From positions 576,001-640,000 of the forward strand of contig OZ239628.1 in NCBI GenBank assembly GCA_965195345.1: 64,000 nt of DNA, in the 5' to 3' direction. The position numbers were made by a program, and so were the translations under genes. Source of the DNA: an uncultured Thiomicrospira sp. GTDB lineage: Bacteria; Pseudomonadota; Gammaproteobacteria; CAKMZV01. Below, in pieces: positions 1-64,000 of this stretch (positions are counted from its first letter, which is position 1; each line of letters opens with the position of its first letter). The notes under the pieces are model-generated. The model saw only the letters and a list, made by a program, of their open reading frames with translations. It was not told the origin of the DNA and searched no databases.

Positions 1-79
1 CCAAATTGAAATATAACGAAGAGTTGTTTAAGGGGTTATTTTATCTTTATTGCGTACTAAAGAAACTTTTTATTAAAGT

Positions 80-1135
80 TTATTGATTAAATAAAGAGGA
101 GGAAAACACGTTATGTGGATCAAAGGCGTTCTTAAGTCTTTCGTTTATTAGTTGTAATTCATCAGAGAGGGGCTGCTGATATATTGGCGAACTCCATCGT
201 TGAGCATAACCGCCTATGCTAGTCGCGTAGGCAAAAACTTCTTCGGCAGGTGCCTTTGTACGTAGCCAACGAACAGAACCGCCCCAATCAAGTATTAGTT
301 GTTCATCCAGCTCCATTCGTATTTCTGTGGCAGCAGCGGCAGAAATACGATACAAATTATCATTTTCTTGTTGTTTCATCGAAGGAAGCTCAAAATCACG
401 TATTTGATAAAATAATTCAGGAGAGGATTCTTCCCAATCTAAAATGTTCATTTTTGTAAGACAATCATCAATTGCACTTTTTCTGCCGTATAAACGTAAA
501 TGCAGCGCATTATTTACCCAGACTAATCCACTTATTGGGTAAGGCTTCTGTTGCCATTCAAGCATTTGTGCATGCGCTTGCTCAATTGGCATAAGGCATT
601 GTTTGTATACTTGAGTAGTGGGTATTGGGTTCAAGCGCAAACTCACTTCAGATAGAATTCCAAGTTGTCCCCAAGCTCCAACTTGTAACCTAAAAAGATC
701 AAAGCCTGCTACATTTTTAAAGACTTGCCCTCCGAACTGCAATATTTCGCCTAAGCCATTAATGAGCTTAATTCCAAGCAAACTATCACTCACACTTCCT
801 CCCCAAGGACGATTCGGCCCACAAAAACCTGTTGTAATTGAACCACCAATAGTAGCAGTATCAGATAGTATTGGTGGCTCAAAAGACAACATCTGCTTGT
901 TTTTCTTCAGAGCATCAAGAACTTCTAATAACGGTGTTCCACTGCGAACAGTCATAACCAATTCAGTTGGTTCATAGTTAATAATACCGGTGTGTTCAGT
1001 GGTACTTAATACCGTGTGCGAAGAATTAATCTGACGGAGATGGTTTTTACTGCCACCGCCTTGAATTAGTAATGTTGCTTTGCTTTCAGAAGCAGTTTTA
1101 ACGGCATCTGAAAAAATAAAGTCTCTGTTTTTCAT
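80..1135 (-). CDS. glcE: Glycolate oxidase FAD-binding subunit GlcE
   Basis: YEPTELVMTVRSGTPL, FEPP, GGQVFKNVAGFDL and C-terminal LKNAFDP motifs; directly downstream of glcD. Confidence 0.9.
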   Translation of the reverse strand: MKNRDFIFSDAVKTASESKATLLIQGGGSKNHLRQINSSHTVLSTTEHTGIINYEPTELVMTVRSGTPLLEVLDALKKNKQMLSFEPPILSDTATIGGSITTGFCGPNRPWGGSVSDSLLGIKLINGLGEILQFGGQVFKNVAGFDLFRLQVGAWGQLGILSEVSLRLNPIPTTQVYKQCLMPIEQAHAQMLEWQQKPYPISGLVWVNNALHLRLYGRKSAIDDCLTKMNILDWEESSPELFYQIRDFELPSMKQQENDNLYRISAAAATEIRMELDEQLILDWGGSVRWLRTKAPAEEVFAYATSIGGYAQRWSSPIYQQPLSDELQLINERLKNAFDPHNVFSSSLFNQ

Positions 1136-1136
1136 T

Positions 1137-2636
1137 TTAAAATCTGGGGATTTCAGGGTGAGGTATTTGATTGTTTTTTACGTGCATATGCCCAAATTCT
1201 GAACAGCGATGTAATGTCGGAATGGCTTTCTCAGGATTGAAAATAATAAATGGATCAATAGCTTTTTTGACTTTGTGGAATTGCTTTAATTCATGCGCGT
1301 TAAATTGCCCACACATTTGACCAATTTTTTCAATTCCAATGCCGTGTTCTCCTGAAATTGTGCCACCACAGTCAATACATAACTGGAGGATTTTACCCCC
1401 AAGCTCTTCGACCCTTTCAAGTGAACCTTCAATGCCACTATCAAACAATATAAGAGGGTGTAAATTACCATCACCGGCATGAAAGACATTGGCAACTGGT
1501 AGTTCATAATCTTCGGAGAGTTTTTGGATTTTTTCGAGTACCGTTGACAAATGTCTCCTAGGAATAGTTCCATCCATACAATAGTAATCAGGTGCAAGTT
1601 TGCCAATGGCTGGAAAGGCGGATTTTCTTCCTAACCAAAGTTTTTGCCGTTCTTCATCAGAATTTGATTGTTTCAAAAAAGTAGCATTATTTGCTTGTGC
1701 TATTTTTTCCACCTGTATCATTTGCTCTACTACTTCTTCGCGAACCCCATCAACCTCACATAAGAGAATGGCTTTGCAATGTTTGGGATAACCGCAATGA
1801 GCATAGTCTTCAGCCGCTTGCAAGGTAAATTGGTCCATCATTTCCAACCCAGCTGGCAAAATGCCTGCGGAGATAATGTCAGAAACACACATTGCTGCAT
1901 CTGAAACCTTATCAAATCCAGCGAGGAGTACTTTTTCTTCCGTTGGTACAGGAAGTAATTTGACAGTGATTTCAACAGTGATGCCCAAAAGCCCTTCTGA
2001 TCCAATAAATAAGCTTAGAAGGTTAAATCCGTTGTTATCAAGTGACTTCCCACCTATTTCTACTAATTTACCATTCGATAGGATAACTTTTAATCCTAAA
2101 ATATTGTTTACAGTTAATCCGTATTTTAAGCAATGTAGACCTCCTGCATTTTCGGCGACATTGCCACCAATACTGCAAGCGATTTGAGATGATGGATCGG
2201 GCGCAAAATACAATCCGAATGGACGAGTTTGATCGGATACATGCAAGTTTCGCACACCGGGTTGAACGGTTGCACATCGATTTTTTAAGTCAATATCAAG
2301 GATTTTATCCATTTTCCCAAAACTCAAGACAAGCCCATCTGGGTGTGGGACTGCTCCTCCAGATAATCCGGTTCCTGCTCCGCGGGGAACGATAGGAACA
2401 TTCAGTTTTTGGGCAATGCAAACAATGCGTTGTACTTGATCTGTATTTTCAGGGAGCGCTACTGCCAATGGTAACTGAGTATAGGCAGCCAGTCCGTCGC
2501 ATTCATAAGGTTTGAGTTCTGCAATCTCATGAAGAATATTTTTAGCAGGAAGAATTTGTAATAAAGCATCAATCAACAGTGCTTTTCTATCTGCCGTATT
2601 TGCTAAAGAAGAAGTCGGTATGTCATTCAAAGCCAT
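1137..2636 (-). CDS. glcD: Glycolate oxidase subunit GlcD
   Basis: PRGAGTGLSGG, APDPSSQIACSIGGNVAENAGG, FHAGDGNLHP, GEHGIG motifs. Confidence 0.93.
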   Translation of the reverse strand: MALNDIPTSSLANTADRKALLIDALLQILPAKNILHEIAELKPYECDGLAAYTQLPLAVALPENTDQVQRIVCIAQKLNVPIVPRGAGTGLSGGAVPHPDGLVLSFGKMDKILDIDLKNRCATVQPGVRNLHVSDQTRPFGLYFAPDPSSQIACSIGGNVAENAGGLHCLKYGLTVNNILGLKVILSNGKLVEIGGKSLDNNGFNLLSLFIGSEGLLGITVEITVKLLPVPTEEKVLLAGFDKVSDAAMCVSDIISAGILPAGLEMMDQFTLQAAEDYAHCGYPKHCKAILLCEVDGVREEVVEQMIQVEKIAQANNATFLKQSNSDEERQKLWLGRKSAFPAIGKLAPDYYCMDGTIPRRHLSTVLEKIQKLSEDYELPVANVFHAGDGNLHPLILFDSGIEGSLERVEELGGKILQLCIDCGGTISGEHGIGIEKIGQMCGQFNAHELKQFHKVKKAIDPFIIFNPEKAIPTLHRCSEFGHMHVKNNQIPHPEIPRF

Positions 2637-2656
2637 AGTAGATCAATAATCCGTTT

Positions 2657-3018
2657 TTAAAAACATTTTGAGTCATACGCTCGTGATATCAGAATAACTA
2701 TCCAAAATAGAATCGCAATTATTGAAACCAATACAACGGCGACACCCTGATTTTTGGTATTATTATCTGCTAACTCATGGTGTTTGTGGTTATAAAGGTC
2801 AACCGTCGACTCTATTGATGATTGTTACCGCAGGCACTAACAGATAAACTGCGAACAGTAATTAAGTGTTTTTTACATCGGTAACTAAGAATAATACCAA
2901 AGGAACAATGAGCAAAAATAACCATATCCCTAACAAATGATGCTTCTTTTCTCCAAATACTACGTAATCCTAATAGAGAATATTCTAATGCTTTTTTGAG
3001 TCGTACAATTGGTTGCAA
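2657..3018 (-). pseudogene. dgkA: Frameshifted diacylglycerol kinase (DgkA family)
   Basis: N-terminal KALEYSLLGLRSIWRKEASF in one frame; hydrophobic FLLIVPLVLFLVTDVKNT*LLFAVYLLVP in a second frame with an internal stop; C-terminal SIESTVDLYNHKHHELA..KNQGVAVVLVSIIAILFWIVIL in the third frame, ending TAA at 2657-2659. Confidence 0.8.
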
Positions 3019-3045
3019 AAATCACTCATAAAGCAAATTTGCACT

Positions 3046-3711
3046 TTATTGAAATTGACTGAAAAGATAGCTTGACTGGCGTCGGTTATCATCTAATAGG
3101 ACTTTTTCATAATCATCTATCACTGCTTTCTTGCTTTCTGGTAGGTTGATTAATGCTTGTGCCCATGATTTTATTTTTGGCACATGTGCATATAAATTCA
3201 TATGCGCATGTTTTTCAAAAAACTGTTGACGCCAGAAAAAAGTCGTGAATGCTATATCGGGCATCGTTAATTGATCGCCAGCGAAATAAGGACCTTGCAC
3301 ATAAGACTCAATAAAAGCAAGGCGAGCTTTTAAAACTTCCAGGTTTTTAGCATACACATCAGCGTCTGTTGTCATACTAAATTGATAATGAGTACCCAAT
3401 AAATCAGAAGCGAATTCGCACCAGCCCCGTTGATGTGCTTTGACAAGTGAATCTGTGCTATAAAGATTCAATTCACTCTTATCAGCTAGCCAGTCTGCGA
3501 TAACTTGTGATTCAAAGAGGATCGTTTCTTCGTTATTTTGTTCAACAATAAGCAATGGTACTTTGCCCAATGGTGAAATATCCAGAAACCATTGAGGAGG
3601 GCTTGATAAGTCGATAAACTTAATATCATAATCTTTTTTTGCGAGCTCAAGCACCATCGCCGCGCGTTGGACGAAAGGGCATAGATTAAAGCTGACAAGT
3701 GTTAGCTTCAT
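3046..3711 (-). CDS. Glutathione S-transferase family protein
   Basis: [25 protein letters not shown] motifs. Confidence 0.9.
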
Positions 3712-4118
3712 TGCCAGTTACCTATATCAGCGTTAACGCCGTCTCCACCAGGTGTGCCATCAGCTCCATAAGAGAGAATGTCATAGGAGCCGTTAGTACC
3801 GGGGCTGAGGTATTGATAATCAGAACCCCAAGGATCTTTGGGGAGACGCTCCAGATACTTTCCTTGGAGAATTTGCAGACCTTGTCCTGTATCTGGATAT
3901 TTAAAATTATCAAGCTTATAAAGACTAATAGCACTGTCAAAAATTCTTATGTCTTGTTTGGCTTTTTCGACTCGAGCTTGATCAGGGCGATCCAGTAATT
4001 TAGGTACGACAATGGTTGCCAAAATCCCAAGAATCACCACTACCACCATTATTTCAATAAGGGTGAATCCCTGTTGTTTTTTTTTGCAATTTCTTTTCGA
4101 AAATGTTTTTTTCATCAT
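3708..4118 (-). CDS. gspG: Type II secretion major pseudopilin GspG
   Basis: [19 protein letters not shown] prepilin cleavage motif; LPKDPWG..YQY; SYGADG..GGDG.NADIGNW. Confidence 0.92.
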
Positions 4119-5284
4119 GATTTAGATTCCTCATAAATGCGCTTATGGTTACTTATACGTGCAAGGCGAAAATGTCCTGTTGTATAGTAGTCAATATTAC
4201 ATTCGCTACCATCTTCAGGCAATTGATAGTTATAAAATTCAATGTACTGTTTGTAATCCAACTCTTTACGATCTTCAAACATTTTTTTATGTTGTTGTGA
4301 CTTTAAATGATCCTTATACCCTTTAACGAGCGTACCCGAAAAAAACTCTGCACTGAAACCAGAACCATAGCTAAATAAGCCGATCTGCTGTTCGCTTAAA
4401 TCGGCATCATGATTATCAAGCAATGAACACAGTGCAATATAAAGCGAAGCGGTGTATGAATTACCAACTAATCGATTGTACACCAAGCTTGATTTTGCCT
4501 TATTAATACGCTCAGCCAATTCACCCGGTTGATGACGGAACAATAATTTTAGCGCTTTTTCTGCAATGCGCGTAAATGGAAGATGAAAGAGCAAGTGTGA
4601 AATATCTTGTAAGGTGCATGAAAACTTTTGGTGATAACGTTTAGAACACTCTTGTAATGCATTTAAATACACTTTGGTTGAGTATTTGCCATCAACTATG
4701 GCCTCATTACGGTAGTTGGGACGCCAAAAGTCCATAACGTCTCCCGTATAAGTGGCGGACTTTCCACTTAACTCTAATATTCGAGGGTTTGCGCTAATAA
4801 GCATTGCGATTGCACCACACCCCTGTGTCGCCTCGCCTGGAGAATTAGCCTCGTAGCGGGCATTATCCGAGCTAATAATTAATACTTTTTGACTGGGGGT
4901 TTCTTGAGCAATCATGCGTGCCATTTGTACTGCAAAAGTGCTACTATAACAGGCTTGTTTAAGCTCAATAATACGGCAATCATCTTTTAAACCAAGAAGG
5001 CGATGCGCAAAAATACCAGCGGATTTTGATTGATCTACCCCTGTCTCAGTTGCAAACAGAACTGTTTTTATATTATCAATGTTTTCATTTTCTAAAATAA
5101 TTTTAGCCGCGTTTGCTCCAAGAGTAACTACGTCTTCGTCAGGAGGCATGATGCTCATTTTTTCCTGACCAATTCCTTCATAATATTTAGTTCTATCTTG
5201 CCCTTGGGCAACCGCTAATTCAGCTAAATCAAGATAGAATGGTGAAGTGTAGAATGCGAGTGCATCGATACCAACGGAAGTCAT
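4115..5284 (-). CDS. mvaS: Hydroxymethylglutaryl-CoA synthase
   Basis: [17 protein letters not shown] (catalytic Cys), [26 protein letters not shown]. Confidence 0.95.
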
Positions 5285-5320
5285 ATTTTATTTATTGTTT
5301 TGGGAAGATATTTTCTGCCA

Positions 5321-5329
5321 ATTATACCA
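5321..5329 (-). promoter_or_regulatory. Extended -10 promoter (TGgTATAAT) upstream of mvaS
   Basis: Consensus TGn-TATAAT in the 58-bp idi-mvaS gap. Confidence 0.55.
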
Positions 5330-5342
5330 ACGGCAACACCTA

Positions 5343-6359
5343 TTAAGATAGTAATAAATTCGAATTATTGCGTGCTTGCTCAATTGTTTGTACTGAGCAT
5401 AAAAACATTGCTGTTTTGAGTTGCAATTGAAACTGCTCTAAGGAGTTTATTACAGCATCGCTGCTTTCGGTGGCTGGCTGTAAAAGAGGGGCAGCCGAAG
5501 CACAAAGTCGTGCACCTAAAATGATTGCTTTTAGCATGTCAATTCCATTACGAATTCCACCACTCGCGATCAAATTAAAATTAGGGAAAAGCTCATTAGC
5601 CATACGGAGTACATGGGGTGTTGGGATACCCCAATCCTGAAAAATTAACCCTAGATCATCTTCATGACGGCGATGATTCTCAACACGACTCCAAGATGTG
5701 CCACCTTTTCCTGCCACATCCAACCAACGAACGCCAGCTTGTTGCAAAAGTTGCATGTCTTTTTCGCTAAAACCGCATCCTATTTCTTTAACTAACACAG
5801 GCACATCTAAGTAATCACATACTTCAGCAATGCGATCTGCAAGGTGAAGAAAATTGCGATTTCCTTCAGGTTGTATGCATTCTTGTAAAGGGTTAAGGTG
5901 TAGATATAAAGCGTCGGCATCAATTGAAGATATTATGGATTTCAAAGTATTCTTATCTACGCCATTATTGAGTTGGATTGCACCTATATTAGCAATAATA
6001 GGCACATTTGGTGCGTACTTTCTTAGCTGAAAACTTTGTACTGCATCTTCATTTTTTAGCATGACACGTTGCGATCCAACGGCCATGGCAACTCCTACAT
6101 GCTCTGCTGCCATCGCTAAGTTTTGATTTATTTTGGATAATTCTGCACTACTGCCACCAGTCATTGAAGAAATAATAAAAGGAAAACTGATGGATTTTCT
6201 TAAAAAGAGTACATTAGTATCGACGCTGTCGAAGTCTATTTCTGGCAGCGCATGATGCTTTAGATGCATTTGGGTAAAATAATTACCATTCCTATCGATG
6301 TCATGATCAAAGGAAAAGGCTTTTATATGGTCTTTTTTTCGCTCGTTAACTTTACTCAT
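5343..6359 (-). CDS. fni: Type 2 isopentenyl-diphosphate isomerase (FMN-dependent)
   Basis: RKKDHI, SMTGG, VGSQR, HLNPLQE.IQPEG, KEIGCG, GGTSW, ASGGIRNG. Confidence 0.95.
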   Translation of the reverse strand: MSKVNERKKDHIKAFSFDHDIDRNGNYFTQMHLKHHALPEIDFDSVDTNVLFLRKSISFPFIISSMTGGSSAELSKINQNLAMAAEHVGVAMAVGSQRVMLKNEDAVQSFQLRKYAPNVPIIANIGAIQLNNGVDKNTLKSIISSIDADALYLHLNPLQECIQPEGNRNFLHLADRIAEVCDYLDVPVLVKEIGCGFSEKDMQLLQQAGVRWLDVAGKGGTSWSRVENHRRHEDDLGLIFQDWGIPTPHVLRMANELFPNFNLIASGGIRNGIDMLKAIILGARLCASAAPLLQPATESSDAVINSLEQFQLQLKTAMFLCSVQTIEQARNNSNLLLS

Positions 6360-6366
6360 TTGTACT

Positions 6367-7407
6367 TTAGCGCTCTAACCGTAAATGTGATTCAACAAGC
6401 TCTCCTTCATTTGTTTGCGCCGCCAGCAATGAGAGTTCCCCACATGCGACTGCAGCGGCAGCAATAACCGCCAATCTTCTAGCGTTATCACCTGCATTTC
6501 TTTGTGCTCTACAACCTAAAATTTCAAGGTGTTCGATAATGGCAGTGTTATTTTTTCCATTACCTACTGAACCAACAATAAGATTAGGGATGGTGACAGA
6601 AAAATACAAATCTTCATCGCGTGCCTCAAGGTGAGTCATACCTTGCGACCCTTCAACTATATTGGCTGCGTCTTGACCAGTAGCAAGGTAGAAAGCCAGC
6701 AACATATTGGCAAAGTGGGCATTAGCAGACCGTAGAGAACCAGCAAGAATTGAGCCATTGAGATTTTTACATATATGCAGCTTAACCATGCGATCAGCCG
6801 TTGTTCGTAAGTAGCGAGTCAGAATCCTTTTGGGAATGACACACTCGGCAATCATCTCACGACCGCGCCCAAGTAAACCATTGATAGCGGATGCTTTTTT
6901 ATCGGTGCACATGTTAGCAGAAATTGATCCGTATCGTAATTGAGGATGCTTTTTCAATAACCATTTTTGAATGATTTCACTTGCTTGCGTGGACATATTA
7001 TGGCCACTGGCATCTCCTGTGGTGAAACTCAATCTCAAATATAAATTATTGCCTAAAAAATGAGGCGTTATTTTTTTCAGTCGCGTGAAACGACTTTTTT
7101 TCCGTATTTCAGCATCAAGTTCTTCAAATTGTGAGCTAAGAGAAGTTGCTACTTTATGCGCTTCAACAGCACTGTTTAAATTAAATGCAATGGATCGGGT
7201 CATTTGCTCCGACGTCATGGTAACATTTAATCCACCGCTTTGAGTAAGCACTCGTGCTCCTCTATTGACTGAGGGCCACAGAGGGATTTCAAAAGTTGCT
7301 AGAGGAATTTGAATCTGTTCTTTATCAGTCCATTCGCTATTAATAAGAACGGGTCCAACCCACTTGGTCGGTATAGGTGTAAAACTGATTTTTTGCTTGT
7401 CTTGCAT
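6367..7407 (-). CDS. mvaA: HMG-CoA reductase (short bacterial Streptomyces/Paracoccus-type)
   Basis: PLATFEIPLWPSVNRG, TGDASGHNM, SAN.CTDKK, ATGQDAAN, GELSLLAA; start at ATG 7407 or GTG 7428. Confidence 0.92.
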   Translation of the reverse strand: MQDKQKISFTPIPTKWVGPVLINSEWTDKEQIQIPLATFEIPLWPSVNRGARVLTQSGGLNVTMTSEQMTRSIAFNLNSAVEAHKVATSLSSQFEELDAEIRKKSRFTRLKKITPHFLGNNLYLRLSFTTGDASGHNMSTQASEIIQKWLLKKHPQLRYGSISANMCTDKKASAINGLLGRGREMIAECVIPKRILTRYLRTTADRMVKLHICKNLNGSILAGSLRSANAHFANMLLAFYLATGQDAANIVEGSQGMTHLEARDEDLYFSVTIPNLIVGSVGNGKNNTAIIEHLEILGCRAQRNAGDNARRLAVIAAAAVACGELSLLAAQTNEGELVESHLRLER

Positions 7408-7522
7408 AGAGAGGGCGGATTCTACCACTGAGTAAGGTTGTCTGCTAAGGTGAAAATAAACTGTTGATACAGAGATTTCTTCCCAATGCTAAGGTAGGGT
7501 ATTATCATCTGCATTTAACAGA

Positions 7523-8923
7523 TTAATTTAACAAATCAAGTTTCCCAGGCAACCAAAGCACAATTGTTGGTGCTGCTATAAGTGTTGCAATAGTTATCAA
7601 ATCTGCAAAGAAGAAAGGCATACAACCTTTAAATACATCGTCAACAGTGCATTCAGGTCGTATGCTTGCTACCACAAAGCAATTTAACCCAATTGGCGGG
7701 GTGATTAGACATAATTCAACCATCTTTACTACGATTATGCCAAACCAAATAGCACAACCAGTAGCGTCTACACCAAATGCCGAATCTGCAGCACTGACTG
7801 TTTCTCCCCCGTTAAGAGCAATAATAGCAGGGAATATCACGGGTAAAGTCAAGATAAGCATGCCGATGGCATCCATAAACATACCCAGTATGGCATAGGC
7901 GCATAGGATCAAAATCAATGTAATGTAGGGGCTGTGTTCAAGTGACTGAATCCAGATTGAAAAAGCTTCTGGAAGGTTAGCGAATCCTAAAAAACGGACG
8001 TAAATCAACACACCCCAGATGATAGCGAATATCATGGCTGTGAGTTTTGCTGTTTCAAGCAGGGTGTTGAGGATGGTTTGATAACGCATGCCCCTATAAA
8101 TGGCGTAACAAAAGATGACAAAAGCACCCAATGCACCCGCTTCGGTTGGAGTTCCTATGCCCGTATATATGCATACAAATATCGTGCCAATAACGAAAAA
8201 TATCGGCATAGTTGCAGGAAGAGCACTGAAGCGCTCAGTCCAAGAATAGCCTCGTACGGGAGGTCCAAAATCTTTGATAAACCAAGCAAGAAGTACTACG
8301 ATGGCAGCGTAAATAATTGCCGATACCGACCCGGGAAGAAATCCTGCAACGAGCAATGCACCAACATCTTGTTCAACGATGATGGCATAGATCACCAATA
8401 TGGCTGATGGAGGGATTAAAGTCGCCAGCGTTCCTCCAGCGGCAACAACACCTGCTGCAAAGCGTTTGTTATAACCTAATGCCAACATCTCTGGGATGGC
8501 TACACGTGCAAAAACAGCGGAAGTTGCAATTGATGCACCAGAAACGGCAGCAAATCCAGCGGTAGAAAATACTGTTGCAACGCCTATTCCACCTGGAAGC
8601 CAACCAACCCAACGTTTGGCTGCCGTAAAAATTGCTTTAGTTAGCCCCGCGTGGAAAGCAAGAAAGCCCACTAAAATGAAAGTTGGAATGAGCGACAATG
8701 CAAGCGTAGAAACCTTTGAATGCGGAATAATTCCTACTGTTTTTATAGCAACTAAAAATCCTTTTTCAAAACCAAATCGCAAAGAAAATATCCATAATAA
8801 TCCGATAAATCCTGCCAATGCTGCAGCGAAAGCAACACGCATACCGAAGACAATGAGCAAAAGCATAAAGCCACTAACCCATAGGCTGATATGCAATGTA
8901 TCGATGTTGAAAAAATCAAACAA
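7523..8923 (-). CDS. TRAP transporter large permease DctM
   Basis: AAVSGAS, GGTLATLIPPS, TPTEAGA, ITPPIGLN; highly hydrophobic; TTG start. Confidence 0.93.
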   Translation of the reverse strand: MFDFFNIDTLHISLWVSGFMLLLIVFGMRVAFAAALAGFIGLLWIFSLRFGFEKGFLVAIKTVGIIPHSKVSTLALSLIPTFILVGFLAFHAGLTKAIFTAAKRWVGWLPGGIGVATVFSTAGFAAVSGASIATSAVFARVAIPEMLALGYNKRFAAGVVAAGGTLATLIPPSAILVIYAIIVEQDVGALLVAGFLPGSVSAIIYAAIVVLLAWFIKDFGPPVRGYSWTERFSALPATMPIFFVIGTIFVCIYTGIGTPTEAGALGAFVIFCYAIYRGMRYQTILNTLLETAKLTAMIFAIIWGVLIYVRFLGFANLPEAFSIWIQSLEHSPYITLILILCAYAILGMFMDAIGMLILTLPVIFPAIIALNGGETVSAADSAFGVDATGCAIWFGIIVVKMVELCLITPPIGLNCFVVASIRPECTVDDVFKGCMPFFFADLITIATLIAAPTIVLWLPGKLDLLN

Positions 8924-8925
8924 AA

Positions 8926-9525
8926 CTATTTGTCCATACTATCTTGAGGAACGATATCTTCAATCAACGGTACAGCAACAGGGTAATCTTGACGATTAAT
9001 AAATGCACGAGAGTATCCCCATATTTGTAAAAAAAGGCGCACAGCTACTGCGCTTAACATGATGGGCACAATCAATTTTGCTGGCCATATTGGCAGATCA
9101 ATATCAAGCGACGAGTCCCCAAGTTGCCAAGCACGTAGAAAGTGTAACCACGTGCCGTAAATAAGGATACAGGTTAATAAGAACATAACCGATGTGGTAA
9201 TAGCCTCAATCAACCAAAGCATTCGTTTATTGATTTTCCTTAGAATGATATCCATGCGGATATGCCCTCCAAGACGCTGTGTGTAAGCAATTGCCAGAAA
9301 AGCTAAAAAAGCCATGGCTTGTTCCGTCCAGTCTATATACCCACTTATAGGCAGATTAAATATCCAACGACCAAGAACGTTTATAGTAGTCAAAAGAATC
9401 ACTAAAAATATAACGATTCCGCCAGCAATCGCACTAAGCTTTTCAAGCTTGTGAAGTTTTTGGTCAATACGACTAAGTAAAGAGTCGTCTTGACCTATTG
9501 AAGAGGGTGAAGGCACAATAAGCAA
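8926..9525 (-). CDS. TRAP transporter small permease DctQ
   Basis: Four TM segments, GGHIRMD motif, lies between dctP and dctM. Confidence 0.9.
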   Translation of the reverse strand: MLIVPSPSSIGQDDSLLSRIDQKLHKLEKLSAIAGGIVIFLVILLTTINVLGRWIFNLPISGYIDWTEQAMAFLAFLAIAYTQRLGGHIRMDIILRKINKRMLWLIEAITTSVMFLLTCILIYGTWLHFLRAWQLGDSSLDIDLPIWPAKLIVPIMLSAVAVRLFLQIWGYSRAFINRQDYPVAVPLIEDIVPQDSMDK

Positions 9526-9554
9526 ACTATCTGGTTTATAAAAACCAGATAGTT
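9525..9554. terminator. 13-bp perfect hairpin between dctP and dctQ
   Basis: AACTATCTGGTTT-ataa-AAACCAGATAGTT. Confidence 0.6.
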
Positions 9555-9559
9555 AAGAA

Positions 9560-10555
9560 CTATTCTTTGAACAGTTTTTCTGTGTAATCAAAGAGTGCTT
9601 GTGCGTCAAAGTTCTTTTTGTTATTCTTTACCCACTCTTGACGAACGTCTTCAGCCAAAGCATTCAATTTTTTTGTCTGTTCAGGTGTAAAAGTAACTAA
9701 CTCAAGACCTTGCTTTTTAATGGTTTCTTCGTATTGCTTGGTCGCATTGTTTTCGTAATTTTCCACATAGAATTGAGTGGCATCATCAGCCGAACTCAAT
9801 AAAATGTCGCGATTCTTTTTGCTTAAATCGTTTAGAGCTTCGGTATTGACGACGACTGGACAATTGGCTGTTCCAAGATTAAGGTTTGTGGTTGCCCATT
9901 TACCTACCCTATATGATTTGGTTGCTAGATGAGCATGTGGCGCAAAAGAGGCGGCATCAATGACACCCGAATCCATTGCTTGGCGTACTTCAGGAAAAGG
10001 AACGCTTGTTTTAGTTGCTCCAACTTTGCTAAGCACACCGAGTATTCCACCTGGTCCTCTAATTCTTAGCCCATCGAAATCGTTCAGTGATTTCAATGGA
10101 TCGCTTTTTGAAATGATGCTGTATTGAGGCATTGGAGTAGGCATTAACAATTGGGCATTCCAGCGAGCCAAGTCTTTGACAACTATAGGGTGTTTATAAA
10201 CAGTGACATAAATAGAAGCTAATTCGCTTAAAGAAACATCCTGTGAAAAAGGCAGTTCAGTTACAGTAATTGAAGGATTTTTATCTTTATGATAAAAAGA
10301 ACAAAACTGAGCCATTTGAAAGGCACCTATATAAATGCCATCTAAATTTTCTTTGGGTTTTGATAATCCACCGTAAGATATGCGTAACTTAAATTCGCCA
10401 TTACTACGTTTGTCTACTAATTCAGCCAGTTTTTCAACGTTTTCAGTAAAAGCACGACGTTTTCCCCATAGGGATACATCCCAAACGGTTGCGGCAATTG
10501 CGTTTCCTGCCAAAGATAAGAGCACACTGGTTATTAAAAATCGAAGTATTAACAC
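9560..10555 (-). CDS. TRAP transporter substrate-binding protein DctP
   Basis: Signal peptide (..NAIA), DFDGLRIR, PFPEVRQAMDSGVID; GAGGAG RBS before GTG. Confidence 0.9.
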   Translation of the reverse strand: MLILRFLITSVLLSLAGNAIAATVWDVSLWGKRRAFTENVEKLAELVDKRSNGEFKLRISYGGLSKPKENLDGIYIGAFQMAQFCSFYHKDKNPSITVTELPFSQDVSLSELASIYVTVYKHPIVVKDLARWNAQLLMPTPMPQYSIISKSDPLKSLNDFDGLRIRGPGGILGVLSKVGATKTSVPFPEVRQAMDSGVIDAASFAPHAHLATKSYRVGKWATTNLNLGTANCPVVVNTEALNDLSKKNRDILLSSADDATQFYVENYENNATKQYEETIKKQGLELVTFTPEQTKKLNALAEDVRQEWVKNNKKNFDAQALFDYTEKLFKE

Positions 10556-10809
10556 AATTTTCTCCTCTGATATATGTGATTAAAGTGAATAATAAATTTA
10601 GCTTTTTTTGCATTCATTTCGTAGAGTGTAAACATTAAAATGACACTTGTTAGAAGCTGCCCAACGCTAAAACCCAACAATGATAACATAATTTAAACCT
10701 GAATATTTCAAGTTATCAATAATGCAAGTGGATGCTGTCAGGTGAGAAATCAAGGTACAATAAATACGATCTAATTTTTAAAAATAAGCAGACTATTTAG
10801 GGTAAATTA

Positions 10810-12153
10810 ATGTTTTCATCACTAAGTGAAAGACTACAAGCAAGCATAAAAAAAATTCGTGGACAAGGACGCCTGAGCGAAGAGAATATTCAAGAAACCC
10901 TTCGTGACATACGACGCGCGTTGCTCGAAGCCGACGTTGCAGTACCTGTTGTTAAGCGATTTATTGATTCAATTCGTGAAAAGTATCTGGGGCAAGATGT
11001 TGCGCAGAGCCTAACGCCTGGGCAAGAGCTTATAAAAATTGTACAAGAAGAGCTAACCAGCTTATTGGGGCGTGAATCAATACCACTAAACTTTCGCACG
11101 CAACCGCCAGCTATTATTTTAATTGCGGGGTTACAAGGTGTCGGTAAAACAACAACCGTGGGCAAACTTGCCAAAGAACTTGCAGTGCAACAGAAGAAGA
11201 AAGTTATGGTGGTCAGCGCCGACATTTACCGTCCAGCTGCACGTGATCAGTTAGAAATTTTAGCAGAGCAAGTTGGAGTACGTTATTGCAAAGCAGAGAA
11301 TGCTAGTACACCAGTTGCTATTGCTGAATCAGCTGTGGCAGAAGCGAAGAGGGGTTTGTTTGATGTGCTATTGGTAGATACAGCAGGGCGATTGCATGTA
11401 GATAGTGAAATGATGGATGAGATAAAGTCTATTCATTCTGCGATTCAACCAATAGAAGTTCTATTGGCTACCGATTCACAAGCAGGTCAAGATGCGGTAA
11501 ATAGCGCTGAAGCATTTAATAACGCCTTGCCTTTGACGGGTTTAGTGATGACTAAGGTGGATGGTGATGCCAGAGGCGGTGCTATTTTATCTGTACGCGA
11601 AGTGACTGGCTGCCCAATAAAGTATTTGACTACAGGAGAGCAGCTCGACAAAATTGAAGTCTTTCATCCTAATCGTGTGGCATCACGCATTTTAGGTATG
11701 GGAGACATGATGTCTTTGATCGAAGAAATTGAACGCAAAGTTGAAAAGAAACCAACTGAAAAATTACATAAGGGATTTGGGTTAGTTGAAATGCGCACTC
11801 AATTAAAGCAAATGCTTGACATGGGTGGAGCAAGTTCGTTGATGGGCAAAATTCCTGGAATGGGGAACATGTTAGAGAAGGTTAAGAATCAGGTGGATGA
11901 TCGCAACGTAAAGAGGCAAATTGCCATGATAGATTCAATGACACCTCTTGAGAGACGCGATCCAACAGTCATTCGCCGAACACGTAAAATTCGAATCGCC
12001 ACAGGCTCAGGAACAACTGTACAAATGATTAATCAATTATTAAAGCAATATCAACAGATGAATGGCATGATGAAAAAAATGAAAAACCCTAAGCAAGCAA
12101 AACGCATGCTTGACGGGTTGGGTGGCATGGGTGGAGGTATGCCACGCTTTTAG
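10810..12153 (+). CDS. ffh: Signal recognition particle protein Ffh
   Basis: ALLEADV, GLQGVGKTT, DTAGR, TKVDGDARGG, Met-rich M domain. Confidence 0.97.
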   Translation: MFSSLSERLQASIKKIRGQGRLSEENIQETLRDIRRALLEADVAVPVVKRFIDSIREKYLGQDVAQSLTPGQELIKIVQEELTSLLGRESIPLNFRTQPPAIILIAGLQGVGKTTTVGKLAKELAVQQKKKVMVVSADIYRPAARDQLEILAEQVGVRYCKAENASTPVAIAESAVAEAKRGLFDVLLVDTAGRLHVDSEMMDEIKSIHSAIQPIEVLLATDSQAGQDAVNSAEAFNNALPLTGLVMTKVDGDARGGAILSVREVTGCPIKYLTTGEQLDKIEVFHPNRVASRILGMGDMMSLIEEIERKVEKKPTEKLHKGFGLVEMRTQLKQMLDMGGASSLMGKIPGMGNMLEKVKNQVDDRNVKRQIAMIDSMTPLERRDPTVIRRTRKIRIATGSGTTVQMINQLLKQYQQMNGMMKKMKNPKQAKRMLDGLGGMGGGMPRF

Positions 12154-12197
12154 TCTTTGGCGGTGCCCGTGCAAAAAACACAAGAAAAGGAACACAT

Positions 12198-13283
12198 TTG
12201 AGTGCTAAAAATATTGCGGTTGTTGGAGGAGGTATCAATGGCATTATGATTGCATGGCAACTGTTAAAAGCAGGATGCCATGTTACTATTTATGAACAAG
12301 GTTCCGTCATGCAACAGACCTCCAGCGCATCTTCAAAATTGCTACATGGTGGATTAAGATACATTGAACATTGTCAATTTTCAATGGTGAAAGAGGCGCT
12401 TGCAGAACGTAATTGGTGGATTGAGCAAGCGCCCCATATTGCCCATCCACTTCAATTTTTCATTCCGGTTTATAAATCTTATAAACGCCCTTCATTTTTA
12501 TATTGGTTAGGACTTTTTATCTACGATGCACTTGCAGGCAAACATCGAATCAAACGTTTCAAAAAAATTAATAAAACGATGATGAAAAAACATTGTTCAG
12601 AACTAAAAGAAAACGGATTATGTGGAGGGTTTTCTTATTTTGATGGGCAGATGGACGACTATACATTGGGCATGTGGGCAGTGGATAAAGTCCGCAGTTT
12701 TAAAAACTGCACGATTAAAGAAAACACCGAAGTTAAGAAGATCGAGCTCGATGGACGAGTATGTGGGAGTTATTTTGACAGCTATTTCGATCACATTGTG
12801 AATGCAAGCGGATGCTACGTTGAACATTTATTGACTAAAAGTGGTTTAGACTCCAAGCATTCCATTGATTTAGTGCGTGGTTCGCACATTGTTATTGATC
12901 GTTGTATTACTCAAGCCTATTTTCTCGAGGTTCCAGGTGAAAAACGTATGTTTTTTGTTCTGCCTTATCAAAATAAAACAATGATTGGAACAACCGAAAT
13001 GCGTGTAAAAATAGATGATGCAGTTGTTGCCAGTGAAGAGGAGGTTGACTATCTAATAAAGGCTTTTAACCATTACTTCAAAAAGTCGATAGATCGAGGG
13101 GCAATAAGCGCAATTTTTGCAGGAGTTCGTCCATTGATTAAAAGTACTAAAGATTCAAGTTTAGCAAGCAGAGAATACGCAATTGAACAGCAGGGAAAAA
13201 TCATTAGTGTTTTTGGTGGAAAGTGGACGACTTCTAGGAAATTAGCGCAATTAGTCGCTGATAAAATCGTAACTGGAATTTAA
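12198..13283 (+). CDS. FAD-dependent glycerol-3-phosphate dehydrogenase/oxidase family protein (short form)
   Basis: VVGGGING, TSSASSKLLHGGLRY, RGSHI, IGTTE, AGVRPL, GGKWTT; lacks the C-terminal cap domain of full-length GlpD. Confidence 0.8.
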   Translation: MSAKNIAVVGGGINGIMIAWQLLKAGCHVTIYEQGSVMQQTSSASSKLLHGGLRYIEHCQFSMVKEALAERNWWIEQAPHIAHPLQFFIPVYKSYKRPSFLYWLGLFIYDALAGKHRIKRFKKINKTMMKKHCSELKENGLCGGFSYFDGQMDDYTLGMWAVDKVRSFKNCTIKENTEVKKIELDGRVCGSYFDSYFDHIVNASGCYVEHLLTKSGLDSKHSIDLVRGSHIVIDRCITQAYFLEVPGEKRMFFVLPYQNKTMIGTTEMRVKIDDAVVASEEEVDYLIKAFNHYFKKSIDRGAISAIFAGVRPLIKSTKDSSLASREYAIEQQGKIISVFGGKWTTSRKLAQLVADKIVTGI

Positions 13284-13456
13284 TTATTTAAGAATTCTTA
13301 CGGTTAAAGCCCGCATGATTGGAGAATGATTAGAAACAACTCAATGCGTGATTATCCGTTAAAAAGTAACTATCTATGGTGCATAATAGTAGGGTAACAT
13401 TGCTGTTTAATCAACCGCTTTAATCGATTTTTTTGCTCAACGTAATTAGGAAAGAC

Positions 13457-14629
13457 ATGCATCCAAAATTAGAAAGGACTATTGCAATACTGGGTGACTT
13501 GATTGCATTCCCAACGATATCTTCTGACAGTAATTTGGCGCTAATCACTTATATTGAGAAATTGGTTAAGCCGTTAAATCCAAAAATAAATTTCACCTAC
13601 GATACCAGTCAAGGAAAGGCAAATATTTTGATCAGCTTGCCTGATGAATCAGGGAGTACTCAAGGTGGTATTTTGCTATCTGGGCATACCGATGTGGTGC
13701 CTGTTGATGGGCAAGAATGGAAGCATGAACCTTTTAAAATGACCCAACGCGATGGAAAATTATTTGGGCGAGGCAGTTGCGACATGAAAGGATTTATTGC
13801 CGCATGTTTGGCGATGTTTCCTGATTTTGCCGTATTGATCCGCAAGCAACCGTTGCACATGGCGTTTAGTTTTGATGAAGAAGTGGGCTGTTTGGGTGCT
13901 GGGTTATTAGTGGAAGAAATGCGTCGTCTTGACATTGTGCCTAAAATTGCCATTATTGGTGAACCTACTGATATGCAAGTGATAGAAGGGCATAAAGGGT
14001 GCTATGACTATACAACCTATCTGCATGGATTGGCTGGGCATGGATCGTTACCCCATTTAGGCGTTAGTGCGGTTGAGTACGGAGTGTGTTATGCACATAA
14101 ATTGTTGGCTATGCAGGCTTATTTGGAATCTGCAGCACCCAAAGAAAGTTGTTTTGATCCAGCGCATACCACGTTAATTATTGGTGGAATACGTGGTGGC
14201 GTTGCCCATAATGTCATCGCTGATCATTGCGAAATTGATTGGCAAATGCGCCCCGTTCGTTCAGGGGATGATACTTATGTGCATGAACACATAGATTCGT
14301 ATGCCAAAGAAGAGCTATTGCCCAAAATGCAAGCTGTTTATAAAGACGCATCGATTGAGAAAAAAACATTGAGTGAGGTCGGCGGTTTAGAGCCTATGCC
14401 TGATTCTCAGGCGCGTGAAGTTGTTTGCCAATTAGTTGGTAATGATAAAACAGGTTTTGTATCGTACGGTACTGAAGCAGGGTTGTTTCAAGGGTTGGGT
14501 ACATCCTGCGTGGTTTGCGGTCCGGGATCAATTCGACAAGCACACAAAGCGGATGAGTTTGTCAGTGTTTCTCAGATGGAGCAATGTTTGCAGATGTTGA
14601 GTGCTTTAAAAAATCACCTGAATGCCTGA
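13457..14629 (+). CDS. M20 amidohydrolase, acetylornithine deacetylase (ArgE)-like
   Basis: LSGHTDVVP, GRGSCDMKG, FDEEVGC, IGEPT, GTEAG, AHKADE; AGGAAAG RBS before ATG 13457. Confidence 0.88.
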   Translation: MHPKLERTIAILGDLIAFPTISSDSNLALITYIEKLVKPLNPKINFTYDTSQGKANILISLPDESGSTQGGILLSGHTDVVPVDGQEWKHEPFKMTQRDGKLFGRGSCDMKGFIAACLAMFPDFAVLIRKQPLHMAFSFDEEVGCLGAGLLVEEMRRLDIVPKIAIIGEPTDMQVIEGHKGCYDYTTYLHGLAGHGSLPHLGVSAVEYGVCYAHKLLAMQAYLESAAPKESCFDPAHTTLIIGGIRGGVAHNVIADHCEIDWQMRPVRSGDDTYVHEHIDSYAKEELLPKMQAVYKDASIEKKTLSEVGGLEPMPDSQAREVVCQLVGNDKTGFVSYGTEAGLFQGLGTSCVVCGPGSIRQAHKADEFVSVSQMEQCLQMLSALKNHLNA

Positions 14630-15701
14630 ATACGCGCTTTGTTTTGTTGGCGGTGGACCAGCGACGCTTCACTATTTGTCGATGACCCCTCATCTTCACA
14701 AATGGCTCAATTTGGGGCTGGCAATTGTTTGTCCCGAACAACTTGGCTATGGACAAAGCCTCAACTACAACATCCATTCTAATGATCAAGCAAAGACGTT
14801 TATCGAAGGTGTGCAACCTGATTTTATCAAGGTGCTTGATTTCCCTTGGGATACCGATTTGGAATCATCACCTATGTTAGGTGCAGTGGCTTGGCCGATG
14901 TTTCGCAGTATCGGAGAGGAGGTTGCTAAACGTGTTAGCGCATCACCTAAAAGTAAAAAAATTGATGACTCAGTGGAAAGAATCATCATGAATAAGCAAG
15001 GTTTTACATTGCAGTTGGCAACAGGGTCTGAGATTAGGAGTAAAGTGGTTTGTGTGAATACAGGGGCTGGATTGGCTGATTCAATCTTTTCCAACGAGCA
15101 GCTACAAATATTGAATGGGTTGGCTATCAATGTAATCCACAGTGATGTGTTTCAGCGAAATGCTTACGCTGACTACATAATTAAGCAACACAACTTTGCT
15201 ATTATCGGAGCATCGCACAGCGCGATGTCTGCGAGTAAGATGATTAAACGTTTGAATTCTAAAGCGCGTATTGATTTTTTCTATCGGAGTGAACCTAATA
15301 GAAAGAATATTGCGAATCCGTACAAGGCTTGGTTTGATGAAATATTTGCTGGTAAGGTTGAAGGTGTTAGCAATCATTTAATTGAAGATATATCAGCGCT
15401 ATTTCCCCACCTAACACAATTTGATACGGTGGTGGAAGCTGTCGGGTATAAGCGGAATATAATTCCTTTGTACGATGAGAAAAATCAAAAAATAAACAGC
15501 ACTCAAAAGCCCGATATGTACGGTAGGATTCAAGACGATATTGATAATGAATTGAAGGGTTTTTTCGGTTTTGGGTTAATGAGACCTGTGCATGGATTAA
15601 ATCCCAAAACAATTGCACATCATCAGCGAATTGTTGAAGGATTTGGTTTGCTTGCAGAAACCAAAATTATGGATGGATGCTTTTCGGCTATTTTGCGATA
15701 G
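14622..15701 (+). CDS. Uncharacterised FAD/NAD(P)-binding oxidoreductase
   Basis: N-terminal VGGGPA Rossmann motif, NTG motif, second site IIGASHSA, EAVGY; overlaps the upstream gene by 8 nt. Confidence 0.65.
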   Translation: MPEYALCFVGGGPATLHYLSMTPHLHKWLNLGLAIVCPEQLGYGQSLNYNIHSNDQAKTFIEGVQPDFIKVLDFPWDTDLESSPMLGAVAWPMFRSIGEEVAKRVSASPKSKKIDDSVERIIMNKQGFTLQLATGSEIRSKVVCVNTGAGLADSIFSNEQLQILNGLAINVIHSDVFQRNAYADYIIKQHNFAIIGASHSAMSASKMIKRLNSKARIDFFYRSEPNRKNIANPYKAWFDEIFAGKVEGVSNHLIEDISALFPHLTQFDTVVEAVGYKRNIIPLYDEKNQKINSTQKPDMYGRIQDDIDNELKGFFGFGLMRPVHGLNPKTIAHHQRIVEGFGLLAETKIMDGCFSAILR

Positions 15702-15716
15702 CATTAGAGCAACGAA

Positions 15717-16373
15717 TCAGACTTCTGCTATTTCAATGATTTCGCTTTCAGCTTTTGCAAGTCGTATCCATTCGCAAACATCATCATCTTTTTGTGTTTT
15801 TTGTATGTAATCATTGACGACATCGCTTACAGGCACATTGTAGGTAACAAAGCGCGTCATTAAAGGGATGAACATGGCATCAGCGATGCTGAACGTTCCA
15901 TATAACCATTCATCCTTATGAGAAAATTGTTGTCTGCATTCAGTGACAATCCACTCGACACGAGCGATTTCTTTTGCGATTTTCTCCGTAATTTCCGCTG
16001 AACGATTTACAGCGCGTAAATTCATAGGCAAATTTTTGCGAATATGGATAAAGCCTGAATGCATTTCGGCGGCTATAGAGCGCGAGTGCGCTCTATAGCG
16101 ACACTCTTTTGGCCAAATATTTGGGTTCTTTTCAGCGATGTGCTCTGCTATGGCAAGAGAGTCCCAGACGGTCACTTCTCCGTCTTTCAATATAGGCACG
16201 TTGCCTGCTTTTGAATAATGGCTTATGTCTTTTTCAAATCCCTCAACAAACAGTGGAATACGCACCTCTTCAAAGAGGATGTTTGATTTGCGCATAACCA
16301 GCCACGCACGCATCGACCAGCTTGAATAATTGCGGTTTCCTATTATGAGTATTGGTTTATTCATTATTTTCAA
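15717..16373 (-). CDS. Glutathione S-transferase family protein
   Basis: IGNRNYSSWSMRAWL, VP.L, VWDSLAI, AEMHSGF, FSIADAMF. Confidence 0.9.
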   Translation of the reverse strand: MKIMNKPILIIGNRNYSSWSMRAWLVMRKSNILFEEVRIPLFVEGFEKDISHYSKAGNVPILKDGEVTVWDSLAIAEHIAEKNPNIWPKECRYRAHSRSIAAEMHSGFIHIRKNLPMNLRAVNRSAEITEKIAKEIARVEWIVTECRQQFSHKDEWLYGTFSIADAMFIPLMTRFVTYNVPVSDVVNDYIQKTQKDDDVCEWIRLAKAESEIIEIAEV

Positions 16374-16932
16374 TGTCGTTAAAAATTGCTTCTGATAAAA
16401 CTTCGTCTGTGCTTGCTATTTGACAAAATTCATCATTAAGGCTAAGTAAATGGATACGATGAATTTCTTCTGCACTAAATTGATTGCCTTCACTGTCTTT
16501 TCGGTCGAAAGTTGCGGTTGCATCCTCTACCAATACAACGACAAAGCCTAGATTACTCGCCATGCGCACGCTGGTGGAAACACAGTGATCTGTTGTTAAA
16601 CCAACGATGACCAAACGATGAATATTCTGGGTAAGCAAGTATTTCTCTAAATCGGTACCTATAAATGCACTATTGACGTTTTTGCGAAATACCATTTCAC
16701 CTGCCAAGGGTAATGCTTCATTTTTACAGGCATTGCCTGAATGATTTGGGTGTAAAGGTGAATTTTCCAACGTGGAATCGTGGTGGACGTGTATAACCTC
16801 ATTACCATTGCTGCGCCAGAATGCCAATAAACGCGCAATATTTATTTCAGCATCGAGGTTATTGCGCCGACCGAAGGTCTCTTTGGAAAACCCTTGCTGA
16901 ACATCAATAACTAATAGTGCTGCAGAGTACAT
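16357..16932 (-). CDS. Isochorismatase-family cysteine hydrolase
   Basis: LLVIDVQQGF, KNVNSAF.GT, GLTTDHCVSTS. Confidence 0.92.
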   Translation of the reverse strand: MYSAALLVIDVQQGFSKETFGRRNNLDAEINIARLLAFWRSNGNEVIHVHHDSTLENSPLHPNHSGNACKNEALPLAGEMVFRKNVNSAFIGTDLEKYLLTQNIHRLVIVGLTTDHCVSTSVRMASNLGFVVVLVEDATATFDRKDSEGNQFSAEEIHRIHLLSLNDEFCQIASTDEVLSEAIFNDIENNE

Positions 16933-17310
16933 AATTCGCTTAATTTATATGCTTGTAATTAGTGGATTTAAGAGATCAGAATCTTAAAGTTTGAACTTTA
17001 TAATTTGCCCTTATCAGAGCTTTGGGTGATTATCAGAATAACCAAAATCCTCGTTGACGCATTATAGACTACTTTGTGTATACGTACGTTGAGGTCATTT
17101 AAGAAGTTTATCAACGATCGATTGCTGATTGATAACCCCCATTCTACTTAAATAATGCGTGTTGTCTGCTTCCACTCTTGATGCTGCTTTAAAGGCTATG
17201 AGTGCTCGTATTCCCTTATAGTCCACAGGCTATGTTACCCTAGTGGCTTTTGTCAAACAATAGTGTAAAATGATTAAATCTCATCCAAATGATGGTGCTC
17301 ATTTTGGGGG

Positions 17311-17445
17311 AAGGTCAATATCAATGACCGTGTTGATGAAGAGAGGAGTTTGGAAGGCGCGATTGAAGGTTGGCAACAATCTTGAATCGCATTAAAACAA
17401 TAAACCAAGAAACTACTCGAGAGCTTGGAGGAATTGGGATATTAA
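17311..17445 (+). pseudogene. Remnant of the C-terminus of a type I R-M methyltransferase (HsdM)
   Basis: Translates KVNINDRVDEERSLEGAIEGWQQS*IALKQ*TKKLLESLEELGY* with stops at 17383 and 17401; resembles HsdM C-terminal helix; pairs with an HsdS-like fragment after the CBASS genes. Confidence 0.5.
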
Positions 17446-17460
17446 ATGGAGATATAAATT

Positions 17461-18411
17461 ATGAATTATCAAGAAAAACTCACGCAACTCTACAGAAGGA
17501 AAAATAATATTACAACTTCTACCTTTTCAGAATCAGTTGACTCTCTAACGCAAAGCAACATAAATGAAAATAAAGCACTGAAATATATTCGTAAAGCAAT
17601 GGAAGAAGTAGAAGATAACTATAGAAGAAAAACAATCGAAGCTGCAGTTAAAGTTGGTAATCACTTAAAAGAATTTAACTGCGAATTTAGATTACAGGGT
17701 TCTGTTACTACTCAAACAGAAATAACGCAAAGCAGTGATGTTGACCTAGTGGTTATTACAGATAAAGCTGTAACTATAGCGAAAGGATTAAGAAACGATA
17801 ATCCATATCAAGGCAACTTAACTGAAGATTTAAGAGTACTTAGATGTCAATGTGAGGAAAAACTCCGTAATATATATCAAGACGTTAAAATCAATGGCTC
17901 CAAATCCATTGAAGTCTACTTAACTAACCCTAAGAGGAAGGTAGATGTTGTAGTTGCAAACTGGTACAAAACGTATCATTTCAATCAAACTTCTATCGAA
18001 CATGACAAAGGAATCTATCTGTATGATAAAAAACAAGACGAACGTATTGGACCAGATTTTCCATTTTTAAGATCATACAAAATTAAGTATCACCAAAACA
18101 GAGAGAAAATCAGAAAGATGGTTCGATTTATGAAAAATTTTCGAGCAGATTTTGAAATACAAAATCTTACCAGTTTTCAAATTAATTGCATTGCATACGA
18201 CTTACCTTATGCTTTGTATTATTCCAATGAGGAAATTGAGTGGCTCAAAGAACTACTGGACTATTTGCCAGAGCAAGGTTATCACCAGGAAATTGATTCT
18301 CCGTGTAAAAAGGAAAAAGTACGAATTAATCATAACCCAACACTAGAGAAAGTATTAAGTAAACTCATCGAAGATGCGAGTTACATAGCATATGAAGACG
18401 CTATTTTTTAA
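17461..18411 (+). CDS. CBASS cGAS/DncV-like nucleotidyltransferase, CdnE clade (STING-associated type)
   Basis: QGSV.....I...SDVDLVV catalytic motif, RKVDVVVANWY, GIYLY, DFPFL, KMVRFMKNFRAD, LTSFQINCIAY; ATGGAG RBS. Confidence 0.9.
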   Translation: MNYQEKLTQLYRRKNNITTSTFSESVDSLTQSNINENKALKYIRKAMEEVEDNYRRKTIEAAVKVGNHLKEFNCEFRLQGSVTTQTEITQSSDVDLVVITDKAVTIAKGLRNDNPYQGNLTEDLRVLRCQCEEKLRNIYQDVKINGSKSIEVYLTNPKRKVDVVVANWYKTYHFNQTSIEHDKGIYLYDKKQDERIGPDFPFLRSYKIKYHQNREKIRKMVRFMKNFRADFEIQNLTSFQINCIAYDLPYALYYSNEEIEWLKELLDYLPEQGYHQEIDSPCKKEKVRINHNPTLEKVLSKLIEDASYIAYEDAIF

Positions 18412-19321
18412 TGAAAAAATAATGAACACAAAAAATGAAAAAATAATGAATACAAAAAATGAAAAAATAATGAATACAAAAAATGAAAAAATAATGAATA
18501 CAAAAAATGAAAAAAAGAAAATTTTTATTGGCTCTTCAAGTGAGGCCTTACAACACTTACAAGATATTAGAAAAAAACTTGAAAATGACTTTGAAGTAAT
18601 AGCATGGAATGATCCAGGAGTATATTCACTAAACAATCAATCCTTTCTTGATTCATTGATTAAACAGTCATATTTAGTTGATTTTGCCATATTTATAGCG
18701 GCTTCCGACGATATAACTCAAAGTAGAGGAAAAGAACAAAAATCAACTAGAGATAATGTGATTTTTGAGTTTGGTATGTTTTTACAATCTCTTGGTAAAG
18801 ACAGGTGTTTTATGTTAGTAGAGAGTGACAGCAGGGTTCTTTCAGATATGACTGGTATCACAATTAAAAAATTTTCAGACCCAATATCGCTTGACCACAC
18901 AATACATGAACTAAAAAATAATTTATTGCAAAGGAAGAAACATATACCGTCTCTGGTGACTACAGGATTAGCCTACGGTTACTATAAGAACTTTATTAAA
19001 AAACTTGCTGAGTGCGAAAAGTGTACAGCATTAACTATCCATTTAGGAAGAATATCTTTTAATCCGAAAGAATATAAAAAATATCAATCTGATGATTTTC
19101 CTGTCAGGCAAGCATTTCACAAATCAAATGATTGCGGCAGTTTTGTTGATTACCCAACTACATTAGAAGTAATAGATGATATTATTAATGATAAAAGTGA
19201 ATTGAGTGAAGATGAAAAAGAGCGCTATAGAAAAAGGGAGATAGGAAATTTTCAATTAGTGATTGAACGTAGAATGGAAAACGAAAGTTTTAAAAGCAAA
19301 GTTAACTTTTTATGCAGTTAA
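18392..19321 (+). CDS. cap12: CBASS effector Cap12, TIR-STING fusion
   Basis: TIR: KIFIGSSSE, DFAIFIA..DD...SRG, RDNVIFEFGMF...LG..R, SDMTGIT; STING: LAYGYYKNF, DYPTTL, REIGNF. Start ambiguous (18392 or one of the repeat-borne ATGs up to 18494). Confidence 0.9.
   Translation: MKTLFFNEKIMNTKNEKIMNTKNEKIMNTKNEKIMNTKNEKKKIFIGSSSEALQHLQDIRKKLENDFEVIAWNDPGVYSLNNQSFLDSLIKQSYLVDFAIFIAASDDITQSRGKEQKSTRDNVIFEFGMFLQSLGKDRCFMLVESDSRVLSDMTGITIKKFSDPISLDHTIHELKNNLLQRKKHIPSLVTTGLAYGYYKNFIKKLAECEKCTALTIHLGRISFNPKEYKKYQSDDFPVRQAFHKSNDCGSFVDYPTTLEVIDDIINDKSELSEDEKERYRKREIGNFQLVIERRMENESFKSKVNFLCS
18410..18515 (+). repeat. 24-bp tandem repeat, 4 copies plus a partial copy (AATGAAAAAATAATGAATACAAAA; encodes NEKIMNTK)
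   Basis: Read directly; the first copy carries one T>C change. Confidence 0.97.
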
Positions 19322-19322
19322 C

Positions 19323-19472
19323 AGAGAAATAAAAAGGTCGCGCATCGTGAAATTTGATGAGGTAGTAGCACAGCAAATATCAAAAAGAAGTAGTTCAACA
19401 GCAGATGATAGCTTCCGTCACATTGGGTTAGAGCATTTGGATTTAGGCAGCATTAATCGTCAAATAATCTAA
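19323..19472 (+). pseudogene. Remnant of the N-terminus of a type I R-M specificity subunit (HsdS)
   Basis: RIVKFDEVVAQQ...FRHIGLEHLDLGSI resembles the HsdS N-terminal pattern VKFGDVV...YIGLEHLD.GS; truncated after about 50 codons. Confidence 0.6.
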
Positions 19473-19487
19473 TACGGACTGCGTAGA

Positions 19488-19506
19488 GCAATCTATAAAA
19501 GATTGC
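19488..19506. terminator. Hairpin between the CBASS locus and the ald 3' end
   Basis: GCAATCT-ataaa-AGATTGC between convergent units. Confidence 0.45.
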
Positions 19507-19528
19507 CGGACGTTCGGTGTGTATGCTT

Positions 19529-20638
19529 TTAACTGATGACTTTTATAGGGTCATGATAGGGATAACCTAAAGCCTCACTGACCGCTTTATAAGTGACTTT
19601 CCCTGCGTGCACATTGAGTCCGTTTAATAAGTGCTTATCGGACTTGAGTGCTTTTAATCCATTACGCGCAAGGGCAAGTGTAAATGGTAATGTAACGTTA
19701 TTCAATGCATAGGTTGATGTACGCGGAACACTACCTGGCATATTAGCAACGCAGTAATGTACCACACCATCCACTACGTAAGTTGGTTCTTGATGCGTGG
19801 TTGCTCGAGATGTTTCAAAACACCCACCCTGATCAATGGCAACATCAACGACTACAGAGCCTTTTTTCATTCTGCTGATAAGATCTCTGCTCAATAATTT
19901 TGGTGCTGCTGCACCGGGTAATAGTACTGCGCCAATCACTAAGTCAGAATCAAGGGCAAAATTTTCAATCATTTCCATCGTTGAATATACGCACCGTAAA
20001 TTGCTGTAGGTGCGGTCTAAATCGCGCAATCGTTCAACGGAACGATCCATTATAGTAACATCAGCACCCATGCCAATCGCCATTTGAGCAGCGTTTTCAC
20101 CAACAACACCACCGCCTATAATGAGAACTTTGGCGGGTTCAACTCCTGGAACGCCGCCGAGTAGGGTGCCACTGCCACCGTGTGCCTTTTCGAGACAGTG
20201 TGCTCCTGCTTGGATGGAGAGGCGACCTGCAACTTCGCTCATAGGTGCAAGCAGGGGTAGGCGATTACTGTTATCAGTAACCGTTTCATAAGCGATAGCG
20301 GTAACACCGCTTTCCACTAACAAGCGTGTTTGTTCGGGGTCGGGGGCAAGATGTAGGTAAGTGAAAAGAATTTGTCCAGAGCGCAGCATCCGACATTCAT
20401 CGGGTTGAGGCTCTTTCACTTTGACAATCATATCAGCTTGACGATAGATGATCTCTGCGTTGTCAACGATAGTTGCTCCAATTTTTTGGTAGTCGTTATC
20501 ACTGATTCCTATTCCTTCGCCTGCTCCAGACTGGATATGTACTTGGTGATTGTTTCTAATAAGTTCAGCAACACTGGTGGGTGTTAAGCCGACACGATAT
20601 TCATGATTTTTAATTTCTTTTGGAGTGCCTATAATCAT
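19529..20638 (-). CDS. ald: Alanine dehydrogenase
   Basis: [53 protein letters not shown]. Confidence 0.97.
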
Positions 20639-20703
20639 TTTTTTAACCTTCAACAACGTTTTAAATTCAAGTGGATATGATAGATGGAAATATTTGATAA
20701 CAC

Positions 20704-20741
20704 TTACTGAAATTGATGCTATTTTTGATTCTTTTCAGTAA
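20704..20741. promoter_or_regulatory. Inverted repeat in the ald/lrp divergent promoter (candidate regulator site)
   Basis: TTACTGAAA-N20-TTTCAGTAA. Confidence 0.4.
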
Positions 20742-20778
20742 AATATATTGTGAAATAAGATTTATAAGGTAAATTATT

Positions 20779-21234
20779 ATGTTAGATGACATTGACAAAA
20801 GACTCTTGTCTATATTACAGGGAAATGGAAGACTTACTTACTCGGCACTTGCTGAGCAAATCGGATTGACAACCAGTCCATGCATTGAGCGTGTCAAGCG
20901 TTTAGAGAGGGAAGGTTATATTCAAGGTTATTCTACATTGCTCAAGGCGGATAAAATGGGCTTGGGATTGGTGGTGTTCGTTCAGATTCAGTTGGACCGC
21001 ACGTCTACTGAAAACTTCTCAGAATTCAGGGAAAGTGTGAAACGGTTGGAATCCGTTCAAGAATGTTATTTGGTGGCGGGCAGCTTTGACTTTTTGATTA
21101 AGGTGCGATTGAACGATATGGAAGCATATAGACGCTTTCTCGAGGATCAATTGCTTACTATTTCAGGGGTGCGCGCGTCAACCACCATTGCGGTTATGGA
21201 AACCATTAAAGAGTCGCTTGCCTTACCGCTTTGA
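20779..21234 (+). CDS. Lrp/AsnC family regulator (AldR-like, divergent from ald)
   Basis: LDDIDKRLL..LQ.NGR, PCIERVKRLE.EGYI.GY, ECYLVAGSFD. Confidence 0.92.
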   Translation: MLDDIDKRLLSILQGNGRLTYSALAEQIGLTTSPCIERVKRLEREGYIQGYSTLLKADKMGLGLVVFVQIQLDRTSTENFSEFRESVKRLESVQECYLVAGSFDFLIKVRLNDMEAYRRFLEDQLLTISGVRASTTIAVMETIKESLALPL

Positions 21235-21281
21235 GCATGTCCACGCTTGCAGGCGTTTTTCTCTTGATTTTTTTGGAAAGA

Positions 21282-22406
21282 TTAGGGCTTTGCTAAGCGG
21301 CTTTTCAGTACACGTATGCGACTTTTCAAATCACCACGATCAATGTAGCATCCGCGCAGATGGCGTGCTCCAGTTTGTGGGTCAAATTCTGTGCGCCCGT
21401 GCAACACTCTACGGTTATCAAAGACAACCATTTCTTTGCTGCTAAGCTTAAATTTGATGAGGAAAGTAGGGTCACGCATGATTGACATAAACAAACGATA
21501 AGCACGATAAAACGGACGCATCATTTCTTTGGACAGTCTGAATGTGGTTGCTATGTGTGCGTTGTAGTTTATTTCATCAATCGCTCCTTTGTTCAATGAA
21601 ATAACCGACTTGCGTTCAAAGAGATCCCAATTATCATCGTGAAAACGAAAAGGAATAGTGCATTCGCTCAAAATTTTAAATTCTTCAGGATGATGTTGAC
21701 GGATATGTTCGGCAACGGCAAAACCATCAACAAAAATAGACTCACCACCCGTTGACTGATTATTCAAACAATGTAAGAATTGAAATCCGGGGGGCAATTC
21801 TTGATTGGGTAAGTCGGTGTGCAGGGGTAAAGCCTCCGAGGTATATGCTTGATTGTTAGGGTTCGGTTTGGAGCGCACATTGAAAGTGATCCCAAAATTT
21901 GTCTCGCGCATATGAGCAATGCGAAGGGCAATTTTTTCTAATCCATCTTCAGCCATATTGCGTACAAGCACCAGCCCTACGTTATGTAGTTTGATGAGCC
22001 ACTCAGACAGCGCAGCGTCATCATTGAGCAATTGTTCGTACTGTATTTCTATTATATTTTCACCATAGTCGCTTAACCAGCTTTTGCTTTTGAACTTGTT
22101 TTCTGAAACCTCTGCTTGCAGATTGGTGTAATCGTTTTGCAGCAACCACTCAATAGAATACACAGAAGTGTGATTGTCGTTTTGCCAAGTAATGGATAAG
22201 GTTTCGTTTGTTACATCAATTGAAGCGGGGGCAATATCGTCTGAAATACTCAATAAATCAAAATTGCGTTCTTTAGTGCTTGGATGAAAAGCCGATGCGC
22301 AGTTATCACGCAACCAAAGATAGTCAAAATGTGAGATCTGTTGGTTGTCCCAATGTACTTCTAAGTGGTTTTGGAGTTGTTTAGTTTTGGTAATATGTGA
22401 ATTCAT
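21282..22406 (-). CDS. Gamma-butyrobetaine hydroxylase-like Fe(II)/2-oxoglutarate dioxygenase (TauD family with N-terminal GBBH domain)
   Basis: WLRDNC N-terminal motif, LPLHTD, GGES.FVDGF, FDNRRVLHGR, RHLRGCY. Confidence 0.88.
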   Translation of the reverse strand: MNSHITKTKQLQNHLEVHWDNQQISHFDYLWLRDNCASAFHPSTKERNFDLLSISDDIAPASIDVTNETLSITWQNDNHTSVYSIEWLLQNDYTNLQAEVSENKFKSKSWLSDYGENIIEIQYEQLLNDDAALSEWLIKLHNVGLVLVRNMAEDGLEKIALRIAHMRETNFGITFNVRSKPNPNNQAYTSEALPLHTDLPNQELPPGFQFLHCLNNQSTGGESIFVDGFAVAEHIRQHHPEEFKILSECTIPFRFHDDNWDLFERKSVISLNKGAIDEINYNAHIATTFRLSKEMMRPFYRAYRLFMSIMRDPTFLIKFKLSSKEMVVFDNRRVLHGRTEFDPQTGARHLRGCYIDRGDLKSRIRVLKSRLAKP

Positions 22407-22587
22407 TTTGATATTATCGTGATCTTTCTATGCTTTAAACAGTGCGACATTATGCAAGACATGGAAAGCATTTTATCTTCATTTTTTGAAAATCGTATGG
22501 AAATTTAATAATCGCAATCATAGTACAATCAATTCTCTTTTTTTCAGAGTTATCTTTATCTTTCAACGCATTCGTTTTTAAGGTTCT

Positions 22588-23322
22588 ATGCAAGCAGGTT
22601 CATCACAGTCTAGGCTATCAATGTTTATGAGTGGTGTCAAATCGCTTCCACCGATATTGCTTGGGGTATTTCCTTTCGGTTTGGTCGTTGGTGTTACTGC
22701 AGGTGAAGCTGGTTATGATGTGTGGCAGATTGCTTTGCAATCAGCAACGATGTTTTCAGGGACAGCACAAATTACTTTTATTCATTTGCGTGAATTGGGT
22801 TCTCCAGCATGGGTTGCTGTAGTCAGCACAGTGATTGTTAATGTTCGCTTGTTGCTTTATGGGTTTTCAATCGCGCCTTATTGGCAAGAGTTACCCAAAG
22901 GATGGCGTTTGGCTATGGGTTTTTTTCTGACCGATCAAGCGTATGCAATTTCCCTGAAAGAATATCGTCAAGAGACTTTTAGTGTGGCTAAGAAAATATG
23001 GTGCTTTTTCGGATTTTCTCTCATTTTTTATATGCTTTGGATTATCAGCACGATGCTTGGTAATTTGTTGGGGGTATTCATTCCTTTGTCTTGGGAAATC
23101 AACTTTGCTTTACCGTTAGTATTCTTAACACTTCTTATTGCAATTTTGCGTAAGCGATCGCAAATTATTTCAGCAATGGTTGCTGGGCTATGTGCACTAT
23201 TGCTGCACGACTTGCCGCATAATCTTGGATTTTTGATGGCGGTATTTTTGGGGATAGTGGTTGGTGTATTGTTGGACGTTAAAAATGGTGACGTGCAGGC
23301 TGATAAAGAGGGGAGAACATGA
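22588..23322 (+). CDS. AzlC family amino acid exporter, large subunit
   Basis: PFG...G, FSGTAQ, VNVRLLLY, LTDQAYA; hydrophobic. Confidence 0.88.
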   Translation: MQAGSSQSRLSMFMSGVKSLPPILLGVFPFGLVVGVTAGEAGYDVWQIALQSATMFSGTAQITFIHLRELGSPAWVAVVSTVIVNVRLLLYGFSIAPYWQELPKGWRLAMGFFLTDQAYAISLKEYRQETFSVAKKIWCFFGFSLIFYMLWIISTMLGNLLGVFIPLSWEINFALPLVFLTLLIAILRKRSQIISAMVAGLCALLLHDLPHNLGFLMAVFLGIVVGVLLDVKNGDVQADKEGRT

Positions 23323-23636
23323 GTTTATTGGACTTGATTCTCATTTTATTGGTCTCGATTATTACTTACGGCATTCGCATACTATTTATTGCTTCAGATC
23401 GGCCGATTCGTCTGAATCCTTATTTGAAAGCAACATTGGACCATATTCCCGTCGCTTGTTTTAGTGCTTTGATTTTCCCATGGGTATGGGTTATTAATGG
23501 CGAATTTGAAGTAGATATTGCCCGCACGATTGCCATTACTATTGCTGCAATTACTGGTTTTTATATTCGCAGTCTGTACACTGCCATTATTACCGGCTTG
23601 ATAGCGTTATGGCTTTCTCGTTATTTGCTTTCTTGA
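23319..23636 (+). CDS. AzlD family small membrane subunit
   Basis: ITYGIR, L..IP....ALI; ATGA overlap with azlC. Confidence 0.82.
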   Translation: MSLLDLILILLVSIITYGIRILFIASDRPIRLNPYLKATLDHIPVACFSALIFPWVWVINGEFEVDIARTIAITIAAITGFYIRSLYTAIITGLIALWLSRYLLS

Positions 23637-23664
23637 GAAATAGTACCTTGACTCATTAGGAAAT

Positions 23665-23696
23665 GTTTTAGCCACATTTGATAATGTGGCTAAAAC
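23665..23696. terminator. Bidirectional intrinsic terminator between azlD and rne
   Basis: 14-bp perfect stem GTTTTAGCCACATT-tgat-AATGTGGCTAAAAC between convergent genes. Confidence 0.75.
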
Positions 23697-23713
23697 TTGT
23701 AAGAAGCTAATTT

Positions 23714-25546
23714 TTAGCTGGCTTTTTCTTTCTCAGGTTGCTTAGGGCGTCTTGGTCGATTGTGATAACGACGGTTGGAATTATTTCTATTCTCACCGTT
23801 TCTGTTGTTATTGTTTCTGCGATTGTTGTTTCTGTTATTCCTATAGTTATTGGCTTTCTTAGGAGGTGCTTTTTTGGGCATCACTAAATCTAATAACCGC
23901 TGTATAAGACTTATTTTCTTTTTTGGTGCTTGGGTATCAGGACTGACATGGGCAATTGCTGGTTTTTCCTTATGAGTAGGTGGGCGTGCCATGCGATTTA
24001 ATAAATCTTTTGTAGAATCTTTGGATTTTGTTTTGTTCTCAAAACTGGCAGAGTACTTTCCAAGTCGTTTGTCACCCAATTCAATTATTTCTAAATCAAA
24101 ATGCGAATAGTGAATGTTTTCGTTGGGTATGATAACGATAGAAACGCTTTGGCGCTCTTCAATGCGTAAAATATCACTGCGCTTTTCATTGATAATGAAG
24201 GTTGCTAAGTCGGTTGGTAATTGCAGATATATGCGCACTGCCCCTTTGCTGGTTGCTGCTTCTTCTAAAGAGCGAATGATGCCAGCAGCTGAGGATTCTA
24301 TGCTACGGGTAATGCCTGATCCACCACAGCTTGGGCAGAGCATCTGGTTTTTGTCAACCAGAGAAGAACCTATTCGTTGGCGCGACATCTCCATCAAACC
24401 AAAACGAGATATACGTGATGTTTTAATACGTGCACGATCGAATTGCAAAGCTTGTTCAAAGTGCTCTTCAACTTTATGGCGGTTACCATTGCTAGACATG
24501 TCGATGTAATCAATAACCATCAAACCGCCGAGATCACGCAAACGTAGCTGGCGAGCAACTTCTGTTGCCGCTTCAAGGTTTGTTTGTAGAGCAGTTTCTT
24601 CAATACCTTTGCCCTGAGTAGCACGGCCTGAGTTGACATCAATTGAAATCAATGCTTCAGTGGCATCAATGACAATAGCACCTCCCGAAGGTAAGATGAC
24701 TTCTCTTGCGAAAGCGCCTTCTATTTGCGTTTCTATATCGAAATGATTGAACAACGGTAATGGATTAGAATATTTCTTCAAATTTGGAGCGAAGTCAGGA
24801 ATGGCTTCACGGATAAAATTGAATGCCCGTTGATAGGTATCATCGTCATCAATGATTATTTCTTCAACATCGGAACGGAGATGGTCACGTATTGTGCGTT
24901 CAATTAATCCGTCTTCTTGATAGATTAGGAAAGGTCCTTTTTTCTTTGCAGCAGCCGATTGAATCAATCCCCATAATTTGAGCATATACTGTAAGTTCCA
25001 CTGCAGTTCCTCAATGCTTCTGCCTGCCGCGGATGTGCGCAAAATAAGACGCATTCCTTCAGGGACAACTAATTTTTCTAAAGATTCACGTGTTTCGCGA
25101 CGCTGAGTGTCATCGAGGGATCGAGAAACACCTCTTGCATTGTTACCTGCGCTCTCGCTTGTTGGCATAAGTACAAGAAAAGCCCCTGCAATGGAAATGA
25201 AAGTAGTTAAAGAAGCGCCTTTAGTACCTCGTTCTTCTTTGTCGACTTGAATAATTAACTCTTGTCCTGATTTAATCTGTTGATCAACAGTTAAGTCTTC
25301 GCTGGGTTGTTGGAAACAACCGCTGTGTATTTCTTTGAAGGGAAGAAAGCCATGACGCTCTTGCCCGAAATTGACAAAAGCAGCCTCAAGGCTTGGTTCA
25401 ACACGAGTGATAACACCTTTATAAATGTTAGAACGTTTATTGTTACTTGCAGCTGTTTCGATACTTAAATCAAACAACTGAGTCTCTTCCACCAGTGCCA
25501 CTCGCAACTCTGCTGGATTATTAGCATTTATTAGAATCCTTTTCAT
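23714..25546 (-). CDS. rne: Ribonuclease E (short C-terminal scaffold)
   Basis: MKRILIN, EPSLEAAFV, HGFLP, KEERGTKGA, IDVNSG, TNLEAA, DYIDM, CPSCGGSG Zn-link, amphipathic SLIQRLLDLV and an Arg/Asn-rich tail. Confidence 0.93.
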   Translation of the reverse strand: MKRILINANNPAELRVALVEETQLFDLSIETAASNNKRSNIYKGVITRVEPSLEAAFVNFGQERHGFLPFKEIHSGCFQQPSEDLTVDQQIKSGQELIIQVDKEERGTKGASLTTFISIAGAFLVLMPTSESAGNNARGVSRSLDDTQRRETRESLEKLVVPEGMRLILRTSAAGRSIEELQWNLQYMLKLWGLIQSAAAKKKGPFLIYQEDGLIERTIRDHLRSDVEEIIIDDDDTYQRAFNFIREAIPDFAPNLKKYSNPLPLFNHFDIETQIEGAFAREVILPSGGAIVIDATEALISIDVNSGRATQGKGIEETALQTNLEAATEVARQLRLRDLGGLMVIDYIDMSSNGNRHKVEEHFEQALQFDRARIKTSRISRFGLMEMSRQRIGSSLVDKNQMLCPSCGGSGITRSIESSAAGIIRSLEEAATSKGAVRIYLQLPTDLATFIINEKRSDILRIEERQSVSIVIIPNENIHYSHFDLEIIELGDKRLGKYSASFENKTKSKDSTKDLLNRMARPPTHKEKPAIAHVSPDTQAPKKKISLIQRLLDLVMPKKAPPKKANNYRNNRNNNRRNNNNRNGENRNNSNRRYHNRPRRPKQPEKEKAS

Positions 25547-26146
25547 CTGTCCACCTTTTGTGTTGTAATTTGAGTAATAAAGTTACTTAATCACTCAAAT
25601 TTTTTCTAGCAAGGTTGTTGGCTTATTTTTTTTATTTTTCACCACAGCATAACCGTTATTTACGGAAATCTTGCCATACGGGTGTAGATATGAAAAGCAA
25701 AACGTCTGATTAGTTGATCAACCAATCAGGTACAGTAACTCCTACCCATTTTCTGGGTGGTGGTATTAGTAAAAATGGTATCTAAATTTAACAATTCCAT
25801 TGTGAACAAAATTCTGTATCTCTTTATAAAAACGCTGGCATTTTAAGGGCTTTTTCAATCATCAACCTTTTCAACATCGCCGAATATTCGGTCTTACTTC
25901 TGTGTTGTACAAAGTTGGAGCGCGTTTTAGCTTTTACACTACACATTAATGAATTGCATAGTTTTAACCGGGCAATTCTCCAGTTCTTTTAGAAATGGGA
26001 TTGTATCATGAAAGGGATGTGGAAAACTTTTATTGCAATAATACTTTTGATTGATTGTTGCGTGATGAGGGTAATGGGCAGAACGGGAGAATTAGTTAGC
26101 TTTTGGATTAAAAAAGATGCAAGGTAATGGAAAAGATGATGTGTTT

Positions 26147-26890
26147 TTATTCAACATAAGATAATTTACCCAATTGAAAAGTTTTTTCTTTTTGGGATAG
26201 TTTTAGCATGTGCCATGCCATTGCTGAATTGCTACTAATTACTGGTATTTGAATTGATTCTTCCGCGCGTTCAATGATGTTTACCGCTTTTAAATTAGTG
26301 CAGGATATAAATATCGCATCACACGATTTTTGCATGGCGACGTTACAAATAGCATCATATATGGATTCTTCACTAATAAAGCCAACGTTCCGATCAATGA
26401 TTTCATTAAAGGATGCATGAACAGTGATTTCAAAACTTGCATCTTCAAGCGTATTTTGTAAAGATTTTGAAACTGCAGGAATATAAGGTGAGATGAAACC
26501 AATTTTTTTTGCATTGAGTCCATTCAATGCGGCTTTAACTGCACGAACAGGATTGGTGACTTGTGTTCTTGGATGCACTTTATGGATGATTGAAGCAATT
26601 TTTTCTTCACCAATAACTGAGGAAGCAGAAGTGCATCCATAACCGATAACATCCATATCATCACCAGTCGGAAATAGCGATACGCTGTTCAATAAATTTT
26701 CTTCCATTGCTGAAAGCGATTGAACGGTAACCTCCTCGTCGTTAAATATTCGACTGTGATATAGAGTGATGTCTTTGTCGTTTATGAGTTTTTTGAAATC
26801 ATCTTCAATGGTTATGTCGGTTTTTAAAACAACCACGCCAAAGCGTTTTAACGTGCTCCGATTGTCTAGAGAGTAGGATAGGTCATGCAT
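26147..26890 (-). CDS. Asp/Glu racemase / maleate isomerase superfamily protein (EutA-like)
   Basis: D.TIEDDF, GYGCTSAS and FISCTNL (both catalytic Cys), SPY, PVISSN. Confidence 0.85.
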   Translation of the reverse strand: MHDLSYSLDNRSTLKRFGVVVLKTDITIEDDFKKLINDKDITLYHSRIFNDEEVTVQSLSAMEENLLNSVSLFPTGDDMDVIGYGCTSASSVIGEEKIASIIHKVHPRTQVTNPVRAVKAALNGLNAKKIGFISPYIPAVSKSLQNTLEDASFEITVHASFNEIIDRNVGFISEESIYDAICNVAMQKSCDAIFISCTNLKAVNIIERAEESIQIPVISSNSAMAWHMLKLSQKEKTFQLGKLSYVE

Positions 26891-26892
26891 AA

Positions 26893-28053
26893 TCAATTTC
26901 CAATTATAGGTAGTTCGCAAGGCGCACGGCGAGAAAGTAATTCTGCTCCTTCTGGACGAATAACTATGTTCTCTTCATGAACCATCATTTTTCCTGGTGA
27001 GATTTCTATGCTTGGTTCGATTGTTAGAACCATGTTTTCTTCGATTACAGTTGTATCAGTGCTGGTATGTGAGGGCCATTCAGTGAGTTGCATTCCCAAT
27101 CCATGACCCAAGCGACCTATGACTTTACAGTCGCCACCGTGTTTTTCGATAATTTTTGCCATAGCGGTAAAAACATCACAACAACGATTGCCAACTTTGG
27201 CAGCGGCAATGCCTGCTTCGGTAGCATTGTATAGAACTTGATACATGTGATGCGCCTTTTTATTTGCTGAAAGTAGGGCGTAGTTTCTATCAAAATCGCA
27301 AAAATAACCATGCCTTGTCGATCCTGTATCAAGCATGAGTACGTCGCCTTTTTCCAAAGGTCTATTGTTAGGAGGCGAAATTACATCGCTATAACCACCT
27401 TGGTTGGCTGATCCAACCAGATATGGAACATCCTCAGCGCCTTTTTCAAGTAAAGTGATTTTGAAAGAACGAAACACTTCATCAAGCGGTTGCCCTACTT
27501 GAAAGTTGATTGCATCGAATGCATCGTTGGCGATCGTACAGATTGTTTTTATTTTTTCAATTTCTGCTTCAGATTTGATCATGCGCAATGTTCGGATTAA
27601 TTGAGTGCAATCCACCCATTCTGAAGAAGGTAATAAATTTTGTAATTTTTTTAAATCGTTTAGCGGCATTCTTAGTTGTGTTTCGTGCCCACACATGATA
27701 CCGATACGAGCATGTTGGTTAGTTAATTCTTCAATGGTGGCATGCAGTAGAGAAATTCCTTCATCTTCTGGATTAGGCGAGAACCAAGTACGAATATCAT
27801 CAATCCAAGTGGATTGCATTAGTTGCTCCCCGATACTTGGAATGACAGACACTGGTTTACCAATTTGAGGTAACAACAAAAACCATGGTCGCGTTGGGGA
27901 TTGCCAAAATAATGTGCGAAACCCTGAAAAATAACGTACTTCTGGTTCAGAATTTAATAACAATAAATCAATTTTTTGCTGTGCCATCAAATCTTGTGCT
28001 TTCAATAAGCGGCTTTCAAACTCAGCGGTGGAGAAATCTCCAATATGAGGCAT
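26893..28053 (-). CDS. M24 (Xaa-Pro peptidase/creatinase/EutD-like) hydrolase
   Basis: EF..RL...Q, FWQSPTRP, RMIKSEAEI, DTG...GYFCDFDR, GHGLG, TIEP, HEE. Confidence 0.88.
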   Translation of the reverse strand: MPHIGDFSTAEFESRLLKAQDLMAQQKIDLLLLNSEPEVRYFSGFRTLFWQSPTRPWFLLLPQIGKPVSVIPSIGEQLMQSTWIDDIRTWFSPNPEDEGISLLHATIEELTNQHARIGIMCGHETQLRMPLNDLKKLQNLLPSSEWVDCTQLIRTLRMIKSEAEIEKIKTICTIANDAFDAINFQVGQPLDEVFRSFKITLLEKGAEDVPYLVGSANQGGYSDVISPPNNRPLEKGDVLMLDTGSTRHGYFCDFDRNYALLSANKKAHHMYQVLYNATEAGIAAAKVGNRCCDVFTAMAKIIEKHGGDCKVIGRLGHGLGMQLTEWPSHTSTDTTVIEENMVLTIEPSIEISPGKMMVHEENIVIRPEGAELLSRRAPCELPIIGN

Positions 28054-29159
28054 TAACTTTGCTCAGTTAGTATAACAAGTGCACGCGAAGACGCATCAAG
28101 CCCTAATTGATCACGCACCTTTTTGTCACGCGCATATTGGTGTAGCACAGACAAACCAGCACAGCCAGAAGAGGTGGTTTCTATTGAGTGTGTACGCAGC
28201 CATGAAACAGTGTCGAGAACTTGGCTATCGCTCAAAGTTATAAACCAATCGGCATCACGGGATAGGCAATTGAGTGCCACGTGAGATGGCTCTTTACAAT
28301 CTAACCTGCCCATGTCAGAAGTAGGTCCTTGAGTGACTACTACCTTGCCCGCACGAATGCTTTCTATTACTGCTGGTGCTGCTGTTGGTTCAACAATGGT
28401 AATGATAGGAGCATCGCCCCAGCAGTGCCTAAACCAAGCAGTAGCGGCGGCGGCGATACCACCAACTCCAGCTTGTAAAAAAATGTGTGTTGGCGGTTTT
28501 TCCATTTGCGAACTTGTCTCGTGCGTAACAGCGAGATAGCCCTCCATCAATCTGGTTGGTACCTCGGTATAACCCGGCCAAGAAGTATCCGAGATTAGGT
28601 GCCAACCGTTTAATTCAATTTGTTGTATGGCGGCGTCAAGACTTTCAGAGTAATCATTGCCAGCACGAACAACTTTCGCGCCGTATTCGCGTAGACGTTT
28701 AGCGAAGGATTCAGGAACACTTTGGCTTAGAAAAATAACTGCTTGCGCTCCAAAAATACGGGAACCAGCAGCGATAGAAAGCCCATGGTTTCCAGCACTG
28801 GCACAAGAGAAAGTAAAGCCCTCAAGTGTTTTTTTTAATTGTTCTTTAGAAATGTTTTCAAGGCTGACATTAGGGGTTTCAGCAATTATTTCAGCAGCCT
28901 TACGGGCAATCACATAGGCCGCTCCAGTTGCTTTGAAACTACCAAGTCCCATACGTGCGCGTTCGTCTTTCAAATACACTTGACTCACGGCTAATTCTGT
29001 AGCCATTTCTTTGATTTGTATCAAAGGTGTTTCTTGAGTAGCAGGGCAATGTTTGAGTAAATCTAACACAGCTTGAACGTCAGTGCTAACCTGTTTGTCT
29101 TTCATTGCCTCACTTGGAGTAATGCCTTGATGCCTCCACGGGTTTTTTAATATTTCCAT
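28053..29159 (-). CDS. PLP-dependent fold-II lyase, diaminopropionate ammonia-lyase-like
   Basis: KDE..RMGLGSFKATG (PLP Lys), SAGNHG, SDTSWPGY, THIFLQAGVGG, C.EPS. Confidence 0.8.
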   Translation of the reverse strand: MEILKNPWRHQGITPSEAMKDKQVSTDVQAVLDLLKHCPATQETPLIQIKEMATELAVSQVYLKDERARMGLGSFKATGAAYVIARKAAEIIAETPNVSLENISKEQLKKTLEGFTFSCASAGNHGLSIAAGSRIFGAQAVIFLSQSVPESFAKRLREYGAKVVRAGNDYSESLDAAIQQIELNGWHLISDTSWPGYTEVPTRLMEGYLAVTHETSSQMEKPPTHIFLQAGVGGIAAAATAWFRHCWGDAPIITIVEPTAAPAVIESIRAGKVVVTQGPTSDMGRLDCKEPSHVALNCLSRDADWFITLSDSQVLDTVSWLRTHSIETTSSGCAGLSVLHQYARDKKVRDQLGLDASSRALVILTEQS

Positions 29160-29173
29160 TTTTATGATCAGTC

Positions 29174-30052
29174 TTAGTAGTTAAAATTTGGTGTGCGTTT
29201 AAAGCGCTTATAGTTCCATTGGTAACTGGAAGGAAATTTGCGAACAATGCGCTCTAAATATGTGTTTGTCTGGTCGACAAATTGCTGTGTGTTCCAGTTT
29301 TTTTCATAGTGAAAAGGTTCAATGTATAAATCAAAACCAGCATCTTTATGGCGTATAACGTAGGTTATGATGATATTAGGAAAGTATTTTAAAGCAAGTT
29401 TAGATGTTAATGTCATGGTGTTGGTTGGAATGCCAAAAAATGGAGATAGCACGCCACCACTGTTGCCTGGATCTTGGTCTGGAAGGATTCCTAAATATTG
29501 ATTATTTTTCAGAATATTCATCAAAGTACGTATGCTTGAAGCTTCTGCTGTAACCATTTTTAAATTAAGATTGGTCTCTCTTGCATTCCGCATGATGCGA
29601 TTGATTGATTCAAAGCGGGAAGGTTTATAAATTGCGTGCATTTTATGGAGATTATCCGCAAAAAAGAAGCCTGCTAATTCCCAGCATCCGATGTGCGGTG
29701 TCATTATCAGCATAGATTTGTTTTCTGATTTGTACTTTTCAAAATGCTCTAGACCATGTATAGTATGTATGTAATTATTTAATGTATCGGCTGATTTTCC
29801 CCATATGACTGGAATTTCTAACGCTGAGCATCCGAAGTTAATCAAACTTTTGCGCGTTAATTCTTCGCGTTCGTCTTCTTCAATATCCTTGAAACAAGCA
29901 GAAATGTTGGTTTTTGTAGTGCGATAGTCTCTCCCTTTGATAAGGAAGAGGATTGTGCCTATTTTTGTTCCTAATTTATGCGCCATAGACAACGGTAAGA
30001 GTCTAATAAGGAAATTAAGAGGATATACCCAGTAGGCTTTTTTTATTTTCAT
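29174..30052 (-). CDS. Lipid A late acyltransferase (LpxL/HtrB family)
   Basis: PHIGCWE (H-x4-E), LPDQDP, PFFG, P..YQWNYKRFK; start ATG 30052 or TTG 30070. Confidence 0.88.
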   Translation of the reverse strand: MKIKKAYWVYPLNFLIRLLPLSMAHKLGTKIGTILFLIKGRDYRTTKTNISACFKDIEEDEREELTRKSLINFGCSALEIPVIWGKSADTLNNYIHTIHGLEHFEKYKSENKSMLIMTPHIGCWELAGFFFADNLHKMHAIYKPSRFESINRIMRNARETNLNLKMVTAEASSIRTLMNILKNNQYLGILPDQDPGNSGGVLSPFFGIPTNTMTLTSKLALKYFPNIIITYVIRHKDAGFDLYIEPFHYEKNWNTQQFVDQTNTYLERIVRKFPSSYQWNYKRFKRTPNFNY

Positions 30053-30136
30053 TAGGGCATTATCACGCAAATTTGAATTGTCGGTGTACTTGAATTTTAA
30101 GGACTTCTAATTCAATGGTTTTATGCTAAATGATTT

Positions 30137-31204
30137 TTAATACAGTGGCAATTGGTCAGAAGAATCGTCAAGAGAAGAAAGGTTCGACACACTTAGACCA
30201 AGAAGGCGTACCTTTAATTTTTCACAAGAGGTTCTTTCTAATAAAATTTTCAACCAAGGACGGATGCTGGCAGAGTCGTTAAATGGTGACGGGTAACTGT
30301 GAGAGCGGGTAACGATTTTGAAGTTTGGATATTTGACTTTGAGCGTTAATGTTTTGGCGTAGAGTTGTTTTTTTTTGAGTGAGATGGATAACTTATCCGA
30401 CATTTGATACAACTTTTCAAGCATTTGTTCAATGTTGAATAAGTCTTGCTGAAATGTCGACTCTATACCGATGGAGCGTCTTTTTGCCCGACCACCTACT
30501 GAACGGTTATCGATGCCACGTACAATATCGTAGTACCATGCACCGCTTTTACCAAAATGTTTAATTAATTCAATTCTACTTTGTTGTCCAAGTTCCATTC
30601 CTGTTTTTATTCCTAGGGCTTTCATGCGCTTTTCTGTTACTTTGCCGATGCCATAAAAACGTCCAATAGGCAATTGATGTAGCCAGTTCTGAGCGTCTTT
30701 TGGCAAGATTACTTTTTGTCCATTGGGTTTGTTTTCATCGGATGCCACTTTTGCAAGAAATTTGTTGTAAGAAATGCCTGCGGAAGCAGTTAAGTTCAAC
30801 TCAGTAAAGATTTGCCTGCGGATTGCTTGAGCAATCAAGGTTGCTGAACCATGGTGTTCTGTGCAAAAGCTTACATCAAGGTAAGCTTCATCGAGTGATA
30901 AAGGCTCTATTATTTCTGTATATTGTTTAAATATGTTGAGGATGTTAGCTGAGACTTGTCGATAAACCTCAAAACGAGGAGCAACAAAAATCGCTTGAGG
31001 GCAGCGTTTATACGCAACAGAAGAGGACATCGCTGAGTGGATGCCAAATGTTCTTGCTTCATAACTACAAGCAGCAACGACTCCTCTTGAGTTGGGTTGT
31101 CCACCGACAACCAATGGTTTTCCCCTATATTCTGGAAAATCACGTTGTTCTACTGAAGCAAAGAAAGCATCCATGTCAACATGGATAATCTTTCTTTTCT
31201 GCAT
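30137..31204 (-). CDS. dinB: DNA polymerase IV
   Basis: RKIIHVDMDAFFASVE, SYEAR.FG, LSLDEAYLD, KFLAKVASD.NKP. Confidence 0.96.
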   Translation of the reverse strand: MQKRKIIHVDMDAFFASVEQRDFPEYRGKPLVVGGQPNSRGVVAACSYEARTFGIHSAMSSSVAYKRCPQAIFVAPRFEVYRQVSANILNIFKQYTEIIEPLSLDEAYLDVSFCTEHHGSATLIAQAIRRQIFTELNLTASAGISYNKFLAKVASDENKPNGQKVILPKDAQNWLHQLPIGRFYGIGKVTEKRMKALGIKTGMELGQQSRIELIKHFGKSGAWYYDIVRGIDNRSVGGRAKRRSIGIESTFQQDLFNIEQMLEKLYQMSDKLSISLKKKQLYAKTLTLKVKYPNFKIVTRSHSYPSPFNDSASIRPWLKILLERTSCEKLKVRLLGLSVSNLSSLDDSSDQLPLY

Positions 31205-31239
31205 TGCGTAGTAACTCAATAAATAAAATTTATGCTATT

Positions 31240-32121
31240 TTAATTGCTCAGAGTATCAAAGGCAATCTTGACTTTATCGCCCAATTCGGCAGGAGTAGGC
31301 GATATTATGCAACCAGCTAACTCAAGTGCTGCAAATTTTTCAGCAGCAGTGCCTTTCCCCCCAGCAATAATAGCTCCTGCATGTCCCATTCGTTTGCCTT
31401 TTGGAGCAGTGGAACCAGCTATATAGGCAACGACGGGTTTGCTGACGTTATCTTTTATGTATTCAGCTGCTTCTTCTTCAGATGTGCCGCCGATTTCTCC
31501 AACCATTAAGATTACTTCGGTTTGATCGTCTTTTTCAAAGAGTTCAAGGCAGTCAATGAAGTTCATTCCAGGAATTGGATCGCCTCCTATACCAATGCAA
31601 GTACTTTGCCCACGTCCAATATCGGTGGTTTGTTTCACCGCTTCATAGGTGAGAGTGCCAGAGCGTGAGACGATTCCAACTTTACCAGGCAAGTGAATGT
31701 GACCTGGCATAATGCCGATTTTACATTCACCTGGAGTTATGATGCCCGGACAATTGGCGCCGAGTAAGCGTACTCCATGATAGTCAGCTAACATTTTGGC
31801 TTCCAGCATGTCGATTGTTGGAATACCTTCGGTAATACACACAATCAATGATACACCAGAAAAAATTGCTTCGCAGATACTATCTTTGCAAAAAGCCGCT
31901 GGGACATAAATAACACTAGCATCAGCGCCAGTAGCAGAAACAGCTTCTTTGGCAGTGTTGAATACTGGTAGTCCAAGATGCGTGTTGCCGCCTTTGCCAG
32001 GCGTTACGCCTCCTACCATTTTCGTGCCATAATCAATTGCTTGCTGGCAATGAAGAGTGCCTTGTTTGCCAGTAAAACCTTGGCAAATGACTTTGGTTTT
32101 TTTGTTTATTAATACGCTCAT
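31240..32121 (-). CDS. sucD: Succinyl-CoA synthetase alpha subunit
   Basis: [33 protein letters not shown]. Confidence 0.97.
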
Positions 32122-32137
32122 TGATTCCGAAGATTTA

Positions 32138-33298
32138 TTATTTAGAAAGAGAAACTATTTTCTGTGCTGCATCAGCTAAATTGCTGGCCACAGTAAGTTC
32201 AAGTTCGGTGTTGTTGAGTAATTCCATGCCTTCTTTAGCCATGTTTCCTTCAAGACGCACAACGACCGGTATATTTAAATTAACTGTTTTTGCTGCTTCT
32301 ATAATTCCTTCAGCAATTAAGTCACAGCGCACAATGCCTCCAAAGATATTTACTAATATGCCTTTAACCTGCTTTTCAGAAGTGATTATTTTAAAAGCTT
32401 CAGTAACTCGTTTAGCGGTTGCAGTGCCTCCTACATCAAGGAAATTAGCAGGGGAGCCATCATAATATTTAATAATATCCATTGTCGCCATTGCCAATCC
32501 AGCACCATTGACCAAACAACCGATGGTACCATCAAGTGCCACATAGCTTAGATCATTGTCTGCAGCGCGTAATTCACGTTCATCCTCTTGAGTGGTATCG
32601 CGTAAATCAAGAAGATCTGGTTGACGGAATAACGCATTGGAGTCAATGTTTATTTTCCCATCCAGACAAATCAAGCGATTTTCAGAAGTTATAACTAAAG
32701 GATTTATTTCCACCAAAGATAAGTCCTTTCCAATGAATAAGCGATACAGTCCTTTGAGTAAATTGGAAAAATCCTTAAATGCATCACCGCTTAAATCCAA
32801 TGCAAAAGCCAATTGACGAGCTTGCCAAGGCATGATTCCTGTTATTGGGTTGATCATGATTTTATGGATTTTATCAGGTGTTTTTTCTGCTACTGACTCT
32901 ATGTCCATACCACCTTCTGTTGATGCCATGAAGACAATACATTGAGAAGCTCGATCAATGACAACTCCGAGATATAATTCATTTTGTATGTCACTGATTT
33001 CTTCAACAAGAATTTGATTGACAGGTTGTCCTTCTTCAGTGGTTTGAAAAGTGATAAGATTAGTGTCCAGCAATTTATCCGCTACTTCACCAACTGCTTC
33101 TACGCTATCTACTAATTGTACGCCGCCCGCTTTTCCTCGACCACCTGCGTGCACCTGTGCTTTCACTACCCAACGGTAACCGCCTAGGGCTTCAGCTGCT
33201 TCAATGGCTGCTTCACGATTCTGGACTACTCTTGAACGAGGAACCGGCATTCCGAATGCAGAGAAAAGTGCCTTTGCTTGATATTCGTGTAAATTCAT
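32138..33298 (-). CDS. sucC: Succinyl-CoA synthetase beta subunit
   Basis: True start MNLHEYQAK at 33298 with AAGGGAG RBS; [32 protein letters not shown]. Confidence 0.97.
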
Positions 33299-33329
33299 TA
33301 AATTTGGCTCCCTTGAGGCATGAATTGAT

Positions 33330-34775
33330 TTATGCAGTTGGACGTTTTTTTGAAATCGTATGTATTGCTCGCCCATCAACATCCAAAGCGGCTTCATGTA
33401 TTGCTTCAGATAAACTTGGATGGGCAAATATGGTGCGTTGTAAGTCTTCAGTAGAACTACGACACTCCATGGCAATAACGATTTGACCTATTAACTCAGA
33501 AGCATTGTAATTGACAATGTGAGCGCCGAGTATTCGATCTGTTTTTGCATCCGATATGATTTTAACAAAGCCTGCAGTATCATTGGCTGCTTTAGCTCGT
33601 CCGCTGGCAAGAAATTGAAACTTTCCAGTTTTAGTTTCAATGCCACGTTCTTGCGCTTGTTTTTCATTCTCACCAACCCAAGCAATTTCTGGATTGGTAT
33701 AAATGACCATGGGAATGCAGTTATAGTCAATATGCGGTTTTTGTCCTGCTATCCGCTCGGCAACTACTATTCCTTCTTCAGAACCTTTATGCGCTAACAT
33801 CGGACCACGAACAACGTCTCCAATGGCGTATATTCCTTCAACACTCGTTTTGCAGTTTTCATCCACTTCAACGAACCCTCGATCATTTATTTTGATACCA
33901 GTGTCATCACCCAGCAGATCACCAGTGTAAGGTTTCCTTCCAACGGCAACTAACACTTTGTCAAAGCGCTCGCTGTGTTTTTCTCCATTGTTGAGCGTGT
34001 ATTCAATATCAACACCACGATTGCGAATTTCCACGGAGTCAATTTTTAATCCCATGCGAAATTCCATTCCTTGTGCTTTGAAGGAGCGCAAGGCTGCTTT
34101 GCCCGTATCTGGGTCTGCATCGGGTAGTAAGCCTGGGCGCATTTTTATGATGGTCGTTTTTGAACCAACGCGGCTCCATGCACTGCCCATCTCTAAACCA
34201 ATAGCACCAGCACCAATCACTGCGAGGCGTTTTGGAGCAATATCCCAATCAAGGGCATCTTGCGAATCGGTTATGTATTTTCCATCAAAAGGGATGAATG
34301 GAAGAGGAGCAGGTATTGAACCAGTGGCAATAATAATGTTGTCTGCAGTTAGAGCTTGTTGTGTGCCTTCATGAGGAGTAAAAAAAACTTTTTTATTGGC
34401 TTCTAGGCGAGCTTGACCTTGAAGCCATTCCACTTTATTGGCTTTAAATAATTGAGCAATACCACCAGTCAACTCCTGTACAATTTTATCTTTTCGGGCA
34501 ATCATAGAAGACGCTTTAAAGCCAACTTTTGCAACTTCAATGCCGTGTACTGAAATGTCTTTATTGACCACTTCTAAGTGATGAGTAGACTCTAAAAGTG
34601 CTTTAGAAGGAATGCAACCAACATTTAGACAAGTACCACCGAGAGCAGGTTTACCATCTTTATTAATCCATTTGTCTATACAGACAGTTTTTAGCCCTAA
34701 TTGGGCACAACGTATAGCAGCGACGTATCCAGCTGTTCCGGCGCCAATAACAATTACTTGGTAATGATCTTTCAT
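33330..34775 (-). CDS. lpdA: Dihydrolipoamide dehydrogenase
   Basis: GGTCLNVGCIPSK, GPMLAHK, HPSLSE. Confidence 0.96.
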   Translation of the reverse strand: MKDHYQVIVIGAGTAGYVAAIRCAQLGLKTVCIDKWINKDGKPALGGTCLNVGCIPSKALLESTHHLEVVNKDISVHGIEVAKVGFKASSMIARKDKIVQELTGGIAQLFKANKVEWLQGQARLEANKKVFFTPHEGTQQALTADNIIIATGSIPAPLPFIPFDGKYITDSQDALDWDIAPKRLAVIGAGAIGLEMGSAWSRVGSKTTIIKMRPGLLPDADPDTGKAALRSFKAQGMEFRMGLKIDSVEIRNRGVDIEYTLNNGEKHSERFDKVLVAVGRKPYTGDLLGDDTGIKINDRGFVEVDENCKTSVEGIYAIGDVVRGPMLAHKGSEEGIVVAERIAGQKPHIDYNCIPMVIYTNPEIAWVGENEKQAQERGIETKTGKFQFLASGRAKAANDTAGFVKIISDAKTDRILGAHIVNYNASELIGQIVIAMECRSSTEDLQRTIFAHPSLSEAIHEAALDVDGRAIHTISKKRPTA

Positions 34776-34784
34776 GTTATCTCC

Positions 34785-35957
34785 TTAAATGTCGAGTAGC
34801 ATACGGGCAGGATCCTCAAGGAATTCTTTGAGGGTACGTAAGAAACTTACAGCTGTTTTGCCATCAATGATACGGTGATCGTAAGACACAGCCAGATACA
34901 TTATTGGGCGAATAACAATAGCATCATTTTCAACGACAGGACGTTTTTGAATATTATGCATCCCGAGAATAGCGCTTTGAGGAGGATTAAGAATGGGAGT
35001 GGATAGCATAGATCCGAATACACCACCATTGGTAATTGAAAATGTCCCACCCGTTATTTCTTCGAGATTGAGGTTCCCACTGCGTCCGCGATTGGAGAAA
35101 TCAACAATTTTTTGCTCGATTTGTGCGATGCTCATGGATTCAGCATCACGTAATATAGGAACTACCAATCCTCGTTCGGTGGAAACGGCGACTCCTATAT
35201 CGCAGAAGCTATGATATACCAGCTCATCCCCATCAATTGAAGCATTGACATCAGGAAAACGTCGCAAGGCTTCGGATGTGGCTTTTACGAAAAGGGACAT
35301 GAAACCCAATCTTACATTGTGGCGTTTTTCAAAAGCTTCCTTGTGCTTGTTGCGTAAATCCATTATAGGTTGCATGTTGATTTCGTTAAAAGTAGTCAAC
35401 ATAGCAGTGGATTGTTTGGCATACAGTAGGCGCTCAGCAATGCGAGCACGAATACGAGTCATTGGAATGCGCTTTTCAATTCGACCGTCTTCGGCAAGCG
35501 CAATGTTGCTTTCGGAAGGTGTGGCAGATGTAGATTGTGATTTTTCTAAGTGATTGATTACATCTTCTTTAGTGATGCGGTCTCTGTGTGCAATTTCATT
35601 AGAAGCAAGATCATTTTCTGCCAATATTTTGCGCGCAGCTGGGTTTGTTTTTGGCTGCTCTTCTTGTTTTGTTTTAGAGTCATCGGTCTTTGCAGGAGCT
35701 TCCAAAGCCGATTGTTCGACAGCGCTAGCTTCAATGATGGCAATTACTTGTTCAGAAGATACGGTGTCATTTTCAGATACTTGCAACTCAACAATTGTGC
35801 CAGAATTAGGGGCAGGAACTTCAAAAACGACTTTGTCGGTTTCAATTTCGGCGATAACTTCATCAACATGGATGGTATCACCTTTTTGTTTATTCCAGGC
35901 AATGAGTGTTCCTTCACTAATTGACTCAGGAAAAGTTGGTACTTTAACTTTAAACAT
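34785..35957 (-). CDS. sucB: 2-oxoglutarate dehydrogenase E2
   Basis: IETDKV lipoyl site, [16 protein letters not shown]. Confidence 0.97.
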
Positions 35958-38825
35958 TTATGACCTCTTAGAATGGATGGACTGTAATCGTGGACGAAAA
36001 GGTTCTTTCCAATCAACGATGCCTAGCGCGCTTTGGATGAGATATTGTTGTTGTTCTTTGTGAACGTTCGGATAACCCACTGCAGGAGAAGCGGATGAAT
36101 CTCTGCCACGATATAGCAGCTTACGGTCACTAAGAATGCGTTCTATGCGGTGGCGTATTGACCGCCAAGCGCCCTGATTTTTAGGTTCTTCTTGACACCA
36201 GACGACTTCTTTTGCGTTTGGATAGCTTTGTAGAACGTCGTTAACGGTTGCATACGGGAAAGGATACAGTTGCTCAATACGTACTATTGCTGTGTTGGAA
36301 ATGTTATGTTTTTCTGATGTTTCAAGCAATTCATAATAGATTTTTCCTGTACACAAAACAATACGCTTAACTTTCTTAGGAGTTATTTCACTGCGCTCAT
36401 CATCAATGACTGTAAGAAATTTTCCATTGGCTAACTCATCTAGGCTGTTTACAGCCCTTGGATGGCGTAGTAAACTTTTAGGAGTGAATACCACTAGAGG
36501 GCGGCGCATGCGGCGTAACATTTGTCGGCGTATCATATGAAATGTTTGTGCAGGAGTGGTAGGCACTACGACTTGAATGTTATCTTGGGCGCAAAGTTGT
36601 AAGAAACGCTCAGGGCGAGCGGATGAATGTTCGGGACCTTGACCTTCGTAGCCATGAGGGAGAAAAAGTACCAGTCCGCATAAGCGACCCCATTTAACTT
36701 CGGCAGAAGTAATGAATTGATCAATAACGACTTGGGCGCCGTTGGCAAAATCACCGAATTGAGCCTCCCAAATACACAAAATATCGGGATCAGCGGTAGA
36801 AAAACCAAATTCAAAGGCGAGTACAGCCTCTTCGGATAAAAAGGAATCAATGATTGTGCAATCGGGTTGACCTTTAGCCATGTTTTGCAAAGGCATATAC
36901 ATTTTCCCGTTATTGACGTCATGCAAGGTTGAGTGGCGGTGAAAAAAAGTACCTCTTCGACTGTCTTGCCCGCTAATTCTTATGGGCGTTCCTTCGTGTA
37001 ATAGTGACGCGTATGCTAAGTTTTCAGCAAAGCCCCAGTCAGCAGGTTTTTCATCCGCTGCCATCATTTTTCGGTCGGCGTATATTTTAGCAATCCGAGC
37101 ATGTGGTTCTATGTCAGAGGGGTACGAACACATCTTATTGGCTAAGTTTTGTAACAAAGCTTTTGGTAGAGAAGTACTTACTTCTGTTGCGTCTTGATCG
37201 ACAAATTTGGACCAATCAACAGCATATTGATTATTAATTTTTTGATTAGCCTCAATAACATTTGGTGCAATGCACTCGCCTAACTCGAGTTGATTGCGAT
37301 AATGAAGCATCATTTTGTTGGGCTGATCGCTTGAGATTATTCCCTGTTTAGTTAGATAGTCAGCGTATAGCTTACGTGTTGAGGGTAATTTTTTAATTAC
37401 TCTGTACATATTTGGTTGCGTGGCAGCTGGTTCATCGGCTTCATTGTGCCCATGGCGACGATAGCAAACGAGATCAATAACGACATCTTTTCTGAATTTT
37501 TTACGATACTCAAAAGCCAGTTGTGTAACGAAGTACACGGCTTCAGGATCATCGCCGTTTACATGAAAAATAGGGATGCTTAGCATTTTTGCGGCATCGG
37601 TGCAATAGGGTGTGGATCGAGCGTCTTTTGGATTGGAAGTGGTGAATCCAATTTGATTATTGATTACTATGTGAATAGTGCCTTGTGTGCTGTACCCTGT
37701 AATTTCAGACATGCTGAAAGTCTCCATAACAACACCTTGACCAGCAAAGGCAGCATCTCCATGGATGACGATGGGCAACACTTGGGATCCATCGGGATCA
37801 TTGCGACGTTGTTGTCGTGCACGCACGGATCCTTCAACGACGGGGCTAACAATTTCAAGGTGCGAGGGATTGAATGCAAGTGCTAAGTGTAGAGGACCGT
37901 TTGGAGTGCTCATGTCGGATGAGAACCCTTGATGGTACTTGACATCACCAGTTAATAATGTTGAGTCATATTTCCCCTCAAATTCTGAAAAAAGATCGGC
38001 TGTTTTCTTACCAAATACGTTAACTAGCACATTCAATCGACCACGATGCGCCATTCCAAGAACAGCCTCGTTTATTTCTCCACCTGCCTGTTGTACAAGT
38101 GCACTAAGGGAAACAATCAAACTTTCACCGCCTTCAAGAGAAAAGCGTTTTTGACCAGTATATTTAGTATGCAGGTATTTTTCTAACCCCTCTGCGGAAG
38201 TGAGTCGGTCCAGTATCCATTTTCGACGCTCAATACTTAGTGAAGGTTTTCCTTGAACGGCTTCAAGTTGACGTTGCACCCATTCTTTTTCAGAAGTATC
38301 CAAAATGTGCATGAATTCGGCGCCAATGTTGCCGCAATAGGTTTTTTGCAAAGCACCTATGATATCTTTCAGCATTGCCTGTTTAATGCTGAAAAACGAT
38401 GCTGTATCAAAAATACTGTCCATGTCGCTTTCTGTGAATCCATAGAGTGCAGGGTCTATTTCACGAACCTCTGGTTTTACGCGTATCTTCAAAGGGTCTA
38501 TGTTGGCATGTTCATGTCCGCGTAAACGGAAAGCCTGAATGAGTTGGATAACTGAGATTTGTTGCGATAGTGTTTTAGATGTTCTATTATCGGAGTGGGT
38601 GCCGTTAGATTTATTATCACGTGTGATTTCTAAAAAAGTTTTGCGCACCTGCGACATCAGTTTTTCTGGCGCATCGTGTTCGTAAGGCAATTGTTCAAAG
38701 TATTGTTGCCAAGCAATAGGGAGTTCGCTTGGATCTTTCTGGAAAGTTTCAAATTGGGCTTCTAGGAACTCAATGTTTGCACCCAGCAATGAGGAGTTGA
38801 CCAATGCGTTTAATTTTTCAGACAT
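35958..38825 (-). CDS. sucA: 2-oxoglutarate dehydrogenase E1
   Basis: KRFSLEG, GMAHRGRLN, NPSHLE, HGDAAFAGQG, WEAQFGDF, LPHGYEGQGPEHSS. Confidence 0.98.
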   Translation of the reverse strand: MSEKLNALVNSSLLGANIEFLEAQFETFQKDPSELPIAWQQYFEQLPYEHDAPEKLMSQVRKTFLEITRDNKSNGTHSDNRTSKTLSQQISVIQLIQAFRLRGHEHANIDPLKIRVKPEVREIDPALYGFTESDMDSIFDTASFFSIKQAMLKDIIGALQKTYCGNIGAEFMHILDTSEKEWVQRQLEAVQGKPSLSIERRKWILDRLTSAEGLEKYLHTKYTGQKRFSLEGGESLIVSLSALVQQAGGEINEAVLGMAHRGRLNVLVNVFGKKTADLFSEFEGKYDSTLLTGDVKYHQGFSSDMSTPNGPLHLALAFNPSHLEIVSPVVEGSVRARQQRRNDPDGSQVLPIVIHGDAAFAGQGVVMETFSMSEITGYSTQGTIHIVINNQIGFTTSNPKDARSTPYCTDAAKMLSIPIFHVNGDDPEAVYFVTQLAFEYRKKFRKDVVIDLVCYRRHGHNEADEPAATQPNMYRVIKKLPSTRKLYADYLTKQGIISSDQPNKMMLHYRNQLELGECIAPNVIEANQKINNQYAVDWSKFVDQDATEVSTSLPKALLQNLANKMCSYPSDIEPHARIAKIYADRKMMAADEKPADWGFAENLAYASLLHEGTPIRISGQDSRRGTFFHRHSTLHDVNNGKMYMPLQNMAKGQPDCTIIDSFLSEEAVLAFEFGFSTADPDILCIWEAQFGDFANGAQVVIDQFITSAEVKWGRLCGLVLFLPHGYEGQGPEHSSARPERFLQLCAQDNIQVVVPTTPAQTFHMIRRQMLRRMRRPLVVFTPKSLLRHPRAVNSLDELANGKFLTVIDDERSEITPKKVKRIVLCTGKIYYELLETSEKHNISNTAIVRIEQLYPFPYATVNDVLQSYPNAKEVVWCQEEPKNQGAWRSIRHRIERILSDRKLLYRGRDSSASPAVGYPNVHKEQQQYLIQSALGIVDWKEPFRPRLQSIHSKRS

Positions 38826-39179
38826 GGCTAAAATAAAACTTAGTTTCTCTATGTGAAATTATGGTTATATGAAGTCATTTTCATATGATTCATTACTATT
38901 TTCACATATTGTCCTACAAGAATCAAGTGCACTAAGCGCTTAAATATTTATAGTTTTCTTTGATGCATAAGGTTTTATTTATTTTTCCAGAACGCATGCT
39001 TATGGTTCAAATTTTTATGGTTTTTTGATCAATTATCCCATGCGAATCCAAAAGGACTTTTTGGAGGTATTGTCTATATATCAGTTTGTATCACGTTTAG
39101 TGTTTAGACTTTTAGGATCATTAACTATTTATGGCTTTTTTGAGTTCGGGTATAGAGGATGAAGAATGTCTTTGAAAGG

Positions 39180-40052
39180 TCAGTTTTTATTTCTCCTTGG
39201 CTTTTTTATTCCACTTATTAATATCCAACAATCATCTTCTATTTGCTCGTCCCATTGAATGTTACTATAGCAGTTTTTTAAAGGAGTTACTTGATGTGCT
39301 AGGATACCACTCAATACAACTCTTCCTGTTGTGCTTAGTAAATTGGTTAGTTTTTCATGCAAGGCTTGTAAAGGTTCAAGTAAGATATTTGCAATGACAA
39401 TGTCAACGTCCTTGCTGGTGCTATTTATTTTGATTTGTGCATTGTTGAGAAGCGCATTTTCCTTGGTAATTTCTAGTGCCTGATCGTCAATATCCCAAGC
39501 ATAGACTTCAGCTCCGAGCTTTGCTGCAGTTATTCCAAGTATTCCGCTACCGCATCCATAGTCAAATACCTTTTTGTTACACAAATTGTTCTGTCCCAAC
39601 CAGTTAAGACATAATTTTGTGGTTTCATGAGACCCCGTACCAAAGGCCCGTTGAGGATCAATGATCACGTTTATTGCTGTCGGATCGGGTGGGGAAATCC
39701 ATGACGGGCAAATCCAGATTTTTTTGCTGACCTGTAAAGGTTTATGATGTTTTTTCCAACTGTTCTCCCAATTATTTTCTTCGAGCTCTCTGACGTGGTA
39801 TTCTGAAAAAAACACCTTTTTTTGCAGTATTTTATTTTTAAGACTTAATGCACTTTTTTTAGACGTGGTTAATGCTTTGATGAAAGTATTTTTCCACAAT
39901 TCGTCTTGAGGTGTATTTGGTTCACTAAACACTTCGTTTGATTCAGGTCCTTCGCTCATGGTAACGCTAAGTGCCCCATTTTCAAAAAGCATATCGCTGA
40001 CGCATTCAACATCTTTTTGTGGTACTAAGAATTGAAGTTCGAACCAAGCCAT
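39180..40052 (-). CDS. prmA: Ribosomal protein L11 methyltransferase
   Basis: DP..AFGTGSHETT, DYGCGSGIL, VIANIL, LSGIL; likely start MAWFEL at 40052. Confidence 0.93.
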   Translation of the reverse strand: MAWFELQFLVPQKDVECVSDMLFENGALSVTMSEGPESNEVFSEPNTPQDELWKNTFIKALTTSKKSALSLKNKILQKKVFFSEYHVRELEENNWENSWKKHHKPLQVSKKIWICPSWISPPDPTAINVIIDPQRAFGTGSHETTKLCLNWLGQNNLCNKKVFDYGCGSGILGITAAKLGAEVYAWDIDDQALEITKENALLNNAQIKINSTSKDVDIVIANILLEPLQALHEKLTNLLSTTGRVVLSGILAHQVTPLKNCYSNIQWDEQIEDDCWILISGIKKPRRNKN

Positions 40053-40053
40053 C

Positions 40054-40896
40054 TTAAGCTGATTGTCTTTTGGGCAAAAAAAGCGATCCAATGAACACTA
40101 AACCAGTTACTACCGCTATGCTTGCGGCAATGGAAGAATCCATTTGAGCGGATACATAATAACCAACTATTGCACCGAATGTAGCCAAAATAGTGCTTGC
40201 TATCAACATGCCAAAAAGAGAATTGCTGAATCGACGTGCGGTATTTGGTGTGATCGTAAGCATGGCGACAACCATTATTGCACCAACTGCATCGAATGCG
40301 GATACAGCAGAAATGGATAAAAGGGCTGTCAGTAGCGTTTGCCAGTGAAATACTTTTATGCCAGAAGCCTTCGCATGTAGAGGATCAAAACTAAGGTTTT
40401 TGAGGCGATGCCAAGAAAGCGCATATACGACAAGAGTCACAACTAATGCAAAAGAGAGCATTAGAAAAGATCGAGGTCCAAAAGATTGACCACTTATTTG
40501 AAAAATGTCTATGGGTGCAAAAGCAATTTCACCAAATAACACACAGGTTTGATCAAGATCAACATTGTCAGCGTAAGCAGCTATTAAGATGACGGAAAGG
40601 GCAAAGAATGATGTGAATACTAGTCCAATGCTATCTTGTATCTTCAAATTCAGAAAGCGTTGCAGGGCTTGCGCAGCGAACGCAGAAGCTAAGCCTGCTA
40701 CCACTGAACCTAAAAACATCAAGATTATAGAGCGCTCTCCACTGAGAAGATACGCTACTACAATCCCTAAGAGTATGCTGTGGCTAATAGCATCGCCAAG
40801 CATCGCCTGACGACGAACGACCAAGAAACAACCATTTAAAGAGCATACTATTGCAACTAATATTGCAATTAAGATCAACCAAAATTCATGTGACAT
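40054..40896 (-). CDS. Mn/Zn/Fe ABC transporter permease (ABC-3; TroD/ZnuB-like)
   Basis: GDAISHS.L.G, LFGEI, SFDP..A...G, AFDAVGA. Confidence 0.85.
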   Translation of the reverse strand: MSHEFWLILIAILVAIVCSLNGCFLVVRRQAMLGDAISHSILLGIVVAYLLSGERSIILMFLGSVVAGLASAFAAQALQRFLNLKIQDSIGLVFTSFFALSVILIAAYADNVDLDQTCVLFGEIAFAPIDIFQISGQSFGPRSFLMLSFALVVTLVVYALSWHRLKNLSFDPLHAKASGIKVFHWQTLLTALLSISAVSAFDAVGAIMVVAMLTITPNTARRFSNSLFGMLIASTILATFGAIVGYYVSAQMDSSIAASIAVVTGLVFIGSLFLPKRQSA

Positions 40897-41009
40897 AAAG
40901 ATATTGTATCAAAATACTTGATTAAATACTCCTTACAAAGATCGTTTCAATTCTGAATATCTGTATCAGGGAGCAAGTGCTGTATGTGATGTGCTCATTA
41001 AAAGAATTT

Positions 41010-41483
41010 TTATAGTGTGCTTGGGTGCACAACGATGCCGTCTTCATCCGCTACTAACCATTCGCCTGGACGAAACTCGACATCTAAAAAATTAACGGGC
41101 GTATTTAGTTCGCCTTTATTGTTTTTTTGACTTTTCCTAGGATTGGTTGCTAGGGCAAAAATACCTATAGGCATAGAGTTTATGATTGCACTGTCACGGA
41201 TGCAGCCATTAATTATCATCCCTTCCCAACCATTATCAATGGCTAATTTGGCAATCAAATCCCCTACTAAGGCACATTGCAAAGAGCCACCACCATCAAC
41301 AACGAGAACTTTACCTTTTCCATCATTTTCTAGGGTGCTTCGGACGAAAGAGTTATCTTCAAATAGGCGAATTGTAATTATTCTTCCAGCGAATGAAGAG
41401 CGCTTGCCAAAGCGTTTCAACGCAGGTTTCACTACTTGTAGCTGGTCTCCATACTTATCGTATAAGTCAGCCGTTGCATGCAT
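41010..41483 (-). CDS. rraA: RraA / HMG-aldolase family protein
   Basis: TADLYD, FEDN, GKVLVVDGGGS..CALVGD, GCIRDS, ADEDG. Confidence 0.9.
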   Translation of the reverse strand: MHATADLYDKYGDQLQVVKPALKRFGKRSSFAGRIITIRLFEDNSFVRSTLENDGKGKVLVVDGGGSLQCALVGDLIAKLAIDNGWEGMIINGCIRDSAIINSMPIGIFALATNPRKSQKNNKGELNTPVNFLDVEFRPGEWLVADEDGIVVHPSTL

Positions 41484-43435
41484 TAGTTTGACTGGTTTTT
41501 TTGTTGATTTCTTAAGACTAATTCAAGATAACTTCGAAAGCTGCTAAAGGGAAGGTCGTATTTCTGTAGCGAGAAGTTACGAGTTTTTTTCAATTTTGGT
41601 GTGACAATTTTTCTAGGAATTGCTTGAACCCCCTCAGACAAAAATAGAGGGCGACCAGTATAGGTAGATCCTTGGAAACTAAAAGAGATCGCAGACAGTC
41701 TTACTCGCTTGTTCGTTACGAACGAGAATCTGGCATTGCTTATCACTGTACCTTTACGTAGAGCCGCGTAAAGATCGCGGGCATTAGCACCCTGTGGAAC
41801 CTTCACGAGAAAATCTTCTTGGAAGAATGCTTTCGAAAATCCAAGTCGCACTTGCATTAATTCTGTGTTCGGGTTGTAAGCTGCTTTACCATTTTTTTCA
41901 AGAGGGAAAATGACTGGATTTCCGAGTACGTATCTGATCGCATCTATTGCAATCTTTTGCCTTTCTATGTTTGCAACCCCTTTGGCGAGGTTTATTTTTT
42001 CTCGTAATTTCAAAATCTCACGATTACGAATGTCAATGTCACGACGGTATTTCGCTAACGTAATATCAACAGCCTGAGAGTAAGTGGCCACAGTGCGATT
42101 TATGAATGATGCATTGCTTTCAAAATGGTCTTTTTTAAATACAGAGGGCAAAGGAAGTGAAGGTTTTGGAATAAGAGGATATCCTGAGGTTTCAGAGAGC
42201 TTTTGTACATTTCGGTGCGTTAAGTTACGTATGTCTTCCCAAGGTTGATATGAGAAGCCACTAGATGCCCATATTTGTATGCTACCATTTGATCCAGAGA
42301 CGGCAGAAATCCAATCCTTACCATCAATATATGCTACGGATTCTGGACGTAACAAAATAGTGGTTAATGTTCTTTTTGGTCTGCCATCTAATGTCCAAAT
42401 TCGAATGGTCGAATCTAAACTGCTTGAAATTAACCACCGGTTGTTTCTGGAGATTTGAAGTTTGACTACATCATCGCTGTGACCGGATATGCTACCAAGA
42501 AGTGTACCATTAGTTATATTCCATCGACGAATTGTGTTATCACTGCTCCCAGAAAATAAGACTCTGCCATCATTAGAAAAGACTATTGTGTTAATTGGTG
42601 CTCGGTGACCAGACAAACTAAGTGCCAAAGTGTACAACCGCGTATTCCATACTTGAATGGTGTGTTGTTGATCTATGGCTGAAGTGCCAGCAGAGGCTAA
42701 AAATTTACCATCATTTGTGTATGCTAATGTTTTCACGTCTACTAGGTCATCAATGACAAACTCTAAGACTCCTGTGTGCGTATTCCAAATGAAGATGGTA
42801 CTGTTTCCATCCGCAACGGCAAGGCGCGCCTTTTTCGGAGCAAAGGACAGCGCCTGCACGCCATCGTTGTGTCCTTTTAGTGCATGGAGTAGAGAGCCAT
42901 TTTTGGCATCCAGCAAATGAACCGTTCCATCTGAGTATGCGACAGCTATAAGACGACCGTCATCACTGGTCTCGACAGTATGAGGACGCTGTTCACTAGC
43001 AAAGGAATTTTCCAGTGAGAGTGTATTAAGATTCCAAACACTGATTTTATTGCCAATGCTAACTAATGAGTTCCCGTCTATAGAAGGTGATAATTTTGAA
43101 AATATATTAGATCCATCGGTTAGAGTCACTAGCGGGTGGTCTAAATCACGCCAAGCATCTTTGATGCTGTTTCTTTTCCAATCAGCACTCGGTATGCCTG
43201 CGATAGAAAAAGAAGGAAGAGGAATACTGGATCGAAGCTCAATATTTTCTGGCTCATTGTCTTGTGCAATGGAGGCTTGTTGAGGCTGTTCAGAGTTACT
43301 TTCTGCTTTTTCTGCTTTTTCTTCTAATATAGATGGTGTTGTCGAACAGGCAGAAAATATCCCGACAAGAAATAGGGATAGCATGAAGCATAACAGATTT
43401 TTTAAACTATTGAAAGTAAAGTTTATTTTTTTCAT
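41483..43435 (-). CDS. Putative lipoprotein with WD40 beta-propeller and unknown C-terminal domain
   Basis: Lipobox FSA-C; repeated GH...V..L.FS...L.S.S.D.TI..W units; start likely MKKINF at 43435. Confidence 0.8.
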   Translation of the reverse strand: MKKINFTFNSLKNLLCFMLSLFLVGIFSACSTTPSILEEKAEKAESNSEQPQQASIAQDNEPENIELRSSIPLPSFSIAGIPSADWKRNSIKDAWRDLDHPLVTLTDGSNIFSKLSPSIDGNSLVSIGNKISVWNLNTLSLENSFASEQRPHTVETSDDGRLIAVAYSDGTVHLLDAKNGSLLHALKGHNDGVQALSFAPKKARLAVADGNSTIFIWNTHTGVLEFVIDDLVDVKTLAYTNDGKFLASAGTSAIDQQHTIQVWNTRLYTLALSLSGHRAPINTIVFSNDGRVLFSGSSDNTIRRWNITNGTLLGSISGHSDDVVKLQISRNNRWLISSSLDSTIRIWTLDGRPKRTLTTILLRPESVAYIDGKDWISAVSGSNGSIQIWASSGFSYQPWEDIRNLTHRNVQKLSETSGYPLIPKPSLPLPSVFKKDHFESNASFINRTVATYSQAVDITLAKYRRDIDIRNREILKLREKINLAKGVANIERQKIAIDAIRYVLGNPVIFPLEKNGKAAYNPNTELMQVRLGFSKAFFQEDFLVKVPQGANARDLYAALRKGTVISNARFSFVTNKRVRLSAISFSFQGSTYTGRPLFLSEGVQAIPRKIVTPKLKKTRNFSLQKYDLPFSSFRSYLELVLRNQQKNQSN

Positions 43436-43690
43436 ATCGCAAGAGCCTTCAAACAAATTTTTTCTCATTATACACTAATACTTAGCGATTGAACTTAAAG
43501 AAAAATGATAACAATAAGCTCCCTTTATGTTTAAATCAACAATAATATTTTGAGTGACAAGTACATAATGTGATATTTGATTATATAGTGATTAACAGTT
43601 AATTTTAATTTGTTCAAGAATACACATTATTAAACTAGTTTGGTTGTGTGATACTATAAAATTGCAAGTTTGGATAGCTATGGTTGTCCA

Positions 43691-43719
43691 TTGCTTGTTT
43701 TTCTGCCATTCTCTAAATT
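43691..43719 (+). promoter_or_regulatory. sigma70 promoter TTGCTT-N17-TAAATT, 6 nt upstream of the uup ATG (leaderless)
   Basis: Exact spacing read from sequence; no Shine-Dalgarno sequence. Confidence 0.6.
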
Positions 43720-43725
43720 ACCACT

Positions 43726-45609
43726 ATGCTCATTAGTTTAAATAAAGTTAGCTATTCTATAGGCAATAAACGTTTATTTGAAGAAGTAAATCTAGTTATT
43801 GATAGAAATGAACGTATTTGCTTGATTGGTCGAAATGGTGCGGGAAAGACGACCCTTTTAAAGCTGTTACAAGGAACGATTCAACCGATCAATGGTGAAG
43901 TTATTTCTCCATCAGAGCTGCGCATCAGCCAGCTTGAACAGACTTTACCTGAAAATTGTGATATTTCGGTAGGAGATTTTATCAAGCAGGGGTTAGCTCT
44001 CTTACAGAAATTGATTGACGAATACTTTTCAATTAGCAATCAAAGCACTATCGATACTCAAGAAATGGAACGAGTTCAAGCCAAGATAGAAGCAGGTGGA
44101 GGTTGGAATGTTGATCAGCAAATACAAAGTGTATGCAGTGAGCTAGGATTGGATCATCAAAGAAAAATGAGTGAACTTTCTGGTGGATGGAGAAGGAGAG
44201 CGGCACTTGCAAAAGCATTAGTTAATTGCCCAGAATTATTGTTGCTTGATGAGCCAACCAATCATCTTGATTTAAATACAATCGAATGGTTAGAGAATAG
44301 AGTTCGACAGTTTAAGGGTACTGTGGTTTTTATTACCCATGATCGCTTTTTTCTGCAAAAAATGGCGACTCGTATTGTAGAAATAGATCGTTCGAAGTTA
44401 ATCAGTTATACAGGTGATTACGCGAGTTATTTGCGTTATAAGGAACACTTGGATGAAGTTGAAGATGAACAGCAAACGCTATTTAATAAGCGTTTGGGTC
44501 GAGAAGAGATTTGGTTGAGGAAGGGTGTTAAAGCAAGGGGTAAGCGTAACCAAGGACGTGTGCGGAATCTTGAAGAAATGCGAGATGAAAGCCAACAACG
44601 CATAAAAAGACAACCAATAGCACGATTTCGCATAGCTGAATCTTCTGAGATTTCAGGGCGTAAGGTCATTGAGGCGCATAATCTGGGGTATCGAATAGAT
44701 AGTGAAAATTGGCTTTTTAAAAATTTTGATTTGAAAATCGGACGTGGTGATCGTATTGGAGTGATAGGAAACAACGGAGTGGGCAAAAGTACTTTATTAC
44801 AACTTTTACTGGATGAACGCAAGCCAGATGAAGGTGTTGTTAAGAGAGGAACCAATCTCTTCAAGGGTTATTTCGATCAAAACCAGAGTTTATTGAATTT
44901 AGAAAAGACGGTGGCGTACAACGTCAATAACGGTAGTGATTATATTGAAAACAATAGCGCGAAAACCCACGTTGTAGGCTATCTGAAAGGATTCTTGTTT
45001 TCTTCGGAACAGGCATTAGAGAAAGCTCATTATTTATCGGGAGGAGAAAGGAATAGATTGCTATTAGCTCGATTATTTGCTCAACCAAGCAACTTGCTGA
45101 TATTGGATGAGCCTACTAATGATTTGGATATTCAAATGCTTGAGGTGCTTGAAAATGAATTGAAGCGATATAGTGGAACAATAATTGTTGTGAGTCATGA
45201 TAGACAATTTCTTGATAAAGTAGTTGATAGAGTTTTGGTTTTTGAAGAGGATTCCTCATTAACCATGCATGCAGGAGGATATTCTGATTGGGTTCTCAAA
45301 GGACGTACGCTTAAAACTCTTGATGAAGATTCTGAGCAGAAGCTTAAGAAAAGTGTGCAATCCCCGGTATCAAAAGAAAAGAAAAAGTTAGGGTACAGAG
45401 AACAGCGCGAATGGGACGCTCTTCCGAACAACATTGATGTGCTTGAAAAGAAAATTCAAAGTTTGAGCAAAGAGGTTGCCAGCGATTATTTCATTGCGTT
45501 ATCTTTTGAAGATCAAAAGCCTATTTTGGAATCATTAACTACAGCTCAAAAATCTTTAAACGATCACACAGAACGATGGCTTGAATTAGCTGAAGTCATT
45601 GGTTTGTGA
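43726..45609 (+). CDS. uup: ABC-F family ATPase Uup
   Basis: Two ABC domains (GRNGAGKT, LSGGW, DEPTNHLD; GNNGVGKS, LSGGE), EEIWLRKGVKAR..RNQGRVR linker, KKLGYREQRE tail. Confidence 0.92.
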   Translation: MLISLNKVSYSIGNKRLFEEVNLVIDRNERICLIGRNGAGKTTLLKLLQGTIQPINGEVISPSELRISQLEQTLPENCDISVGDFIKQGLALLQKLIDEYFSISNQSTIDTQEMERVQAKIEAGGGWNVDQQIQSVCSELGLDHQRKMSELSGGWRRRAALAKALVNCPELLLLDEPTNHLDLNTIEWLENRVRQFKGTVVFITHDRFFLQKMATRIVEIDRSKLISYTGDYASYLRYKEHLDEVEDEQQTLFNKRLGREEIWLRKGVKARGKRNQGRVRNLEEMRDESQQRIKRQPIARFRIAESSEISGRKVIEAHNLGYRIDSENWLFKNFDLKIGRGDRIGVIGNNGVGKSTLLQLLLDERKPDEGVVKRGTNLFKGYFDQNQSLLNLEKTVAYNVNNGSDYIENNSAKTHVVGYLKGFLFSSEQALEKAHYLSGGERNRLLLARLFAQPSNLLILDEPTNDLDIQMLEVLENELKRYSGTIIVVSHDRQFLDKVVDRVLVFEEDSSLTMHAGGYSDWVLKGRTLKTLDEDSEQKLKKSVQSPVSKEKKKLGYREQREWDALPNNIDVLEKKIQSLSKEVASDYFIALSFEDQKPILESLTTAQKSLNDHTERWLELAEVIGL

Positions 45610-45671
45610 TAGATCACAATTTGTGTTTTTTAAATGGCATCAGTGCTGAATAACTGCTTTCCACTTTACGA

Positions 45672-46004
45672 TCAACTTTTCTTTACGTGCGCCTCTTGTA
45701 ATAATTCAGTGAGTTCTCCCTTTTCAGCCATTTCGATTACTATATCGCTACCACCAATGAGTTCTCCATCTATATAGATTTGAGGAAACGTTGGCCAATC
45801 AGCATAGCTAGGAAGGTGTTCAAATATTTCAGGATCGGCAAGGACATTGACATAAGCGAATTGTTCGCCAGAACTAACAAGTGCCTGTGCTGCTCGTGAA
45901 GAAAATCCACAAGATGGAAGTTGAGGAGATCCTTTCATATAGATAACGACAGGATTATTTTTAACTTGCTCATCAATGCGTTTTAAAGTATCTTCTGTGC
46001 TCAT
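45672..46004 (-). CDS. grxD: Monothiol glutaredoxin Grx4
   Basis: MKG.P..P.CGFS, WPTFPQ, GG.DI; GGAG RBS before ATG 46004. Confidence 0.95.
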   Translation of the reverse strand: MSTEDTLKRIDEQVKNNPVVIYMKGSPQLPSCGFSSRAAQALVSSGEQFAYVNVLADPEIFEHLPSYADWPTFPQIYIDGELIGGSDIVIEMAEKGELTELLQEAHVKKS

Positions 46005-46041
46005 TATAAGAAACTCCAATTTTTTAGGTAAAATAGATAGA

Positions 46042-47235
46042 ATGCGAATTATAGCGGATAGAGCCATAGCGGACGTTGAATCATTCCTGTTAGGTTGTGG
46101 AAATGTTGAGCTTATGTTGGCATCACAAATAAATGCTACAGCTGTACGTGATGCCGATGTGTTATTGGTGCGTTCAAGGACAAGGGTTACTCCTACTTTG
46201 CTTCAAGGGTCAAAGGTGCGGTTTGTTGGGTCATGTGTGTCTGGAGTGGATCATGTTGATCAAGAGTGGCTTAGAAGAGCAGGAATAGTTTTTGCCCATG
46301 CACGTGGTTGTAACGCTGATTCGGTTGCTGAATATGTGGCTACAGTAATAATGCATTATGTTTTTACTAATCAGATGTCTTTTGATACTTTATCGGTTGG
46401 TGTTATTGGAGTAGGTGCTGTAGGAACACGCTTAGTTGAAGTTTTACAAACTTTAGGGATCGAAGTGCATACCTATGACCCGTTGCGAGCGGAAGCGGAA
46501 GGGAATAAACTTTTCGACAATCTTGATGCCGTGAAGCAATCAGAAATAATTAGTTTGCATGTGCCCTTTTCAATGCAAGGAAAATATCCCACTAAAAATT
46601 TTGTGGACACTGATTTTTTGAAAACAAGTAAAGTCAAGTGTTTAATAAATGCTGCTCGGGGAGAAGTTATTGATGAATTGGCGTTACGCAATTATCCGTT
46701 GGATTTTTGTGCCCTTGATTGTTGGCAGAATGAACCAGATATTAATTTACAATTGATTCAAAAGAGCAGTTTAGCGACACCGCACATAGCAGGACATTCT
46801 TGGAATGCTAAAGTGGCTGGTACGAGGATGGTAGTGCAACAGATGAAAAAGACGTTTGCATTACCTGAGCAACAGAAAGCTGATTCAGCTGTCACAAAAA
46901 AAATCTCTCTTAAATTAAACGATTTTTCAAGTTTTGAAGAGGCCGTGTGCGCATTTGCAAAGCTGTGTTACAACCCCCTATCAGACTGTTTAAAGGACAA
47001 AGGGCTAAATGTAATCACCGCATTTGAAAGGCATAGAAATAATTACCCAAAGCGATGTGAATGGATAGACTGCACTGTTCAATTGCACGGGAAAAAGGAC
47101 GTCAAATGGGCTAAGCGTTTCGAACATTGGTTGTTAGAAAATCGTGTGAAAATCAATTCTTGGAACGAGAGTAGTTCCTCATTTGTAAAACTGTCTACGC
47201 ATCGAGGAAAACTTTGGGAAAAAGGAGGTTGTTGA
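46042..47235 (+). CDS. pdxB: 4-phosphoerythronate dehydrogenase
   Basis: MRIIAD, LLVRS.T.V, G.DHVD, GCNA.SVAEY, SLHVP, INAARG, DCWQNEP, TPHIAG. Confidence 0.9.
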   Translation: MRIIADRAIADVESFLLGCGNVELMLASQINATAVRDADVLLVRSRTRVTPTLLQGSKVRFVGSCVSGVDHVDQEWLRRAGIVFAHARGCNADSVAEYVATVIMHYVFTNQMSFDTLSVGVIGVGAVGTRLVEVLQTLGIEVHTYDPLRAEAEGNKLFDNLDAVKQSEIISLHVPFSMQGKYPTKNFVDTDFLKTSKVKCLINAARGEVIDELALRNYPLDFCALDCWQNEPDINLQLIQKSSLATPHIAGHSWNAKVAGTRMVVQQMKKTFALPEQQKADSAVTKKISLKLNDFSSFEEAVCAFAKLCYNPLSDCLKDKGLNVITAFERHRNNYPKRCEWIDCTVQLHGKKDVKWAKRFEHWLLENRVKINSWNESSSSFVKLSTHRGKLWEKGGC

Positions 47236-47399
47236 CTGCACAGGTATTTGCTTTGCAATTAAAGTGAGTAATCAAACTTTTCAATATCTATTTTTGGATT
47301 ACTTGTTTTTTATGAATGTTTAATGGAAATGGAAGCGAAAAGCATTACTGCTGTAAGCACCAGCAAACTGGGTTTTTTTTCGGTATAATGCCGCCCGCT

Positions 47400-47723
47400 A
47401 TGAATCTCTTATCGTTTCTTTTATTATTTTGTTTTTCAGCGTTCGCGTTTGCAGCTGACGATTCTTCTGTTGAATACAATTCAGGAAAATCTCATTATTT
47501 AGCTAAGTGTGCGTTTTGCCACGGCGTTAGTGGAGAAGGGGTAGGAATTTTTCCGGCGCTTCGAGGTTCTGATGCCAAAGATGTGAAAGATAAGCTTCAA
47601 CGGTATAGAAAATCAAGAAAAGTTGGTCGATACAGTGCAATGATGTATGTTCGCGCGTCTAAGTTGACTGATGAACAGATAGAAGCCCTGTCAGATTACA
47701 TTCCGACTTTGGGAAATCCATAG
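47400..47723 (+). CDS. Monoheme c-type cytochrome (c553/c554-like)
   Basis: Signal peptide ..AFA, CAFCH heme motif, FPAL.G, distal Met, LTDEQI.AL..YI. Confidence 0.88.
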   Translation: MNLLSFLLLFCFSAFAFAADDSSVEYNSGKSHYLAKCAFCHGVSGEGVGIFPALRGSDAKDVKDKLQRYRKSRKVGRYSAMMYVRASKLTDEQIEALSDYIPTLGNP

Positions 47724-47751
47724 TAATCTTTTTGAGGAAAATGCTGGCAGG

Positions 47752-47774
47752 TATTTAAAATAGTATTTTAAATA
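47752..47774. promoter_or_regulatory. Perfect palindrome upstream of prpB (candidate operator)
   Basis: TATTTAAAATA-G-TATTTTAAATA. Confidence 0.4.
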
Positions 47775-47810
47775 ATAGTATTTTGAAATCTGAATAATCA
47801 AGGAGAATGT

Positions 47811-48695
47811 ATGGAAAGAATGAGTCCAGGCTTGAGGTTTCGAAAAGAAGTAACGGACAATGTGCCTTTGCAAATTGTCGGTGTGATTAACGCATATAGC
47901 GCACTTCTTGCGGAGAAATCAGATCATAAGGCTTTTTATCTATCGGGTGCAGGCGTTGCAAATGCTTCTTTTGGTTTGCCTGACTTAGGAATTACCTCTC
48001 TTGAAAATGTCCTTGAAGATGCCAAACGAATTACTGGAGCGACCGCTAAACCATTGTTAGTCGATATCGATACGGGATGGGGAGGCGCTTTCAACATAGC
48101 ACGTACCGTAAAAGAAATGGAACGCATAGGCGTAGCTGCTGTTCACATTGAAGATCAAGTTGTACAAAAACGTTGCGGTCATCGCCCAAATAAAGCCATT
48201 GTAAGTAAATCGGAAATGGTTGATAGAATAAAAGCGGCAGTTGATGCACGTGTTGACGACGATTTTGTTATTTTTGCGCGCACTGATGCACTTGCTGTTG
48301 AAGGGATGGAAGCTGCTACAGAAAGAGCGTTGGCTTATGTCGATGCAGGTGCAGATATGATTTTCCCTGAGGCTATGACTTCTCTTGAGCAGTATGCTGA
48401 ATTTGCAGAAGTTGTTAAAGTTCCATTTTTAGCAAACATCACTGAATTTGGTATGTCACCAATGTTTACAACAACCGAATTGGCGGGTGCTGGAGTCAAT
48501 ATGGTTCTTTATCCTCTTTCGGCTTTTAGAGCGATGAGTTTAGCAGCACTGAATGTTTATCAAACGCTGCGTGAAGAGGGAACTCAAAAAAATTGTCTTG
48601 AAAAAATGCAAAATCGAAATGATTTATACGAAGTATTGAACTATTACGCTTATGAAAATAAGCTTGATAAATTATTTAATGGAGAAAAGGAATGA
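47811..48695 (+). CDS. prpB: 2-methylisocitrate lyase
   Basis: GLPDLG, DIDTGWG, EDQ...KRCGHRP, ARTDA. Confidence 0.96.
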
Positions 48696-49807
48696 CTGAA
48701 AATACTGCAGGCTTAAGAGGAATAAATGCCGGCGAAACAGCCGTATGTACATGTGGAAAAGAAGGCGTTGGGTTAACATATAGAGGTTACGATATTAAAG
48801 ATCTTGCCGCTAATGTTAGTTTTGAAGAAGTTGCATTCTTACTATTAAATGGTGAATTACCTACCCAAAGCGAACTGAACGAGTACAAAAAAAATCTAGT
48901 CTCTAATTACAGTGTTCCTGTTGCGGTTAAGACTGTTTTAGAACAAATACCTGCCAATGCTCATCCAATGGATGTGATGCGCACGGCAGCTTCAGCTCTT
49001 GGTACGGTTGAACCAGAGAATAGTCCTTCTCAACAGATGGATGTGGCAAATCGATTGCTTGGGTTTTTCCCTTCTGCTTTGTTGTATTGGTATCATTTTG
49101 CGCATAGTGGCAAACGGATTGAAACGGAAACAGCAAATCCTTCTTTAGGAGCACATTTTTTAACGTTGTTGCACGGCAAAGAACCGAGTCAATTAGAAGC
49201 TGAAGCCATGGATGTATCTTTAACGTTATATGCTGAACATGAATTCAATGCTTCTACGTTTACAACTCGTGTAATTACGGCAACGCTTTCGGACTTTTAT
49301 TCTGCGATTTGTGGCGGTATTGGGGCGTTGAGAGGTAACTTACATGGTGGAGCTAATGAGGCTGCAATGGAATTAATAGAGCAATATACTTCACCAGAAA
49401 AGGCTAAAGAGGGCATTTTAGAAAAACTTTCTCGAAAAGATAAAATTATGGGGTTTGGGCACGCTGTTTATAAAATTTCTGATCCTCGAAATGAAGTTAT
49501 CAAAGATTGGTCGGAGAAGCTCAGCCATAACCATCAAGATGAGTATTTATTCGCTGTTTCAGAAGCAGTAGAAAAGGCTATGTGGGATGAGAAAAAACTT
49601 TTCCCAAATTTGGATTTCTTTTCAGCGTCTGCCTATCATTTTTTAGGAATTCCTACTGAACTTTTCACACCGATATTTGTTATGAGTCGAACGGCTGGAT
49701 GGTCGGCGCACATCATAGAACAGCGAGCGAATAATCGCCTTATTCGTCCAAATGCAGAATATGTTGGAAAAGCATTGCGTGCAGTGTCTCCAATTACATC
49801 AAGATAA
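48692..49807 (+). CDS. prpC: 2-methylcitrate synthase
   Basis: [41 protein letters not shown]. Confidence 0.95.
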
Positions 49808-49846
49808 CAGAATAGTATTCCCATAATCAATAAGGAACATTTAATA

Positions 49847-51298
49847 ATGAGTAAGCAAGTTTTTTCCGCCAAACGACCTGATTTTGATCCACTGCTAAAA
49901 AGGATTACGGACTATGTAACTTCATTTGACGTTAGTCAGTCAAAATTAGCAATGGAAACGGCACGGTATTGTTTAATGGATTCCATCGGTACTGCTTTTA
50001 TGGCTTTGAAATACCCAGCATGTACCAAAATGCTGGGTCCAGTTGTACCTGGTGCGCAAATGACGGATGGTGCAAAGGTTCCAGGAACTTCGTACCGTCT
50101 TGACCCTGTGCAGGCAGCGTTTAATTTCGGTGCTATGATTCGTTGGCTTGATTTCAATGATACATGGTTGGCTGCTGAATGGGGACATCCTTCAGACAAT
50201 CTTGGCGGTATATTGATGGTGGCCGATTATGTGAGCAGACGCAATCTCAATAACGGGAAAAGTCCGTTGACAATGAAGGATGTGCTTGAGGGAATGATTA
50301 AGGCGCATGAAATTCAAGGTGTTCTCGCATTGCAAAATAGTTTCAATCGCGTAGGTTTAGATCACGTTATGCTCGTGAGGATAGCAACTGCTCCAGTGGT
50401 TTCAAAAATGCTAGGCAACACGGATGAACAAACACTTAATGTTGTATCGCATACTTGGATTGACGGGTCTTCTTTGCGAACGTATCGTCACGCTCCCAAT
50501 ACTGGTTCACGTAAAAGTTGGGCGGCAGGAGATGCTACTGCTAGAGCGGTGCGTTTAGCGCTCATCGGAGGCACTGGCGAGATGGGATATCCTGCTGCAT
50601 TGAGCGTGCCTGTTTGGGGATTTCAAGATGTCTTATTTAAGGGTAAGGAATTGCAGATGGAGCGCGATTTTTCTACGTACGTGATGGAAAATGTTTTATT
50701 TAAGATTTCTTTCCCTGCAGAATTTCATGCCCAAACCGCCGTTGAAGCAGGCGTTAAACTACATCCATCCGTTGTTGGGCGGATAGATGATGTTGATCGC
50801 ATAGTGATTGAGACTCAAGAGTCAGGTCAACGAATTATTAACAAAACAGGAAAGCTAGATAATCCTGCCGATCGAGATCACTGCATTCAATACATGGTGG
50901 CGATTTCTTTGATTAAAGGCGATTTGACAGCTGAAGATTATGAAGATGTGGTTGCTAATGATGTTCGGGTGGATGCGCTGCGTGATAAGATGGAAGTGAA
51001 AGAGGTTCAGAAATACACCAAAGATTACATGGATCCGAGCAAGCGTTATATAGGTAATGCGGTACAAGTCTTCTTTAAAGATGGTACAAGCACTGAACGC
51101 GTTGAGATTAATTACCCAATTGGGCATCGTTTACGTCGAGAAGAAGGAATTCCTGTTCTTTGTGATAAGTTCACCAGAAATCTTGCTGGTCATCTAAGTG
51201 CTTACCGATGCTCTAAAATTGAGGAAATTTGTGCGGACCAGAATGTGTTGGAGTCCATGGCAGTAAATGAATTTGTTGATCTTTTGCATATGGGTTGA
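49847..51298 (+). CDS. prpD: 2-methylcitrate dehydratase
   Basis: [45 protein letters not shown]. Confidence 0.96.
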
Positions 51299-51425
51299 AT
51301 TCAAGTTAAACTCAAGGATATACTTTATAATAATACAGTTTTTTGGGCCGTGCGATACTGAAGATGTTTGATAAGATTCCAAATAATACTATGTATAAAA
51401 TTTTTAGATATGGATAATATAAAAT

Positions 51426-52067
51426 ATGGACTTTACAACAGCACGCAATAATATGATCCAACAACAAGTGAGAACTTGGAATGTTTTAGATGAAAAAGTC
51501 TTGCAAGTGCTGAGTTCTGTTCCCAGAGAAAATTTTGTTCCCAAAGAATACAAGAAAATCGCGTTAAGTGATGTTTCAATCCCTTTACCCAGTGGTGGGA
51601 AAATGTTTACTCCTAAGGAGGAAGGACGGCTTATTCAGGCACTCAAGCTGGAATCAAAAGATAACGTTTTACAGTTTGGTGTAGGTAGTGGTTACTTGAC
51701 GGCACTAATAGCTAGTTTGGTTCAGTCTGTTACGGTGTGTGATATTGATGCAGTTGCTTTAAATAGCGCAAAAATGTGCCTTGAGGGTTTTAATAATATT
51801 AGTTTTACTGAAGGGTGTGCATTTGAAATGCAGTCTGATAAGCCTTGGGATGCCATAGTGGTCACCGCTTCAGTGGAGAAATGTCCAACTAAATGGTTGG
51901 AGTGGTTGGCTGATGAAGGGCGTCTTTTTGTTATTGAAGGAGATACTCCAGCAATGCAAGCGGTTGTGATTAAGAAGCATCATGGCTCTTATATTCGGAG
52001 AAATTTATTTGAAACCACCACCCAACGAATGAAAAACGCTCCTGAAGAAATAAACTTCAAGTTATGA
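51426..52067 (+). CDS. Protein-L-isoaspartate O-methyltransferase family protein
   Basis: ARNNMIQQQVRTW, VPRE.FVP, G.GSGY, LFET. Confidence 0.88.
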   Translation: MDFTTARNNMIQQQVRTWNVLDEKVLQVLSSVPRENFVPKEYKKIALSDVSIPLPSGGKMFTPKEEGRLIQALKLESKDNVLQFGVGSGYLTALIASLVQSVTVCDIDAVALNSAKMCLEGFNNISFTEGCAFEMQSDKPWDAIVVTASVEKCPTKWLEWLADEGRLFVIEGDTPAMQAVVIKKHHGSYIRRNLFETTTQRMKNAPEEINFKL

Positions 52068-52155
52068 TGTTTTTTTTGATAGAATACTTGATTAGTTAGC
52101 GAAGAAAAAGAAATTATTTATAGAATATTTACGAATTAAAAATTGAGGAATTAAG

Positions 52156-52767
52156 ATGAAATTTAAGTTGTTTTTGCTGATGATAGTGGCGATGTTACTT
52201 TCTGCGTGTTCTGATAATGTACGTGAGTCAAAGGCTGAAGAGGTTGAGATTACCGATAGCAGCTCTACTACAATTGAAGAAGAGGTGGAAGAAGAGGTGG
52301 ATGAAGGGGAAGTTAAACCTTTGAAAAACTTTTCCGATCTCGTTAAGCAATTGAAGTTGAAGAATTTTTCTGATTTGGAGGAGGAATTAAATGCTGGCTC
52401 AGACGAAGAAGGAGTTTCTTCTTACGAATTGATGAGTTCAATCATTGCTGGAAACTTTTCTTTTGACTCCTCGTTTTTAGATGAATTGGCTCAAGAAACT
52501 TTAGATAAGCATATTGAATTTATGAAAGCAAATCCAGAAGCTGAAGCTGAAGTACAGGGGCATTGTGATGAAAGAGGCAGCACCTCCTATAATATTGCTT
52601 TAGGAGAGCGTCGAGCAAAGGCAGCGTATCAATACATGATCTTGTCAGGCATTTCAACCGATCGTCTGTCTACAGTAAGTTTTGGTTCATTACGCCCAAT
52701 TGCATCTTGCCATAATGAGAGTTGTTGGTCGAAAAATAGACGTGTACAAATGCGATATTACAAATAG
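52156..52767 (+). CDS. Pal/OmpA-family peptidoglycan-binding lipoprotein with acidic linker
   Basis: Lipobox LSAC; GHCDERG..SYNIALGERRA, VSFG, W.KNRRV. Confidence 0.85.
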   Translation: MKFKLFLLMIVAMLLSACSDNVRESKAEEVEITDSSSTTIEEEVEEEVDEGEVKPLKNFSDLVKQLKLKNFSDLEEELNAGSDEEGVSSYELMSSIIAGNFSFDSSFLDELAQETLDKHIEFMKANPEAEAEVQGHCDERGSTSYNIALGERRAKAAYQYMILSGISTDRLSTVSFGSLRPIASCHNESCWSKNRRVQMRYYK

Positions 52768-52782
52768 TAAGCGGATTTAGTG

Positions 52783-52812
52783 AAAAAGCCCGCTTTAGCG
52801 GGCTTTTTTTTT
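52783..52812 (+). terminator. Rho-independent terminator
   Basis: AAAAAGCCCGCT-TT-AGCGGGCTTTTTTTTT. Confidence 0.9.
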
Positions 52813-52839
52813 CGAATATTTTAAATAATTAAGGAAGGA

Positions 52840-53727
52840 ATGATGACAGACATAGTGGGATTTATTGGTTTAGGCATTATGGGGATGCCAATGGCAAGCA
52901 ATCTATTACAGAATGGTTATCAAGTAATTGGGTATGCTCGAAATAGAGAAGCGATTAATTCTTTCATAGAATTGGGCGGTGAAGTATTAAAAACACCTGA
53001 AGAAGTCGGCAAGAATTGTAATATTTTAATCACTATTGTTTCGGATACTCCTGATGTTCAAGAAGTTCTCTTTGAAAAAAATGGTGCTTTTCATGGACTC
53101 AGTTCAGGTGATTTAGTTATTGATATGAGCACAATTAGTCCGCATGCTAGTAAGCAGTTTGCGGAGAAATTAGAAAGAAAAGGTATTGGTATGCTAGATG
53201 CACCCGTTTCTGGAGGAGAAGTTGGAGCAATTGCTGGATCATTATCAATTATGATCGGAGGAGATGATAAGGATGTTGCACGAGCGATGCCTTTGTTTAA
53301 TTGTATGGGAAAAACTATTACACATATAGGTGAGAAAGGAGCGGGGCAGGTGGCAAAAGCTTGTAATCAATTGCTCATAGCACAGATTATCAATGGCGTT
53401 TCGGAAGCGTTGCTTTTCGCACATATGAGTGGTGTCAATATTGAATCAGTTAGGAAAGCGCTTTCAGGTGGGATGGCGGGGTGCAAGGTGCTCGATGTGC
53501 ATGCATTGAGGATGATAGAAGACAACTATTCGCCAGGTTTCAAGAGCAAACTTCATCTTAAAGATATGAACATTGTGGACTCTGAAATCAAACGGCTTGG
53601 TTTACAGTTTGAAGGTGCTTCTCTTGGTCTTCAAAGATTGGTTGATATTGTAGAGCATGGAAATGGCGAACTGGATTCATCCATTATGTATAGCCTACTA
53701 AAAAAAAGAAATAAGCCTATAGATTAA
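52840..53727 (+). CDS. 2-hydroxy-3-oxopropionate reductase (GarR/GlxR family)
   Basis: GFIGLGIMG.PMA, DMSTISP, LDAPVSGG, GAGQVAKACNQ, PGFK..LH.KD. Confidence 0.85.
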   Translation: MMTDIVGFIGLGIMGMPMASNLLQNGYQVIGYARNREAINSFIELGGEVLKTPEEVGKNCNILITIVSDTPDVQEVLFEKNGAFHGLSSGDLVIDMSTISPHASKQFAEKLERKGIGMLDAPVSGGEVGAIAGSLSIMIGGDDKDVARAMPLFNCMGKTITHIGEKGAGQVAKACNQLLIAQIINGVSEALLFAHMSGVNIESVRKALSGGMAGCKVLDVHALRMIEDNYSPGFKSKLHLKDMNIVDSEIKRLGLQFEGASLGLQRLVDIVEHGNGELDSSIMYSLLKKRNKPID

Positions 53728-55496
53728 GCCTTTGATAATGTTTTTTTCTGACTAAGTTCTTGATAACGTTTCCTCTGATCTGCATCGAGTGCTTGAAAAC
53801 CTTTTTCTAAGGTTATTGCGTGTAAACGTTGCCATTCTTCAGTATTGATTTTTTTCTGCATAAGGGCAATTGATCCTTGCGCTTCAAGTGAAGCCTCTTC
53901 CAGAGACTTTAATGGGTATTTTTCCTTCATTAGTAGGCAAAGAGAATTGTAGTAGGCAGTATCTCGCCAGTATTCAATTAGATTGCCAGCTTTAATTTCT
54001 GGATTTTCATGAATCTTATCTACCATTTCTTTGATGAAAGAAATCCCTTTGGTTTGCTCTAATTTAGTCCAATCAACGGATAGGTCATTTGCAATTTTGG
54101 GGAAATTCAATAAGTGCAGGACTATGTCCTGGGCTAGCGTTCTTTGAGAATTGAGTTTGTATGCGCTTTTATTGTTTTTTATGTTCTCTACGTGATTTTT
54201 TTTTGACTTATTTTGAAGATGATTATTTATTTCAGTAATGGGTAAATCCAGATGTTCAGCAAGGGTTTTTACAAGTGAGGTTCTAAAAGAACTGGTTGTA
54301 TCTAATACTTCAATTATGGGTTTTGCAATGGAAAAAATTTGAGGAATATCGTCAGGGTCTTTAGGATTAGTAGAACGATTAAGCACGCTTATGAGGTATT
54401 TACTAAGACTAAGAGACTGTTCGCTAATCAGCTGTTCGAATCCATCAGTGCCTAATTGGCGTACCAAAGAATCTGGGTCACTATCGGTTGGTAGAATAAG
54501 GAACTCAAGGCGGTTCTTATCCTTTAGATGAGACAGTAGGTTTTGCAAACTGCGATCTGCTGCTTTAATTCCTGCTTGATCGCCATCGAAAGCAAGAATA
54601 ACCTTATCAGTAATGCGAAATAATTGCTGAAGATGCTCTTTGCTTAAAGCGGTTCCCATTGACGCTACGCATTGATGAATGCCGTGCTGAGATAGGGCGA
54701 GCACGTCCATGTATCCTTCAGTTACTAAAATATAGCTGGGATTCCGAGCTTTTTGCAATAGATGGTATAAGCCATACAATTCTTTCCCTTTTTGAAACCA
54801 AGGGGATTCGGGAGAATTTAGATATTTGGGATTATCCTTACGGTCAATAACACGTCCTGCGAATCCAATAATTTTTCCTCGACGATTATGTATTGGAAAC
54901 ATTAGTCTGTTTCTAAAACGGTCGTAGGTATTGTTATCACTATTTATGAGGAGCCCACTGGAAATCAGTATTTTGTATTTCTCGGGATTATTATTTGCCG
55001 TTAGAGTTAAGGAACGCCATTCATTTGGGGCATACCCAATTTGAAAAAAATCGATAGTTTCATCATCTAGTCCTCTTAAAGCAGCGTATTCAAGTGCATC
55101 ATCACAGAGGTTGAGTTGTTTACGATAGAATTGTAAGCACTCTTCAAAAACACTGTAAGAAGCAAGGCTGGTATCAGGTTGATGAGATTGATTGGTTTGG
55201 TTTTTTGGTACTGCTACACCAATTTCTTCTGCTAGAGTTTCAACGGCATCAATGAAGCCTGAATTGTTGTACTTCATCAAAAAACTCAAGGCATTGCCAT
55301 TTTCACCACACCCAAAACAATGAAAAAATTGCTTCGGCTCACTAACGCTAAAGGAGGGTGTTTTTTCGTTATGAAAAGGGCAGCACGCAGTGTAATTATT
55401 GCCACGCTTATTCAGTGTTACTCGTTTGTTAATTAAGGAAACTATGTCTGTTCTTGTTAACAGCTCATCAATGAAACTACGAGGGATAGCAGACAT
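53724..55496 (-). CDS. dnaG: DNA primase
   Basis: CPFHNEKTPSF, HCFGC, DRFRNRLMFPI, KYLNSPE, EGYMDV, FDGDQAG, DPD. Confidence 0.97.
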   Translation of the reverse strand: MSAIPRSFIDELLTRTDIVSLINKRVTLNKRGNNYTACCPFHNEKTPSFSVSEPKQFFHCFGCGENGNALSFLMKYNNSGFIDAVETLAEEIGVAVPKNQTNQSHQPDTSLASYSVFEECLQFYRKQLNLCDDALEYAALRGLDDETIDFFQIGYAPNEWRSLTLTANNNPEKYKILISSGLLINSDNNTYDRFRNRLMFPIHNRRGKIIGFAGRVIDRKDNPKYLNSPESPWFQKGKELYGLYHLLQKARNPSYILVTEGYMDVLALSQHGIHQCVASMGTALSKEHLQQLFRITDKVILAFDGDQAGIKAADRSLQNLLSHLKDKNRLEFLILPTDSDPDSLVRQLGTDGFEQLISEQSLSLSKYLISVLNRSTNPKDPDDIPQIFSIAKPIIEVLDTTSSFRTSLVKTLAEHLDLPITEINNHLQNKSKKNHVENIKNNKSAYKLNSQRTLAQDIVLHLLNFPKIANDLSVDWTKLEQTKGISFIKEMVDKIHENPEIKAGNLIEYWRDTAYYNSLCLLMKEKYPLKSLEEASLEAQGSIALMQKKINTEEWQRLHAITLEKGFQALDADQRKRYQELSQKKTLSKA

Positions 55497-55499
55497 TAA

Positions 55500-57731
55500 T
55501 TAAAGAGGTTTGATCTGGGTTTTCCGGTGAAACAATTGAACGACTGTTTCAGTGAGCAGAGGAATTTGTATGTATTCTCCTTTTTGCCAAAGTGGCACCA
55601 TGCTTAGATAGGATTCATTTTGCAACCAACCATCCTGTCCACCGAGTAATAGAAAATAATTGGAATCTACATCATTTAACTCACTTACAAATCGAGATTG
55701 TGAGCCGTAAAAAGATTCGTGTACATCATTTTCAAATTTATGATTACTCTTCAATATTGTATTGCGTGAGCCGCCAGTAGGGATGTTGGCAAATTTAAAC
55801 TGATTGCCAATCAGTGGTATCATTCCTGCAGGATGTTGCAACACAATTCGGTGAATATCGCCCCATGTATAACTAGGGTCAAGCCAAGATTTTGCAAACG
55901 AGACGATTAGTCGCAAAGTTTTTGCTTTTTTTGCCTTGCTTTGAGAGTCAATGTGCTGCAGCCATTTTTCTTTTACTAATCCATAACTGACGTAGATGTC
56001 TGTGATGTCAATTGGGATTTCTCCCACATCGAAGGATATTACCTCTCTAAAGCCATAAAGCATTGCTTCATAAGCAGGGGCTCCTTTTGAATTCAACGAA
56101 TAGTTTCCATCCCAATTTTTTAAGCGTTCTAATAACCACGTGTCAATATTATTTTTTTCAAGTCGCATAACGATTTCATCTCGAAAAAGATGATCTTCTT
56201 TGGAATACACATCAAGCTGCATGGCAGATAAATCTGAAATATTTACTTTCCCATGTTTTTTTATAAGAGAGGTTGCCCGATTAAAGCGTTGAGGATCAGC
56301 AAAATGCCATCCTATTGGCCAATCGGTAGATACAGTTGGTTTATTATTAGCAGATATTATATATCCGTCGGCTGGATTTTCAATATAAGGCAAATCACTG
56401 CTGTTGAAAAATGTCTTCCAATTATTTCGAGCTTCTTGCTCTGATATAAGCAGATTTGTAGGTTTACCATTTGAGCGTTTAGGTAGATGTGTGGCAAAGA
56501 CTTGACCAATGTTACCTTGATTATCTGCATAAAGGAAATTCTGTGGAGGTAAGGACCAACTTTCTAAAGCCTTTCTAAATTGAATAGGATTCTGTGATCG
56601 CATCATTTTGAGTCCTGCCGTCAACTCGTCTGAGACATGATGTCCCATCCATTTAATAGAAATTTGCGTTGTGGTTTCAAATAATGGGCTAATGATCGGT
56701 CCGTATTCGCTATCTTGTGCATCAAATATTTTTTCTCCAAAGAAACTTCCTCCTAATTTGTACCCTCTATCTTTCAAAATGGTTTGTGAAGATATTGCTA
56801 CTAAATCGCTAGTAGCTGCTCTCATATGTGTCCCGCTCCAAGCCAAGTGCGTATTGCGCCCAAACGCAAAAATTGGGAAACCGGGAAAAGAAGCACCAAC
56901 AGTATGATAAGAAGGCGACTTCAAACCTCCGAGCACCCAAAAATTAGGTAGGCTGAAGCCAAGGTGAGGATCGGCTGCCATTAAAGCTGACCCGTTTTTA
57001 CTGCGTTTAGGAGCAATAGCCCAGGCGTTACTTCCTGACTTTGTCGGTTGAAACAAGATAGCTGCTGCTGCTTTCAAGCGTTGTGTCGCTTCGCTGACAT
57101 CTTCTTCATTTTGGTGTAACTCTTGCCAAATCTCTTGCCAAGAGGGTTTATTATAAATTTCAAGGAGTTGGAATTGACTCAACCAGTTAATATCAATGCC
57201 GCTTAATCGAGCCATGGTTATGCTGTCTATTGGTGACCATTGTTCATTTTCAATGTCAAAAAAAGCGAAGTCAAAAGGAAGAGGATGACTATTTTTGTAA
57301 TCGTTAATTCCTTGCACATATCTGTCTAACCATTGCTTTGAATCTGGTGGTAGGTGAGCGTAAATATCAGCTGATTTGCGACCCAAATCAAGTAGTTTTG
57401 TATAAGTGTCTACCTGATCGCCAAATTCAAAAACAAGTTCCTTAGCTCTACTTAAGGCTATACGTCGAATTGTTTCCATCTGACCAAGTCGCAAATGAGC
57501 GTGAACAGCACCGAGGGTATACGCTGCATCATCATCATTTTCAGCGACTATATAAGGAATGTTATGTTCATTCCAGTAAACAGTAACAGGGCTTTGTACA
57601 TTTCCTTTCCAATTATCAAACACTTGCAATCGCTCATCGCTTTTTTGAGGCTCTGGTAGCTCCTTGAGTAAAGAGCATGCACTGAGGCTCCAAAATAGAA
57701 AAAGAAAGGGCAATATTTTTTCAAAGTTCAT
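55500..57731 (-). CDS. Penicillin acylase family Ntn-hydrolase (lipoprotein)
   Basis: Lipobox LSAC; IPYI.A, R..QME, GSNAWAI (catalytic Ser), ADPHL, QNFLYAD..GNIG, SANN. Confidence 0.87.
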   Translation of the reverse strand: MNFEKILPFLFLFWSLSACSLLKELPEPQKSDERLQVFDNWKGNVQSPVTVYWNEHNIPYIVAENDDDAAYTLGAVHAHLRLGQMETIRRIALSRAKELVFEFGDQVDTYTKLLDLGRKSADIYAHLPPDSKQWLDRYVQGINDYKNSHPLPFDFAFFDIENEQWSPIDSITMARLSGIDINWLSQFQLLEIYNKPSWQEIWQELHQNEEDVSEATQRLKAAAAILFQPTKSGSNAWAIAPKRSKNGSALMAADPHLGFSLPNFWVLGGLKSPSYHTVGASFPGFPIFAFGRNTHLAWSGTHMRAATSDLVAISSQTILKDRGYKLGGSFFGEKIFDAQDSEYGPIISPLFETTTQISIKWMGHHVSDELTAGLKMMRSQNPIQFRKALESWSLPPQNFLYADNQGNIGQVFATHLPKRSNGKPTNLLISEQEARNNWKTFFNSSDLPYIENPADGYIISANNKPTVSTDWPIGWHFADPQRFNRATSLIKKHGKVNISDLSAMQLDVYSKEDHLFRDEIVMRLEKNNIDTWLLERLKNWDGNYSLNSKGAPAYEAMLYGFREVISFDVGEIPIDITDIYVSYGLVKEKWLQHIDSQSKAKKAKTLRLIVSFAKSWLDPSYTWGDIHRIVLQHPAGMIPLIGNQFKFANIPTGGSRNTILKSNHKFENDVHESFYGSQSRFVSELNDVDSNYFLLLGGQDGWLQNESYLSMVPLWQKGEYIQIPLLTETVVQLFHRKTQIKPL

Positions 57732-58717
57732 GATGTGAGGTAAGGTATAAGTTGTTCAATAGATAACCAAGAGTCTCCTTTAATTGTACCTTTGCATTGC
57801 CGATCTATTTTCTGAAGATGTAAAATGATTCTTTTCCATTTTTCAGGTGATCTATTGCGTGCGATACTTATTAATTCTTTTTCTCGAGCAGGCCACATAG
57901 GGATACCCTTAAACGCATTTTTAAGCGGTAAATGCAATATAAGACAATCTGATATTTTCCGAATTAGCTGCACCTCACGGCATAAAATACTACTGATGAG
58001 TATTGGCTCTATGCCTTCAAGACGAAGTGAACGGCAGATTCTTAATGCTTTATTCGGATTTCCTTTGAATAATTGGTTGCTGAGACCAAAAATGTTAAAT
58101 CGAGATTGATCTTGAGTGTTTTGATGCACTATTTCTTCCGTAATAACGTCATCTTCACAAAGCGATAAGAAATCAATTTCTTGTTGCAACGCGAGCAAAT
58201 TGCCTTCGCATAGATAAACCAATAGACGTACGGCACTGTTATCAAATTTCATTTTTTTTTCTTGAAAACGCTTGCTAACCCATTCAAGTTGAACTTGATG
58301 CGATGGTTCAGGGTGCTGAACATGACATCCTACACTTTCTAAATCTGCAACCCATGCGGTTTTTTTTGCCCACGAAGAGGTTGTTGAAGATGCGCTGAAT
58401 ATTAGAACTGTCGTTGTCGAGGCTTTTTTAATCAGTGATTTTATTTTTTTACTTCCCTCTCTACCTACTTTTCCTCCAGGCATCACTATTTTTAATAGTT
58501 TGTTATTGGTGAACAATGAATTGTTTGTCATTGCTTCTTCAACATCCTGCCAATTAAATTGGGCGGATAACATGAAATGATGTTTTTCGTATGTAGGGTA
58601 CAGTTTACCTATATTAGTGATGCTTTCTTCGATGAGCAGAGGCTCCATGCCACTGAGTAACCAGACAGAATTATTCTTTTTCAAATGGGAAGAAAGATTA
58701 TTCCAGTAGATTTTCAT
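57728..58717 (-). CDS. holA: DNA polymerase III subunit delta
   Basis: G.EPLL, SLF, EGNLLAL.QEI, L..EG.EP; downstream of lptE. Confidence 0.88.
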   Translation of the reverse strand: MKIYWNNLSSHLKKNNSVWLLSGMEPLLIEESITNIGKLYPTYEKHHFMLSAQFNWQDVEEAMTNNSLFTNNKLLKIVMPGGKVGREGSKKIKSLIKKASTTTVLIFSASSTTSSWAKKTAWVADLESVGCHVQHPEPSHQVQLEWVSKRFQEKKMKFDNSAVRLLVYLCEGNLLALQQEIDFLSLCEDDVITEEIVHQNTQDQSRFNIFGLSNQLFKGNPNKALRICRSLRLEGIEPILISSILCREVQLIRKISDCLILHLPLKNAFKGIPMWPAREKELISIARNRSPEKWKRIILHLQKIDRQCKGTIKGDSWLSIEQLIPYLTS

Positions 58718-59211
58718 TCCGCAACGCTGTTTTTTGAAATACTATTAAAATTTGATTTTTGTAGCCAGATAATTAACTGATTTGATAGTTCGCGATCCAT
58801 CTCTTCATTTAAACGATCAAGGAATAGATTGCTGTCAGAGTCTTCGGGGTATTGTCTGGAAGCAAACAATCTAAGTGTTCCATATTGAACGCCGTCTGCA
58901 TCAAGTACTGAAGCCATTGCGATTGTTTCATGCAGATAACGAAATGCAACTCCAGCAAGGTCTAAACCAATGATTCGGCGACGGCGTTGCGGGGTTTCGA
59001 TTGTGATTATACGTTGCAGAGATGTTTCGTTCTGTTGGTTCGTGTTAATCCACTGCTTGAGTGCATCACCTATGCGATCTCCACCCTCAACACTCCAGTG
59101 AAATCGGCTGAGGTTATTGTTTTTTTCAGGCAAGTTGAAACTGCAACTTACGATTGAACTGGTAATTAAAACCAGTAAGATCAGTTTTGAATTAAGTAGA
59201 AGATGAATCAT
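58714..59211 (-). CDS. lptE: LptE-like LPS assembly lipoprotein
   Basis: Lipobox VSC-SF.L, size, and ATGA overlap with holA (conserved lptE-holA order); sequence divergent. Confidence 0.6.
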   Translation of the reverse strand: MIHLLLNSKLILLVLITSSIVSCSFNLPEKNNNLSRFHWSVEGGDRIGDALKQWINTNQQNETSLQRIITIETPQRRRRIIGLDLAGVAFRYLHETIAMASVLDADGVQYGTLRLFASRQYPEDSDSNLFLDRLNEEMDRELSNQLIIWLQKSNFNSISKNSVAE

Positions 59212-59249
59212 TATGTAAACAATGATTGTACCACTGGTGTTTATTCGAT

Positions 59250-60707
59250 TTAAATATTAGAAAGTTCTAATTCAGTCATTTCAAGAACAGTTTTTACATC
59301 ACTGAATGCGATTTTTTCAGTACCGTAAATCTGGTATTCTTCGTGCCCCTTTCCTGCTATTAGAATTATGTCTTCTTTTTTAGCGTGTTTGATGGCGAAA
59401 GCAATCGCTTCGAATCGATCAGCTATTTCTTTAGCGGAAGGTACAGATGATAGTATGTCTTTTCGAATTTTTGTTGGATTTTCTGTTCTTGGGTTATCGT
59501 CGGTAATGATGACGTGATCGGAATATTTTTGTGCAGTTGCTCCCATCAGAGATCTTTTGGTTGAATCCCTGTCTCCACCGCATCCAAATACACACCAGAT
59601 TTTCCCGTTTAAGTGTTCACGAATAGTACTCAAAGCTGCCCTAAGAGCGTCGTCAGTGTGTGCGTAGTCAACGATAACATCTGCTGTGTTATCGCTGCGC
59701 AACCATTGCATTCGTCCAGGAATGGTTTTAAGGTGAAGGATTGTTTGTAAACATTGATCAAAACTTAACCCCATTTTCATAGAGCTGGTGATTGCTGCCA
59801 ATATGTTGTTTACCTGAAAAACGCCCATTAAAGACGTTTCTACAGGGTAGTTTGAGTCGCCATGCAGTATATTAAATCGTATGCCATGACTATGTGGTTC
59901 GATGTTATTTGCCTGCATTGTTGCGTTTGAATTGCAACCATATGTGGAAACATTGCTTAGTTCCTTTGCCCATAATTCGCCCATACCATCGTCAATATTT
60001 ATAACAGAATTTTTTGTTTTGTAGTTAGTGAAGAACTTTTTTTTAACTTGACGATATTGCTCTAAATTACCATGATAGTCCAAGTGATCAGAAGTGATGT
60101 TAGTGAGCGTTGAAACATCAAAATCAACACCTGCTATGCGCCGCTGCTCAATGCCATGCGAGGATACTTCCATTACGACGGCATCAGTCTTTTCAGCGAT
60201 AAATTCTTGCAGTTGTGTATGTAAACTTAGATTGTCAAGCGTGGTGAGTTGGCAAGGTTTGAGAGTGAATTTATTTTTTGTTACTGTACCGTTACCAAGC
60301 GTCCCAAGTAGACCAACTTTGTTATATTTTGCAAGTAGGATTTGAGCTGCAATCCATGCAGTGCTTGTTTTTCCGTTAGTGCCAGTAATTCCTAAAACAT
60401 GGAAGGGTAATTCTTTTGTGCTGAAAAAACGTTGATACAATTCTGGCAAGAAAGATTCGTCGCTGACTAGTTCTGGTATTTTTACAGAGATAATCTGGTT
60501 GTCTGGAGAGGTAATGTCACTTATTACAGCAACTGCACCGTTGGCTAAGGCATTGTAATAATACTGCATTCCATGATTACCATTTGATAGCGGCAATGCA
60601 ATGTAACACCAGTTTTTTTTTATTTCCCGGGAATCGTTGGCAATCCCTTGAATGTTAACGGGTTGATTTGTGATTACTTTATCAAGCCAGTCATTTAAGT
60701 TTGGCAT
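59250..60707 (-). CDS. murE: UDP-MurNAc-tripeptide synthetase (meso-DAP ligase)
   Basis: GITGTNGKT, MEVSSHG, DHLDYH, DYAHT.D, FGCGGDRD, DNPR, AGKGHE. Confidence 0.96.
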   Translation of the reverse strand: MPNLNDWLDKVITNQPVNIQGIANDSREIKKNWCYIALPLSNGNHGMQYYYNALANGAVAVISDITSPDNQIISVKIPELVSDESFLPELYQRFFSTKELPFHVLGITGTNGKTSTAWIAAQILLAKYNKVGLLGTLGNGTVTKNKFTLKPCQLTTLDNLSLHTQLQEFIAEKTDAVVMEVSSHGIEQRRIAGVDFDVSTLTNITSDHLDYHGNLEQYRQVKKKFFTNYKTKNSVINIDDGMGELWAKELSNVSTYGCNSNATMQANNIEPHSHGIRFNILHGDSNYPVETSLMGVFQVNNILAAITSSMKMGLSFDQCLQTILHLKTIPGRMQWLRSDNTADVIVDYAHTDDALRAALSTIREHLNGKIWCVFGCGGDRDSTKRSLMGATAQKYSDHVIITDDNPRTENPTKIRKDILSSVPSAKEIADRFEAIAFAIKHAKKEDIILIAGKGHEEYQIYGTEKIAFSDVKTVLEMTELELSNI

Positions 60708-62514
60708 GAAGTACGTATTCCTCTTTTTCTACATATGGATGGATTCCAAGTATACGAACTAGCTGGGGAATAGTTTTACCAAAAATGGGTGCCGCTGAAT
60801 CACCACCGTAATAAAGCTCTTCTTCTTTGGAATGTTCAATGGTTATTAGCATTACAAGCTGGGGATCTTCTGCTGGTATCATACCTGCAAAAAAAGCTCT
60901 ATAAAAGAACTGTCCATCTTTTTTAAATCTTACTGTTCCTGTTTTCCCTGCCACTGTGAAACCGTTTACTCTTGCTAAGGGTGCGGTTCCATCTGATTTA
61001 GTAACCTCTGTCATCGCATTTCGTAGTTTTATTATATTTTCAGCTTTTGCTACGTTCTTACGGCTTGTATCAGGAATTGCATGTTCCCATATGTGTGGTG
61101 AAGGAATATCTCCATCGTTTGCAATTGCTAAATATAAGCGAGCTAAATCAAGCAAATCAAGCACGAACCCATATCCGTAAGTGCGTGTAATGAATTCAGC
61201 ATTTTTCCAAGAGTCGTAATGTTCAAGCGATGAAACGTCTGGCTCGGCAAAAGAGTGGATGGGGTTTGTTTTACCCCAGCCAAGTATTTTATGCATTTGC
61301 CATATATTTTCTTTCCCAGCAAGTATTCCAAGTTTCATGGCGCCAATATTACTTGATTTTTTCAATACTTCAGCTGGATTTAGAACGCCATAATGTCGAG
61401 GGTCTGTTACAGCATAACCACTTACGGTGGCTCGTTTATTTGCATTGATTGTTGTCGCCATAGAAATGACATTTGATTCAAGTCCTGCGAGAATAGTAGC
61501 TGGTTTTACGGTCGATCCGGGTTCAACTTTGTCGGCAAGAGCGTGATTGGTAAGATTTAATGCATTCCAAGTAGTAACGTCATTAGGATTGAAAGAGGGG
61601 ACTGAAGCCATTGCATAAACGGCTCCTGTTTTTGCATCGAGAAGAACGGCTGCAGCTGTTTTAGCTCTGTGTTTAATTAAAGCTTCCTCCAATCCTTTTT
61701 GGATGACAAATTGCGCACTCTGATTAATGGTTAGGCGAATATTTTTGCCGTTTATAGCAGCATTTGTGATTTGCCAGTCTATGATTTTTTTGTTATCAAA
61801 GGTACGCTCACCCGTCCAAATAAATTTTGAACTTCCATCTTTTGCAGCTAAGTGTTCACTAAACCACAGTTCACTCCCACCGAGCGCTTTGCCTCTTTTA
61901 TTCATAATACCAACGATATGCGTACCGGTATTAGAATTAGGATAAACACGTTTTTTATTGGATTCTATGTTAAAGCTGTAGATTCGATATTTCCTCATCA
62001 ATTGCTTTAATTTGCTGGAATTTTCAGGCGTTAATGAGTGTTCTATAGATAAATATTTACTCGTGGGCTTTTTCCTGGCATGCTCTTGCAAGTCTTTTTT
62101 AGCATTTAATAACGTGCTGGCTTGTTCCAAAAATTTCTTTCCATTATTTTCTATTTCAATTTTTTTGCTTTTTGAGTTCGCTTTTTCTTTAAGTCTATTG
62201 AGTGTAGCATTAAAAGTATTCGCATCGAAACCAACACTATAAGTGATGGCATTTCCAGCCAATAACACGTTATCTTTTGAATATATGTTGCCTCGCCATC
62301 CTTGGTGACTGCGTGAACGAGCAACAACTGAATCTCTGCGTTTACTCCAAGATTCGTCTTCCGTGTTTATTGTTAATTTAAGCCCTTGAAAACCAAGGAG
62401 TAAAACGCTAATTAGTATAAGGGGCCAAAATAGCAACAAACGCCATTTTGGGAAAATAAACGGTTCTGATTTATCAGAATGTATCGGGTCAATTTTCCCT
62501 TGATTTCTGATCAT
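60691..62514 (-). CDS. ftsI: Class B penicillin-binding protein FtsI/PBP3
   Basis: N-terminal TM; R.YP, EPGSTVK (SxxK), KSSN (SxN), GKTGT; between ftsL and murE. Confidence 0.9.
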   Translation of the reverse strand: MIRNQGKIDPIHSDKSEPFIFPKWRLLLFWPLILISVLLLGFQGLKLTINTEDESWSKRRDSVVARSRSHQGWRGNIYSKDNVLLAGNAITYSVGFDANTFNATLNRLKEKANSKSKKIEIENNGKKFLEQASTLLNAKKDLQEHARKKPTSKYLSIEHSLTPENSSKLKQLMRKYRIYSFNIESNKKRVYPNSNTGTHIVGIMNKRGKALGGSELWFSEHLAAKDGSSKFIWTGERTFDNKKIIDWQITNAAINGKNIRLTINQSAQFVIQKGLEEALIKHRAKTAAAVLLDAKTGAVYAMASVPSFNPNDVTTWNALNLTNHALADKVEPGSTVKPATILAGLESNVISMATTINANKRATVSGYAVTDPRHYGVLNPAEVLKKSSNIGAMKLGILAGKENIWQMHKILGWGKTNPIHSFAEPDVSSLEHYDSWKNAEFITRTYGYGFVLDLLDLARLYLAIANDGDIPSPHIWEHAIPDTSRKNVAKAENIIKLRNAMTEVTKSDGTAPLARVNGFTVAGKTGTVRFKKDGQFFYRAFFAGMIPAEDPQLVMLITIEHSKEEELYYGGDSAAPIFGKTIPQLVRILGIHPYVEKEEYVLHAKLK

Positions 62515-62797
62515 GAGGAATTGAGAATATTTTTTGTTTTTTTATGTCGGGTGTAACAATCATTTCATTTTTTTTTGCCCATTTATCAACTTTCGATAAC
62601 GCTGATAAAAAACCAAATTCAAGCTGATATTGTCTAACTTGCTCTGAAAGTTTACTTTCTTGGCTGAGTAATTTATGATGTGTATTTGTTTTATTACGGT
62701 ACTCATTAGCTACAAATACAATAGCAAACATTTGAATAGCAACTAAGCATAAAAGTCCCAACCAGAAAAACCAATTACGCTCTGTTGATTTGTTCAC
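62489..62797 (-). CDS. ftsL: Cell division protein FtsL-like
   Basis: Single TM followed by coiled coil, QLE....A...V...A..M..P; immediately upstream of ftsI. Confidence 0.7.
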   Translation of the reverse strand: MNKSTERNWFFWLGLLCLVAIQMFAIVFVANEYRNKTNTHHKLLSQESKLSEQVRQYQLEFGFLSALSKVDKWAKKNEMIVTPDIKKQKIFSIPHDQKSREN

Positions 62798-62806
62798 TGC
62801 CTTTTA

Positions 62807-64000
62807 TCAATCTTGTTGCGCGCGTTTCAATGAAGAATCAAAGATTGAGTTTGAGTTTACCCAATTTTCCTTTCGTTTCTCTTTTCTCTCTTTTTCAACT
62901 CTGTCGAGCACTATCGAATTATTTGTGCTTTCGTTCATATTTTCACTGTTTGCAGATCCTATGCGTTCTTCTACGGATTGAACGATGGATTGGTCATGAC
63001 TAATGCCAGTCGCAATAACTGTTATTTGAAGCTTATCTCCCAGATTTTCATCGGGCATCAAACAAATTTTCACTAATCCACCCTGAACATAATTACTCAA
63101 AATACTATTAACTTTTGCAATTTCTTTTTTACCAAATCGTCCGCGCAAATTAATCAACATGCTTTTAGCGACATCAAACTTTTGTATATCAATCAAAGGA
63201 TTGTTTAAAGCATCCATTACGGCTTGCTCAACCCTTTCTTCTCCTCGCCCTCCAGATTCGCCAATTCCTATAATTGCGCGTCCACGATGTTTGCAGACCG
63301 CTTTGAGGTCATTAAAATCAGCATTGAACATTCCGTGATTAGCCAATACTTCGTATACGCCTGATATGGAGTTTACCAACACTTGATGAGCGCTGCTCAT
63401 TTGCGTATGAAAATCATCAGCATCAATATGCTCAAGGTTATCGTTGGGGATGACGATAAGTGCATCACTGTATTTTTGTAATTCATCAAGTCCGTGATTA
63501 GCTCGTTCAGTTTTACCTTCAAATTCATAAGGCATGTATACAACACTGAATACGAGAATATCAAGATCGTTTGCAAGTTTTGCTACAACGGGTGATGATC
63601 CTGTTCCAGTACCTCCTCCCATGGAGGTTGAAAGAAATACCATGTTGGAATCTTTGAGAAATTCGCTGATTTGTTCTTTCTGTTCTTCAGCGTACCTTCG
63701 CCCTAACTCAGGGTCTCCACCAGCACCGAGACCATTAGGACCTAATTTAATATGTTTTGTAGCTTGAGTACGTTCAAGTGTCTGACCGTCTGTGTTTACG
63801 GCAATTGTTTCAAGATAATCAACGCCTGACTCATGAAGGAAATTTAAAGCATTACAACCACCACCACCAATCCCAATCGCTTTTATGATTGTATTCATAC
63901 TGTTATAAGGAGAAATTATTTTTGTCTCTCCTGCTTCGCTATCACGATTGATATTAGTTATCGAAGAACTAAATGAAGGTGCTTTATATTCTGGGTTCAT
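62807..64000 (-). CDS. ftsZ: Cell division protein FtsZ (divergent; start at or beyond the window edge)
   Basis: GIGGGGCNA, NTD.Q.L, GLGAGGDPE.G, MGGGTGTG tubulin signature, IPND.L, N.DF.D T7 loop, TVIATG. Confidence 0.92.
   Translation of the reverse strand: MNPEYKAPSFSSSITNINRDSEAGETKIISPYNSMNTIIKAIGIGGGGCNALNFLHESGVDYLETIAVNTDGQTLERTQATKHIKLGPNGLGAGGDPELGRRYAEEQKEQISEFLKDSNMVFLSTSMGGGTGTGSSPVVAKLANDLDILVFSVVYMPYEFEGKTERANHGLDELQKYSDALIVIPNDNLEHIDADDFHTQMSSAHQVLVNSISGVYEVLANHGMFNADFNDLKAVCKHRGRAIIGIGESGGRGEERVEQAVMDALNNPLIDIQKFDVAKSMLINLRGRFGKKEIAKVNSILSNYVQGGLVKICLMPDENLGDKLQITVIATGISHDQSIVQSVEERIGSANSENMNESTNNSIVLDRVEKERKEKRKENWVNSNSIFDSSLKRAQQD

Follow-up and report, generated by a model that had tools for sequence, protein, structure and literature searches.

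The locus at positions 17,461 to 19,321 raises the question of whether a bacterial STING domain that is much shorter than usual still works as a nucleotide receptor in anti-phage defence and, if so, which signal it reads. STING is the one cyclic-dinucleotide receptor common to bacterial and animal immunity. Here it is encoded within 64,000 nucleotides of DNA from an uncultured Thiomicrospira sp., and this whole stretch is referred to as the window. With a probability of about 0.6, judged from the genes and from predicted models, the locus is best explained as a type I CBASS anti-phage operon that is functional and was acquired horizontally, in which a CdnE cyclase would be paired with a TIR-STING (Cap12-like) effector. 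The signal is most likely c-di-GMP, and a different nucleotide is possible.

The operon and its surroundings

The two-gene CD-NTase and TIR-STING operon described in the first-pass annotation is borne out, as two intact open reading frames (ORFs) on the same strand, with a 20-nt overlap, together span exactly this interval (Table 1). The description of the operon as AT-rich also holds. Its GC content is 0.310 compared with 0.396 for the window, the minimum of 622 sliding 1861-bp windows (5th percentile 0.368). The neighbouring genes encode a hydrolase, a GST-like protein, alanine dehydrogenase and Lrp, and genes for Cap2/Cap3 and HORMA/TRIP13 are absent. The effector therefore adjoins the cyclase on the same strand without ancillary genes, which is the arrangement of a type I CBASS.

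Table 1. Positions in the window of the operon, its functional parts and its flanks
Feature	Position	Strand	Details
Isochorismatase-family hydrolase gene	16357..16932	-	One flank of insert
Low-GC insert	16933..19528	.	Between isochorismatase-family hydrolase gene and alanine dehydrogenase; GC 0.329 vs 0.399 in rest of window
cdnE	17461..18411	+	CD-NTase, STING-associated CdnE group, 316 aa
G80 and S81 codons	17698-17703	+	
D93 and D95 codons	17737-17745	+	
D162 codon	17944-17946	+	
TIR-STING (Cap12-like) ORF	18392..19321	+	309 aa
24-bp tandem repeat	18410..18515	+	4.4 copies, gene junction; 4 matches vs 0 expected (100 shuffles)
TIR NADase domain	18518..18877	+	ORF residues 43-162; catalytic Glu E126
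Shortened STING cyclic-dinucleotide-binding domain	18932..19318	+	ORF residues 181-309
Lid segment FPVRQAF	19097..19117	+	ORF residues 236-242; R239 clade-invariant
Alanine dehydrogenase (ald)	19529..20656	-	Other flank of insert

TIR-STING was not found in the genomes of four family relatives. In a DNA comparison with these genomes, matches occur in three of the four and cover mainly the ald gene, the exception being one 140-bp piece in genome G003. A tblastn search with 13 window proteins likewise recovered ald only (54-62% identity), in three stretches of 12-15 kb, and no empty site. As the empty-site comparison gave no result, the status of the insert as an island rests on its GC content and on its absence from relatives.

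The junction of the two genes is occupied by the tandem repeat, each complete unit of which supplies an ATG in frame and codes for NEKIMNTK. Contigs from four runs (two samples, one study) all end within this repeat. The biological start of the effector is probably the last in-frame ATG, at 18494, which would give a protein of 275 aa, because nine relatives (267-290 aa) start 1-9 residues ahead of the (K/L)(I/V/L)F(I/L)G strand. Rfam gave no matches in the window, and scans for promoters and terminators returned 8 and 1 sites, respectively, numbers not above those of shuffles. No long ORF lies in the 530-bp spacer upstream, where the longest wholly contained stop-to-stop frame is 55 aa, and a 69-aa ORF at 19263..19472 matches nothing in Pfam.

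The effector and its shortened STING domain

The second ORF matches PF10137 at 1.2e-27 (96.7 bits, cut-off 24.7), and the RDNVIFE motif, which had been read as intact, is present in it. Equivalents of the SfSTING TIR pocket residues F6, S10, W33, L47, R78, N80, E84 and D110 are found in 10 of 10 members of the short-domain clade to which the protein belongs. The NCBIfam Cap12 equivalog models score 158.3 and 134.8 bits, below their cut-offs of 450, and this counts against the best explanation.

The C-terminal domain matches PF20300 at 35 bits (cut-off 27.1) in two pieces, covering profile positions 2-31 and 73-136 of 137, and hhalign aligns it with ordinary STING domains at a probability of 99.2. 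From the VTTGLA motif to the C-terminus it measures 121 aa, close to the 120 aa estimated at first, compared with 152-173 aa in 67 ordinary relatives. The estimate of about 50 aa between GYYKNF and DYPTTL was similarly near the mark, with 51 residues counted from the F of the former to the D of the latter. An AF2 model (pLDDT 85.1, pTM 0.74) superposes on SfSTING (7un8_C) with a Z of 22.8 and an rmsd of 2.8 A over 252 residues, and on STING-only crystal chains with a Z of 12.3-12.6 over 113-123 of about 123 STING residues.

In the predicted models, the loss of length falls mainly on helix alpha2, the alpha1-beta1 ribbon and three loops. Helix alpha2 is absent from the model, which has only a 3-residue turn where the ordinary model has H205-216. 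The lid hairpin is retained in shortened form. The proposal of a shrunken STING lid is thus half right in these models: the hairpin is shorter, while the bulk of the missing length lies outside the lid proper, and the lid was rejected as the site of most of the deletion.

In the models, the domain takes on the STING fold and pairs as a V-shaped homodimer of the usual kind. A prediction with two copies and c-di-GMP scored 0.79 compared with 0.00 for the best of three controls. In the calibration, 20 of 30 solved same-chain pairs attained the mark, as did 1 of 23 single chains, but these figures apply only roughly to a run with a custom alignment and an added small molecule. The runs showed at least 75% contact agreement and a partner pLDDT of at least 83, with the interface on alpha1 and alpha3. 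Since STING dimers have already been solved, this score may reflect likeness to them.

The clade is rare, and accounts for a single full-length 50% cluster in 1.84 billion representatives. Its ten STING members, at 49-68% identity, share 84 invariant columns that include all TIR pocket residues, F201, D253 and R239, and their partner cyclases form a matching clade of nine. In five of the pairs, the longest contig has an identical length for both proteins. The pattern suggests that the clade is under purifying selection. In a quick tree the support for its sister group is 47. Scans of genome and metagenome contigs with the clade alignment gave 63 and 271 pattern stretches, with no relative among them. 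A text search for “TIR-STING” together with “Gammaproteobacteria” returned no publication; short sequences of this kind might already appear in the supplementary alignments and trees that accompany Ko 2022 and Hou 2023.

The lid motif of the clade is LPVRxA(F/Y), with P, V, R and A invariant among the ten members. The column of SfSTING R234 holds Arg in 30 of 33 ordinary sequences and in none of the ten short-clade ones, and the Y/F column of the RX(Y/F) motif holds Leu in nine members and Phe in one. R239 aligns with SfSTING H239, not R234, and so stands five positions later. R239 and Q240, residues 59 and 60 of the modelled fragment, contact their own counterparts across the dyad in the dimer model. 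The remark that the usual Arg/aromatic lid motif is not obvious is therefore correct, as neither RX(Y/F) nor RXR is present. Among the classes of Ko 2022, the clade falls outside class I (RX(Y/F)), the R234 column having 0/10 Arg, and outside class II (RXR), standing apart from 16 RPR sequences in a quick tree. With intact genes, a 121-aa domain and neither published lid motif, the description of a minimal STING variant with a non-canonical lid stands.

Other parts of the ligand pocket are unchanged. The alpha1 stacking Phe (F201 in the GYYKNF motif; SfSTING F165 column) and the DxPTTL Asp (D253; SfSTING D259 column) are each found in 10 of 10 members, and from its position in the motif this Asp would correspond to PcSTING D252 and FsSTING D169. 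It has been reported that the stem-helix Phe/Leu stacks the ligand and that the Asp reads guanine N2 (PMC8748872). The canonical lid Arg is described as highly conserved and as reading the Hoogsteen edge of guanine (PMC9402430; bioRxiv 10.1101/2025.09.04.674280).

The cyclase, the host and the signal

The first ORF matches the PADLOC cyclase model PDLC00807 at 3.9e-66. Its closest solved chains are the STING-associated CdnEs 6wt9 (3.8e-30) and 6wt8 (4.7e-30), and the family profile matches 6wt9 at 1.4e-104. The protein aligns end to end with 28 CdnEs sited directly upstream of TIR-STING genes. The nucleotidyltransferase motifs, noted earlier as intact, are invariant across 25 aligned family members (QGS at 79-81, SDVD at 92-95, and D162), with G80, S81, D93, D95 and D162 as the catalytic set.

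That this CdnE differs from the usual enzymes is confirmed by clade-specific residues near the active site. The residues R55, E87, R204, H211, F231 and C282 are found in the clade only. Of these, E87, R204 and C282 occur in all nine clade cyclases, whereas the 28 ordinary enzymes are constrained to H/N/S, H/S and N/D, and some of the three may line the nucleotide pockets. The motifs that the first-pass annotation gave for known CdnEs, TNTHI and SFDIN, are those of 6wt9, with 6wt8 reading TNTHI and SFHIN. The departure of TQTEI from TNTHI is real, as its Glu is present in nine of nine clade members and in none of the 28 ordinary CdnEs, which have His (20), Asn (5) or Ser (3). SFQIN is not distinctive, and was rejected as a mark of an altered pocket, since ordinary STING-linked CdnEs vary there between SFE, SFD, SFQ, SFH and SFL. 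The acceptor-lid residue D199, aligned with RmCdnE lid-1 N166, is Asp in 9/9 short-clade and 27/28 ordinary STING-linked CdnEs. Asp at positions of this kind is reported to favour guanine (PMC10442399).

A search with Ffh placed the host as a deep gammaproteobacterium, the best other protein being 66% identical and the named hits, to Gammaproteobacteria MAGs and genera, 56-60%. The host genome (one contig, 99.71% complete) has no matches to GGDEF, EAL or PilZ. GGDEF was found in none of the four family relatives compared with 29 of the 36 other families sampled in the class, and these relatives are also without EAL and PilZ. It had been supposed that the system uses a different nucleotide to avoid cross-talk with host c-di-GMP. 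With GGDEF and EAL counts of zero in the host there is no host c-di-GMP to avoid, and the requirement for a different ligand on this ground was rejected for the host and its four relatives. The lack of GGDEF, EAL and PilZ genes instead leaves c-di-GMP free to serve as an alarm signal. The c-di-GMP-using STING CBASS is reported to occur where c-di-GMP signalling is absent (PMC13375341), and the host fits this pattern. The presence of the system here is explicable without a change of ligand. Five non-Bacteroidota hosts of ordinary TIR-STING gave 0, 0, 1, 1 and 1 GGDEF matches.

The residues of the pair would argue for c-di-GMP through the retained guanine-N2 Asp, stacking Phe and cyclase acceptor-lid Asp, and against it through the lost lid Arg, the fit to neither published lid class and the clade-only cyclase residues E87, R204 and C282. 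A tentative alternative keeps the same architecture and effector logic and has the pair co-evolved onto a different signal, such as 3'3'-cGAMP, c-di-AMP or a dinucleotide that has mixed linkage or contains a pyrimidine. The shifted lid Arg and the three cyclase residues would then be the signature of a third class of bacterial STING, defined by its ligand. This is favoured by the loss of the canonical guanine-reading Arg in all ten members with a new invariant Arg five positions on, by the change of the RX(Y/F) aromatic to Leu in 9/10, by the replacement in 9/9 cyclases of three positions otherwise constrained, and by the very long stem branch of the clade (1.92 changes per column in a quick tree). 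Published accounts also link ligand plasticity to the lid motif, and describe one bacterial STING that binds c-di-AMP and motif-less STINGs with the ligand unassigned. However, the three guanine-associated residues are retained, and positions 87, 204 and 282 already differ between two ordinary CdnE subtypes (H/S/D and H-or-N-or-S/H/N), the former of which includes a solved chain named c-di-GMP synthase. In a host without c-di-GMP signalling, moreover, nothing pushes the system off c-di-GMP. It is rather doubtful that the clade forms a third bacterial STING class in the fullest sense. Such a class would have the smallest natural STING domain in these searches, without alpha2, and a ligand-reading Arg shifted to the second lid strand from the first; it would have co-evolved with a CdnE whose pocket (E87, R204, C282) produces some signal that is not 3'3'-c-di-GMP, and its filaments would have a new charge-paired interface (Glu/Arg at the V280/E290 positions).

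In the preferred reading, that of a working CBASS, phage infection would lead CdnE to make a guanine-containing 3'3' cyclic dinucleotide, most likely c-di-GMP. One molecule of this would bind in the cleft of the STING dimer and stack on F201, with D253 reading guanine N2. The shortened beta-hairpin lid would close over the ligand, with the canonical guanine-reading Arg lost and the invariant R239 placed near the dimer dyad. Closed dimers would stack into filaments and so form a composite TIR active site from E126 and the Asp equivalent to SfSTING D110. This would destroy NAD+ and stop the growth of the infected cell. Filament formation is an assumption here, as neither helix alpha2 nor the residues of the SfSTING filament interface are conserved. 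Judged from model and alignment, the interface must differ from that of SfSTING, as alpha2 is missing and the V280 and E290 positions are Glu and Arg.

These same changes are what a decaying or inactive remnant, with a shortened STING that no longer signals, would lead one to expect, as the V280D and E290K mutations of SfSTING are reported to kill filaments. In addition, two low-depth contig variants from one sample would break cdnE, by a 44-bp skip (depth 4.47) and by an extra A in an A6 run (5.03). Such decay is nonetheless improbable. Both variants are near or below the error-warning depth, while in both samples the main contigs show 0 differing letters relative to the window; the two ORFs run open over their full length, the shortened domain has a confident predicted fold, and no catalytic or pocket residue has been lost in the ten STING and nine cyclase members across their divergence. 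It is more improbable still that the STING-like domain no longer binds nucleotides and is a dimerisation or filament scaffold only, with the TIR triggered otherwise, as its reduced size and missing lid motifs might suggest, given its strict co-occurrence and co-divergence with a dedicated cyclase and its invariant F201, D253 and R239.

Comparison with known systems

Published natural variation in the bacterial STING domain concerns lid motifs and lid extensions. Here, a conserved natural domain that is 31-50 aa shorter is still modelled as a closed-lid dimer, and it would mark alpha2, the post-stem ribbon and the long loops as dispensable elements. A short STING of this kind offers a compact scaffold to structural biology and to the engineering of sensors, and the shift of its lid Arg amounts to a natural experiment on the link between lid chemistry and ligand choice. 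No other genome sampled from the class of the host carries STING, and the host belongs to a family that has shed c-di-GMP signalling. This gives independent support, outside Bacteroidota, to the exclusivity idea, by which c-di-GMP can act as an alarm signal only in cells that do not use it for housekeeping.

The CdnE shares its family, catalytic residues and operon position with the STING-associated c-di-GMP synthases 6WT8 and 6WT9 and with ElCdnE, and has in common with them the D(F/Y)PF motif with the acceptor-lid Asp. It is shorter, at 316 aa compared with 351-365 aa in that group, is without the insertion of about 25 aa that follows the catalytic DxD strand in one ordinary subtype, and is set apart by its six clade-only residues.

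SfSTING (Cap12 of Sphingobacterium faecium; PDB 7UN8) is a class I RX(Y/F) bacterial STING. As in the protein described here, TIR precedes STING, a CdnE gene lies immediately upstream and the set of TIR NAD-pocket and catalytic residues is complete; the overall fold, the DxPTTL Asp and the stem helix that bears the stacking Phe are also shared. The STING domains measure 167 and 121 aa, and identity is about 31%. The beta-hairpin after the stem helix, described as an insertion specific to SfSTING, is absent here. In the model alpha2 is absent as well, and the beta3-beta4 and alpha3-alpha4 loops are shorter. The R234 equivalent is missing, H239 is replaced by the invariant Arg, and V280 and E290 by Glu and Arg that are invariant in the clade.

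The FsSTING/CgSTING type (PDB 6WT4, 6WT5), of class II (RXR), has the “minimized” bacterial STING fold, and resembles the present protein in its compact fold without the SfSTING hairpin, its TIR fusion and its partner CdnE. This type still exceeds the present domain by some 31-35 aa. The sampled RPR-type relatives have domains of 150-154 aa, in which 88 residues separate the two motifs compared with 60 here, and the lid reads RPR where the present one reads LPVR, with its Arg out of register.

The LrSTING-like long-lid STINGs (PDB 8HWI; Hou 2023, PMC10739871) are likewise described as natural length variants around the lid region. They represent the opposite direction, as they are reported to bear an extra, activity-regulating lid (PMC10739871; bioRxiv 10.1101/2025.09.04.674280), whereas the clade described here has lost elements.

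The operon and its two genes

An AT-rich, two-gene CD-NTase and TIR-STING operon was described in the first-pass annotation, and both ORFs lie exactly where it placed them, with an overlap of 20 nt. The GC content of the pair is 0.310, against 0.396 for the window, and is the minimum among 622 sliding windows of equal length. The neighbouring genes are of the housekeeping type, with an isochorismatase-family hydrolase and a GST-like gene upstream, and alanine dehydrogenase and Lrp downstream. As ancillary CBASS genes are absent from the locus, the layout is that of a two-gene type I system.

Features of the operon and its surroundings (window coordinates)
Feature	Position	Strand	Detail
359-aa ORF	14622-15701		359 aa
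ORF 1, cdnE	17461..18411	+	316 aa
Skip inside cdnE	17624-17669		44 bp
Extra A in A6 run of cdnE	18027
ORF 2, TIR-STING	18392..19321	+	309 aa
In-frame ATGs of TIR-STING	18392, 18422, 18446, 18470, 18494		n=5
Perfect tandem repeat	18410-18515		24 bp, 4.4 copies
Glu and Arg aligned with SfSTING V280 and E290	about 19199-19231		ORF 2 residues about 270 and 280
69-aa ORF	19263-19472		69 aa

ORF 1 matches the PADLOC oligonucleotide-cyclase models (3.9e-66), and its best solved matches are the STING-associated CdnEs 6wt9 (3.8e-30) and 6wt8 (4.7e-30). A family profile, built from the window cyclase, seven close relatives and 17 ordinary STING-linked CdnEs, matches 6wt9 at 1.4e-104; Q79, G80, S81, S92, D93, D95 and D162 are invariant in the family alignment. 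The TIR domain of ORF 2 is of the CAP12/Pycsar type (PF10137, 1.2e-27), and its STING domain matches the prokaryotic family PF20300 (35 bits; cut-off 27.1). Its scores with the NCBIfam Cap12 equivalog models, 158 and 135 bits, fall well under the cut-off of 450, which is the first sign of divergence. The TIR NAD-pocket residues named for SfSTING by Morehouse 2022 (PMC9402430) were mapped onto a short clade consisting of the window protein and nine relatives. F6, S10, W33, L47, R78, N80 and E84 are kept in 10/10 members, as is the equivalent of D110, which belongs to the opposing protomer in SfSTING, while the F37 position is Y, F or H.

The tandem repeat begins at the penultimate base of the cdnE stop codon and duplicates the region where the TIR-STING gene starts. 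The alternative ATGs could add an N-terminal extension of 0-34 Lys/Asn-rich residues, which is absent from the nine relatives. As the unit length is divisible by three, a change in copy number would alter the spacing and the N-terminus with the frame kept. Two cdnE variants were seen in a single sample: the skip in one run (depth 4.47, 5-base microhomology) and the extra A in another (depth 5.03). Either would break the cyclase; both depths are near or below the error-warning level of the tool, and the sequence of the main contigs is identical to that of the window. The 69-aa ORF, which has no Pfam match, overlaps the terminal part of the STING gene and extends into the downstream spacer; its C-terminal part may be similar to the N-terminal region of S subunits of type I restriction systems. 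The 359-aa ORF is without an NCBIfam match and has a sub-threshold Pyr_redox_2 hint (E 0.026).

A clade of short STING domains

Searching 5.8 billion proteins by word index gave 109 matches. The nine best besides the window protein are 267-290 aa long at 49-68% identity; identity is at most 45% thereafter, and the STING-bearing matches are then 288-345 aa. The cyclase has eight close relatives (52-66% identity), five of which have a longest contig equal in length to that of a STING relative and are therefore read as sitting on the same contigs. The short clade is monophyletic (support 100), on a stem of 1.92 changes per column, in a quick maximum-likelihood tree built from 83 TIR-STING proteins. 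A HMMER search of 1.84 billion representatives with a short-STING-domain profile gave 14 matches at E <= 0.001. The sole strong full-length match among them is P0010 (1.3e-58), standing for the single 50% cluster of the clade; three are fragments of 52-98 aa and the remainder are weak (E >= 1.9e-07). Only the genome of the window was matched by this profile among 401 sampled genomes of the host class, and by Pfam prok_STING among 400 scored genomes. No description of such a short STING clade was found in the literature searched.

Motif distances in 81 parsed TIR-STING sequences (2/83 unparsable)
Group	Stem motif to C-terminus	Stem motif to DxPTTL
Short clade, n=10	114-135 aa	59-70 aa
Window protein	117-121 aa by anchor	60 aa
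Intermediates, n=4	134-138 aa	72-75 aa
All others, n=67	150-174 aa	87-105 aa

Within the 137 positions of the Pfam STING profile, the window protein is matched at 2-31 and 73-136 only. One alignment served for two AlphaFold2 models, that of the window protein (pLDDT 85.1) and that of P0021, an ordinary SfSTING-like relative (pLDDT 80.6). The P0021 model runs through alpha1, a beta-hairpin with beta1 (178-198), alpha2 (205-216), beta2 (220-224), a 12-residue loop, beta3 (237-243), a 9-residue loop, beta4, alpha3, an 11-residue loop, alpha4 and beta5. The model of the window protein has alpha1, beta1 (179-183), a 3-residue helical turn, beta2 (194-197), a 9-residue loop, beta3 (207-210), a 2-residue turn, beta4, alpha3, a 5-residue loop, alpha4 and beta5. 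The lid had been proposed to be shrunken; the hairpin is indeed shortened in the model, but most of the predicted loss falls on the post-stem ribbon, helix alpha2 and three loops. The ribbon is described as an SfSTING-specific insertion (Morehouse 2022, PMC9402430). The full-length model of the window protein aligns to the SfSTING chain 7un8_C (Z 22.8, rmsd 2.8 A, 252 residues), and its STING part to isolated STING crystal chains with Z of 12.3-12.6. The operon is an undescribed short subtype of CdnE and TIR-STING CBASS that is real, intact and apparently selected.

The lid and the filament surface

Ko 2022 (PMC8748872) reports that the c-di-GMP pocket stacks a stem-helix Phe/Leu on guanine and reads O6/N7 through a lid Arg, within RX(Y/F) in class I and RXR in class II. 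The backbone of a lid His, which also makes lid-lid contacts, reads the Watson-Crick edge, and an Asp reads guanine N2. R234 of SfSTING is reported as highly conserved and base-reading (Morehouse 2022, PMC9402430; bioRxiv 10.1101/2025.09.04.674280). P0021 numbering agrees with the published SfSTING numbers (E84, D110, R234).

Pocket and lid columns (P0021 numbering) in a 43-row alignment of 33 ordinary sequences, 3 intermediates included, and 10 short-clade sequences
Column	Ordinary	Short clade
F165	F 27/33	F 10/10
R234	R 30/33	R 0/10 (gaps or mixed residues)
Y236	Y/F/R	L 9/10, window protein F
P237	P 22/33	P 10/10
H239	R 0/33	R 10/10
D259	D 29/33, rest E	D 10/10

The usual Arg/aromatic lid motif, called not obvious at first pass, is missing, and hhalign returns the same lid register (probability 99.2). 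Its place is taken by LPVRxA(F/Y), in which P, V, R and A are invariant. In a predicted homodimer with c-di-GMP, the lid Arg and the next Gln contact their counterparts across the dyad. The prediction scored 0.79 (best of three controls, 0.00), with contact agreement of at least 75% and partner pLDDT of at least 83. This mark was reached in calibration by 20/30 solved same-chain pairs and 1/23 single chains, counts that apply only roughly here, and the score may stem from likeness to solved STING dimers. The lid is read as one that would still close, with the ligand read through an Arg on the other lid strand.

The residues of the SfSTING STING-STING filament are not conserved in the short clade. 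N208 falls in the missing alpha2, while V280 and E290 align with an invariant Glu and an invariant Arg; the alignment in the shortened alpha3-alpha4 loop is uncertain. V280D and E290K each abolish SfSTING filaments (Morehouse 2022, PMC9402430). If the loop alignment is right, this suggests a re-paired, charge-based interface, at which the Glu and Arg may form a compensating charge pair.

The cyclase, the host and the signal

Motifs of the cyclase were compared with those of 28 CdnEs encoded immediately upstream of a TIR-STING gene in named genomes. SFQIN had been taken as a mark of an altered pocket; it lies within the normal range because ordinary CdnEs carry E, D, Q, H or L at the variable position of SFxIN. 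TQTEI is indeed unusual, the residue after TxT (position 87) being E in 9/9 short-clade cyclases and H, N or S (20, 5 and 3) in the ordinary set. Further clade-only residues at otherwise constrained positions are R55, R204 (H16/S12 elsewhere), H211, F231 and C282 (N15/D12 elsewhere). Ordinary CdnEs fall into two subtypes at 87/204/282: H/S/D (n=11, plus L028, which has H and S at 87/204 and stops before 282) and H, N or S followed by H/N (n=15); a single enzyme is H/H/D. The H/S/D subtype includes a solved chain named as a c-di-GMP synthase. The exclusive product of ElCdnE is reported to be c-di-GMP. Lid-1 N166 of RmCdnE, reported to read the acceptor base (PMC10442399), aligns with the Asp of a D(F/Y)PF motif kept in 9/9 short-clade and 27/28 ordinary CdnEs. 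This retention, the variation at 87/204/282 between ordinary subtypes, the synthase chain within H/S/D and the product of ElCdnE count against a change of product. Chitinophaga polysaccharea (L006:1854-3995) has a tandem pair of CdnE genes, one N/H/N and one H/S/D by subtype, directly upstream of a single TIR-STING gene.

A different nucleotide had been proposed as an escape from cross-talk with host c-di-GMP. The host genome (1.92 Mb, one contig, 99.71% complete) has no matches to GGDEF, EAL or PilZ, in searches positive in 8, 6 and 5 of 14 control genomes, respectively. By its Ffh protein the host falls among Gammaproteobacteria; the best other Ffh is 66% identical and the named matches stand at 56-60%, so that none of them is a close relative. 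GGDEF is also absent from four family relatives, while 29/36 genomes of the same class but other families are positive, with up to 39 matches each. The absence of GGDEF from all five genomes of the host family marks a lineage-wide loss of c-di-GMP signalling in small (1.8-2.1 Mb) gammaproteobacterial genomes. According to a 2025 review (PMC13375341), which cites Morehouse 2020, such signalling is nearly absent in Bacteroidota, with its roles in defence and in housekeeping regarded as mutually exclusive. The Thiomicrospira sp. host fits this rule, which takes away the proposed reason for a change of ligand.

Of 36 full-length TIR-STING genes taken from the best 80 of 541 genome matches, a sample ranked by likeness to the query, 31 are from Bacteroidota. 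The GGDEF counts of the five other hosts are 0, 0, 1, 1 and 1. These hosts belong to Alphaproteobacteria, Verrucomicrobiae, Cyanobium, Rhodothermales and Minisyncoccia (L042, L011, L019, L035, L015) and are represented by MAGs of unknown completeness, one assembly being 7.2 Mb. Two further MAGs, labelled Bacteroides sp. (L031) and Tannerellaceae (L032), encode identical TIR-STING proteins, which suggests recent transfer or binning overlap.

The operon probably signals through c-di-GMP, with a rough probability of 0.55-0.6. Another nucleotide is less likely: the clade-only cyclase residues and the replaced lid Arg speak for one, and the kept pocket Asp and Phe, the kept cyclase Asp and the host genome speak against it. 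Still less likely is an operon that is inactive or senses something other than a nucleotide, which takes the remaining odds. The short subtype lies outside the published lid-class definitions and below the curated Cap12 equivalog thresholds; from its conserved residues and models, it is predicted to work like Cap12 systems.
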